From Eledone cirrhosa (taxonomy: Eukaryota), in contig OZ024742.1 of assembly GCA_964016885.1 (NCBI GenBank), positions 310,000,001 to 310,064,000 on the forward strand: a stretch of 64,000 nt of DNA, read 5' to 3'. This document shows, one piece after another, positions 1-64,000 of this stretch. The notes beneath the pieces are model-generated. The model worked only from the letters and a program-made list of their open reading frames with translations. It was not told where the DNA came from and did not search any database. Every line of letters begins with the position of its first letter. Within the stretch, counting starts at the first letter, position 1. The position numbers and the translations under genes are program-made.

Positions 1-144
1 AACAAATACAACCACCCACCCCCCATCATCAACAATACTAGCATGATAATAAAAGTAACAACAATCACAATTTTAAAATTGCTTCCTTCGTGGTACCTCC
101 CTTAATTTCTATCTCTTGAGAATTCCAGGAAACGTAAAGATCTT

Positions 145-145
145 C

Positions 146-227
<82 letters not shown>

Positions 228-283
228 CTTCTTCTTCTTCTTCTTCTTCTTCTTCTTCTTCTTCTTCTTCTTCTTCTTCTTCT

Positions 284-330
<47 letters not shown>

Positions 331-336
331 TTCTTC
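145..336. repeat. Compound microsatellite (TGT)n-(TCT)n
   Basis: Direct reading; explains the poly-amino-acid ORFs at 102-435. Confidence 0.98.
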
Positions 337-457
337 ACACACATCTGTGTTTATCTCACAAAAAAAAACCTTTATATAACGCAAAAATAGAAACGAAAAA
401 ATGTAAAAATGCAAAATGAATAAACAATAATACAAAAAAAAGAATTAATTATAATAA

Positions 458-613
458 TTATTTCTACTTTTGGCACAAGGCCAGCAATCACCCAGTACAT
501 TACTGGTATTTTATTTTGTCGACCCCGTAAGGATGAAAGGCAAAGTTAACCTCGGCTGGATTTGAACTCAGAATGGAAAGAGCCGTAACTCTATGCGTCA
601 TAGATACTGCCAA
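458..613 (-). mobile_element. tRNA-derived SINE (octopus-type family, many copies in window)
   Basis: Reverse complement of the family consensus: B-box-like GAGTTCAAATCC followed by GCCGAGGTTAACTTTGCCTTTCATCCTTACGGGGTCGA..AAAATAAA..TACCAG. Confidence 0.85.
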
Positions 614-827
614 TGTGGCCACAAGGGACTAACACGTTAGGGACACTGCGGGGACCATATGTAGTTAGGGGGTTAGAAATAATCGGAAAAACACAAAAAA
701 AAACAACAACAAACAACCCCCATCCCTGCAGAATTAAAAAAACAAATCCCAAGTTAAGGGGAGAGACATTTTGTTCAGTTATGAGTAGTTTATATATACA
801 TGTATATATATATATATATATATATGT

Positions 828-911
<84 letters not shown>

Positions 912-924
912 ATATATATATATA

Positions 925-1002
925 CAGGGTGTCTCAAAAATGTATACATACTTTTAGCAGAATGCTGTTGGAGTGTGTATACATTTTGGGGGGGACACTC
1001 TG
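925..1002. mobile_element. Tc1/mariner-like MITE
   Basis: Terminal inverted repeats (TIRs) CAGGGTGTCTCAAAAATGTATACA / TGTATACATTTTGGGG..GACACTCTG in TA context; relatives at 10967-11050 and 29826-29925. Confidence 0.65.
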
Positions 1003-1041
1003 TGTATACATGAATATATATATAAATATATATATATATTT

Positions 1042-1084
<43 letters not shown>

Positions 1085-1366
1085 TATATGTACACAACAG
1101 GGTTTCATAAAAGTAAAGTTAATTTATCGCTCTATGTAGAAAGGGGTCCCACTTGAGAAAGGTTGCTAACAGTATAGACATCGGCTGCCAACAAATGACG
1201 GTTTCTACTGATGAACAGCTCACAGTCACAGCTGCCTGTCTCATGTTTGTTTCTATCTCTTTCGCTCTTCCTATCTACACATTATATACCCACACACGCA
1301 CATACATGCACATTACAGACATACACGCATGCACACAGACACACACACACACACACTCACACACAC

Positions 1367-1470
<104 letters not shown>

Positions 1471-2053
1471 TTGCACGTGTGTGTGTTTGTGTGTTAGTTA
1501 GGTGTGCAACAACAGTTGCAGGCGACGCACCGTTCGAAGCACTCAATGCTTTAACGAGGTCCGTCTAGTTTGGGTTGTATTTCAGAGTTAAGGCAGCTGT
1601 AGTGCGCAGACTGCAAATGGATTTAAAAGAATCGAAGTTGTCTTGCAGTATATCTACACACTTATTTGCATATTACTATTGTTTCACAATCGATCAGCTC
1701 AGGGAACAATCAAGATGAGGCGGCCCGACCCTTTTTCGACATGGGTCCCGGAATGTTCCTACTGACTTTGAATTGACTCCATTTTCCATTTCATTGTAAA
1801 TTTATATAACTATCAATATAGAATAGATGAAAGGCCAGTAATTTGAAGGAGAGGGGAAAGTAGATTAAATCAACCCCAGTGCATTACTGGTACTACCGTA
1901 GGGTGGTTTTTCTGCTAGCATGTGTAGTGTGTATATTGATATTATACACAAATATATATGCATGTAAATATGATACATCAAATAAAATCGTATTTGACAA
2001 TATACACAGAAATTGAACAAAGCCTATGTTACACTGTCTTCTGTAATCAGTAA

Positions 2054-4881
2054 TCTATATATATAAAACTGTGGTTGTCTGTCTGTCTATCGATTTTTGG
2101 CACACATCTCCTCTTAGAATCTCTCACGGAATTGCACCGAAATTGCTATACTTGTACATTGAGCCCTAGCGAAGACATCGGAAAAAAAAAATTTCAAATT
2201 GACCCACCCTATGTGACGAAATCGAATATAATGTATCGATTTTTGAGCGTAAGTTATCAGTTATTTCCCTTTGTTCTGTTTACATTGAGCGTCTTACGTA
2301 AAAAATTACGCTGGCTTTCTCAGCGTTTAAAATGACATCGCAAAATATTGACCTGCAAAATTCATCAGTTCGAACACTAAGCTTCCGTTTTGCTTCATTT
2401 CCATTTAAAAGCATTTTAAAACAATATTTTTACTTGAAAACAAGTCTATTTAAAGACTACATAAAACAAGCAAATATTTCGTCGTTAGGCGTGCAGACAG
2501 ACAGTCGTGCAGACAGACAGTCGTGCAGAGAGGTGATATACGCGTGCAGACAGACAGTCGTGCAGAGAGGTGATATAGGCGTGCAGACAGACAGTCGTGC
2601 AGAGAGGTGATATAGGCGTGCAGACAGACAGTCGTGCAGAGAGGTGATATAGGCGTGCAGACAGACAGTCGTGCAGAGAGGTGATATAGGCGTACAGACA
2701 GACATAACTGATAATTTGGTTACGCTAATGTTTTTCTCTGCGTTGCAGCGTTTACATTTTCGATCTTTGTTAATAAATAACCAGTGCAGTTTTTATCCCC
2801 AGCATCCTCTTTTGTTATAACATTCGAGTTATCGTTATGTTTTCTTAACTTCATAAGGCATATTGTTGGTTGAGGGAATATTAATCAAAAACACCACATG
2901 CAAGTCTGCACAGTAGACACTACAGTTTTTAAGCCAAAAAAGGAACTTAACATTGTAACTTTAACACAGCTACTGAGCGACCCCGAGCAACACCGGGCTT
3001 TACTGCTAGTAATCTATATATATAAAACTGTGGTTGTCTGTCTGTCTATCGATTTTTTGGCACACATCTCCTCTTAGAATCTCTCACGGAATTGCACCGA
3101 AATTGCTATACTTGTACATTGAGCCCTAGCGAAGACATCGGAAAAAAAAAATTTCAAATTGACCCACCCTATGTGACGAAATCGAATATAATGTATCGAT
3201 TTTTGAGCGTAAGTTATCAGTTATTTCCCTTTGTTCTGTTTACATTGAGCGTCTTACGTAAAAAATTACGCTGGCTTTCTCAGCGTTTAAAATGACATCG
3301 CAAAATATTGACCTGCAAAATTCATCAGTTCGAACACTAAGCTTCCGTTTTGCTTCATTTCTATTTAAAAGCATTTTAAAACAATATTTTTACTTGAAAA
3401 CAAGTCTATTTAAAGACTACGTAAAACAAGCAAATATTTCGTCGTTAGGCGTGCAGACAGACAGTCGTGCAGACAGACAGTCGTGCAGAGAGGTGATATA
3501 CGCGTGCAGACAGACAGTCGTGCAGAGAGGTGATATAGGCGTGCAGACAGACAGTCGTGCAGAGAGGTGATATAGGCGTGCAGACAGACAGTCGTGCAGA
3601 GAGGTGATATAGGCGTGCAGACAGACAGTCGTGCAGAGAGGTGATATAGGCGTACAGACAGACATAACTGATAATTTGGTTACGCTAATGTTTTTCTCTG
3701 CGTTGCAGCGTTTACATTTTCGATCTTTGTTAATAAATAACCAGTGCAGTTTTTATCCCCAGCATCCTCTTTTGTTATAACATTCGAGTTATCGTTATGT
3801 TTTCTTAACTTCATAAGGCATATTGTTGGTTGAGGGAATATTAATCAAAAACACCACATGCAAGTCTGCACAGTAGACACTACAGTTTTTAAGCCAAAAA
3901 AGGAACTTAACATTGTAACTTTAACACAGCTACTGAGCGACCCCGAGCAACACCGGGCTTTACTGCTAGTAATCTATATATATAAAACTGTGGTTGTCTG
4001 TCTGTCTATCGATTTTTTGGCACACATCTCCTCTTAGAATCTCTCACGGAATTGCACCGAAATTGCTATACTTGTACATTGAGCCCTAGCGAAGACATCG
4101 GAAAAAAAAAATTTCAAATTGACCCACCCTATGTGACGAAATCGAATATAATGTATCGATTTTTGAGCGTAAGTTATCAGTTATTTCCCTTTGTTCTGTT
4201 TACATTGAGCGTCTTACGTAAAAAATTACGCTGGCTTTCTCAGCGTTTAAAATGACATTAACACAATACACGAACAGTTCGAACACTAAGCTTCCGTTTT
4301 GCTTCATTTCCATTTAAAAGCATTTTAAAACAATATTTTTACTTGAAAACAAGTCTATTTAAAGACTACGTAAAACAAGCAAATATTTCGTCGTTAGGCG
4401 TGCAGACAGACAGTCGTGCAGACAGACAGTCGTGCAGAGAGGTGATATACGCGTGCAGACAGATAGTCGTGCAGAGAGGTGATATAGGCGTGCAGACAGA
4501 CAGTCGTGCAGAGAGGTGATATAGGCGTGCAGACAGACAGTCGTGCAGAGATGTGATATAGGCGTGCAGACAGACATAACTGATAATTTGGTTACGCTAA
4601 TGTTTTTCTCTGCGTTGCAGTGTTTACATTTTCGATCTTTGTTAATAAATAACCAGTGCAGTTTTTATCCCCAGCATCCTCTTTTGTTATAACATTCGGG
4701 TTATCGTTATGTTTTCTTAACTTCATAAGGCATATTGTTGGTTGAGGGAATATTAATCAAAAACACCACATGCAAGTCTGCACAGTAGACACTACAGTTT
4801 TTAAGCCAATAAAGAAACTTAACATTGTAACTTTAACACAGCTACTGAGCGACCCCGAGCAACGCCGGGCTTTACTGCTAG
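2054..4881 (+). mobile_element. Tandem array of three non-autonomous Helitrons (2054-3009, 3013-3969, 3973-4881)
   Basis: Each ~960-bp unit starts A|TCTATATATATAAAA and ends with a CCCG..CGGG hairpin then CTAG|T; no TIR or target-site duplication (TSD). Confidence 0.85.
2488..2705. repeat. 37-bp minisatellite inside the Helitron unit (also ~3448-3665 and ~4397-4577)
   Basis: Unit GGCGTGCAGACAGACAGTCGTGCAGAGAGGTGATATA. Confidence 0.9.
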
Positions 4882-5213
4882 TCCATGATATATTAAAAAA
4901 AAGACGACATTATATATAAAATGCATTAGGAGAAAATTAGCGACGGAAATATAAGCGATTATAAGTGTTATAATATAACGGCCGCTAACCGGAAGTGTTG
5001 ACATTTGATAATTTTAAAGAAGTGAATTTTAAAGATTAAGCTATAACATATATTTAATCAACACGTTTGTTTTCCCCAGCAAAGTTTATGCTTAGCTCAA
5101 TTATTCAATGTAACATTTATCATAACAGTAGAGGATTTGGAATATAATTAGCTGCTACTTCTAACAGATCAAAGGACCACTTAGAGGTTCTCTTATTGCG
5201 TCATTTTCATCGT

Positions 5214-5690
5214 TGCGGTATAAGTTCAAATCCCGCCGAGGTTAGCTTTGCCTTTCATCCTTACGGGGTCGATAAAATAAAGTACCAGTAATGGACTGGG
5301 TTGATTTAATCTACTTTCCCCTCCCCTTCAAATTACTGGCCTTGTGCCTAAAGTTGAAATCATTATTGTTGTTGCGGTGTGGTTGCAATTATTGTTCTTG
5401 CTGTTGTCTTTATTCTTACTTGGTCCTAGGGTATTCCACATCCATTAGACCAAGGATCAACAACATTTCGGCTGTGACCATCCCATCTCTTTTTCAGACA
5501 TATTGAGTTTCCAACTACATTATCTAAGTTGTCCTAATTTATGAGATAAATGTTTCTACTTTTGGCACAAGGCTAGCAATTACCTTAGTGCATTATTTTA
5601 TCGATCTCGGCGGCATTTGAATTCAGAACGTAAAGGCCATAACTCTATGCTGCAAAGCATGGTGTCCGTCCTTCTACGGAGACTGCCAAA
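5214..5690. mobile_element. Two SINE copies (5214-5365 +, 5551-5690 -)
   Basis: Match to the SINE core seen at 6041-6232. Confidence 0.75.
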
Positions 5691-6040
5691 ATTTACTGCT
5701 ATTTTTAGAATGCTTAGTAACATGTCATCAACAATGTAGGGGCTACTTTATTGGCTTGTGTTCCGTTTGTTGTTGCTGCTATTACTGTTATTTCGGTAAC
5801 CGTTGTTGTAGTCTTTAAATGTCTATTTATATAGTTTGCTATTGTTGTTGTTGTTTATGTTTCTGTTGTATTCTGCAATGTTTATTTAGTTAAACAATTT
5901 GTCAAAAATTAAAATTTATTATTTTCTTTTGTGTCTGACTATTTATTGCTTCATGGCATATTCTAAGGAACACTTACACTTTTTAAACTGTAGCAGTAAA
6001 AGTAATAAGATTAATGATGATAGACGAATATATATATAAT

Positions 6041-6455
6041 TTCGGTGGATTGGCAGTATCGGTAGAGGGTCGGACGCCATGCTTTCCAGCATAGTTACAT
6101 CCCTTTACGATCTGAGTTCAAATCCCGCCGAGGTTGACTTTGCCTTTCATCCTTACGGGGTCGATAAAATAAAGTACCAGTAATGCACTGGGTAATTGCT
6201 GGCCTTGTGCCTAAAGTAGAAACAATTATTACTATATATAGGTCGGTGGATTGGCAATAGGGCGGTGGATTGGCAGTATCGGTAGAGGGTCGGACGCCAT
6301 GCTTTGACGCATTGAGTTACGGCCCTTGCCATTCTGAGTTCAAATCCTGCCGAGGTTAACTTTGCCTTTTATTCTTACGGGGTCGATAAAATAAAGTACC
6401 AGTAATACACTGGGTAATTGCTGGTCTTGTGCCAAAAGTAGAAACAATTATTACT
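6041..6455 (+). mobile_element. Two tandem full-length tRNA-derived SINEs (6041-6232, 6260-6455)
   Basis: A-box-like TGGCAGTATCGG, B-box GAGTTCAAATCC, conserved central domain GCCTTTCATCCTTACGGGGTCGATAAAATAAAGTACCAG, (ATT)n tail. Confidence 0.9.
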
Positions 6456-6631
6456 ATATATATATATATATGAAAGACGTAAAATAAGAGAATTATGAAA
6501 ATCAACTTACTTACTAAAATTTCACTCCAACTAATTAGTTTCTGTAAGGGAATAAATATGGTTACGGAACTGAATTATTTTTATATGAGTTCCCTGTGTC
6601 CACGCATTGCCTGGGAACTTAGCTGAGAATA

Positions 6632-6713
6632 GACTCTCTGATGACGTAAGGATTCTCTATGATTACGTTCCATAATCATATTTATTCCCTTACAGAAACT
6701 AATTAGTTGGAGT
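6632..6713 (+). ncRNA. Type I hammerhead ribozyme, unit 1
   Basis: ACTCT-CTGATGA-(cGTAAGG..CCTTACa)-GAAA-CTAATTAG-TT-GGAGT. Confidence 0.7.
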
Positions 6714-7160
6714 GAAATTTTAGTAAGTAAGTTGATTTTCATAATTCTCTTATTTTACGTCTTTCATATAATTGTTCTGCATGCCCTTGCATTGAACTAC
6801 AAAGTTACTAAGACAAAACCTATATATTTGCTAGCATAGGTATGCATCTGTATACATATGTTGGTAGATATACTAATTCTTTATAATTATCTCCAAATTA
6901 TTTGTTGAGCAAAAATTTGCCGATATTACTGCTATGGTTCATGGTAGTGGTCAGGCTCCTGTTTTATTAGCATCCCACTCCTCACTGATTAACCTCAGTG
7001 TCACGTGATTGATTCTTTTGAATTTGCCACTGACCAAGTAGGCAGTGAATTTTTTCAATATCCTGGAATTTAGTCCCCGCTCGCTTTTTTCCATCTACTG
7101 AATTATTTTTATATGAGTTCCCTGTGTCCACGCATTGCCTGGGAACTTAGCTGAGAATAG

Positions 7161-7241
7161 ACTCCCTGATGACGTAAGGATTCTTTATGATTACGTTCCG
7201 TAACCATATTTATTCCCTTACAGAAACTAATTAGTTGGAGT
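7161..7241 (+). ncRNA. Type I hammerhead ribozyme, unit 2
   Basis: ACTCC-CTGATGA-long stem II-GAAA-palindromic CTAATTAG-TT-GGAGT. Confidence 0.75.
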
Positions 7242-7688
7242 GAAATTTTAGTAAGTAAGTTGATTTTCATAATTCTCTTATTTTACGTCTTTCATATAAT
7301 TGTTCTGCATGCCCTTGCATTGAACTACAAAGTTACTAAGACAAAACCTATATATTTGCTAGCATAGGTATGCATCTGTATACATATGTTGGTAGATATA
7401 CTAATTCTTTATAATTATCTCCAAATTATTTGTTGAGCAAAAATTTGCCGAAATTACTGCTATGGTTCATGGTAGTGGTCAGGCTACTGTCTTATTAGCA
7501 TCCCACTCCTCACTGATTAACCTCAGTGTCACGTGATTGATTCTTTTGAATTTGCCACTGACCAAGTAGGCAGTGAATTTTTTCAATATCCTGGAATTTA
7601 GTCCCCGCTCGCTTTTTTCCATCCACTGAATTATTTTTATATGAGTTCCCTGTGTCCACGCATTGCCTGGGAACTTAGCTGAGAATAG

Positions 7689-7768
7689 ACTCCCTGATGA
7701 CGTAAGGATTCTCTATATTACGTTCCGTAACCATATTTATTCCCTTACAGAAACTAATTAGTTGGAGT
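7689..7768 (+). ncRNA. Type I hammerhead ribozyme, unit 3
   Basis: Same motif; CTGATGA at 7694, GAAA at 7750. Confidence 0.75.
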
Positions 7769-7937
7769 GAAATTTTAGTAAGTAAGTTGATTTTTATAAT
7801 TCTCTTATTTTACGTCTTTCATATAATTGTTCTGCATCCCCTTGCATTGAACTACAAAGTTACTAAGACAAAACCTATATATTTGCTAGCATAGGTATGC
7901 ATCTGTATACATATGTTAGTAGATATACTAATTCTAC

Positions 7938-7988
<51 letters not shown>

Positions 7989-8322
7989 TAAACGGAATAG
8001 AAAATGCTGACAAATTGTTCACAGTTGAAAAATGGTTTAATTAGGAATAAAAGAGTATTAGTGATTGTATAGGTTAGTATTCAGTTTTGGTTTTAAGTTT
8101 TTAAGTTTTTACCGGTTGCGCATTTCTAAATGCTTTTCAAAAATAATTTTGAGATAGAGTGTCCGTGCTGTTTGCTCTGATCTGATTAGTTTTGGGAATT
8201 CTACCTGTTTTTATGTTAAAAAAGTGGCTCCAGCGTTACATTGGTGTTGCAAAAATTCTTGTGGTCAAAACAATTTTGATTGGTCGGTAGAGGTCATGTG
8301 AATAAAAAATTAGTTTTGCGCC

Positions 8323-9639
8323 ATGAACCACAATGAACTCCCACAACGCATCAAAAAAGAATTCGTGATAGAGGGACTCAAATTTATCTTGGAGAACAAT
8401 TACTTCGTTTTCAATAACAAACCCTACAGGCAGAAATCTGGGACCGCTATGGGAACGAAAACAGCCCCCACTTATGCCAACCTAGTCATGGGATACCTGG
8501 AAATCACCCTCTACACTAAAGTCCTAAACAAATTTGGAAACACCCTCCACTTACACATTGAAAGGAACTGGAAGCGATATCTAGATGACTGCTTCATCCT
8601 TTGGCACGAAAACATCGAAAAACTTAAAGAATTTCACACCCTTATAAATGGGCTCAACACAAATATTAACTTCACGATGGAATACAGCCATCAACAACTC
8701 CCCTTCCTCGACATCCTCATTAAGATCCATAACAAAAAAATAGAAACAGACATATACTACAAGCCCACAGACTCCAAGCAATATCTCCCCTTCAACTCTT
8801 GCCACCCTAGACACGTTAAAATTAATATTCCCTACAACTTAGCCAAGAGAATCTGTACTATAGTCTCCAATAAAAACATCTGCTACTTACGGCTACAAGA
8901 ACTAAAGGACACACTCATAGGCAGGGACTACCCTGCATCACTAATTGACAATGGAATCCAACGTGCCCTAAAACTCAGTACCCAGGACCTTAGACATCCT
9001 AAAGTAAATCAACCAAAACTAAAAGCTCTTCCATACATCTCCACACACAACCCCCTCAACAATGAGGCCTTTGACACCATTCTCCAGAACATCCCTGTAT
9101 TGAAAAAGGACCATAGAATGAACCAAATTCTACGAACACACGATATCATAAAGAGCAAAAGACAATCCAAGTCAATGAAAAACATCTTAACACATGCCAA
9201 AGTACTGCCAACCACAACAACGAAACCCACAGTAAAAAAATGCGATAGACCCAACTGTGGCATTTGCATCAACCTAATAGAGGGTTCGGAATTCTATTTC
9301 AAAGATGGACAACGTTTTATAGTAAAACACAATTTCACATGTGCATCGGAAAATCTAATATATGTATTAACTTGTTCAGGTTGTCGAGAACAATACATAG
9401 GCCAGACCAAAAACAGCCTCCGCCAACGCATGACTGTCCATAGATCCCAAATCAAAATACGGGAATACAGGAAAATACCACTGAGTGAACACATTGATAC
9501 CTGTGCCGCCCAAAATCATCCCAACTTCAGAATCTTTCCCCTCTACAAATTTAAAGATAATGTCACCCACACCCAGCGCATCAGCAAGGAATCTTACTTC
9601 ATTAACAAATACGGACCCCGTCTAAACACTTCTCCCTAA
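8323..9639 (+). CDS. PLE reverse transcriptase C-terminal half, Cys linker and GIY-YIG endonuclease (5'-truncated; the ATG is formed at the inversion junction)
   Basis: RQKSGTAMGT, RYLDD, YYKPTD..YL.FNSCHP, CDRPNCGIC, NLIYVLTCSGCREQYIGQT. Confidence 0.92.
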   Translation: MNHNELPQRIKKEFVIEGLKFILENNYFVFNNKPYRQKSGTAMGTKTAPTYANLVMGYLEITLYTKVLNKFGNTLHLHIERNWKRYLDDCFILWHENIEKLKEFHTLINGLNTNINFTMEYSHQQLPFLDILIKIHNKKIETDIYYKPTDSKQYLPFNSCHPRHVKINIPYNLAKRICTIVSNKNICYLRLQELKDTLIGRDYPASLIDNGIQRALKLSTQDLRHPKVNQPKLKALPYISTHNPLNNEAFDTILQNIPVLKKDHRMNQILRTHDIIKSKRQSKSMKNILTHAKVLPTTTTKPTVKKCDRPNCGICINLIEGSEFYFKDGQRFIVKHNFTCASENLIYVLTCSGCREQYIGQTKNSLRQRMTVHRSQIKIREYRKIPLSEHIDTCAAQNHPNFRIFPLYKFKDNVTHTQRISKESYFINKYGPRLNTSP

Positions 9640-10033
9640 GACGAACCCACAACATACACACGTCAACATACATACCTACATCAGCACACTACCCACATAT
9701 AAACACAATGACATACGTAAACACACATGCTCTATGGTGCAACACAAAAAATATATGTGCATATATGTATGTATATATATATATGTATATATGTATATAT
9801 ATATATATATATATAGTGAATATATGTATGTGTATATATGTATAGTGAATATCATTTCACACCTTTTATTGTTAAGATTTTTGATGTTCTATTAAGAGAA
9901 CCGATTTTACTGAAAAAATCGAATAATGTACACCATTTTACCAGGGGAAAAAAATACTGGTCCCCCCCCCCCCACACACATATATACACACACACATACA
10001 CACGCGTACATCAACATACAAAGAGACTTAGAT

Positions 10034-10065
<32 letters not shown>

Positions 10066-10174
10066 TTTTCCGTATAAGACAAAAGCTGAAAAATATCTTT
10101 TGACATGCTAAAATACCCCCCATTGCTTTCAGACACATTCTTACTGACCATCCCTGCCACCACGAATTACTCTG

Positions 10175-10260
<86 letters not shown>

Positions 10261-10335
10261 ATCTTAATAGCCATTTGACACACATCGCTGCTAACCATTA
10301 TCACAACATCGAACACCTTACTACTACTACTACTA

Positions 10336-10403
<68 letters not shown>

Positions 10404-10714
10404 TTGTTGTGAAAGAGTCATTTCTCAATCTTGGCGCAAAACCAATTTTTTATTCACATGACCTCTACCGACCAATCAAAATTGTTTTGACCACAAGAAT
10501 TTTTGCTGGAGCCACTTTTTTAACATAAAAACAGTCTTGGCGCAAAATCAATTTTTTACATTCACATGACCTCTTCCGACCAATCAAAATTGTTTTGACC
10601 ACAAGAATTTTTGCAACACCAAAGTAACGCTAGAGCCACTTTTTTAACATAAAAACAGGTAGAATTCCCAAAACTAATCAGATCAGAGCAAACAGCACGG
10701 ACACTCTATCTCAA

Positions 10715-10759
10715 AGTTATTTTTGAAAAGCATTTAGAAATGCGCAACCGGTAAAAACT
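10715..10759 (+). ncRNA. Variant minimal hammerhead-like motif in the Neptune pLTR (copies at 8104-8146 - and 25697-25735 +)
   Basis: TTGAAAA-GCATT(taga)AATGC-GCAA-CCGG-TA; U3:A8 swap, A13C, weak stem I. Confidence 0.5.
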
Positions 10760-10913
10760 TAAAAACTTAAAACCACAACTGAATACTAACCTATACAATC
10801 ACTAATACTCTTTTATTCCTAATTAAACCATTTTTCAACTGTGAACAATTTGTCAGCATTTTCTATTCCGTTTACCAATATATAATAACTTGTGTGTTAC
10901 ACCTCTATTCTTT

Positions 10914-10969
<56 letters not shown>

Positions 10970-11044
10970 AAGTGTTCCCAAAAGATGTATACACACTTTG
11001 ATTATCTGTACAGGCAATATTTATTAGAATGCTGTTGAAGTGAG

Positions 11045-11094
<50 letters not shown>

Positions 11095-11439
11095 CATATA
11101 CATATATAGTTATATTTGGGGAGGGTCATATTGTTATAATATTGCCAGAAATAATAATAAAACACACTCGCTAATTCGTCGAAACTGCAGGAGGTTGAAA
11201 TCTGAAGAGCATAATTTAATTTTTCTGACCTGTTCTCATTCATCTATTCTATTTCCTCCTTCCTATCTTCTCCTCTTTCATTCGAGTCAACTCACATCGA
11301 GCCGCTGATCTCTGTCCTTCGAGGTAATATTTTACCCAACGCCGCTTTGACGGTATTTTGCTGTTTTAACAGCTTCCATACGCCGAGTTTTTCCATTTTC
11401 ATAAGAATATATATATGTATAAATGAAATGAACGCTCGC

Positions 11440-11790
11440 TTGAATAGGCAATCTCTTGTCAATGGGGAGTTTATTGACTCAGTTCCTAATTGGCCCACAA
11501 ATGACAAATGATATACTAGTAGAAAATTCTACCTTGGTGGAAATTGAAGTGGCAGTAAAACAACTTAATAATGGAAAGTCGCTATGGATTGAACTTTTGT
11601 ATGTAAATGATTATGATCTTGTTATTTACTCTAAATGTGACAAACAGCACTTGATAGATTTGTTTTCGGAGGAATGTAACCTAGCATTTATATGTATGGC
11701 AAAACATTGAAGGTTGTGGATACATTTGTGTATTTAGGCAGCACTGTTAACATGACAAAAACCCTTCACGACGAAATCCCTTTACGACTA
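11440..11790 (+). pseudogene. Degraded RTE-like LINE fragments
   Basis: EIEVAVKQLNNGKS; ELLYVND; LKVVDTFVYLGSTVN. Confidence 0.55.
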
Positions 11791-12216
11791 AAGAAAGCAG
11801 ATAGAAAAAATACAAGGAAATTACCCACAGAGGGATATACCTCACTCAACATCCGCAAGAAATAGTAGCCAGGTAAACTTAAAACCACACACCTCCGTCT
11901 AAAGAATATGTTTGACAATGTAATTCTATCTCTACAATTAACTGGAAGAGTCATGACAAACATGTAATCACTGGTCTGATAGAGCAGGACTGACTTGAGC
12001 CTAAGCAACATTATATACATAATTATATATATATATATGTAACTTTATATATATAACTTTATATCATTATACATGCGCACGCGCGCGCGCACACACACAC
12101 ATACACACACATATACATAAATATATATATATATATGTTTATACACATATAAACATATATCTATATGTATATTGATATATATGTAAACTTATATTTACGT
12201 ATATACACAGATTATG

Positions 12217-12286
<70 letters not shown>

Positions 12287-12295
12287 CAAACATAA

Positions 12296-13093
12296 TTCTA
12301 TCGTTCCTTTGGTATATATTGTGTGTTAGATTCGCCTACCACAATGTTCGATTTGTCAAACGTATGTTATTACTCTAAGGCCCTATCTTATCGAGTGCTT
12401 TGCTAACTCATCATTTCATATAAGTAGGCCGAATTTACTTGCAAACCGCCAGAGATTCGATTTTACTGATTTCCAATTATATTATTCTCCTAGATTTAAT
12501 AATTAACTAATTAATTTAATTAGACAATTCTGTTGATTGGTTAATTATTTGTGTTTGTTTTATAACATCTAGTTGAGAACTTATCATGATGATTAGCGGA
12601 AATTAAAATATTTCCTTTCGCTAACATTTTGAATGACCCGCCTAAAACCGGGGGTTATTTCCCTTGCCGGAATTAACACGTGATTGCTATAGATACGATA
12701 AGCCGCATGTAGCAGCAACATACAATTTATCACTCCGGTTCTAGGCAGAACGAAATACCTGTTGATAAACTGAATCCTCCGTTCGATCACCAATACCACG
12801 AGCTTGCCATTCACGTAAGTCTGATATTTGATTTCGGATTCAAAGAAACACTTTAAACGATTGATCGTTTGATTTGTCCAGGTGTACTTTTCTCAACCTG
12901 ATTAGTTCTATCGTTACTTTGGTATATATTGTGTGTTAGATTCGCCTACCACAATGTTCGATTTGTCAAGCTATTTAAACGTATGTTATTACTCTAAGGC
13001 CCTATCTTATCGAGTGCTCTGCTAACTCATCATTTCATATAAGTAGGCCGAATTTACTTGCAAACCGCCAGAGATTCGATTTTACTGATTTCC

Positions 13094-13100
<7 letters not shown>
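12296..13100 (+). mobile_element. 1.3 tandem units of a 610-bp (TA)n-inserted element; terminal part also at 61697-61900
   Basis: 12296-12480 is repeated at 12906-13100; common end TTTCCAATTATA. Confidence 0.7.
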
Positions 13101-13141
<41 letters not shown>

Positions 13142-13185
13142 CTTCAAAATATTAATAAATATAGACATTCATGTGATCAAATATA

Positions 13186-13247
13186 TTTTATTATACATAT
13201 TTCAGAGGTACTGAGCTATTTCATCAGTACGTCCTCATCAGATAAAA
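13186..13247 (-). ncRNA. Minimal type I hammerhead ribozyme
   Basis: Minus strand: TTTTAT-CTGATGA-GGAcGTACTGA..TCAGTACcTCT-GAAA-TATGTA-TA-ATAAAA. Confidence 0.72.
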
Positions 13248-13722
13248 TAAATTGATGTCGAACATACCTCAACTGTGCTGATGGTTTAATTCTAGTCTTG
13301 TTATATATATATATATACATACATACATAATCTGTGTATATACATAAATATATTTATCCCCCTCCTCTCACTTATCGTTGTCAACACGTATCTTTTATTT
13401 TTGACTTTGTATTTTTTGTTCTTATTCATTTATTTATTTTTTCTTATTACTTCATGTATATGTATGTGCATGTATTTTGTCCATGCCTGTAGATACATAT
13501 ACGCTTATGAGACAAAGTTTACGTCTACGTACATTTTAAGTATATGCGCGTGGTTGAACGTGTGTATGTTTATATATTTATTGTTTTTATATATACATAT
13601 GTATTTTTCTTTTTTTCTTTCTTTTCTCTTCTTCTTCCTCGCCTGTTGTTTCCTCAGCCACACTTCCACATTTCTTATATTTTGTTTTCAAATCCATATT
13701 TAATAAAAACACCATGTTTTAT

Positions 13723-13778
13723 TCATTCTGACGACTGAACACAGATATATCTGCTTTCAAGAAACCACTGGTAAATGA
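13723..13778 (+). ncRNA. Minimal type I hammerhead ribozyme
   Basis: TCATT-CTGACGA-stem II-GAAA-CCACTGG-TA-AATGA; homolog at 61450-61505. Confidence 0.75.
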
Positions 13779-13920
13779 TATAATTATCTTATGTTGTTTA
13801 TTACATAACTAATAAGCTCTGTAGCCTACATAGGGCAGTCTTTTTTCCTGTACCTATCCGACGGAATTACTTCATTTACACACACACACGTACACACACG
13901 TACACACACGCACACACACG

Positions 13921-14115
<195 letters not shown>

Positions 14116-14141
14116 ATATATATATATATATATGTATATAC

Positions 14142-14173
<32 letters not shown>

Positions 14174-14764
14174 GTGTGTGTCTGTATGTGTCTGTGTGTG
14201 TCTGTGTGTATTTGTGTGTGTGTTTCTATGTGTGTGTGTGTGTGTGAGTTTGTTCGTTTGTGTGGGGTTAATTACATTTCACAAGTGTAGCAAAGATGTC
14301 AAGATAAGTCGTTTGTTTTCCCCGTGACATTCATTGATAACAAAATACTACCTTTCATTTCTGTGTCACGTAGATATAGCAATGTTTCAATGTTTCTAGG
14401 TTGACAAATCATATCAAAATTAAAACATATATTATACGTTAGATGATAAAATGATGCAAGAAAAAATAGTATCTTTATGAATTATTAATGAATCTTCTCT
14501 TACAATCATTAATATTTACACACATATACACATACACATACACACCCGCATATACATGTGCAACTAGAGACAAGATGGTGTAGCAGATTAAGCCTGAAGA
14601 AGAGTAACAAAAGAGAACAGATAGTCAGTAAGGAGGTCACAGAATGTGTGACCAAAGAATTTTAACAAAATAACGAATAACTAGTAATACAGATAAACTG
14701 AAATCATCAGGTGAGTGTGTTTCTTTTTATTGGCAATACTAGCAGCATGACCATCCCCAAATAT

Positions 14765-14861
<97 letters not shown>

Positions 14862-15094
14862 GTATAGGATTATCCAAGATGTAGTGATGGTTAATTACTA
14901 CACTGGATATGGTTGACGTACGGTAAGAGGTTACTCTACGAGTTATGGAAGAATTGTTCAAGAAACTTAGTTCCTGGTCCTTCAGTATTCCGGAGTGTAT
15001 ATAAAGAATGAATAATAACAGGTAGACATCATAAAAAGGTAATTTATTCCGTGTGCTTACAAGTGTTTCCACGGTGGTATATATATATATATAT

Positions 15095-15475
15095 ATAGAA
15101 AGATTTGAATGGATACAGTTTAGTTGAAAGGAATTTATTGACACGTGTTTCTATAACAGTTACATAACCTAAAACAGCTGCTATCTACAAACTTTTAGTT
15201 ATGCAGACATATTCTGATGAAATGACAGTAAATAATAACATTGAAATATTGAATGTCTGCATAACTAAAAGTTTGTAGATAGCAGCTGTTTTAGGTTATG
15301 TAACTGTTATAGAAACACGTGTCAATAAATTCCTTTCAACTAAACTGTATCCATTCAAATCTTTCTATTTTTCTCCGGATTACTTTTGGAACTACAACTG
15401 GAACCGTCGAGCAAACTCTACGTGAGCTGATAATCTACTGTGTGTAATATTTATATTATAACACAACGGAAAATA

Positions 15476-15478
<3 letters not shown>
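15095..15478 (+). mobile_element. Truncated PLE-type insertion: ~115-bp inverted repeat around an HHR-like core, plus 3' extension
   Basis: Arms 15095-15210 / 15253-15368; loop contains CTGATGA-AATG..CATT-GAAA. Confidence 0.65.
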
Positions 15479-15523
<45 letters not shown>

Positions 15524-15959
15524 TTAGGTTTGTTGGTTCACCACTGGATAGAACTGGTCACTCCGTATGGTCAACCTCGATGTAATATTAAGGAGAGCAC
15601 TCAATGTAATGCAACTCACCCGTCTTCGTTAGTGTAGTTGGTGGTGCGAGTACGTACGTCAACCAAAACACAATGTATACATATACACACCTAACGTACG
15701 GGCAAACACGCATACACGCATACGCACGCAAACACAAAATACACATATACACATAACCATATACACATGTACCAGTATATATAATATAATATATACACCT
15801 ATAACACATACAACCATACGTACGAGAAAGTATACGTACCTTCACAAAACATACGAGTAAAGTATACTTACCTATACAAATAAGTAATGGTATAAACATA
15901 AAATATACTTAGCTGCCACATCAAGACGTAAATTATCCGAATACTGTTTGTACTATCCG

Positions 15960-18036
15960 TTAGGGTATAAAGTGGGGCTGTAATACAGGAAAGTATTATG
16001 CAATTTGTGTTTACAAGCCGAAATTGCCTCAGATTTTTTGTTTAAGATGTGGTCATTGCCGTAGAGTATTTCCAGGCCTTCAGCGGCGCAAAGATCACAA
16101 GGCCCTTTATTTCCGTTATACGATCTAGCACTCAGCTAGGATGTCCCAGTGTAACCTATATTGGGTGTGGTTGTCTTTTAGAATCCAGATATAAGTTAAA
16201 GTGACGTCATATTCCTTCTTAAAGGTTTAAGAAAAGAATGGGTATACATGTAAAGACGCTGCTTGAATCTATTGGCGGTTAACCCTATGCAGGCCCTACG
16301 GGACGTGTGTGTTTCAACCTTACATTTGTAGACAATGTTACTGGAGAGGCATTCCCCGGATAGAGGGCAGTCAGCCCGTTTCCTACAATTACAGTTAGCG
16401 CTAGCGACAGGGTTGCACGTGTTCCTACGACTAGGTAATTTATCTGAATTTGAAGCAGTGATGTTTTGAGCAAGGTTAGGAGTCGTAGAGTAAGATATTT
16501 TAATGGTATTTCTATTAAAAATATTATTATATTTATGTGCTGAGGGGAAATGCTTCTTAATAAGGGAGAGAAAGATCTTAGCTAATGGTGTGGCCACCTC
16601 CATATTATATGGCGGGTTATACCATATAATGCGTCAGGATCTATTTTTTCTTGGTCTATGTTCATACTTAGTATCGACAAATCCGCTCCGAGCAAGAGTT
16701 ACATTGTAATATGTGGAATGGCCGGTGAAAATATGCTCGTTTGTAGATCACAGGAAAGCCGCAAAGAAACGTTTCTTACCAGGTTCTTGGTTATGCTGGC
16801 AGGATGGTTAGAATGCTTGCTTATGTAATTAAGCGTATCATTCGGCTTTCTATACGGGTAATGCAAGTCATTCGACAAAATGAGGGTAACGTCGAGGTAA
16901 TTAACGACCGAGGGGTTAGCCTCAACCTGTATGGAGAGGTTGAAGCCTTTAAAGAAGGCTGTGAGTTCTTTTCTGAACCTGTCGCAAGCTCGTGGACCGC
17001 ACTTTGTTATGGTCATAAGACCGTCATCGCGGTACAAACCACCGCCCACATTGGGGAATTCTTCCTTGATAGAGAAAAGAAGGAAAAGGCCGATAAGATC
17101 TGTAATCTCCGCCGAATCGCTGGCGCCCATACTCACGTCGAATGGTGTATTAGATTGTTTTATCCAAATAGAGTCGTCGAAATTAATCACCGACTTACGG
17201 GCATTGAGGATGACATTAACTTCGAAATCCTTAACCACCGTGAGCGTTTTAGCGAAATTGATAGCTCTAAGAAGAAGTGGTAAAGTAATGGAGCAGTAGT
17301 AGTTATTGATGTCGAATTGGATAAAACGGCAATGTCCTTTGTTGCATATGCCATTGAACCAATCAATCACCGCGAAAGAATTATTCCACAAGCTTCTAAT
17401 TTCAGGTATAATTCTATCTAAAATCCTTTTACTAAGTCTACCTAAATCAGACTTCGTAGGGTTAATAAGCCGAATAGAGGGGTTGTTGGCGAAATTGGGT
17501 TTGTGATCCTTCAGGGTAAAGTGAGGAGAAATAGGGTCCAGAGGTTCAGTTCGGTCCTGGATGTTGAGTTCAGAAGTGATTTTAAACCCAGCATCGTTGA
17601 TGTCTTTAATGACACTCCGATTGGTTTTCCGGTAATCCTTAGTTACAGCATTATGTAGCAGTTGATGGTAAGTACTGCGCTCCACTTGATATAGATTGCC
17701 AGTTTTGTCGGAATGGACGTGCACGGCATTAGAATCCTTAATAGAACGAATTCTATTCTTCAGGTCCTGCTGGAAGGAATTGCTCCTATTCCAAAATTTG
17801 ATACTCCGTATGAGTTCCAAGACATCATTTTCGAAGGGTAGCAATGCTGGGTTACTGGGAGGGTTATTATAAGTTTTAAACCCAAATTTATCCTGTTTAT
17901 TATCCGCTTTTTCCTGGTTATCGAAATAAAAGACACGCCAACGCAGTTTGTTTTCTGTATCATAAGTTTTAGGTATGTCTTCGAGGTTAGGTATTGGAAT
18001 GTTCTTTGTAGAAATATTCAGGTGTTGTTTCTGCAT
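15960..18036 (-). pseudogene. Near full-length Penelope-like element ORF (Naiad-like), frameshifted
   Basis: STKNIPIP, DHKPNF..RLINPTKS, QFDI, MGASDSAE, LYRDDGL, CNCx5CPLxGxC, terminal CDLC..NKKSEAISACKH; frameshift at ~16730 and TAA stop at 16196. Confidence 0.88.
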
Positions 18037-18075
18037 GATGAATGTAAGTCAATAGAGTGCTCAACCGAGGGAGCC

Positions 18076-18162
18076 AAATAGTAATAATCATAAATTTGAA
18101 GACTAAAATCCTTATCGAGTTCTCTTTGGATTTTAGTCTTCAAATTTATGATTATTACTATT
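18076..18162. repeat. 35-bp inverted repeat; related sequence at ~32600-32700
   Basis: AATAGTAATAATCATAAATTTGAAGACTAAAATCC and its reverse complement, separated by 16 nt. Confidence 0.75.
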
Positions 18163-18179
18163 ATATATATATATATATA

Positions 18180-18422
18180 TATAATGAAAATAAAAGTTAC
18201 AGGCAAAAGAGGGTAATATACATCGTCAGTTGTCTGCTAGGAATCATAGGTATTTCTTCGCGTTTAAGACAAGATACCTCAACCTAGGGCGAACAATAAT
18301 AAAATAGGTTATTGAGATAAAAAATACCTATGATTCCTAGCAGACAACTGACGATGGACATTACCCTCTTTCGCCCGTAACTTTTATTTTCATTATACTT
18401 AATTGCAACCATAAAGCTCGCC

Positions 18423-18425
<3 letters not shown>
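18180..18425 (+). mobile_element. Inverted PLE-type terminal insertion of the 'K-turn' family
   Basis: Left arm 18180-18325 inverted, right arm 18322-18397, ~28-nt extension; homologous to 33068-33169 and 55747-55850. Confidence 0.65.
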
Positions 18426-18493
<68 letters not shown>

Positions 18494-18866
18494 GTATGTT
18501 CCTAGTTCGGGCGGCCGCCGCCCCGCCAGGACTAGCTACTACTAATTTTTGGCCGCCTTCTCGTCTTGGGCATTTCTCTCTGCTTTTCACCTCCTTGGAT
18601 TGTGTCTATTATTATATTCCTTTGTTGGATAAATTTCGGAATACCTGATGATGTCACCGGATTCATACTGAACCCGGTCATTGAAATGTTCATACCATAA
18701 TAAACCTTTAAGGAATTACACCAGTTCAGCCTCCTGTTATTTTGTATTATATATATATAGATATTAGAGGTGCAAATTAATTGCGTCCGTAGGCGGGCAG
18801 AGTATCAATAATCATATTGATGCAACATTGATACTTTGTTCCCTTATATATTATTATTATTATTAT

Positions 18867-19158
18867 TGGATTGGCAGTATCGGTAGAAGGTCGGACACCA
18901 TGCTTTGCAGCATAGAGTTACGGCCCTTTACGGTCTGAGTTCAAATTCCGCCGAGGGTGGTTTGGCAATATCGGTAGAGCGCCAGAGACCATGCTTTGCA
19001 ACATAGAGTTATGGCTCTTTACATTCTGAGTTCAAATCTTGCCGAGGTTAACTTTGTCTTTCATCCTTACGGGGTCGATAAAATAAAGTACCAGTAACGT
19101 ACTGGAGTAGATTTAATCGACTTTCCCCCTTCTCTAAATTACTGGCCTATAAAAGAAA

Positions 19159-19165
<7 letters not shown>
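18867..19165 (+). mobile_element. SINE (partial head plus full copy)
   Basis: Family consensus. Confidence 0.8.
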
Positions 19166-19255
<90 letters not shown>

Positions 19256-19322
19256 AAGGTTTAGCAAATAATGAAAAAGTTTCAAAATAAATTTTAAAAA
19301 ATTGACTTTACCTACTATAGTT

Positions 19323-19405
19323 ACCTTTACCGATCGGTATCGAATCCCAAAAATAAACGGAGGCCATACGGCCTTCGTTGCAAAGAAAGATTCTCGTCAG
19401 AAGGT
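19323..19405 (-). ncRNA. Type I hammerhead-like motif with GAUA core
   Basis: Minus strand: ACCTT-CTGACGA-GAATC..GATTC-GATA-CCGATCGG-TA-AAGGT. Confidence 0.65.
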
Positions 19406-19604
19406 TCTTTTCATTCGAAGAATATAAAATTCTTGAATTTAAATTACGAACTAACCTGCCATTGAACCACATTGGCATTTGGTTGGACAATACATGCGTC
19501 CCTTAGCGCCTTGTGCGTGAAGGAACACATATCCTATTATATATATATATATATATATAGTGACGAAACATAAGTCAATTGCATGAACTCATAATCCTTT
19601 ATTT

Positions 19605-19660
19605 ACTGCTATATATATTTCGATGATAGCCATTGAATGGCTATGACCTCATCAGGCAGT
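19605..19660 (-). ncRNA. Canonical minimal type I hammerhead ribozyme
   Basis: Minus strand: ACTGC-CTGATGA-GGTcATAGCCAT(tca)ATGGCTATcATC-GAAA-TATATA-TA-GCAGT. Confidence 0.82.
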
Positions 19661-20343
19661 TAGTCAGTTCTTAGATATGCCAGGTCTGTGTTTATAGTAT
19701 TGATGGTATCAGAGCCTTGGGACACACACACATATATATATATAAAGTAGTTTACTTAATACGAAGCATTGTGACACACACATAACGATCATGTATCTCT
19801 ACAATAGCTCTATAGGAGAATTAGAGCTAAAAGCTATCCAAGATATCAGTGCTTTGCACACTGCCAATATCACATGAAGAAATATTGATACAGACTAAGT
19901 ATCATACTTACGTTGAAACTAAGTCTTCACAAGGCTCATACGGTGCTATTTCATGCATCAAAATACATGTACATTTACCGTTGATTAACATCGGTAAATC
20001 GTGAAGCCAAGAGCTGCCAACATCAGTAGAAACCTTGAAATTTTAGAAAAATAATTGTTCCCAAAGAACGAGAGGCCAGTCATTGCTCAGACCACAAGTA
20101 GAATAAAAATAGGATGGTTGTGCTAAGTGGTTACGCTACAAATAGCTCACACACTAACACACAAAATACTGGTCGACCAAGTTAGGAGCTTATATATAAA
20201 AAGAGGTCGATATGTAATACATAATGATCATGTGACTCCATGAGAGAATTAGAGCTAAAAATCCAAGACTTCAGAGCTCTGCGCACTGCCGATATTTCAG
20301 GAAACCATATATCTAATATTTTGCAGAGAATAATTTAATCAGG

Positions 20344-20415
<72 letters not shown>

Positions 20416-20429
20416 TACATATATATATA

Positions 20430-20668
20430 TTCTATTATAAATTGAGCCAACTTAATCGCTGGTGTTTTCGCATAGCTCTAAATATTTATTTCAAATATAC
20501 CGTATTTCTTCTGAAATACGAAATTCCAATACATATCTGTATACAACTATGCCTGAAGCTAAATTGTAATTCTATTATATATATAAATAATAGAATTACA
20601 ATTTAGCTTCAGGCATGGTTGTATACAGATATGTATTGGAATTTCGTATTTCAGAAGAAATACGGTAT
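20430..20668 (-). repeat. ~80-bp inverted repeat with a one-sided extension (PLE-type remnant)
   Basis: Arms ~20497-20578 / 20587-20668. Confidence 0.6.
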
Positions 20669-20679
20669 GTATATATATG

Positions 20680-22190
20680 TATTTATTGTTATACTTGGGG
20701 AGGGTCATATTGTTGTAATAATATTGCCAGAAATAATAACAGAACACACTCACTGTTTGGTTGTTTTTTTCGCTTCTGTATCTTTTATATCTCCATAGTT
20801 AATTCATTCGGCAATCAATGTTTATCATTGATTGACCAACGGTCAAAGATACAGATATAAATACATATATATGGTCTAACAAAGTTATTTCGTTGCACAT
20901 CTGCAACATCATCAGTGGTACTAAGATGTTTAATCATGTTGTATTGTATGTCTACGCCATTTTTATTTTATCTGTTTATTTATTTATTTATTTATTTTTG
21001 TCTTCTTCTCTGCGCATGCGTTTGCGTGTGTGTATAGTATTTGGTGTATGTGTTCGCGTTTGGGTGACTGTGTTTTGGTTATTGTACTCTATCTTAGTTT
21101 ATTGGTGTGTGTTTATATGTGTTTGTTGTTATTATGCTTGTGTATATTATTTATTTATTTATATTTCTCTTAAGTCAGTATTGTTTGTTTGGGTGTTGTT
21201 GTTATTCCATTCATTTTTTCTGTTTAGCTTTGGCTTTCTAAGGTCTATTTCGCTTGCCTCTCAGATTTGTCTACCTGCTGGGTCATTTCTATGTTTAGAT
21301 ATTATTTTAATTTCTATATTGTCTATGTTACCGTCATGTTGTTGTCTAGCGTGTTCGTATAGTACTGAACCTTTTTTTTTGGTCCTTTTAATTCCCCCCA
21401 GTGTTGGTCTATTCTTTCTTCTATGCTTCTTCGAGCTGCCTCGCCTATGTATGTTGTTGTCATGTTTATGCAAGTACCCTCTATACATCTTATGGTAAAG
21501 ACTACATTTCTAGTTTTACAGTTTATCCAGGGGTTTACTTTACATATAACACATTTCTTATTAGTACAGTAAGTTTTCTTAAAAGGGTATGTTTTGCTGA
21601 TCAGGGATTTTATGGTAGTTCCTGGCTTTTCTACCACTTTAATCTTTAAGTGGGTCTTTCTCAGGGCCTTTCTACATTGGTTAGCTAATTTCCCTCCAGG
21701 GGTAGCGTCCACGAACATGATACTCTGGTATCTCTGGTTGTCGTACCATGAGGTGGCTTTCCCTATCTTATGTTTAGTCCTATCTAAGCTATTCCATGAT
21801 TTTCTCCTGTATAATGGGCAAATTCCTTTCATGTCCAGTTCTATGAGGGTCTCATACTCCTCCGTGGCTCCTTTGTATACTCTGATTCTGCCTCTTTGGT
21901 TGTAGCCAGAGAACTGCATGCGGTTGATGAAGTGTTGGATGTGTCTTTCCATTTCTGTTGGGTCGCATTTGCAGGACACGTTTTTCATCACTTGTACCAA
22001 GTCTGCGATCAGAATATTAAACTTAGCACTACTGGACATTGCTGAGTTTTTGAGTATCAGGTATTTGGAGGCCATGGGTTTAGCGTAGTGTGAGTGGAGA
22101 ACTTGGGCCCTCTCGTCTATACTGTCAATCCAGATTTCCGTGTCTAATACAGGTAGTCTATTGTTAGGGTGTTTCGAAGGGTATATATAT
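20680..22190 (-). mobile_element. 5'-truncated Penelope-like element, third lineage (ORF 21323-22204)
   Basis: LPVLDTEIW, HYAKPMAS, MFVDATPGG, VVEKPG, Cys cluster, NVVF.IRC..YIGE; its 3' terminus recurs at ~11105-11170 and ~14720-14770. Confidence 0.8.
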
Positions 22191-22811
22191 GCATATGTAT
22201 TCATATAGTTATATATTCTTTTGCTGTGTTATTATTTTACTAATTTCAGACATTAGATTGCGCCCATGCTGTGATACCGCCTTGATTGAGTGGATCATAT
22301 CGGCTCTAGTACTTATCTTTTTATGTCTGGTACATATTTTATCGATCTCTTGGTTGTCGCATAGTAACGTTATGGAACAAAAGAACACATACAGACACAA
22401 ACGTAAACATAAACAAAGACATATATGGTTGATATGATACTAGTTAAAATCAGTTCAAACACAAATATACATTCACATATATACATGGATACATAGATAA
22501 ATACATTCACACATACATGCATATTGGTTGCATCGCTGTTTCGGGAATTGCCATCCCTTGACCTTTTTCTCATACATCGGTGCCACGAACATAACCTTTT
22601 AGCCATGTCTAGGACTTTCTGTGTATGATACAGCGAAAGAAAAAAAAGGCCATGCTCACGCAACATGTATATATCTGATGGACTTCTCCACTGACATGAT
22701 ATTACTCAAATCGAGGCTATAGTAGAAGAGACTTGCCCAAGGTGACGTACAGCGGCACTGAACTTATACATATATATATATATATATATATGAGATAAAT
22801 ATATATAAGAT

Positions 22812-23009
<198 letters not shown>

Positions 23010-23014
23010 TATAT

Positions 23015-23081
<67 letters not shown>

Positions 23082-23086
23082 TATAT

Positions 23087-23188
<102 letters not shown>

Positions 23189-23297
23189 GTATATACTCGC
23201 ATATAAGAAGAACAGCTTTTATTTTTGTTTTAGATGTGTATTAAAAACATAGTTTTATTTCTTCTATTAATTTTTGTCATATTTTCGTAAGATTTAG

Positions 23298-23331
<34 letters not shown>

Positions 23332-23336
<5 letters not shown>

Positions 23337-23520
23337 GTTTCTACTTTAGGCACAAGGCCAGCAACTACCCAGAACATTACTGGTTCTTTATTTTATCGAC
23401 CCCGTAAGGATGAAAGGTAAAGTCAACCTCGGCGGGATTTCCACTCAGATCGTAAAGGGACGTAACTATGCTGGAAGGCATGGCGTCCGACCCTCTACCG
23501 ATACTGCCAATCCACCGCCA
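23332..23520 (-). mobile_element. SINE
   Basis: Family consensus. Confidence 0.85.
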
Positions 23521-23625
23521 TATATATATATATATATATATATAAATGTATATACTCATATATATATATGAATGTATATATATATATATATATATATAAA
23601 TGTATATACTCATATATATATATGA

Positions 23626-23684
<59 letters not shown>

Positions 23685-23710
23685 TGTATATATTCATATA
23701 TATATGAATG

Positions 23711-23742
<32 letters not shown>

Positions 23743-23744
23743 CA

Positions 23745-25850
<2,106 letters not shown>

Positions 25851-25887
25851 TATATATATATGAATGTATATACTCATATATATATGA

Positions 25888-25923
<36 letters not shown>

Positions 25924-26034
25924 ATTATATATAATGTATTTTGCAATACACTTTATGCATTTTGAAGACCGTAAGCTATTGTTTTAAAGTAGTGACAAAT
26001 TCACTCACTTTGATCTCAGCAAACAGGGGAGATA

Positions 26035-26078
26035 AGCCGACAAGACTTGTTTCGCTTTGGTTGAAGCTTATCAAGGCC
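26035..26078 (-). ncRNA. Type I hammerhead, U3:A8 variant
   Basis: Minus strand: GGCC-TTGATAA-GCTT(caacca)AAGC-GAAA-CAAGTCTTG-TC-GGCT; stem I extended by GATCTCAG../..CTGAGATC. Confidence 0.75.
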
Positions 26079-26233
26079 AACTACCCCACCTGTCTACTGA
26101 GATCATTGATGTTATATTCTTATAGAAATCTAGTAAATAATCAGGAGCTGATTATGCAGAGCGGTTGTTGGTCAGGCAGAAATTAAAAATTAGAATTATA
26201 TACATATGAATGTATATATTAATATATATATGA

Positions 26234-26800
<567 letters not shown>

Positions 26801-26874
26801 ATATATATATATACAATCTCTCTCTCTCTCTCTCTCTCTCACAATCGCACAAACACTCACACACATATATATAT

Positions 26875-26969
<95 letters not shown>

Positions 26970-27025
26970 ATTTCAAAAAGTGGAGAATAACATGGTCAAC
27001 AGTACAAAAAAAGGGGATTTATTTA

Positions 27026-27135
27026 CAGTCTAAAAATTGTTTCACTGATAAAGATGTCTAAAAATTACTGAACACGAGAAGCAGAGCCACTCAATTTTAA
27101 ATACGATGTTAGCTCAATCAGATCCTCAGAAACTG
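27026..27135 (-). ncRNA. Hammerhead-like motif with ~70-nt insertion in stem II
   Basis: Minus strand: CAGTTT-CTGAGGA-tCTGAT..ATCAGt-GAAA-CAATTT-TT-AGACTG; stem III mismatched. Confidence 0.55.
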
Positions 27136-27137
27136 TT

Positions 27138-27261
27138 AATTGTTTCTATGAATTAATTATTTTTTAAAAAGGTGGAGGAGAAAGCTGCCCCCGTATTTAA
27201 CATGTCTTTTTTTCTTATTTGTTTTCCTTAATCTTAGCAATTTGTCGAAGATATATCAGCT

Positions 27262-27325
<64 letters not shown>

Positions 27326-27407
27326 AATAAATATATATATATACATATATAAATATATATATATATATATATATGTATATGTATATATGTATATATATAT
27401 GTATATA

Positions 27408-27491
<84 letters not shown>

Positions 27492-27618
27492 TAAGCTGAT
27501 ATATCTTCGACAAATTACAAAGATTAATGAAAACAAATAAGAAAAAAAGACACGTTAAATACGGGGGCAGCTTTCACCTCCACCATTTTAAAAAATAATT
27601 AATTCATAGAAACAATTT
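27138..27618. repeat. ~130-bp inverted repeats separated by a (TA)n tract
   Basis: 27138-27270 vs 27486-27618. Confidence 0.8.
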
Positions 27619-28758
27619 TATAATAATATATATTATTTCCTGATTTCAACGTTTTTGCATTTTAAGCTTTTTAAAAAAATATATTTCAATGTTGTAACAC
27701 AAACTTATTAATGTTAAATTTAGAGAACATCAACAAATGTGTTAAGCCGACGCAACCACCCACACACCGACACACAAACGTACACGCGCACCCACTCACA
27801 CAAACACACCCATCCATCCACTCACACACATACACACATATATATATGTAGATATATGCATATCTATCTAGCTATCTCTCTATATATGTTTATATATATA
27901 TATATAGTTGTATGTGCATAAATCTGTGTATGAAAAAGATAGAGATAGTTGAAGAGGGAGAGTGAGAGAGAGTGAGAGAGAGAGAGTGAGAGAGAGAGAC
28001 TGAGAGCGAGAGAGTGTCAGAGAGTGAGAGTGAATGAAAGAAAGAGAGAGAGAGAGAGAGATTGAGAGAGAGAGAGAGGCAAAATTTGATTACGTGGCAT
28101 CAACATCATTATAATCACTACAATCACTATTATCACTTTCTTTCATTTCATTTTATATTATTTAAGAGTCCCAGTAATACACTGAGGTCGATTTAATCGA
28201 CTTTCCCCTCCCCTTCAAATTACAGGCCTTGTGCCTAAAGTAGAAATAATAATTTAATAGACAAAATGACTGATTGTTCAATAAACAATAATGCAATTTC
28301 TATTCAGGCAATATATGAGTCGGGTGTTTCGTTGATCAAGCAACTGAACGTTCACTGTCGGACCTGACGGAGGACCCATCATGGTCAGAATTTTTGCGAC
28401 CATGAGACACGAGATGCAAGCTTTTCTTCTTAACAGATTTTGTTTATAGATCAGCTAGCCTATTACTAATACAAACAAACAAAACAACAACAACAACAAC
28501 ACACACAAACAAGCAATTTGCATAACATTTGGTAATGAACGACTATGCTTCAATGGTATACTCTAAATTTTAAGTCATGTCACTTGACGTATGAAACGCA
28601 TAAGAATAGCTTAATCAATGCGAACTATATTCTAGTTGAATCAAAATCAATATGCAACTGAGGCATAGATTGGATCAGAAGAGTTGTATAATCAATATAA
28701 TAATTTTCAATCCGCTTGTCATTGGCAAGGTATACTTGGAGATAGTTACTTTGCAAAC

Positions 28759-29085
28759 CAGAGGTTCTTAAACTTTTTGCGCCTGCCCCCCTCTCACGGC
28801 CACGTAATACACTCAGCGCCCCCTAGCCCCTATTTCCAGAAAGACCTGCCTACACGCAAATTGTAAAAAAATAATGTAATAAATAAAATTGTTAATTTAT
28901 ATATAATAAATAATATAGTATATATTATGTATAAATAAATATTATATATCTTTATTTTACTCTATTTATATATAATATGTATCATTTGATATTTAATATA
29001 CTATTATATCATCTCTACCATCCCAGCGCCCCTGGATCTTCTCAACGCCCTCAGGGGGCGGTAGCACCCACTTTGAGAACCTCTG
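28759..29085. mobile_element. hAT-type MITE
   Basis: TIRs CAGAGGTTCTTAAA / TTTGAGAACCTCTG; imperfect 8-bp TSD TTGCAAAC / ATGTAAAC. Confidence 0.75.
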
Positions 29086-29492
29086 ATGTAAACCATTATG
29101 GCTACAACATATATTTCTAGAAGAAAGTGTATTCCTTGTATTAATATAGCTAATGACATGTGGTAAGAAAGAAGGAATCTAGTGCTCTTAGTTAATAAGG
29201 AAAGTTGCCAGCCAAAGATCTAAACTGCAATCCTAAAGTTGTTTCATAAAGTGCGTGTGGATGTATTAGGCTTCCTATAACCGATGACAGTAGTTTCTCA
29301 TACATCTGATCGAAAGACACTAAACATCAGCAACAACATCATCATAATATATATTACATATATTTTTAATTTAGGTACAAGGCCAGCAATTTGTGTGTGT
29401 GTGTGTGGGGGGGGGGGGGGAGAAGAATGTTGATTATATCGACCCCAATACTTTACTGGCACTTTATTTTCTCCTCCCTTATATTAAATAAA

Positions 29493-29674
29493 TAATTGTT
29501 TCTACTTTAGGCACAAGGCCAGCAATAACCCAGTGCATTACTGGTACTTTATTTGATCGACCCCGTAAGGATGAAAGGCAAAGTCAACCTCGGTGGGATT
29601 TGAACTCAGATCGTAAAGGGACGTAACTATGCTGGAAAGCATGGCGTCCGACCCTCTACCGATACTGCCAATCC
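29493..29674 (-). mobile_element. SINE
   Basis: Family consensus. Confidence 0.85.
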
Positions 29675-29825
29675 AAAATAATGTAAGATAGTTAATATGA
29701 AACGTTGTGAGATATTTAATAAATGACTGGCAAGTATTTAAAAAGCCGGTACAATGTTGAAATACACTGGGTAAGAAAAATATGACTGTGTTTTGTTATA
29801 TTTATCATCCTTTGTCATTCATACA

Positions 29826-29925
29826 CAGAGTGTCCCCCAAAATGTATACACACTTCAACAATATTCTAATAAATATTGCCTGTACAGGTAATCAAAGTTT
29901 GTATATATTTTTGGGGGACACCCTG
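29826..29925. mobile_element. Tc1/mariner-like MITE
   Basis: TIRs CAGAGTGTCCCCCAAAA / TTTTGGGGGACACCCTG. Confidence 0.7.
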
Positions 29926-30489
29926 TATTTCTGCCACATTGTACAGGCTTTCTGAAAGTCTTATCAAACATTTATTAAATAAATAAATATATAAACATAA
30001 TATAATATAATAGTTAGTATTAGTTTCCGACACCTACACACTGACTGAATTTAGGTCGGAGCTGATGCTACCCGTGACAGTCAAAATACAGGTTGAAGTG
30101 ACTTTTGCTTTCTTCGTAAACTTCTCAAGTTATTTTAGCGAGAAGTACATATCACACACATGACCGTCAAATAATGACCTAATAACCTGTCATAAAAAGT
30201 TGTGTTGCAATTCACAATAAGCTGTACTGGTAACACAGAACTCTTCTTCATCTTGTGTTTTGGCAGTAAGTCATCTTAGGCAAACCCAAACGAATGTTTA
30301 TGAAGCTCTAACATTCGAAACAGTTGATCTCAGTACTCTAAACAAATGTAACATTTATCAGATTTTCAGTTGTGTCACTGATGTAATTGGTGAAATGTAT
30401 CATATTTATCTACCTATATGAAAACATAAGTGAAATTGAACCATTAAGATTAAAGTAACTAACCTGTCGGTGAAGACATTATAATATTT

Positions 30490-30700
30490 GATTGGCAGTA
30501 TCGGTGGAGCGTCGGACAACACGCTTTAAGGCATAGAGTTACGCCTCTTTATGATCTGAGTTCAAATCCTGCTGAGGTTAACTTTGCCTTTCAACCTCAT
30601 GGGATCGATAAAATAAAGTACCAGTAATGCACTGGAGTCAATATAATCAACTTTCTCTTCCCCAGAATTGTTGGCCCTGTGTTTAAATCAGAAACCAATA
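30490..30700 (+). mobile_element. SINE
   Basis: Family consensus. Confidence 0.8.
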
Positions 30701-31134
30701 TTAATGGTGAGAATAAGAACATCCGATAATGAAGCTGGGAGTTTAATACCTAGTTGATTTAGCCATCTGCCATTTTCCAGCTGAAAAGATGACTACGTAT
30801 TAACCATGTATTAAACACATGCTAAGAAAACTAGAAGAACTCTGCAGTTATTCAACACACGCAGTATGGTGTATATGCATTATATGGTATATAACTGTCG
30901 TCTGAAGAATGAGGTAGTTATTGATCTCTACGTCAGAACTACGTACGTCATATGCCAGAGGATTCACTTATGATTATATTTTTCGGTTATTTTCTAACGA
31001 ATCTTAGCCCTCTTTCTTTTGGATACCTACCCGGCCGTAACCTTTTAATTTTTTAACTTTCTTCCTAATTAATTTTCGTGAACTAAATTTAAGAAAAATT
31101 GATTTCGATTTAGCAAGAAAAAAATTGTCAGAGT

Positions 31135-31290
31135 TAAGAGTTTGGATTTAATATTAGGTTTATGGTTTGGGTTAATTTATGATTTAGAGTTAGGAATTAA
31201 GCTTTAGGGTTTAGATTTCAGATTTTAGGGTTAGGGCTTAGGGGTTAAGATTTAGCGTTAGGTTTAGGGCTAAAGAAATAGGTTTAATTG
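31135..31290 (+). repeat. Degenerate TTAGGG-like repeats
   Basis: TTAGGG, TTTAGG and TTAGGGG variants. Confidence 0.55.
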
Positions 31291-31380
31291 AAAAAGTTGA
31301 ATTGGCGAACAATTTCTCGTCACTGCTTTTAACGCAAACTCATATTCTTTGAAGTTGAAAACAGAAGAAATTTTCTAAAA

Positions 31381-31423
<43 letters not shown>

Positions 31424-31759
31424 ATATAAAATAAAAATAAACGTTTAGCGCCAGAGATGCTGATTGCATCATTTCACCCTACATTGTATAGACATTTTAT
31501 ATCGATATACATTTTCTATGTTTTATATACATTAAAATATACTGACTGGATTGTTACGGATGGGATGTTTTGTGCCATTTTCTTTCATAGAGGATTATTT
31601 AAACGAAAGAAATGTTTTAAGGAGTGAAAAAGAATTGTGCATTTCCGTTACAAAAAACATTAACCTAGTGAATGAAATAATAAATTTATATTGAATTACC
31701 ACAGTTCTTATTTTACTCACATGGCCACCAACCGAGTTCTTTAATTTTCGAAACCCTCC

Positions 31760-32250
31760 AGCTATGTCTCTAGTTATTATTAACCCAGTAACTAGAAACA
31801 TGACTTGTCTAAGATCAATTAACCCTGTACTTAGACCAGCAATGTCTCTAGATACTACTCTAATTACTATTAACACTGTACTTAGACCAGCTATGTCTCT
31901 AGTTAGTATTAAAACTGTACTTAGACTAGCTATGTCTCTAGTTACTATTAACACTGTACTTAGACCAGTCACGTCTCTAGTTACTATTAACACTGTAGTT
32001 AGACCAGTCATGTCTCTAGTTACTATTAACACTGTACTTAGACCAGTCACGTCTCTAGTTACTATTAACACTGTAGTTAGACCAGTCATGTCTCTAGTTA
32101 CTATTAACACTGTACTTAGACCAGCTATATCTCTAGTTACTATTAACACCACTTAGACCAGCTATACCTCTAGTTACTATTAACACTGTACTTAGACCAG
32201 TTATGTCTCTAGATACTATTAATCCTGTACTTAGACCATCCATCTCTCTA
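31760..32250. repeat. 39-bp minisatellite (~12 units)
   Basis: Unit CTTAGACCAGCTATGTCTCTAGTTACTATTAACACTGTA. Confidence 0.92.
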
Positions 32251-32518
32251 GATGGTATTATATCTTTTGTTTATTTTATTTTTTTTTGTCGTTCTTTTCG
32301 CTATCGACTCTGTTTTTTTGTTGTTGTTTTCTTCTCGGATAACTATTCCTCTTAGTTATTAGCGCACTGTGGTGAGATGTACTGCCTTTAATGCGTCGAA
32401 ACATCAGCGACCTACAACAGACAGCCGATGAGCGAAAATCGTCCTTATGTTTGTGTTTCTTATACGTTTTCTAAATAATATTCATTAGTAAACCACACAG
32501 CGCCTTTGTCACTTTTAA

Positions 32519-32596
<78 letters not shown>

Positions 32597-32697
32597 AAAA
32601 TAACAGATTAAAGTTCAAGCAAAGAATCGCTGCTTTCACCCTTATATTTATCCTTATCGAGCCCTCTTTGGATTTTAGACTTCAAATTTATTATTAT

Positions 32698-33597
<900 letters not shown>

Positions 33598-33827
33598 GAA
33601 GAGAGAGAGAGTTATGACAGAAGAGACGTTAAAGACTTTATATGAAGGGGCTATTAACAGAACAGTTATTGGTGCAGGTGAAGAAATTAATAAAGTAGAC
33701 ACACCCACAATGAATGGCTTATCTTATGACCAATTTGTCACTTCCTTCTTTATAATGGTAGCAGCTACGACCATAGTGGCCTCTTCAACATTAACTTCAT
33801 ACAAAACTCCTCTCTCTCTCTCTCTCT

Positions 33828-33889
<62 letters not shown>

Positions 33890-34361
33890 TTATATATACA
33901 CATATAAATGCATGCAAGCATACATACATATATACATACATACAGGCGGATATAAACAAACACGTACAAACCATAATGTTATATAAGTTCTGGTTATATT
34001 ATTTTTTTAATTTCTCACCAACAGATATATAGTATATATATATATCATTACAAAATAGTGAATGACATATATGCATGCATATATATCTAATTTTTTTTAT
34101 CAGGTGTCTATATTTTGAATTGTTGTTAAATTTTAATATTCTATACAGATTATCTCTGGAATTGACACATCAACTAGGTAGTTATTTGCCTATCTCTGTG
34201 TCTGTGTGACGGGTGGCATTTGATAACAAGTCTTAGTGTTAACCTTCAGCTTCTTGCAAAACTGATATCAACCGGAATACGAAAAATATACTCGAAAATA
34301 CACTCCTAACACTCGTGGTGCAATAGCCATCTCAATATTAAAAAAATATGAATGTCTAGAC

Positions 34362-34787
34362 CAATATTTCTCCACTGGTGTTCCCCGGAATTCTAGGGTC
34401 CCGCAAGTGATCGTTAGGGGTTCCGCGAGAAACAGTGATATATAAGCTAATACATTTTTCAGTAATAATGGTATATACTAATTTTTATGCTGGGTTCGAT
34501 TCCTAGGCTGGGTTGCGTGGTGTGTTCTTGAGCAAAACACTTCATTTCACATTGCTCCAGTATACTAAGCTGAAAATGAGTACCAGCAATAGCTGTGGGT
34601 TTAACCCTACGATGGACTAGTGTCCTGTCCAGGGGGAGTCTTGTACTCTTAGTCGCTTCACGCCAGGATAAGCATTGGCCTTACGAGCCGTCTGGCTTAA
34701 GACAGACTTTAAACTTAGATTTAGATTCTCTGAGACATGAAGACTATTTCAAGGGTTCCCCAAAGATAAAAAGGCTAAGAAACGCTG
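34362..34787. mobile_element. hAT-type MITE with a nested SINE (~34490-34710)
   Basis: Perfect 8-bp TSD GTCTAGAC (34354-34361, 34788-34795); GGGTTCC subterminal motifs; nested GTGTGTTCTTGAGCAAAACACTT SINE segment. Confidence 0.8.
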
Positions 34788-35026
34788 GTCTAGACACTAA
34801 AATATATAAAAGCATTCCCTTCTTTCGACTGTCCCTCTTTTTGACTTCCTAATTAATCGTCTTTCTTATCTTTTCTCTCCCCATCTTCTGTTTTTTTTTT
34901 CTTGCATATGGGTTTTAATATGGCGGCTCTACCTGCTATAAATAGCAGCCACGTCTATGGCACTCCATACTATCTTAAAACAGAAAAGAGTCTCAGAGAA
35001 CCGTCATGGTTGTGCCGATGTAGGGA

Positions 35027-35540
35027 AGAACAAGAACAAGAATAATAACAACACATATAACAACAACAATACCAAATACACTACCACTGACATCACTACC
35101 CCCACCCAAAAACAACAAAAACAACAACAAAAAACACAAGAACAAAACAAAAACAAACAACAGCAACAATACAAACGCCACCACCACCACTACCAAGACC
35201 ACCACTACCACCACCAACAACACCACCTTCACCCCACCAGCAACAACAACACCACCAACCTCAACATCACTACCACCACCACCACCACGAACAACAAAAA
35301 CAATAAAAAACACACCACCATCACCACCACCCCCACCAACAACAACAACACCATCACCACCAACACCAACATCACCACCACCACCATCACCACAACCAAC
35401 ACCACTTCCACTACTACCACCATCAACATCACCACAACCAACAACAACACCACCAACACCAACATCACCACCACCACCAACAACAACAACACCACCACCA
35501 CTACCACCACCACCACCACCATCAACAACACCACAACAAA
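35027..35540. repeat. Degenerate (CAA/CAC)n low-complexity tract
   Basis: Direct reading. Confidence 0.9.
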
Positions 35541-35926
35541 AAGAGTTCCTCAAATTCTAATTATTTTCCTTTTTATATTTATTAAATGGCCGAAAATACT
35601 CATCATAAAAACTACCAATTTTCGAAATTATTCTTTAATTCCGCAATTTCCAGTCTTTTACACTGTCATGTCAACAGGTTCTGCAACCAGGGTCCAATTT
35701 CAGAGAAATTCATTTATCAAGACATGTTTTTATTTCTTCTCTCCCCCCATTTTTTTTTATTGTAGGATACTTTGTAATCCATTAAATTATTGTGGAGTTT
35801 ATATTTGTATAATTGTTAGCATTTTTGATATGTCATATGTCTATATCTATATACATTCATATACATGTATACATATACACATACGTATGCATGCATACAT
35901 ATATATCATACACATACATATACACA

Positions 35927-35994
<68 letters not shown>

Positions 35995-36244
35995 AATGTA
36001 TACATTTATCTATAAATATTTATATATATATATAAACGTATGCATATATATATATATGTATGTATATATATATATGTATGTATATATATATGTATATATA
36101 AACACACACACACATATATATATATGTATGTATGTATGTATAAGAGCCATCTGTTTATTTGTCTATTTATACTGGTACATATTGCAAAGTATTAAATTGT
36201 AATGATTTATTTACTTAAATTATTTCATTTGTTTTTCACGCACG

Positions 36245-36395
<151 letters not shown>

Positions 36396-36756
36396 ACAAA
36401 CCCACATACACACCCACACCCACACACACGCACACACATATAGACACACACACACACACATATAGACACAGAGAGAGAGAGAGAGACAGATACAGACACA
36501 GACATTATGTGTGTATACATCTATGTAGTTATATATATGTCTATCTATATACATATATACGCAGCCTTACGCATATATATGCACGTATGTAAGTATATAT
36601 ATATACACATATACATATATATATATATTTACACACACACACGCACACACGCACACACACACACATATATATTTATATATATATATATATATATATAAAT
36701 ATATAAGGCTGTATATATACATATATATATATACAGCCTTACGCCTATATATGTAA

Positions 36757-36798
<42 letters not shown>

Positions 36799-38559
36799 GT
36801 GGATGGATGTTTATATGTTTGTATCCATATATGTATGTGTGTGTTTAAATATGTGTATGTAAAGTTTTAAAAATCAACTTTAAACTATGTGTATGGCCAC
36901 CACCCGTCGGTCACCTTAAACATCCGACGCCATGTTTTGATTTCACTTTTGTTTTGACATTTGCAAGTTACTTCGTAAGAAGGGAGCGGCAATAAAAAAG
37001 GAAGAAATAAAACTGTCTATAAATCTATTTATATACCAGATTGTTTTTGTTTTTTTCCTTCAAGGCTTTATATTTTCACTGCCTCGTCAGCATACAGACA
37101 AGATATTTAAAGAGAATACATTATTGTTTTTTTTTTGTTTATTTCTATTCTCCGCGTTCTTCGAATTATAAACGCTTGAAATTTCAGTTATATATTTTCT
37201 CTACCACAGTCACTCGTCACATCATACAGTGTATAGTACCAATTTTTATTTATGCATCACACGACCTGTATAGACTCTTCCTATACACATCATACGATGC
37301 AGACCTGCCAACCTCTAAAAACCCAAACGGGGGGGGGGGGGGGGTACCTTGAAAAAAGTGTCCTAAACGGGGAGAAATGAGGCAACATGGGTAGATTTTA
37401 CATAATGAAAGCTATATCCATGTTCACAATAGAAAACATCTCTCACCCACTCCACAGTGGATGGGGGATCACACCGTCGGACGGGGAGAGTTGACAGGTC
37501 TGTATGATGTCTATAATATATATATCTTTCTACACAGATCCTGTGGACGCAGTATGGCAAAATAACTAAGGAGTTCGCTTCACAATCATTAGGGCCCGGG
37601 CTCGTTACGACTGCATGACATCTTAATATATCATAGTATCGAGTCGACACATGCTTTATGAGTGAAACTAGGTAGAAGGAAACTGTTTGGAATCCCTTCG
37701 GATGAATTGTACATATAATTCAAAAGGCCAGCCTTGTCACATGGTAAATCAAGCTGAATCTCTATGTGTATTACGTTAAGAGTACACGTGTCTATGGAAA
37801 GTTCAGCTATTTACCCGTGAACTTCATGAGCAGGCTGTTTTGTTGATCGAACAGTTGGAAGATTTGTCGTCGTAACCGACGGAGGTCCATTGTATACAGG
37901 GCATATGGTCCTTATAGATATGCAAAGATCCAGGTCACGCGTGAAATGTCTATCTATTTCATATTACTCATTAATTATTTTCGTAATATGTTTTAAAATA
38001 CATGTGACATGTTACGGTTATATACGTGGGTGGATATAATAGATAAACCCCTCCATACGGTACACCAGCATGATCACAGTCTAATGAAACCAGTGAAAAA
38101 ACAAAAGAATAACTGAATCTTAAGGACAGTAGTTTCCTTCCCTCCTCCCAAAAATCATAGGCCTAGCGATATCTATGTTATCTACCTCTCCTTACACATC
38201 AAAGGATAGTTGTAGTATCTATTTTATATACACGTCATGCACTATGTTGCACCTGTATTTTAGTACACACCTATTCGGTGTGTGTGTTTTATCTGTCTGT
38301 CATTACATATCTTACAATGGAAATACGTAAGTCATCGAAGGTAGAATACTGCTCGTAATATTTGCAAGTGCTTCCTAGTCTGGTTGTTGAGCTTTTCGTG
38401 ACTCAAGCCCAACCTGAATATTTTCAGGTTGAATTGAATGGAAGGGATAACTGGGGAAGGGGTAGATTGTGATGGTTACTCCGGTGGTAGTTCTACTAGG
38501 AGTGTTGCTATTTGTATATGACATAATCATGGATGCATCATGACTGAATAGTTAACGAG

Positions 38560-39010
38560 TTCATCTCGCCTTCATTAGATTCCAGGCTGGATCCCACTGC
38601 ATGAAATCTTGGGCAAGTGTCATATACCCTATTTTCGTGTCTATCCATGCTTTGTGAATGAAATTAAGTAGACTGAAATCGTTTGGAAGCCCGTCAGATG
38701 GTTTAATGGTTAGGATGTTGGGCTTGCAATTAGGAGGTTGTGAATTCGATTTTCGGACTAGGTGATGTGTTGTGTCCTTCAGCGAGACACTTTATTTTAC
38801 ATTACTCCACTGGTCAACGTCACTGGTGTTAAGTTGTATCAGCCCTTGCTTTTCCCTTGAACAAGAAAGGTGGCGTGGAGAGGGGAAACTAGTATGCATG
38901 GGCCACTGTTAGTCTTCCTCAAACAACCTTGCCCGGACTGTGCCTCGGTGGGGAACTTTCTAGGTGCAAATCCCATGGTTATTCATGACCGAAGGGGGTC
39001 TTTACCTTAT
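38560..39010 (+). mobile_element. Second SINE family (tRNA head plus GTTGTGTCCTT.AGC CORE-like segment); related copies at ~37530-37890 and 62665-62960
   Basis: TGGTTTAATGGTTAGG..GAATTCGATT head and CORE-like body. Confidence 0.6.
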
Positions 39011-39084
39011 ACATATATGTATATATATATATTATTTCTGTTTACCTTTTGCAAACACACACATATAAACACACACATTCACAC

Positions 39085-39213
<129 letters not shown>

Positions 39214-39469
39214 TACACACACACAAACACACATACACACATATATATGTCAGTATATGTATGTGAGCTATTATGTCAGTTGATGTGTGATTGCCGCTGG
39301 TGCAATATATGTTGATTGTTGTATTTTTATTCACTTTTATTGTTGTTGTTGAAGTTATTGTTCTCAACATGAAAAGAAACACCCCACTGTAATTTCTTTT
39401 GATTTTAGTCGAAATGATATATATATATATATTTTTACAAATTTAGGCTAATTCAAGGAGTGCACTCAT

Positions 39470-39996
39470 ATGAATTGAGTTCCACGAAGCAGGTGGAGAA
39501 GTTCAAGTTTCTCGGGCTGTATTCACGATTGTTTGAAAACAGGAGGCATAATTAGGTGCAATAATTGCAATACAATCACGAATACAAGTGTCCGAAATGG
39601 GGATCTTTGGAGTAACGTTACTAGATAGAGTGCATAGTTCGGGAACCATGGAGTCGCTCCAGATAGAGTCACTACTTCTTCGAATTGAGATACCACAGCT
39701 CCGGTACTACGGGCATGTGGTTAGAATGTCTAAGGAAAAATTTGCCGGACAGATTTTAGGGGAAAAACCAACCAGCAGGAGGCTCGGTGGTAGACCCTGA
39801 GCAAGATAGTTGGTTAACACTCATGAGCTCGGCTTGTCTCGATTGGTGATCCAGCCGGATAAAGTGGAGACGATTGCTTCTGATAGGATCCTCTGGAAGG
39901 CGTATTTGAGGTCTCTGTCCTCACAACTCTGCCAAGAAGAAGAAGAAGAAGAAGAAGAAGAAGAAGAAGAAGAAGAAGAAGAAGAAGAAGAAGAAA

Positions 39997-39997
<1 letters not shown>
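39470..39997 (+). pseudogene. 3' end of an RTE-clade LINE with (GAA)n tail
   Basis: QVEKFKFLG; IESLLLRIE..QLRYYGHVVRM..GRP. Confidence 0.75.
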
Positions 39998-40034
<37 letters not shown>

Positions 40035-40042
40035 AGAAGAAG

Positions 40043-40073
<31 letters not shown>

Positions 40074-40559
40074 TGCTGTTATTTCCCACCCTTCCCGATT
40101 TGTTGTTGTAGCTATTGTTGTCTTTTATAATAGTGTAGTTATTGTTTTTAATTGTCATCTATGTGGTTGTTGTTTTAGTTACTATTATTGTAATTTATGT
40201 CGTTGTAGAGCCGCTCTACTTGTATTTCTCCTTGAAAAACATTTTCTTACCAAATTTAGTCCAGTGTAATTAAGTTTCTGTTTGGATTTCGACAAATAGT
40301 AAATGTTTTTCAACCATTTTTATAGACTAACATTATATATAGATGGTTATTTTTATATGAACATTGATTGTAGTCGTGGTATCAAGTGATTTCACTTTAT
40401 TTTTTTAATATGTTTTCGTAAGTTTATTTTTATTTTCATCTTCCTGACCTAGTGATGGAGATGAGAGCTTATTTTTGGTATGTGTAATTTTATGGTGGGA
40501 CTGATTAAGGAAATATCCTTAAAGATAGAAAAGTTTGTAAGCAGATAGTAATCTTTCTC

Positions 40560-43500
40560 TCCCTCTCTAGGTGGAGCCTTCAGGCTAGTGGCCGCATATG
40601 CCCCATCCGGAACACCGCGGCCAGACATCTTCAAACGTCTAGAGACTTTTCTGGGAACGTCCCGCTCCCTGCTGTCAGTGGAGGACTGGAATGGAATCCT
40701 AGATGCACGTTGGGACTATGTGGGAGCATGTCCCGATAGAGGGGTGTGTAACAGCCTCAAACAGTTAATCGGCCGATTTCAACTGGCCGATAGATATCGA
40801 CTAGATTTTCCAATTGTGCCACTGTGGACGTGGACCAACCATAGCGGAACATCTAGATCGTAACTAGATAGGTTTCTAGTTAGAGTTAGTGATAGGGACA
40901 TGTTAAGCTGTCCATAAATGTTCATGGTTGCCTATTCAGATCACTGCTTAGTCAAACTTGATAGAACCCATAGACAGGGACCCGGTTACTGGAAGCTGAA
41001 CTTGTCGTTACCAACATGCAAAACCTACAGTAGACGGATTAGCACTTTAGTTAATCAGCACTTGACGGAGGCCATTGTGAACAACAGATGGTGGTACTCT
41101 CTCAAGAGGGCAGTCAGATTAGACTCGATAGGTTTTAGTAAAGAATTAGTGTTAGATAGAAATAAGACCGAAAAGGAACTGGTAGATAAAGTAGAAGAGG
41201 CACTTAGGAGTGGCAACGTAGCCAGCGTGCTAGCGACGAGGACGGCCTTGGACCAGTTCGTCGACGCAAAGCACGAAGGCTGCGTTGTCAGGAGCAAAAT
41301 ACGTCCTCTGGGAAACGAGGGAGCCAAAGCTGTTAGCTGGGCTCGAGTGACAGGCGAAAAGTGGCAACAAGTCCACGATTCGGTCTTTGAAGGACCAAGA
41401 CGGACACGTGATACGTGAACCGAAGCAGATGTGCGTGACCTTTCAGCGGCACTTTGCTCAATTGTTTGGGCAGGGCAGAGCGCCGAGAGGGGCTATGGAT
41501 TTCAGTCCATACCTCGGCGGCCTGCCGCGACTCTCGGACAGCGAGGCGAAGTTCTGCGAAAAGCCTATTTCGGCCGCCGAAATAGGGGACGCACTGAGCC
41601 AATGCGGCAAATGCAAATCTCCAGGTTTCGACGGTCTACCCTACGAATTTCACGTAGCAATGCCGGACTTGTTCTCCGGCCTCCTGGAATCGGTCTACTG
41701 CAACTGGCAGCAGAAAGGGAGAATTCCCAGTTCTGTGATCAAGGGCGTAGTCACATTAGTCAGGAAGGACGAGAATAAGGGGGATGACATAGGCAACTTC
41801 CGGCCCATAACTCTGCTAAACACAGAGTTACAGATTTTGGCCAAGGTGTTGCCAAAGAGGCTGGCGCTTGTCGTCGAAAATCTGGTGGAGAGGCGCAGCC
41901 ATGCGCAATCCCGACCAGGTCCATACACGACAACCTCCACCTCATGCGATACATGACAGAGAGGGTGGGTGTAAACCCGGCTTCGGTAGGGCCCTGATCA
42001 ACTTGGATCAGTCTAAGGCTTTCGATAGGGTTGACCATCGTTACCTGGATGCGGTGCTCGAGGTGGCAGGCTTCGGACCCGTTTTCAGGTGGTGGATTGC
42101 TGCAATGCACAGCAACAACATCTGCTCAAGGATCAAGGTGAACGGCTACCTCTCGACAGGGATGCCCTCTCTCCTCCCTTCTGTACGTACTGACTCTTGA
42201 GCCACTACTGCGGAAGCTGGAGCTATTGCAGGGCATCCATTTGGAACCGGGACTGCGAAAAGCGGCGTCGGCCTAAGTCGACGACGTTACAGTAATGGTG
42301 TCGAGCACCTCGCAAATCGGGGAGGTAGGCACCTTACTGAAGGAATACGAAAGGTTCACAGGAGCGAAGCTGAACCGGGGCAAATCCGTCGGTTTGCAAC
42401 TCGGAACGTAGAGAGGCAAACTGATGCCTTCCTATGGCGTCGTCGGACGCTGGACGGAAGGACCGGTAAAGCTGCTCGAGGTCTGGTCTAGTCCGGACCT
42501 CCAGGTGGAGAAGAACTGGAACGAGGTGACGGTCAAGGTGTTTGCGCTCACCCAGAAGTGGGCCGAGTGCAAACTATCCTTGAAAGATTGAGCGGAGGTG
42601 GCGAACACTTTTATAGCGTCCGTCATCTACTACCGCTTGACCGTCGTGCCTTGTCCAGCAAAAACGCTCACCAAAATGGAACGCGCGCTCTTCCAATTCC
42701 TTTGGAAGAAACGGGCTCCTTTGGTGAGAAGATCCATCTGCTGCCAACACCCTTCAAAAGGAGGGCTGGGGATGCCGTGGCTGACGATGCGCAAACACGC
42801 GCTCAGGCTGCGGCACCTCCACGTATTCCTCACCGGACAACCGGTGTGGGCCCCGTTCGTGAGGCGAGCCTTCCCACGAATCGTCTCGCTGACCGAGCTG
42901 CAATCCTGTGTCAAGCAAAGACTGAGGAAAATGGGCGACTGGCACATCGAATGTGCTCAGGCGCTCACAGTCCTCTGGCAAACGGACCCGGCGATCAGTG
43001 GAGACTCCACTTCGTCATTCTATAGAGGGTTAGTCCGCAGCAAGTGCGGCGATACGCTCGGAGAAACTCTAGGCCTAGAGGAGGACGAACTGACCAGTCT
43101 GTTTGGTAGGACCTTCCGCCCGGGACCGATGGGCAACTTCCAAAAGTCCCTGGCCTGGCAGTACTACCGAGGAGCTCTACCAGTTCGAGGCAAGCTCTAC
43201 AGACACGGGCGTCCGAGCAGGGACCCTTCGAAAAAGATCTGTCCGAGATGCGTGCGCGATGAGGAAACCGTCGCGCACTCATTTGTACACTGCCCGGGTG
43301 TTACCGACCTGTGGGGCTATGTAGAACGACTTTTGTCGCGGGTGGGACCAATCTAGTTGACCACCGAGTTCATTGTCATGATCAAACCGCCACCCCCTTC
43401 AAAAACGAAGGAGAGGCGGTTTTCCTATGTGTTATGGCTATGGTGAAAGAGGTTATATGGTGGAGGAGTTTAAAAGGGTTGAGGTCAGACACCTTTCACT

Positions 43501-43890
43501 CTGGCGAACAACTGATTCGTTTTTTCAAATATCATTTTGGAAGAAGAATCAGGATGGAGAGAGAGGTGCTGTACCCCAGCAAATTTTATAAAAGGTGGGT
43601 GAATGTGGCAAAGATGGCCCGAGTGGTTGGGCCTTCTCTCTATATAAGCCTGTAGGTTGAGGCAAAAGAGGAAGAGAAGAAGAGAGTACTCACTCTTGGT
43701 GCTCCTGGAGATGAGGGTTGTACATCTTTTCAGGATGTGTACAACCCCTGTGTAACGCCTCCTCAATATTGGGGATTTCAATTGTTATTTGTTATTTTAT
43801 TAATAGTTTTATTTTCATATACCTGTATATAAACTCCCGATTTGTATTTGTCCCCTTCTTTTGTACCCTTGTGGCTAATAAAGAAATTTA
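40560..43890 (+). mobile_element. 5'-truncated, degraded Tx1/L1-like LINE (ORF2 only)
   Basis: APE tail (DWNG.LD, SDH, GPGYWKLN), KSPGFDGLPYEF, FRPITLLN, KAFDRVDH, GGLGMP, CPRC..H..HC; AATAAA then (TATC)n. Confidence 0.9.
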
Positions 43891-44174
43891 TCTATCTATC
43901 TATCTGCCTGTCTGTCTGTCTATCTATCTATCTGCCTGTGATTATCTAGCTGTCGTCTGTTCGATAGCGTAGACGTAATTCACTTCGCGCCGAAGTTTTG
44001 TTCCAATTTATTGCGGAAATTTTGTAAGTTTAATTTCAATTTTGATACTATTGTGTAGCTTGACCCCCCGTCTGAACTGTCAGGCGGTGGGTCAGCTCAT
44101 TTTCGCCCCTCCCAGGGGTGAAAAACCTGTTTTTAAAAAATTTTGTTGCATAAAATTTCAATCGTCTGGGAGAA

Positions 44175-45876
44175 ATGTTAAATGAAGCTAACGAAAATAG
44201 TGGTGGGGGGACAGCGGTAAGAGTTGTAAGCTCGCACGCTTTAGTCCCCCCTTCCTTCCCAACTAACGTCATAGAGAAGGAAAGAAAAAATAAAATAAAA
44301 ACAGACGAATGTGCGGAGAAAAATGTCGACAAAAACACAAATCTGGAGATTGATTCCAACAACAAAAAAAATTTTGAAAGAATTGCATGACAATATTAAT
44401 ACCACAAACAAAGAAACAACAAATACAAAAATAACATTTGAAAACAACAACATCATAACAGAAAGCAAAACAGACGACAAAGTCAACACCAATAACATCT
44501 CATTTGCACAAACAACAAAAAAATCTTTAACGTACATACCTGAAAATATTTCAGATGTGGCACAAAGAATAACAAACGCCAAACAATTCATAACTCAAGG
44601 GGAAAATGGAGCCTTGTCGGTAAAAATGTCCCAAGAACTCACCAAAGATATTGAAAGTCGGACGGTCGTTTTCCGCACCATCAACAACATCTCAAAAAAG
44701 CCGCAACAACCAACACAAGTAGAAATTAAAGCGGTACTTAGAGAAGTATTTAATGAAGCCACTTTCATAAGAAGAGACAGGCTGTATGGAAGCCTGGCCA
44801 TTATTATGAAGAACGAATCGGCGGCGAAAAAATATGCTTTGTCGCCGATTCGTTCGACAAATTTTACCTTTTATCCATCTTATATGGGTAAAAGAACTCA
44901 GCGCATATGGCTGGATGCGATGATGCCAGATATGGACTACTGCTGGCTCATAGCTGGCTTCATCGATCCAGCGAATGACAACGTGATTTCCATTGGGAAA
45001 ACCACAGGCAATGCGTTCAGTGGAACAGGTATAGAACTTGTAGTGCAAATGAAGCCTGAACGCATTGCCCAAATACCCGACAGAATCCTATTAGAGGGCC
45101 ACGGGTATATAAACATTAGCGTGGAGGGGAGAAGGCCGTCCTGTCATATCTGTGCAGGCAGAGGGCACCTGAAGGCGGCTTGTCCCCAACTCAACAAGAA
45201 GAAAACCCTGCTACCAACACCAGCTCCACCACCACCACCACAACAGATAAACAAACAACAAAACTCAGTCCCACCCAACCCGTCCCTCAGTAAAACCACA
45301 CCACCACCACAGCACAAACAGACACAACACATTACCCAAAAACAAAACACAGTCCCACCCAACCCCTCACTCAATAAAACAACACAACCACCGCAGCCAC
45401 AACACAGTCTAACATAGTGACATCCATCTCCCCCCACAAAGAAAACTAACACGGAAACACTACCAGCAAACATACCTCTTCCCTCCAACACTGAAGATAA
45501 CCCAAAGAATTCGGAGGAAGAAACGGAGTCCTTCAGACAGATTAAAAGGAAAAAAAGAAAACATGTGCAAAACACACAAGGCCAAACAGCCCCTACCCAA
45601 ATGTCAACACAATCCAACAAAACACAAAACACCCCTCCAGCAACAAAGAAAACCAAACCTGCCCCTCCCTTCTTCGAAACACTCACACCATCCGAAAAAA
45701 AGACATTACACTATACTTACATCAACAGAAACAATAATAAATTAAATGAACTCATAAACAATAACCCTTCGGTACAAACCGAAGAGGTAAACTTTGTTTT
45801 TTTCAGAAAACAACCCACAATTAAAATTAATAAAGGTCCCAATGAACCTCTACCAAAAACTAAAAAAGGATTTTAA
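44175..45876 (+). pseudogene. LINE ORF1 (gag-like, CCHC zinc knuckle), interrupted
   Basis: EGRRPSCHICAGRGHLKAACP; in-frame TAG-TGA at 45415-45420; probable 5' frameshift. Confidence 0.75.
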
Positions 45877-46091
45877 GGAAGACGTAGGACCAACCTCTGT
45901 CAAACCCATAAACCGCGTCCTCCTAAAAAGCTTTCCCCCTCCCCTTCCCCTCCCCAACACACACTGACGACCCCACACCACCACAAGACACCCCTTCACC
46001 CAACATCCCCGACCCCATGGAAGTCGTGCGACCCGAACCCCGGGAAGCAGAAAGGTAGGTCTCTACACTCTCCTTTGGCTTTGCCGCCCAC

Positions 46092-49000
46092 ATGGATGTG
46101 TTAAGAGTAGGATGTTTGAATGCACGTGGCCTGGGCTCAACTTGGAAGCAAGCAAAGCTTCTAAATGACCTCAGGTCACGTGGTATAAATATAATGGTTA
46201 TCTGTGAGACTCGGATCAGCGTGGTGCGGCAGCTGGCCCCTACCTTCGATGACTTTGAGGTGCACGCATCTCTCTGTCAACCTGGAGGTGGGGGTGGGGT
46301 TGTCGTACTGCTGGAAAAACACCTGGGTCTCGCCGTACAGGTTGTTCACTCGGACCGGGAAGGTCGTTTGTTGGTGCTAGACGTTGGCAGTAGTGGAGGT
46401 GCGGCCTTGAGACTGGTCGCCGTCTACTCCCCTTTCGGAGCTGAACGACCCGACTTCTTCCAGCGTCTGGAGACTTTTCTGGGAACGTCGCGTTCCCTGC
46501 TTCTAGCGGGGGACTGGAATGACATCCTAGATGCACGTTGGGACTATGCAGGAGCATGTCCTAATAGAGGGGGTGTAACAGCCTCAAGGGGTTACTTGAC
46601 CATTTTAACTTGGTCGATAGATATCGACTAGATTTTCCAACTGTGCCAACCTGGACTTGGACGAACCACAGTGGTCAATCTAGATCGTACTTAGATAGAT
46701 TCTTAGTTAGAAGTAAGGATAGGGACATATTAAGCTGTCCAGAAATGCTCACGGTTGGCTATACAGATCACAAATTAGTGACCTGCGTAGTCAACCTCGA
46801 GAGACACATAGACAGGGTCCCGGTTACTGGAAACTTAATTTGTCTTTACCGGCAAAAGAGGCTTACAGAGACCGGATTAGCAGATTAGTTAAGGAGAGGT
46901 TGACGGGTGCAATCGTCAACAACCGATGGTGGGCATCTCTCAAAAGAGAGATTAGAACAGAATCAATAAGTTATAGCAAGATGTTAGCTGCCGATAGGAA
47001 TAGGAACGAGAAAGAATTAACAGGTAAATTAGAAGAAGCAATCAAGAGCGAAGATGTGGCCAGAGTGCTGGCATCGAGGACGGCCTTGAGCCAGTTTTTC
47101 GATGCAAAGCACGAAGGCTGCGTCATTCGAAGTAAAATACGTGCTCTAGGTAATGAGGGGGCCAAAGCCGTTGGCTGGGCCCGCGTGACAGAAGCTAAGA
47201 GTGGAAATCGATCCACCATCCGGTCCTTGCAAGACGAGGATGGACGGGTGATCCGGGAGCCTAAGCAGATGTGCGAGGCCTTTCAAAGGCACTTTGCCCG
47301 ATTGTTCGGAGGAGGCGAGGGTCCGGGCGGGCACGTGGATTTCGGTCCATACCTCGACGGCCTGCCGCGTCTCTCGAGCGAAGAGGCAGAGTCCTGCGAG
47401 GGACCAATCTCGGCTTATGAGATCGGAGATGCGCTGAGCCAATGCAGCAGACGCAAATCTCCAGGTCTCGATGGTATACCTTACGAACTTTATTTAGCAA
47501 TGCCGGTCTTCTTCTCCGAACTCCTCGAAGCAGTCTACTGCAATTGGCAGCAGAACGCGAGAATTCCTTGTTCTGTAGCCAAGGGCGTAGTCTCGCTGGT
47601 GAGGAAGGACGAGAACAAGGGGGATAGTATAAATAATTTTCGGCCCATAACCCTGCTAAACACAGAGTTAAAGATTTTGGCGAAGGTGTTAGCAAAGAGG
47701 TTGGCGCTTGTCGTGGGTGGCCTGGTGGGAGATGCGCAGACATGTGCTATCCCATCCAGGTCCATTCACGACAACATCCACCCCATGCGATACATCATAG
47801 AGAGGGTTGGCAACAAACCCGGCTTCGGTGGGACCCTGATCAACTTGGATCAGTTTAAGGCGTTCGATAGGGTCGACCATGGTTACCTGGATGCGGTGCT
47901 AGCGGCGGCTGGGTTCGGTCCTGTTTTCAGAGGCTGGATCACTGCCTTACATAGCAACCACATCTGTTCTAGGATCAAGGTGAACGGCTACCTTTCGAAG
48001 CCGTTCGAAATCACACGATCCATTCGACAGGGATGCCCTCTCTCCTCCCTTCTGTACGTATTGACTCTCGAGCCTTTACTGAGGAAGTTGGAGTTGTTGC
48101 AGGGTATCCCCCTGGAACCAGGATTGAGCAAAGCGGTGTCGGCCTACGCCGGTGACGTAACAGTAATGGTATCGATCGACTCGGATATCGAGGCGATCGG
48201 TACCTTACTGGAGGAATACGAAAGGTTGTCAGGAGCGAAACTGAACCGGGAAAAATCCATCGGGCTGCAACTCGGAACGTGGAGAGGCAGACGATGCCTC
48301 CCGACGGTGTCGTCGGACACTGGACGGAGGGCCCGGTGAAGTTTCTTGGGGTCTGGTTTGGACCGGACCTCCAGGTGGAAAAGAACTGGGGCGAGGTTAC
48401 GAGCAAGGTGTTTGCACTGATCCAGAAATGGGCCAAGTGTAAGCTGTCCCTGAAAGGTCGGGCGGAGGTGGCGAACATTTACATAGCATCCGTCACCTAC
48501 TACCGCCTGACTGTCGTGCCTTGCCCTAAGGAAACACTCACCACCATGGAACGCATGCTCTTTCAATTTCTTTGGAAGAAGCGCCCTCCTATGGTGAGAA
48601 GATCCATCTGCTGCCAACAACCTTCGAAAGGAGGGCTGGGGATGCCATGGTTGATGATGCGTAGGCACGCATTAAGGCTACGGCACCTACAGGTATTCCT
48701 CACTGGTCAACCAGTGTGGGCTCTGTTCGTGAGACGAGCCTTTCCGAGACTCGTCTCGCTCACCGAGCTGCAGTCCTGGGTCAAGCAAAGATCCAGAAAA
48801 CTGGGCGACTGGCACACTGAGTGTGCCCAGGCGCTCAGGGCTCTCTGGCAAGCGGACCCGGCCATCGGTGGAGAATCCACCTCGTCATTCTATAGAGGGC
48901 TGGTGGCTAGCAGGGGCGATGACACCCTTGGAGAGTCGCTGGACATGGAAGTCACTGGCCTGGCAGTGCTACCGGGGGGCTCTACCCGTTCGAGAAAAGC

Positions 49001-49461
49001 TCTACAGACACGGGCGCCCGGGCAGGGATCCCTCGAAAAAGATTTTCCCTAGATGCGTGCGTCACGAAGAAACCGTTGAGCACGCATTGGTGCACTGTCC
49101 GGGCGTGGCTGATCTGTGGGGCTACGCCGAACGACTGCTGTCGCGGGTGGCGCCGATTCGATTGACCGCCGAGTCCATGATAACATTCAAGCCGCCTCCC
49201 CTCTTTACAAAGGAAGCAAAGGCGGTTTTTCTGTGCGTAATAGCCATGTTAAAAGAGGTTGTTTGGTGGACACGATTGAAAAGTCTGAGGTCAGGCAACT
49301 TCCTCTCTGGCCATAGTCTGGTCTACTTCTTCCGATATCACTTCGGAAGAAGGATAAGAATGGAGAGAGAGGTCCTTGGCCACAGGCAGTTTTATGAAAG
49401 GTGGGTGATAGTGGCGAGAATGGCTCGTGTAAATGGGCCTTCTCTGTATACCATCCTGTAG
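46092..49461 (+). pseudogene. LINE ORF2: AP endonuclease, RT and Zn finger, with multiple frameshifts
   Basis: LNARGL, ICET, VYSP, AGDWN, YLDRF, TDH, RQGCPLS, YAGD (mutated YADD). Confidence 0.92.
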
Positions 49462-50199
49462 GTAAAGAAGTGAAGGAGAGGGGGCACCTTCTCCATGTGC
49501 TCCCTGGGCAAAGGATTGCACACTTTTTCGGGGGGGTGTGCAACCCCCATCACGTCCCCTCCCTTTTGAGGTTGTTCTTGATTATTTTCATTTTATACCC
49601 TTTTTACTCGGTTTTATGTAAACTCCCCCTTTGTATTTGTCCCTTCTTTTTATGCCTTTATGGTAAATAAAGAAATATATCTATCTATCTGCCTGTCTGT
49701 CTGTCTATGTATATATTTATCTATTTATCTATCTACCTATCTACCTATCTATCTATTAAACTTTCTTACTCCTCACATCTTCCTCTTGCTCCCAATTTAT
49801 ATACAGTTACTTGCCAAAATGCCCTCCCCTCTCTCTCTTTGTGCGTGCGCAGGTGTGTTTAATTGAATCAGGTGAACTATCAATTACCAAATGTTCTTTG
49901 GTTTATCATCCTCGTATTATATTTTCCCATCGAGAATAAATCGATGTTTATTACAATTATTGGGCATACTGTCCTTAATAAATTGACAGTAATCATTGTA
50001 ATATTATATCCATTTATATTTCCATAAGAAATATATATTATAAACTTTTCTTAACTTCGAGAGTCGAGAGGCGAGTTGCGTAATCTCTTTACTGCTAAAG
50101 TTTCTGTAGTTAATGTTTCACAGAGTCATCCAATATATGTTTATATATATATTCAAAAGTATGCTTCTCAATAGATACTCCTATAGTAAATTTCTTTCA

Positions 50200-50600
50200 C
50201 CCAGACACGAATATCTGATGCTATGAACCAAACAGGATGGATACTAACAAATACCAAAGCTGCAAACCGGAATTAATGTGTCTGAAGTGAAAACATACAA
50301 CCGACCTAATTGTGAGGTGTCTAAGTATCTATTAGAAGACCAAGAATTCCACTTCAAAGAAGGTCTCATTTTCAAAATTGAAAATGACTTCTGGTGCAAC
50401 TCAGAAAATTTAATAGATATATTATATCATGTAAGGGTTGTCATGAAAACTACATTGGACAAACCCGTTCAACACTCCGACTAAGACGACGATTCACTGC
50501 CACAAATTTATGATCCATACACAAGAAAAATGCATCTTAGCCAACATATAGAGGAATGCGGAGGACGAACTTTACCAAAAATTCTATTGCACCTTCTTCT
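50200..50600 (+). pseudogene. Old Neptune-type PLE GIY-YIG fragment
   Basis: VKTYNRPNC..FHFKEG..F.CNSENLI resembles 9230-9400. Confidence 0.7.
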
Positions 50601-50837
50601 TGCTACGTATGTATTTTGAAAAAAAATTTTATTCGTTATAAAAATTAAATGAAAGCATTGTAGTTGTGAGTGAGCCCCTTTTGTCTCTTAGCAACCAATA
50701 TTTTTAGACCCAGTCCGCTACTGTATTATATATATATATATAGGTAGAACACTGGAAGGTAATATCCGTAGAGGTAGAGCACTCAGTCCATGGGACGAGT
50801 TTGGTGGAAGTAGTAACACAACAGTTAGTTCACCATA

Positions 50838-50872
50838 CTGAGAACAATTGTTTCACCTTATGCGGATCTTCA
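50838..50872 (-). ncRNA. 5'-truncated hammerhead remnant
   Basis: Minus strand: (TA)TGAAGA-tCC..GGt-GAAA-CAATTG-TT-CTCAG; C3 and the 5' strand of stem I are lost. Confidence 0.5.
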
Positions 50873-50879
50873 TATATAT

Positions 50880-51058
50880 ATAACGAAGGAAGTGTGGTAA
50901 GGAACCAGATGGACCATAACGCACCAGAGTACTCGATACTTTGAGTAGTAGAGTGGGAAATAGGAAAATGTTTAACCCCGACGGCAGAGCTCAAACCGTT
51001 TCGACGGCTCTTTCTGGACGTCGAAATGGCTTGAGCTCTGCCGTCGGGGCTAAACATA

Positions 51059-51064
<6 letters not shown>
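50880..51064 (-). mobile_element. Short inverted pLTR insertion of the Naiad-like family
   Basis: Matches 58421-58560; inverted arm ~51020-51064. Confidence 0.85.
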
Positions 51065-51108
<44 letters not shown>

Positions 51109-51509
51109 CGTGTTGGCGTTTTTGCATACAGTTTGTGCATTTTCGAATCTAATGTGTGGCTGATAAAGCCTATTTATGTGTGTGGGTGGATATATAATTA
51201 CCATGTATTTAGAAAGCCAATTATCAAATATCAAAAAGATTTTATCACCTGACCTCTTCATAACTCAAACAAGACCTTCTTCTGCTATGGTCAAATACTG
51301 TGTTCACAGTTTAGGAAAACTAACATTTCGGGTATTATATTATATATATATATGTACACACACACACACAATATATATATGTATATGTGTACATGTATAA
51401 ATATATATACATAAATGCATGTATATATATATATATGCATATATATTTGTATAAATGTATATATAAATATATACACACATAAATGAATAAACATATATAT
51501 ATATATATA

Positions 51510-51565
<56 letters not shown>

Positions 51566-51915
51566 TATATACATATATATGTATATATGTACGCTCATAT
51601 CATTCAAGAAGACATTCAAGGTCTACCTGTGAAGATGGTACGAAGGAAGTGACTACTTCACACCATCTTGCCTAGCTTCCCTTCAGAGGAAGCAACCCAT
51701 CATCTGATAAAGACTAGATTTATCAAGTAAATCTGAAGTACACAGCTGACCCTGTTTCAGATCATCTTCCAACTAGTTATCTAACATAATAGTTGTTAGA
51801 AGAAATGAGTTGATTGTTCTTTTATTCGAGTGGAATCACCTCACGGCAATTGATAGGAATCCGGTGGAAAGAATGGATTAGATTTCCTCCACAACTTATG
51901 AGCTACTCCTTAGGT

Positions 51916-52099
51916 CAGGGTTTCCCAAGCCTTTTCAAACGCAGAACCCTTTTTGGTTCAAGAACCTTTGGGAGAACCCGAAAGTCTAGTACTGTTATAT
52001 GATCGTAATATAGATATACTCCTCCACTTTTTTTCACGAAACCCCAGACACAACTTTGCAGAATCCTTGGTTCCGCGGAACTTAATTTGGGAAACACTG
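51916..52099. mobile_element. hAT-type MITE
   Basis: TIRs CAGGGTTTCCCAA / TTGGGAAACACTG; TSD CCTTAGGT / CCCTAGGT. Confidence 0.8.
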
Positions 52100-52379
52100 C
52101 CCTAGGTAATATAGGCCTGTGTCATGTTGTTTACCCTTACGTTAGTCATAATCATGCAGGCTTACCGATAAACAAATGCCTAGTAAGGAAAATGCCGTCT
52201 AATTAATGTATTTAATGGTAGGCATGTATTAGAGACACATGAATATTGTTTCTAGCAGGCTGAACTATCATATATAAGCCTCGGTTGCGACTAGCTTGGC
52301 TGTAGTTTGAAGTCGTTAAAATCCAAGTGAACCATAATCTATATAAATTTTCCAAATTTAACATAATTGAATTTTATCT

Positions 52380-52830
52380 ATCGGTAACTTTTTTCTTTTT
52401 ATTCAAAAAGTATTAGGTTTCGCCAGATATCAATTAAGAATTTGAATATCAAATCAGCAAAGATATGTATACGGGAAAGTCTTACATGCATTTTATAAAA
52501 CTTTATGAACAAGAAACGAAACAAAAATGTTAATTCTTTCGATGTAGTGGTGGGCAGCCTAGATTCTGCGAAAATTTGTGAGCTCATTGTTCTTTTTAAA
52601 GCAATATATTCAATAATTTTAAATGCACTCTATATGGAGATGGTGGATAATCATCTATGTAATATGAATGCGTAACAATTATATTTAGAAAAGATATCTT
52701 CGAACTATTTATTATTTAAGCCTAAAAATGGTGGTCGAAAGATTGTAAGAAATTGGCATATATTTAATTTTGTAGATATGATCTTAAATCTGAAACGAAA
52801 CAGATAAGCAGCTTCTAAAACTGAGAAACT
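52380..52830 (+). pseudogene. Highly degraded Naiad-like RT fragment
   Basis: FDVVVGSLDSAKICELI vs FDVSMGASDSAEITDLI; LYGDG vs LYRDDG. Confidence 0.6.
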
Positions 52831-53092
52831 GAAAGAAAAGTTACAATACCTGTATCAGTTGTTAGCTGTTGAGACACTGCATCCTACAAAACCTCCATGC
52901 TTCCCGAAATTCGCCAACTCTACACCTGATATTCCTTTTGCATACACACGCACACATGTGTGTATATCATGACTCATACACTGTTCACTTTCTTGACATT
53001 TTTATATTATTTATTTACTCTACATGCTCCTTTAATGAGTTGTAGTGCACCTGAGCACTGTACACAATAATTTTCATTATTATATAATGATA

Positions 53093-53287
53093 AGCGGTGG
53101 ATTGGCATTATCGGTAGAGGATCGGACGCCATGCTTTACAGCATAGAGTCATGTCTCTTTACGGCCTGAGTTCAAATCCCGCCGAGGTTAACTTTGCCTT
53201 TCATCCTTACGCGGTTGATAAAATAAAGTACCAGTAACGTACTGTGATAATTGCTGGCCTTGTGCCAAAAGTAGAAACAATTATTAT
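53093..53287 (+). mobile_element. SINE
   Basis: Family consensus. Confidence 0.85.
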
Positions 53288-53511
53288 ATAATAGATATTT
53301 ACAGTTTCAAATTGAATGCATGACATAATTAATTATTTAGTGAAAACTATTAGTATAAAATTATCCATTACAGTTATTTCTTCAATAGAGTAACCCGCTA
53401 CTAAGATAAAACATTGAAGGAAGACAGGATAATATGAAACTCGAAAATATATATTTGATGATTAGGAGTAATATGGAAAGCGTTACATACATTCTTGAGA
53501 CAATGCCTTAT

Positions 53512-54070
53512 ATCTTCTTCTTCTTCTTCTTCTTCTTCTTCTTCTTCTTGTCGTGGAGACAGAGCCCGTAAACAATCCTTCCAACGGGTCCTCTCAGAAG
53601 CAGCCGTCTCCAACTGATCCGGATGGATCCCCAAGCGTGACCAGCAAGATGGTTGAATAACATCCATGAGCTTGGTTGGTCACGCTTGGGGATCCAGCTG
53701 GATCAGTTGGAGACGGTTGCTTCTGACATGACCCGACCCGTTGGAAGGAGTGTTTTATGACTCTCCCCCCCCCACAACCCTGGGTTTCCTACAGGTTGGT
53801 TTTTCTTTTTCATTTTCTTTTTCTTCTTCTTCTTCCTGATAGGGTCAAGGAGGCAGAGTCCTCAAATATTTGTTCCAGCGGGTCCTGTCAGAAGCAACTG
53901 TCTCGAACTGATCTGGTGTATCCTCAAGCGGGGTCTGCTCCTGGGTCTCCTGCCGGTTGGTTTTGTTCGTAAAATCTGTCCAGTGATTATTTCCTGAGAC
54001 ATTCTAGCCTCATGCCCATAGTGTCAGAGCTGTGATCTCTCAATTCGGAGAAGTAGCGGCCCTTCTTGGA
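53512..54070 (-). pseudogene. RTE 3'-end fragments with (GAA)n tails, including a short inverted duplicate
   Basis: Similar to 39640-39990. Confidence 0.65.
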
Positions 54071-54412
54071 GTGAAAACCTAAAGCAAAAATATGAACAAT
54101 TAACAATCGAACATATATATTAGATGAACAAGGTGACCATTGCACGTGAGAAGATGGAATGTAATATACGTATTTTCTCTGAAGGTGAATTAATAAGTCT
54201 AAAGCATGAACTTAGGTAAGTTGTTGGGTGAGAAACTGTGTTACTTAAAACTATTACATAAAAGAACCACCATTAAACTCAAGTTTGCCTCTAACTCACA
54301 AGTTGTATATCGGAGAATGGAAGAAGACAACGTCGAAAAATCAAATCTCTCACTCTCACTATCTCTCACTTACACACACACAAATCTCTCTCTCTCTACC
54401 TCCTTCTCTGCT

Positions 54413-54508
<96 letters not shown>

Positions 54509-54869
54509 GTCTGTCTCTCTTTTTCTATCTCTGTATCAGGAAGATCTTTGATCCATTTAGTCTAAAATCTGAAATATAAAGGATTTGAACTTTTAAACAT
54601 TATGGTTGAATAGAATTAGGAAGGAATAAATGCAATATTCCCCCGAAACCTTCAAATTAGCTGTGCGAAATCTGTAGAATAAAAAGGTTCCAGGATATAA
54701 ATTAATAGTTGGATAATTGTATTAGATGTGACATGCTGTAAGAGGTCAATGACCTGTATGTTGAGAAGAAAATAAGGAAGGCAAAACTGACGTAGTAAAT
54801 AAAAACATCCATTGATAAAACAAGAATAGATGATTATTCTAAAACGGTCGACCAAAACAATTCCTCCAA

Positions 54870-54978
<109 letters not shown>

Positions 54979-55388
54979 TTATTCACACACATATTTATGA
55001 ACATCCAGTTGACATGAGGAACATGGGAACAATTTTAGGTTTGAAGCATAGTCGTCTCAATTTAAATGACCATAATAATAGTCGGTCACATACAGCGTTT
55101 GTTGGGAACTCTACACCTGACGGAGGCCGTCCCTCTCCAGGTCTGAGTACAACATATTTCTTCCAGAGAAAGATAGAAAGTGAGAGAGAGAGAGAGGAAA
55201 TGAGAAAGTAATATAGAGGAAGAATCGACCCCAGTACTACAATAGTACTTGTTTATCGACCTCGAAAGGATGAAAAACAAAGTTGATCTCGGTGTGATTT
55301 GAACTCAGAGAGCTGAAACGAAGGCCTTAAAGCATTCTATCCGACGTTCTAACGAATCTGCCAATTCACACACACACACACACACACA

Positions 55389-55873
55389 AATGCGAAGAAA
55401 TACCTATGATGGCTAGTAAACCACTGATGATGGATAGTCCTGGCTTCTATTTTTAATTCTTAATTTTTATTTTGTATATCACATTTGCCTCTTTCTCACA
55501 CTTTCACTCACTCACTCTCTGCTACTCACCCTCTCTCTCACTTCCTCCATCGTCCCACACCGTGCGAAATTCTTTTCTCGCTTACTTTTCGCACGGTTAA
55601 GATGTGTCTTTCGTCTTCTCGTCAATATTCGCAAGTTCTTATGTTCAAATGAATCATTGACTTGATTTTCTCACTTTTTCCTCTCTTTACGTTGCATCAC
55701 CATTCGTGTTTGTTTACCTGTCTCTCTTTCTCCACCCAATTCTTTTTATCCCAATAACTTATTTTAGTTATTGTTCGCGCTAGCCTGAGGTATCTGGTCT
55801 TTAATGCGAAGAAATACCTATGATGGCTAGTAGATCACTGATGATGGATAGTCCTATTTCTAATTCTTCATTT

Positions 55874-55880
<7 letters not shown>
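55389..55880 (+). mobile_element. 1.2 tandem units (414 bp) of the 'K-turn' family
   Basis: AATGCGAAGAAATACCTATGATGGCTAG at 55389 and 55803; ends in (TA)n. Confidence 0.7.
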
Positions 55881-55921
<41 letters not shown>

Positions 55922-55925
<4 letters not shown>

Positions 55926-56063
55926 CGAAGGAGTTGTGGTAAGGAACCAGATGGACCATAACTCACCAGAGTACTCAATACTTAGGGTAGTAGAGTGGGT
56001 AATAGGAAAATGTATGACCCCGACGGCAGAGCTCAAGCCGTTTCGACGGCTATTTCTGGACTG
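55922..56063 (-). mobile_element. Short pLTR 3' end of the Naiad-like family
   Basis: Matches 58421-58560. Confidence 0.85.
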
Positions 56064-56064
56064 A

Positions 56065-56140
<76 letters not shown>

Positions 56141-56144
<4 letters not shown>

Positions 56145-57205
56145 GTTTACATATATATATATCTATATATATATGTGTGTTTTGCAACGGGTCACTTTGT
56201 GGCTCAATGAAGAGTTAATAAATTAAATAATCAGCTATATATCATAAAACATGTCTATAGAATCACCAGATAAAATATATACCATTTCCTCTCCCAATTA
56301 GCATAATTAACCATATAAAAAATCGATTAGACCAAGCTATAAGAATAAAGGCTTCTATGAAGAAATCTCTGACAAATAACCGAAAGCAGCCCTTCGCGTC
56401 GGCTGCGACGGAGTATTTATCGAGTATTTCGACAGCGTGTATAAATCGCTCAGATATACAGTCAACTAAACAGAATTAGGTGTAAAATAAACTAGGAGAA
56501 AAGTGAACATATTTAGTTACCCCTACCATGGTTTCGTCCGCATTTTAAGATATCCGATAACATCGGACATCTAGAGCACCGGACTATTTAGGAAGTTAGC
56601 TCAAATTTAGACAATAAATTTTCCAAAGTGATCGCGCCAAGAATACATTCAAAAATGGCTAAGAATCGTGACGTAGCAGCGGTCAGGTTAGAAAGAATGT
56701 GATTAGTTGCTTACGGCTGGTGGCCTTTTGCTAGAAAGCGCAGCACAATACAGCCAAAATTGTATCTCAACCTAAGGGAGATGATTACATATAAAGGTTT
56801 ACATATATATATATATATCTATATATATATCTATATATATATCTATATGTGTTTTGCAACGGGTCACTTTGTGGCTCAATGAAGAGTTAATAAATTAAAT
56901 AATCAGAGCTATATATCATAAAACATGTCTATAGAATCACCAGATAAAATATATACCGTTTCCTCTCCCAATTAGCATAATTAACCATATAAAAAATCGA
57001 TTAGACCAAGCTATAAGAATAAAGGCTTTATGAAGAAATCTCCGATAAATAACCGAAAGCAGCCCTTCGCGTCGGTTGTGACGATTTCTTCATAGAACCC
57101 TTTATTCTTATAGCTTGGTCTAATCGATTTTTTATATGGTTAATTATGCTAATCAGGAGAGGAAATGGTATATATTTTATCTGGTGATTCTATAGACATG
57201 TTTTA

Positions 57206-57212
<7 letters not shown>
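56141..57212 (-). mobile_element. Retrozyme-like element: 1.4 units of 652 bp plus inverted arm; degenerate HHR at 56519-56596
   Basis: Units at 56141 and 56793; inverted arm 57083-57212; ACTTC-CTAAATA-GTCCG..CGGAC-GAAA-CCATGG-TA-GGGGT. Confidence 0.7.
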
Positions 57213-57291
<79 letters not shown>

Positions 57292-57333
57292 TCTCTATTC
57301 CCTTTTTTCTCTCTTCACATATATACATACATA

Positions 57334-57412
<79 letters not shown>

Positions 57413-57561
57413 ATATATATGTATGTATGCATATATATATACATATATATGTATATATATATATATAAATATATTTAATAGGTGGACCAGAAGTGTCCTT
57501 TCCTGGCTTCAAGACTATTTGTAGGAGCGGAGGTGTGAGAAACACGAAGAGATTTCATTTT

Positions 57562-57600
<39 letters not shown>

Positions 57601-58382
57601 CAGTAGTAATAGTAGTAGTAGTAATTTATATTATCGTCGGCTGTGGTGTTAAAAGGACGGGGTGCGGTTGGCTTTGCATGTTTTGTGAAGAGGGATTGAA
57701 AACTTAGGGGCTGGTGGTGACAGCAACCAACGGAAAAAAACAATCAGTTACATGTTGAGAGAGAGAGAACGAGAGAGAGAGAGGGTGGTGGTGGGATGGG
57801 GGTGGTTGATCGGACATTTAGAGGAGTGAGGAAGAGAGGGAGGAGAGAGATGGGGAGAGAGGGTGAGTGGAAATGTGGTTTGGTTGCGGCGTAGTGTAAT
57901 AGAGCGTGGGAGTCATGGACATTGAGGATTGGTTGGTCACATGAACACTAGTAGATGAAGGAGGAGGTTAGTGTTTATTTGAGTAGATATAAGAGAGCAG
58001 CGGTATTTGTTCCGGGACCCTGCTTTCCGAGTTCAAATCCTTCACATAGTTATTGATATATTTATTACTGAATTATGCTTCCATAATTTTTGTATTGTTT
58101 TTCCGAATATATTTTATTAATATTAATTTTATAATATTTATGATTTTAATTAATAAGTGTTATTTAACTTATATGCTCTCTAGTTGTGATAAATTTTAAT
58201 TGTGTATTTACGCCTCCATAAAATATAAAGATTTTTTTCAACAATATTTGAATTGTTTATACTTTGCTGACTTCTATGATAATCTTATAGCCTAGTAGTT
58301 GTAAATATTGTTGATAGTTAATACATTCTGAAAAGATTATTATAACAGGAATGAATATTCCAGTTATACTAACAACTTCTAC

Positions 58383-58423
<41 letters not shown>

Positions 58424-58514
58424 CGAAGGAAAAGTGGTAAGGAACCAGGTGGACCATAACGCACCAAAGTACTCAATACTTGAGGTAATAGAGTGGGTAA
58501 TAGGAACCAGTAAG

Positions 58515-58608
58515 ACCCCGACAGCTGAGCTCAAGCCGTTTCGACGGCTAATTCTGGACTAAATGAAAATTTATCCTGGTATTTAAATAGCCGATCTTCT
58601 CAAGGGGT
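58515..58608 (-). ncRNA. Type I hammerhead ribozyme, U3:A8 variant, GUC site
   Basis: ACCCC-TTGAGAA-GAtCGGCTA..TAGCCGTC-GAAA-CGGC(ttgagctca)GCTG-TC-GGGGT. Confidence 0.8.
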
Positions 58609-59719
58609 AATTCCATATATGGTCAAAGTGATTGTCAAAAATCAGTAGTAATTCTGTGGTTGCAAATTAGTAGGGGAGATGGTGGCTAAACCTGCCAGTA
58701 GGAGAAAGAGGGGAGGGGGTGGAGTAGACCCAATCAAGCGTTGGTAGTGCCAGCTACAGCTGGGCATGAGGTCAAAGAAGATACAGGGGAGGGGGAGGGG
58801 GAGGAAATCGGAACGGTAGGTAGAACAATGGGGGGTAGAAATATCTAGGAAAGAAAAAATACTGAGAGAGAAGAGAAGCAAATAAGTGTAAAGAAAAAAG
58901 TAAAGTAAATTAAATTCTACGACCTAGGTGTCAGGCTATTGTTAGGCTAGAATAAAATAAAGAAAGAAAGAAAGAAGTAAATAAATAAATAAATAAATAA
59001 ATAACGAAATAAGTAAAAGAACTAGGTGGGACGGATAGGCAAGGACCCTTTTAAGAGGTATAAGTACGTAAATGATACGGTGACGGGTCAACAAAAGGGG
59101 CCAAAATACTAAAGAGACTACCACGAAATAAACAATAAAGGTTTCCATCCCGGGCCAGCAACGACCCAGTGCAGCAAAGTGAACTTGTACGAGATAATAA
59201 TTCTGAGTCCCGAGAAAAATATATACTAATGCTAACTCTAAAAGATCTAAAACAAGCTACAAGAAAGTTCGTACGAAATAAAGGTAGAATACGGAGAAAT
59301 AAATTCAGAATCCACCCCGCCCAGAAGAAAAGCGAAGCAAGAAATACTGAAACGAAAAAATAAGGCATAAGTGCCACTAAGAAATATAGAGGGCACAGAG
59401 AATAGTGGGAGCGGTCGGAAAAAGGGGGCAAGTATCCGGGGTCTAAGCCAACTGCTATAAAGGGCGGAGTCCGCCAAATCTATCATAGACTAGGGGAGGG
59501 GGTGGTGGGGGTACTGAGGCTACATGGGGCTAAAGGGCAGCCTCGGGTGGGCGAGAAAAGAAGCTGACAAAGGAGAAGAGCTGGGGTAGAAGGACAAAGG
59601 AGAGAGGGGGGAAGGAAATAAAGGAAGCGATAAAAGAATACAAAGAAGATCTTACGTCTTCCTTGGCAAGCAGGGGTTACCCATTGCAAAATCGGCAAGT
59701 GGGGTGTTATAGCCCTAGT

Positions 59720-60890
59720 CTACCCCCCCGGGTCATTATGGGGTTTGAGGGCGAGGTAAGTCCTACGCAATCTATGTTTACATGCAGTAACCAGTTCATC
59801 TTTCTTGTTTAGGAGTTGGTCCGTCGAAAACAGCATTTGTAAAGTTTCCTCCGAGCATAAATTGCACGGACGGCGTCCTCCCGTGTAAGAATTGGCTCTG
59901 GACAGTAATCTCCAAGTGAGATCATAGGTGATGTTGTTGTCCTTGAGGTCCCATATGTGGCCCGAAAGTGTAGTGGCGTGACGCCGGGCCGGGTTTCGGA
60001 AGGTATGTCTATGTTGGTATAGCCGGGTCTTGAAGTCACATGCGGTAAGTCCTATATAGGCTTTGTTGGAGGTATCCGTCCTCACGTTGCACTGGTAGAT
60101 CACATTACGGTCTCTGCATCTATTGTCGAGTGGGCAAATAGATCTATCCGGGCAGTTACACCTCCTGGTCGGTTCTCCACTGCTATTTAGGTTATTTCTG
60201 CCATCGGGGTTGAGTTTTTTGTTGTTAGAGGAGACGATGTTTTGTGCGAAGTTTGGTGTAGTGCTGTAAGAGAGTTTGATGGTATTTTTGTTAATTATGT
60301 TGTGGTAGCGGTGTTGTAATGGGAAGTGTTTTTCAATGAGCCTAAAGAATAGTTTCCCGATGGGAGTAGTCACCTCTGCGTTGTGGGGAGGATTGAACCA
60401 TGTTACATTGCGTGAGCGGCGGTGTCTCCTGCTGGTTCCGCTAATGGGAGCTGGACAGTAGGATATTTCCTCCCGGAAACCACTCCGCTTGAGGGCCTGG
60501 TTGTAATAAGGCGCATGTTCATCGAATATCCGCTCATTAGCTGACAAACGGGATATGCGAGGGAGATGTTTTTGACCAGGTTGTTTGTGATGTTCCTAGG
60601 ATGGTTTGATCGGCGGTGGATGTAGTGCAGATTGTCATTAGGTTTCCTGTATGGGTAGTACAGGTCGTTTTCGAGGTCGAGGGTCACGTCCAGGAAGTTT
60701 ACTCGGGTCAGGGACGTTTGTAGGGTTATTTTAAATCCCCAGTCGCGGAAGAATCTGATTAATTGTTTCCGGACCCGATCTGTACTACTGGGGTTGTACC
60801 CTTTAAGGGTAAGGAGCCCATCATCACGGTACAATCCACCACCGAATGCAGGAAACATATCAGTGAGTTTGGCTATTAGGAATAATCCTA
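59720..60890 (-). pseudogene. PLE RT C-terminus plus GIY-YIG endonuclease, one frameshift at ~60550
   Basis: LYRDDGL, NFLDVTLDL, YRKPND, WFNPP, CNCx5CPL, VIYQC..YIGLT, CNLC. Confidence 0.9.
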
Positions 60891-61241
60891 TATTTTATTC
60901 TAGCCTAACAATAGCCTGACACCTAGGTCGTAGAATTTAATTTACTTTACTTTTTTCTTTACACTTATTTGCTTCTCTTCTCTCTCAGTATTTTTTCTTT
61001 CCTAGATATTTCTACCCCCCATTGTTCTACCTACCGTTCCGATTTCCTCCCCCTCCCCCTCCCCTGTATCTTCTTTGACCTCATGCCCAGCTGTAGCTGG
61101 CACTACCAACGCTTGATTGGGTCTACTCCACCCCCTCCCCTCTTTCTCCTACTGGCAGGTTTAGCCACCATCTCCCCTACTAATTTGCAACCACAGAATT
61201 ACTACTGATTTTTGACAATCACTTTGACCATATATGGAATT

Positions 61242-61335
61242 ACCCCTTGAGAAGATCGGCTATTTAAATACCAGGATAAATTTTCATTTAGTCCAGAATT
61301 AGCCGTCGAAACGGCTTGAGCTCAGCTGTCGGGGT
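61242..61335 (+). ncRNA. Inverted-pLTR copy of the same hammerhead
   Basis: Reverse complement of 58515-58608. Confidence 0.8.
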
Positions 61336-61345
61336 CTTACTGGTT

Positions 61346-61416
<71 letters not shown>

Positions 61417-61449
61417 AAATCCAAATTCAATAAACAGACCAGGATTTTT

Positions 61450-61505
61450 TCATTCTGAGGATTGAAAGCAAAATCTTTTGCTTTTAAGAAACCACTGGAA
61501 AATGG
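61450..61505 (+). ncRNA. Hammerhead homolog of 13723-13778; cleavage-site U mutated
   Basis: TCATT-CTGAGGA-TTGAAAGCAAAA..TTTTGCTTTTAA-GAAA-CCACTGG-AA-AATGG. Confidence 0.6.
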
Positions 61506-61599
61506 AATAATTGCCTTATGTTGTTTATTACATAACTATTAAGCTCTGTTACCTACATAGAGCACTCTTTTTTCCTGGACTTTTCCTACGGAATTACTT

Positions 61600-61698
<99 letters not shown>

Positions 61699-61893
61699 CC
61701 TGATTAGTTCTATCGTTCCTTTGGTATATATTGTGTGTTAGTTTAGCCTACCACAATGTTCGATTTGTCAAGCTACTTAAACGTATGTTATAACTCTGAG
61801 ACCTATCTCATCGAGTGCTTTGCTAACTCATCACTTCATATAAGTAGGCCGAATTACCTGCAAACCGCCAGAGATTCGATTTTACTGATTTCC

Positions 61894-61964
<71 letters not shown>

Positions 61965-62057
61965 GTAGAAGTTGTTTTGGTAAAAACAGGAGTAAGCAGA
62001 AGAAAGCTCTCTATATTCGTAGCTTGTAGTTACGATAGAGATACAGTATAATAATGA

Positions 62058-62110
<53 letters not shown>

Positions 62111-62984
62111 TAAATTAACGAGAATCGTATTTCGGCTTTGGAATTAGCGAAAAACAACTTCCGAGTTGTGTGGCAAGCGCTCAATAATTCTGACGAACAG
62201 AGCTACAACATACGTTAAAGGCCAAACACACTGAGACGATGGTTAAACCATCATCCGCACAACCATAGAAACGACCAAGTAATTCGGGTCAAACAAATAA
62301 AAAGTATGTGATTGAAAAATTTTCCCGGACCCTGGATGGTTGGTAAATCCAGCATTTGGGTTTCTGCGACTCCTAAATCAAGTACTGTCCGCTTAGACAA
62401 ATAGTGTTAGGCTTCTGGTAAGATGATTGAACAAGGAAGTCACTTTCTCAACAGGTTTTAGTTCAAGTGCCAGGCAAAGGAATGACCGTTACCGATACCC
62501 ACGTGGGGCTCGACAAGGGAAGCAACCCTTATTTCTGGCGGATGAAATTCAGTATGTGTATATTATTGCAAAAATGCAAAATATCACAAAACGAATTAAG
62601 CTCTCAACAGAATGGTTATAAGTTAACAAAAGCTATTCATCAGTTATATATATATATATATATAAGGCGCATGGTTTTGTGGTTAGGGAATTCGTATGGT
62701 CGCGAGTTCGATTCGCGGCAGCGCGTTGTGTCCTTGAGCATACACGTTATTTCACTCAGCTGGCAAATACGAGTAGTACCTGTAATTGAAAGGGTCAGCC
62801 TTGTCACAAACTGTGTTACGCCGAATCCCCCTGAGAACTAGGTTAAGGATATGAATGTTTCTGGAATGCTGAGTCACTTGCACGTTAATTTCCCGAGCAG
62901 GCTGTTCCGTTGATCGTATCAACTGGAATATTCACCGTTGTAACCGAAGAAGTGCTTTTCCTTCCTTAATATATATATATATTA

Positions 62985-63092
<108 letters not shown>

Positions 63093-63470
63093 TTTATTTC
63101 ACGTTGCTCCTTCTACCTGGAGTTGCGACCGATAGATAGTATTAGCAATTGGAAAGACCAACGGAAACATTGTTCCCTCGGTCCGATTTAACGAAAGTCG
63201 ATCGTTCCTTTATATATATATATATATAAGCAGAAGGGATATTCAATTTGTTGGTAATTCAACAAATATAGATGTTTATAACTGATTCAGAGGACTCGAC
63301 AAGTTTTCTGGAGTATAATATACAATGATATTAAATACATGGAAAACTAAGTTTATAAAACCATATTTATTCTATTATATATATTTCAAGGGTAGCAAAA
63401 TTTTGATACGCTATCATCAGATAACATACAAAGTTTGTTTTATAAATTTAGTCTTCCATTTATTTAATAT

Positions 63471-63538
<68 letters not shown>

Positions 63539-63841
63539 TAAAAGATCAGAGGCTATATTCAGTTGGTTCAGGTTTATCTAAAACTCCGCTATACATATCT
63601 CACTGAGGACTCAGTTATGATAACTCTTCAGATAACTCTTAGTGGCGCCAGAATGAGACGAACGTCTGTTTACAAGAAACAGCAGTCAAAACATTCCGAA
63701 AAAACTCAACAAAAGATATGGAGTTCAGCATAAAGCAATATTATCGCGGTTTTAAAAAAAAAAACCGGATTAGTCACAAATAATATATATATATAATATA
63801 CATATATATATTTCTATATATATATATACCTATATATATAT

Positions 63842-64000
63842 ATAACAAAGAAAGTGTGGTAAGAAACCAGGTGGACAATAATGCACCAGAGTACTCGATA
63901 CTTAAGGTAGTAGAGTGGGTAATAGAAAAAGTGTCAGGAGTCCGATATTTGAGCTCCGGCCGTTTCGACAGCTAGATCCGACTGGCCTAGTTCAGATCTA
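63842..64000 (-). mobile_element. Diverged pLTR 3' end of the Naiad-like family, running off the window
   Basis: Similar to 58421-58550. Confidence 0.75.

Follow-up and report, generated by a model that had tools for sequence, protein, structure and literature searches.

The RNA encoded by positions 55747 to 55850 (+) of the window, by which we mean the whole 64,000-nucleotide stretch of Eledone cirrhosa contig OZ024742.1 analyzed here, is recognized by pattern and structure alignment as a permuted (type SGC) hammerhead-like RNA. We assign a probability of roughly 0.84 to the reading, made from sequence, that this is a complete hammerhead core arranged S-G-C at the 3′ end of Penelope-like element (PLE) repeats that are short and non-coding, that it likely cleaves itself, and that it was inherited from Naiad retroelements. 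The original prediction held that the element lacks a hammerhead and that a different RNA occupies its place. This part of the proposal did not survive, since all of the core nucleotides were found together with stems I and III in S-G-C order, and the RNA therefore reads as a hammerhead rather than as a hammerhead replacement. Stem I (UGGUCU/AGAUCA) had been missed, and GAAA and AUC had not been recognized as hammerhead core.

Architecture and conservation of the hammerhead-like RNA

Block S of the 55-kb copy (55789–55800, +) comprises the stem III strand GGUA (55789–55792), U16.1 (55793), C17 (55794), and the stem I strand UGGUCU; block G (55810–55818, +) comprises position 11.1 (55810), the core GAAA (55811–55814), and the stem III strand UACC; and block C (55832–55845, +) comprises the stem I strand AGAUCA, the core CUGAUGA (55838–55844), and position 10.1 (55845). 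Stem III forms between GGUA-U and A-UACC, the NUH triplet is AUC, and stem I pairs the segment that follows H17 with the one that precedes CUGANGA. The core segments CUGANGA, GAAA, and NUH are all present in the motif, with the exception that family C (see below) has CCGANGA, that is, CCGA in place of CUGA. The cleavage site comes first, GAAA second, and CUGAUGA last. This SGC order matches none of the circular permutations CGS, GSC, and SCG (types I, II, and III); the earlier statement that the RNA cannot be folded as any of these types thus holds. U16.1 is separated from GAAA by 18 nt in this copy and by 15 to 18 nt in Naiad loci, and, by analogy with known hammerheads, cleavage is predicted to occur after C17, between 55794 and 55795.

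Read 5′ to 3′, the RNA consists of the P0 strand, hairpin P1, a pseudoknot strand, P2, UGA, GGUA-U-C, UGGUCU, and UUAA, followed by UGCGA, A, GAAA, UACC, UAU-GA-U, P2, U, AGAUCA, CUGAUGA, U, and P0. The closing helix P0 (TATCC/GGATA) pairs its 5′ strand (55747–55751, +) with 55846–55850, and hairpin P1 (55752–55773, +) belongs to the four-way junction present here instead of a normal stem II. A pseudoknot helix (55775–55779 with 55805–55809, +) continues from position 11.1 and would act as the long arm of stem II; the UUAA linker lies at 55801–55804 (+). A K-turn-type motif, with a geometry that we infer from its sequence, connects helix P2 (CTAGCC/GGCTAG, 55780–55785 with 55825–55830, +) to stem III (UGA at 55786–55788, a 3-nt bulge at 55819–55821, and GAU at 55822–55824, +). 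The six elements described originally (the hairpin, the helix, UGA-GGUAU...AUACC-UAU-GA-U, GCGA(A)/(U)UCGC, CUGAUGA at 55838–55844, and the closing helix) were all found where they had been placed. Single-sequence folding recovered P0, P1, P2, and stem III in the 55-kb copy (z −2.9), and a number of copies scored weakly (z −2.9 to +0.25); note that ordinary folding cannot display crossing stems.

A profile scan of the window returned four full motifs (55747, 33066, 32336, and 18319) and two partial ones (55390 and 18322), which confirms the partial copies earlier placed near 55389 and at 18322. The three copies first described are indeed present, but they belong to three separate repeat families, and a fourth, at 32336–32436, had been overlooked. 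First-look DNA searches of the 3.0-Gb genome yielded 2425 candidates for family A (the 55-kb copy), 1170 for family B, 420 for family C (the overlooked copy), and 891 for family D, of which 40 were scored for each family; family B copies are about 98% alike. The family B copy (33066–33170, +; U16.1 at 33113) carries two private changes that damage its K-turn and stem III. The family C copy (32336–32436, +; U16.1 at 32380) has its CCGAUGA core at 32425, and the family D copy (18219–18319, −; U16.1 at 18274) is accompanied by an inverted, 5′-truncated arm of the same insertion, located by the profile scan (18322–18359, +). Motif copies decay after insertion. The two peculiarities noted at the outset, UGG in the 33-kb copy and a weak closing helix in the 18-kb copy, are real but represent private decay, as most top relatives keep UGA and GGAUA.

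Across the genome, 4,910 exact matches to a 29-place motif pattern were collected, versus 0 for the reversed control. Additional motif families were seen in the flanks of other loci, and one descriptor match in a duplicated, unrelated region was discarded as a false positive. Two more SGC families from this genome (L141:784-915 and L036:2047-2162) have no standard K-turn, and in one of them a hairpin junction replaces it.

To this genome's copies we applied an alignment of 14 real sequences chosen by us to represent the families and subfamilies seen. Over 35 pairs, 90.1% of 486 cells are paired, compared with 73.9% in shuffles and 30 to 46% in slid controls. Both sides change in 25 of the 35 pairs, whereas the shuffle mean is 16.1 and the observed count was reached in 0 of 500 shuffles. 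Such two-sided change is seen in 6/6 pairs of stem I (89% of cells paired), in 4/5 pairs of stem III, whose fifth pair, U16.1-A15.1, is invariant in all 14 rows, in 4/4 pairs of P0, 5/6 of P2, 4/8 of P1, and 1/5 of the pseudoknot helix, the fifth pair of which is held in 7 of 13 rows. These counts are not to be read as probabilities, because the structure was built from the same sequences and because the rows are related, given that the unit bodies of families A and B are homologous (67% over 325 nt). When five motifs from this genome were aligned with nine metagenomic ones, 11 columns proved invariant (U16.1, GAAA, five positions of CUGANGA, and one linker A), and 10 of these are hammerhead core.

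The motif is a real, selected RNA structure, and the conserved, covarying RNA with pseudoknots and a K-turn-type motif that had been proposed is upheld to this extent. Similarity among copies of one repeat could in principle be neutral, with no structure under selection, and both the decay of copies after insertion and the homology between the bodies of families A and B are what such a process would leave behind. However, every helix shows two-sided changes between families, the slid controls pair far less well, and the same layout recurs in unrelated sequences from several phyla, so that we regard this explanation as scarcely credible.

A structured RNA of a new class, with no relation to hammerheads, or a K-turn RNA resembling box C/D or SECIS elements, might also account for a conserved fold of this kind. 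No Rfam family matches the motif: the scan of the window at E ≤ 1 gave no match there, a 226-nt query at E ≤ 10 gave two chance matches only, and none was obtained in eight Naiad loci. The K-turn is of the box C/D type, and the extra helices are foreign to standard hammerheads. Against this interpretation stand the complete core, the two-sided changes in stems I and III, a published precedent for the block order, and the finding that the K-turn is missing from most non-cephalopod Naiad motifs even though these retain the core. We therefore consider a new class very improbable.

The precedent is that of Eckert et al. (2023, PMC10085705), who named the SGC order, which is not a circular permutation of types I to III. 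According to the portions of that paper available to us, cleavage at the expected position was demonstrated in vitro for five such permuted RNAs, at 0.007 to 0.13 per min, and the authors found no permuted hammerheads in known organisms' genomes other than one GCS candidate. The SGC and CSG hammerheads described there (HRIMA-1 and variants) resemble the present motif in their order, full core, short linker between stems I and II, and two core pseudoknots. They differ in having a normal stem II and an extra helix between stems I and II, whereas the motif has zero or one direct pair and a four-way junction. The extra helix that flanks block C in HRIMA-1 is absent here and is replaced by P0, P1, the pseudoknot helix, and P2 pairing with upstream strands. 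The searched text and supplement of PMC10085705 contain neither "kink" nor "k-turn," whereas a K-turn-type motif caps stem III here. No permuted hammerhead appears in the searched main text of bioRxiv 10.64898/2026.07.22.740005, and PMC13725137, in the parts seen, merely cites Eckert et al. A literature search that covered mainly open-access papers returned no link between permuted hammerheads and PLEs and no K-turn on a hammerhead stem III.

The split stem II and the K-turn-type motif

A direct, multi-pair stem II between the CUGANGA and GAAA strands is absent. A single direct pair between positions 10.1 and 11.1 occurs in 12 of the 14 rows from this genome, where it takes four pair types. 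Two helices depart from this pair: 11.1 leads into the pseudoknot helix and 10.1 into P0, and P1 lies between their upstream strands. Hammerheads usually have G-C at 10.1-11.1; the U-A pair of the 55-kb copy departs from this and counts against the hammerhead reading. Among the metagenomic motifs described below, 12 of 14 have no direct 10.1-11.1 pair, and the strand preceding GAAA forms 5 to 6 bp with an upstream one; a normal stem II, of 4 bp, is present in L262 and L263. Block C can thus be opened after A9, a point at which the three-block scheme, in the parts of PMC10085705 consulted, took block C as never opened. The CSG descriptor of the same paper demands G-C plus at least two more stem II pairs.

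Between P2 and stem III, tandem G.A and A.G pairs come after a 3-nt bulge, with a helix on either side, as is characteristic of a K-turn. In 11 of 14 rows the strand without the bulge has UGA, which faces a variable 3-nt bulge and GA, and both flanking helices covary in the 14-row alignment. Families A and B have U:U at 3b:3n and G:C at 4b:4n, features that they share, along with the bulge and the tandem G.A/A.G pairs, with the box C/D-type kink-turn (PMC5689011). The motif differs from the latter, as far as the accessible part of that source describes it, in having C:G at −1b:−1n, in its lack of snoRNA context, in its location on a ribozyme stem, and, for families C and E, in having C at 3b. 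K-turns with U:U at 3b:3n and G:C at 4b:4n are very impaired in ion-induced folding and fold upon L7Ae binding (Ashraf et al. 2017, PMC5689011, in the sections seen), whereas C at 3b permits folding (PMC4382518, likewise seen in part). Since this pattern makes for poor folding of the K-turn in families A and B unless an L7Ae-family protein is present, cutting in these two families may be protein-assisted. Gating by a protein is a possibility only, as tertiary contacts could also hold the kink.

In the mechanism that we envisage, folding of a read-through or tandem transcript would bring the three blocks together. Stem II would consist of the one pair at 10.1-11.1, opening into the four-way junction made with P0, P1, and the pseudoknot helix. 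By bending stem III, the K-turn would return P2 to the distal ends of stem I and of the pseudoknot, and this P2/K-turn contact would replace the usual contact between loops I and II. The RNA would then cut after C17 (55794/55795), perhaps with the help of an L7Ae-family protein in families A and B, to yield unit-length RNAs of about 460 to 620 nt, which a Penelope-like reverse transcriptase/GIY-YIG enzyme would copy in trans into (TA)n.

Anatomy of the carrier elements and their 5′ junctions

The copies are short, non-coding tandem elements inserted in (TA)n, and the proposed setting, a microsatellite-targeting Penelope-like element with the motif at its 3′ end, is borne out. Intact units measure 568 nt in family A and 528 nt in family B, with longest ATG frames of 109 and 33 aa, respectively, and neither contains an open reading frame (ORF) for GIY-YIG plus reverse transcriptase (RT) of the Naiad kind. 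The family A insertion in the window (55389–55878, +) lies between (CA)n and (TA)n and consists of an upstream partial copy, which begins about 8 nt past the predicted cut, followed by an internally deleted unit. This deletion gives rise to the 414-bp spacing that had been taken for the period of the repeat. The motif is close to the 3′ end of the element: family A 3′ ends are sharp, at +87 to +91 or +125 to +130 from the predicted cut, and are followed by (TA)n. The 5′ ends of both families vary, and the copies form tandems and inverted arms. Another short element, itself bearing inverted arms, is also present in the window at 33345–33530, 55926–56065, and 50920–51260, and this same element repeatedly occupies the (TA)n immediately after families A and B, both here and at other loci.

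The distribution of 5′ junctions was compiled from copies of families A and B that were selected by their 3′ block only (91 rows from 84 loci, among the first 100 of 415 matches, for family A; 99 rows from 90 loci, among the first 100 of 745, for family B). Distinct junctions number 16 of 82 at +1 to +20 versus 5 at −19 to 0 in family B (p = 0.013) and 15 of 89 versus 7 in family A (p = 0.067). They peak at a TA at +8, with 7 junctions in family A and 11 in family B, compared with 0 to 3 at each upstream TA site, and neither family has a clean peak at +1. This pile-up fits templates that start at the predicted cut and are joined by microhomology, which is support rather than proof. Part of the pile-up may stem from a bias toward short insertions and from microhomology to the (TA)n target, and internal rearrangements contribute to the distribution as well.

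These data bear on whether the RNA is still active. The fold could derive from a hammerhead yet have lost its cutting, wholly or nearly so, and have been kept as the 3′ structure that the retroelement protein recognizes or as a scaffold for a K-turn RNP. A stem II of one pair, or one supplied by another strand, would be in keeping with such a loss, as would CCGA in family C, the position of the motif near the element 3′ end, and a K-turn pattern that suggests protein binding. On the other hand, the columns that stay invariant between distant elements comprise the catalytic core and a single linker A, the motifs parsed have C, A, or U at position 17 (G being excluded by the descriptor), and the 5′ junctions fall off across the predicted cut. 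We judge loss of cleavage to be quite unlikely.

Non-LTR retrozymes and type I hammerheads in PLE pseudo-LTRs have reportedly been described by Cervera and de la Peña. The families here are similar to these elements in being short, non-autonomous, PLE-derived tandem units with one ribozyme each, but the latter carry circularly permuted (type I) hammerheads rather than SGC ones. The window itself has canonical type I hammerheads, three in number and spaced by 528 bp, each with a long stem II (6620–7780, +; CUGAUGA at 6638, 7166, and 7694), and this array is, by its sequence, a putative retrozyme-like tandem. Type I hammerhead-like descriptor matches at 13241 (−), 13728 (+), 19655 (−), and 63420 (−), and a weak Rfam HH9 match at 26018–26088 (−), are probably tails of other Penelope-like families.

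Relationship to Naiad retroelements

The anatomy of the families matches that of Naiads and of other endonuclease-bearing PLEs, as depicted in the parts of Craig et al. (2021, PMC8557442) available to us. The families share with Naiads the (TA)n targeting, partial tandems, inverted 5′-truncated arms, 30- to 40-bp tail, and 3′-UTR position, traits of which the targeting, tandems, arm, and tail are common to other PLE clades; they differ in that Naiads encode an ORF. Craig et al. concluded that Naiads lack canonical hammerheads and described cephalopod Naiads as remnants. The portion of their File S1 that we consulted bears unexplained HHR_core and HHR_half_core flags (term counts 10 and 8) in 18 consensus sequences, including Naiad_Ovul, and the half cores were left unresolved in the text seen.

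We inspected by eye the passages of the published Naiad consensus sequences around four seven-letter core words, an approach that misses words split across lines and CCGA variants. A permuted layout was seen in 18 of 54 sequences, of which 12 are S-G-C and 6 are C-S-G, the latter all in nematode parts. The S-G-C cases come from Beroe, the Clytia part (one), Acropora (three), part 12 (two), a spider part (with a long insert), a crustacean part, Octopus bimaculoides, O. vulgaris, and Euprymna, with several of the species assignments resting on file order. No such layout was seen in the passages from bivalve entries. The Naiad tails of O. bimaculoides and O. vulgaris share the P1 loop and the K-turn with the window motif, and octopus tails have U.C at the direct 10.1-11.1 position.

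A second set was assembled by starting from a decayed Naiad-like RT of this genome, gathering 68 full-length relatives, and retrieving the best 80 of 498 metagenomic loci. A descriptor covering all six block orders gave 13 motifs on the sense strand behind the ORF (8 SGC and 5 CSG), with 0 canonical and 0 antisense in the same 80 loci and 0 to 2 per shuffle in 30 shuffles. Two further permuted motifs lie upstream of the ORF, and all 15 form eight sequence groups; three other descriptor matches on the ORF side were rejected as false positives. In the motif-bearing loci, the ORF has the Naiad layout of an N-terminal GIY-YIG followed by RT: Pfam detected one or both domains in six of the seven ORFs analyzed, and the seventh has the motifs by pattern. 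No motif was found in 65 of the 80 loci, 27 of which have less than 400 nt after the match. Viral contigs yielded no Naiad relatives.

Several observations concern the Naiad-like loci themselves. The CSG motifs of L257, L260, and L271 keep the P0-P1-pseudoknot junction with P0 closed as a hairpin, and from their sequences are apparently circular permutations of the SGC layout within Naiads. The Naiad-type ORFs at L212:267-4187 and L221:24-4055 continue past the RT into a fused ubiquitin C-terminal hydrolase domain (Pfam UCH; E-values of 1e-33 and 3e-26), a pattern also seen in L213 and L222; this protease domain is not described for Naiads in the passages of PMC8557442 consulted. Rfam scanning of 18 of the 65 loci without a motif gave no twister match and, in four loci, weak SECIS matches below the gathering score behind the ORF, at L269:3095-3159, L233:1913-1977, L256:3318-3385, and L265:2319-2380, and these loci may be further selenoprotein Naiads.

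We also searched for an autonomous partner in this genome. Protein searches for Naiad RT returned 115 matches, or 53 in a stricter first look, most of them broken, and a Naiad RT pattern found one decayed copy. No Naiad ORF is physically joined to families A to G, and no recognizable motif was found behind the Naiad-like RT copies of this genome. The only motif near a Naiad RT remnant (L497) was rejected as a separate insertion in (CA)n. A short pattern taken from the published octopus Naiad tail had one match, which is a further motif family without an ORF. A PLE ORF at 16.7–18.0 kb was rejected as the partner of the 18-kb copy because (TA)n and another element's inverted repeat intervene, and a 3.3-kb tandem on C2 and 458-bp pairs lie in segmental duplications and are not full-length PLEs. 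The window holds PLE ORF fragments with a C-terminal GIY-YIG at 16196–18048 (−), 59720–60894 (−), 8314–9639 (+), 21323–22228 (−), and 23910–24398 (+). They are unrelated to the motif families, and we take them, by their motifs, to be Hydra-, Neptune-, or Nematis-like.

Such fragments raise the prospect of a working SGC hammerhead that originated in, or is mobilized by, another PLE clade (Hydra, Neptune, or Poseidon). This proposal concerns origin and mobilization, and it is thus compatible with the SGC fold. Besides the C-terminal-endonuclease ORFs of the window, it draws on the finding of only decayed Naiad RTs in a genome whose family B copies are nevertheless about 98% alike. Yet the other clades carry canonical type I hammerheads, according to the rows of File S2 seen (PMC8557442), and the P0-P1-pseudoknot layout closely matches Naiad tails, and we hold an origin outside Naiads to be unlikely. 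Most likely, to judge by sequence relationships, the motif is a working hammerhead in SGC order with a new periphery, and its carriers are non-autonomous, Naiad-derived elements.

A broader idea, which we put forward tentatively and consider doubtful at present, is that non-circularly permuted hammerheads occur in nature chiefly in the Naiads of ctenophores, cnidarians, nematodes, arthropods, and cephalopods, in a four-block layout with block C opened by a two-helix insertion, and that the octopod K-turn lets a host protein of the 15.5K/L7Ae family switch cutting on. If true, these findings would explain why Naiads, which are among the most abundant invertebrate retroelements, seemed to be without hammerheads: many have one, and standard descriptors and Rfam miss it through its wiring. 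Non-circular permutations, known from environmental contigs, would thereby be tied to a host and to a biological role, with genomic copies in the thousands, and hammerhead architecture would be widened to include a split stem II and a K-turn.
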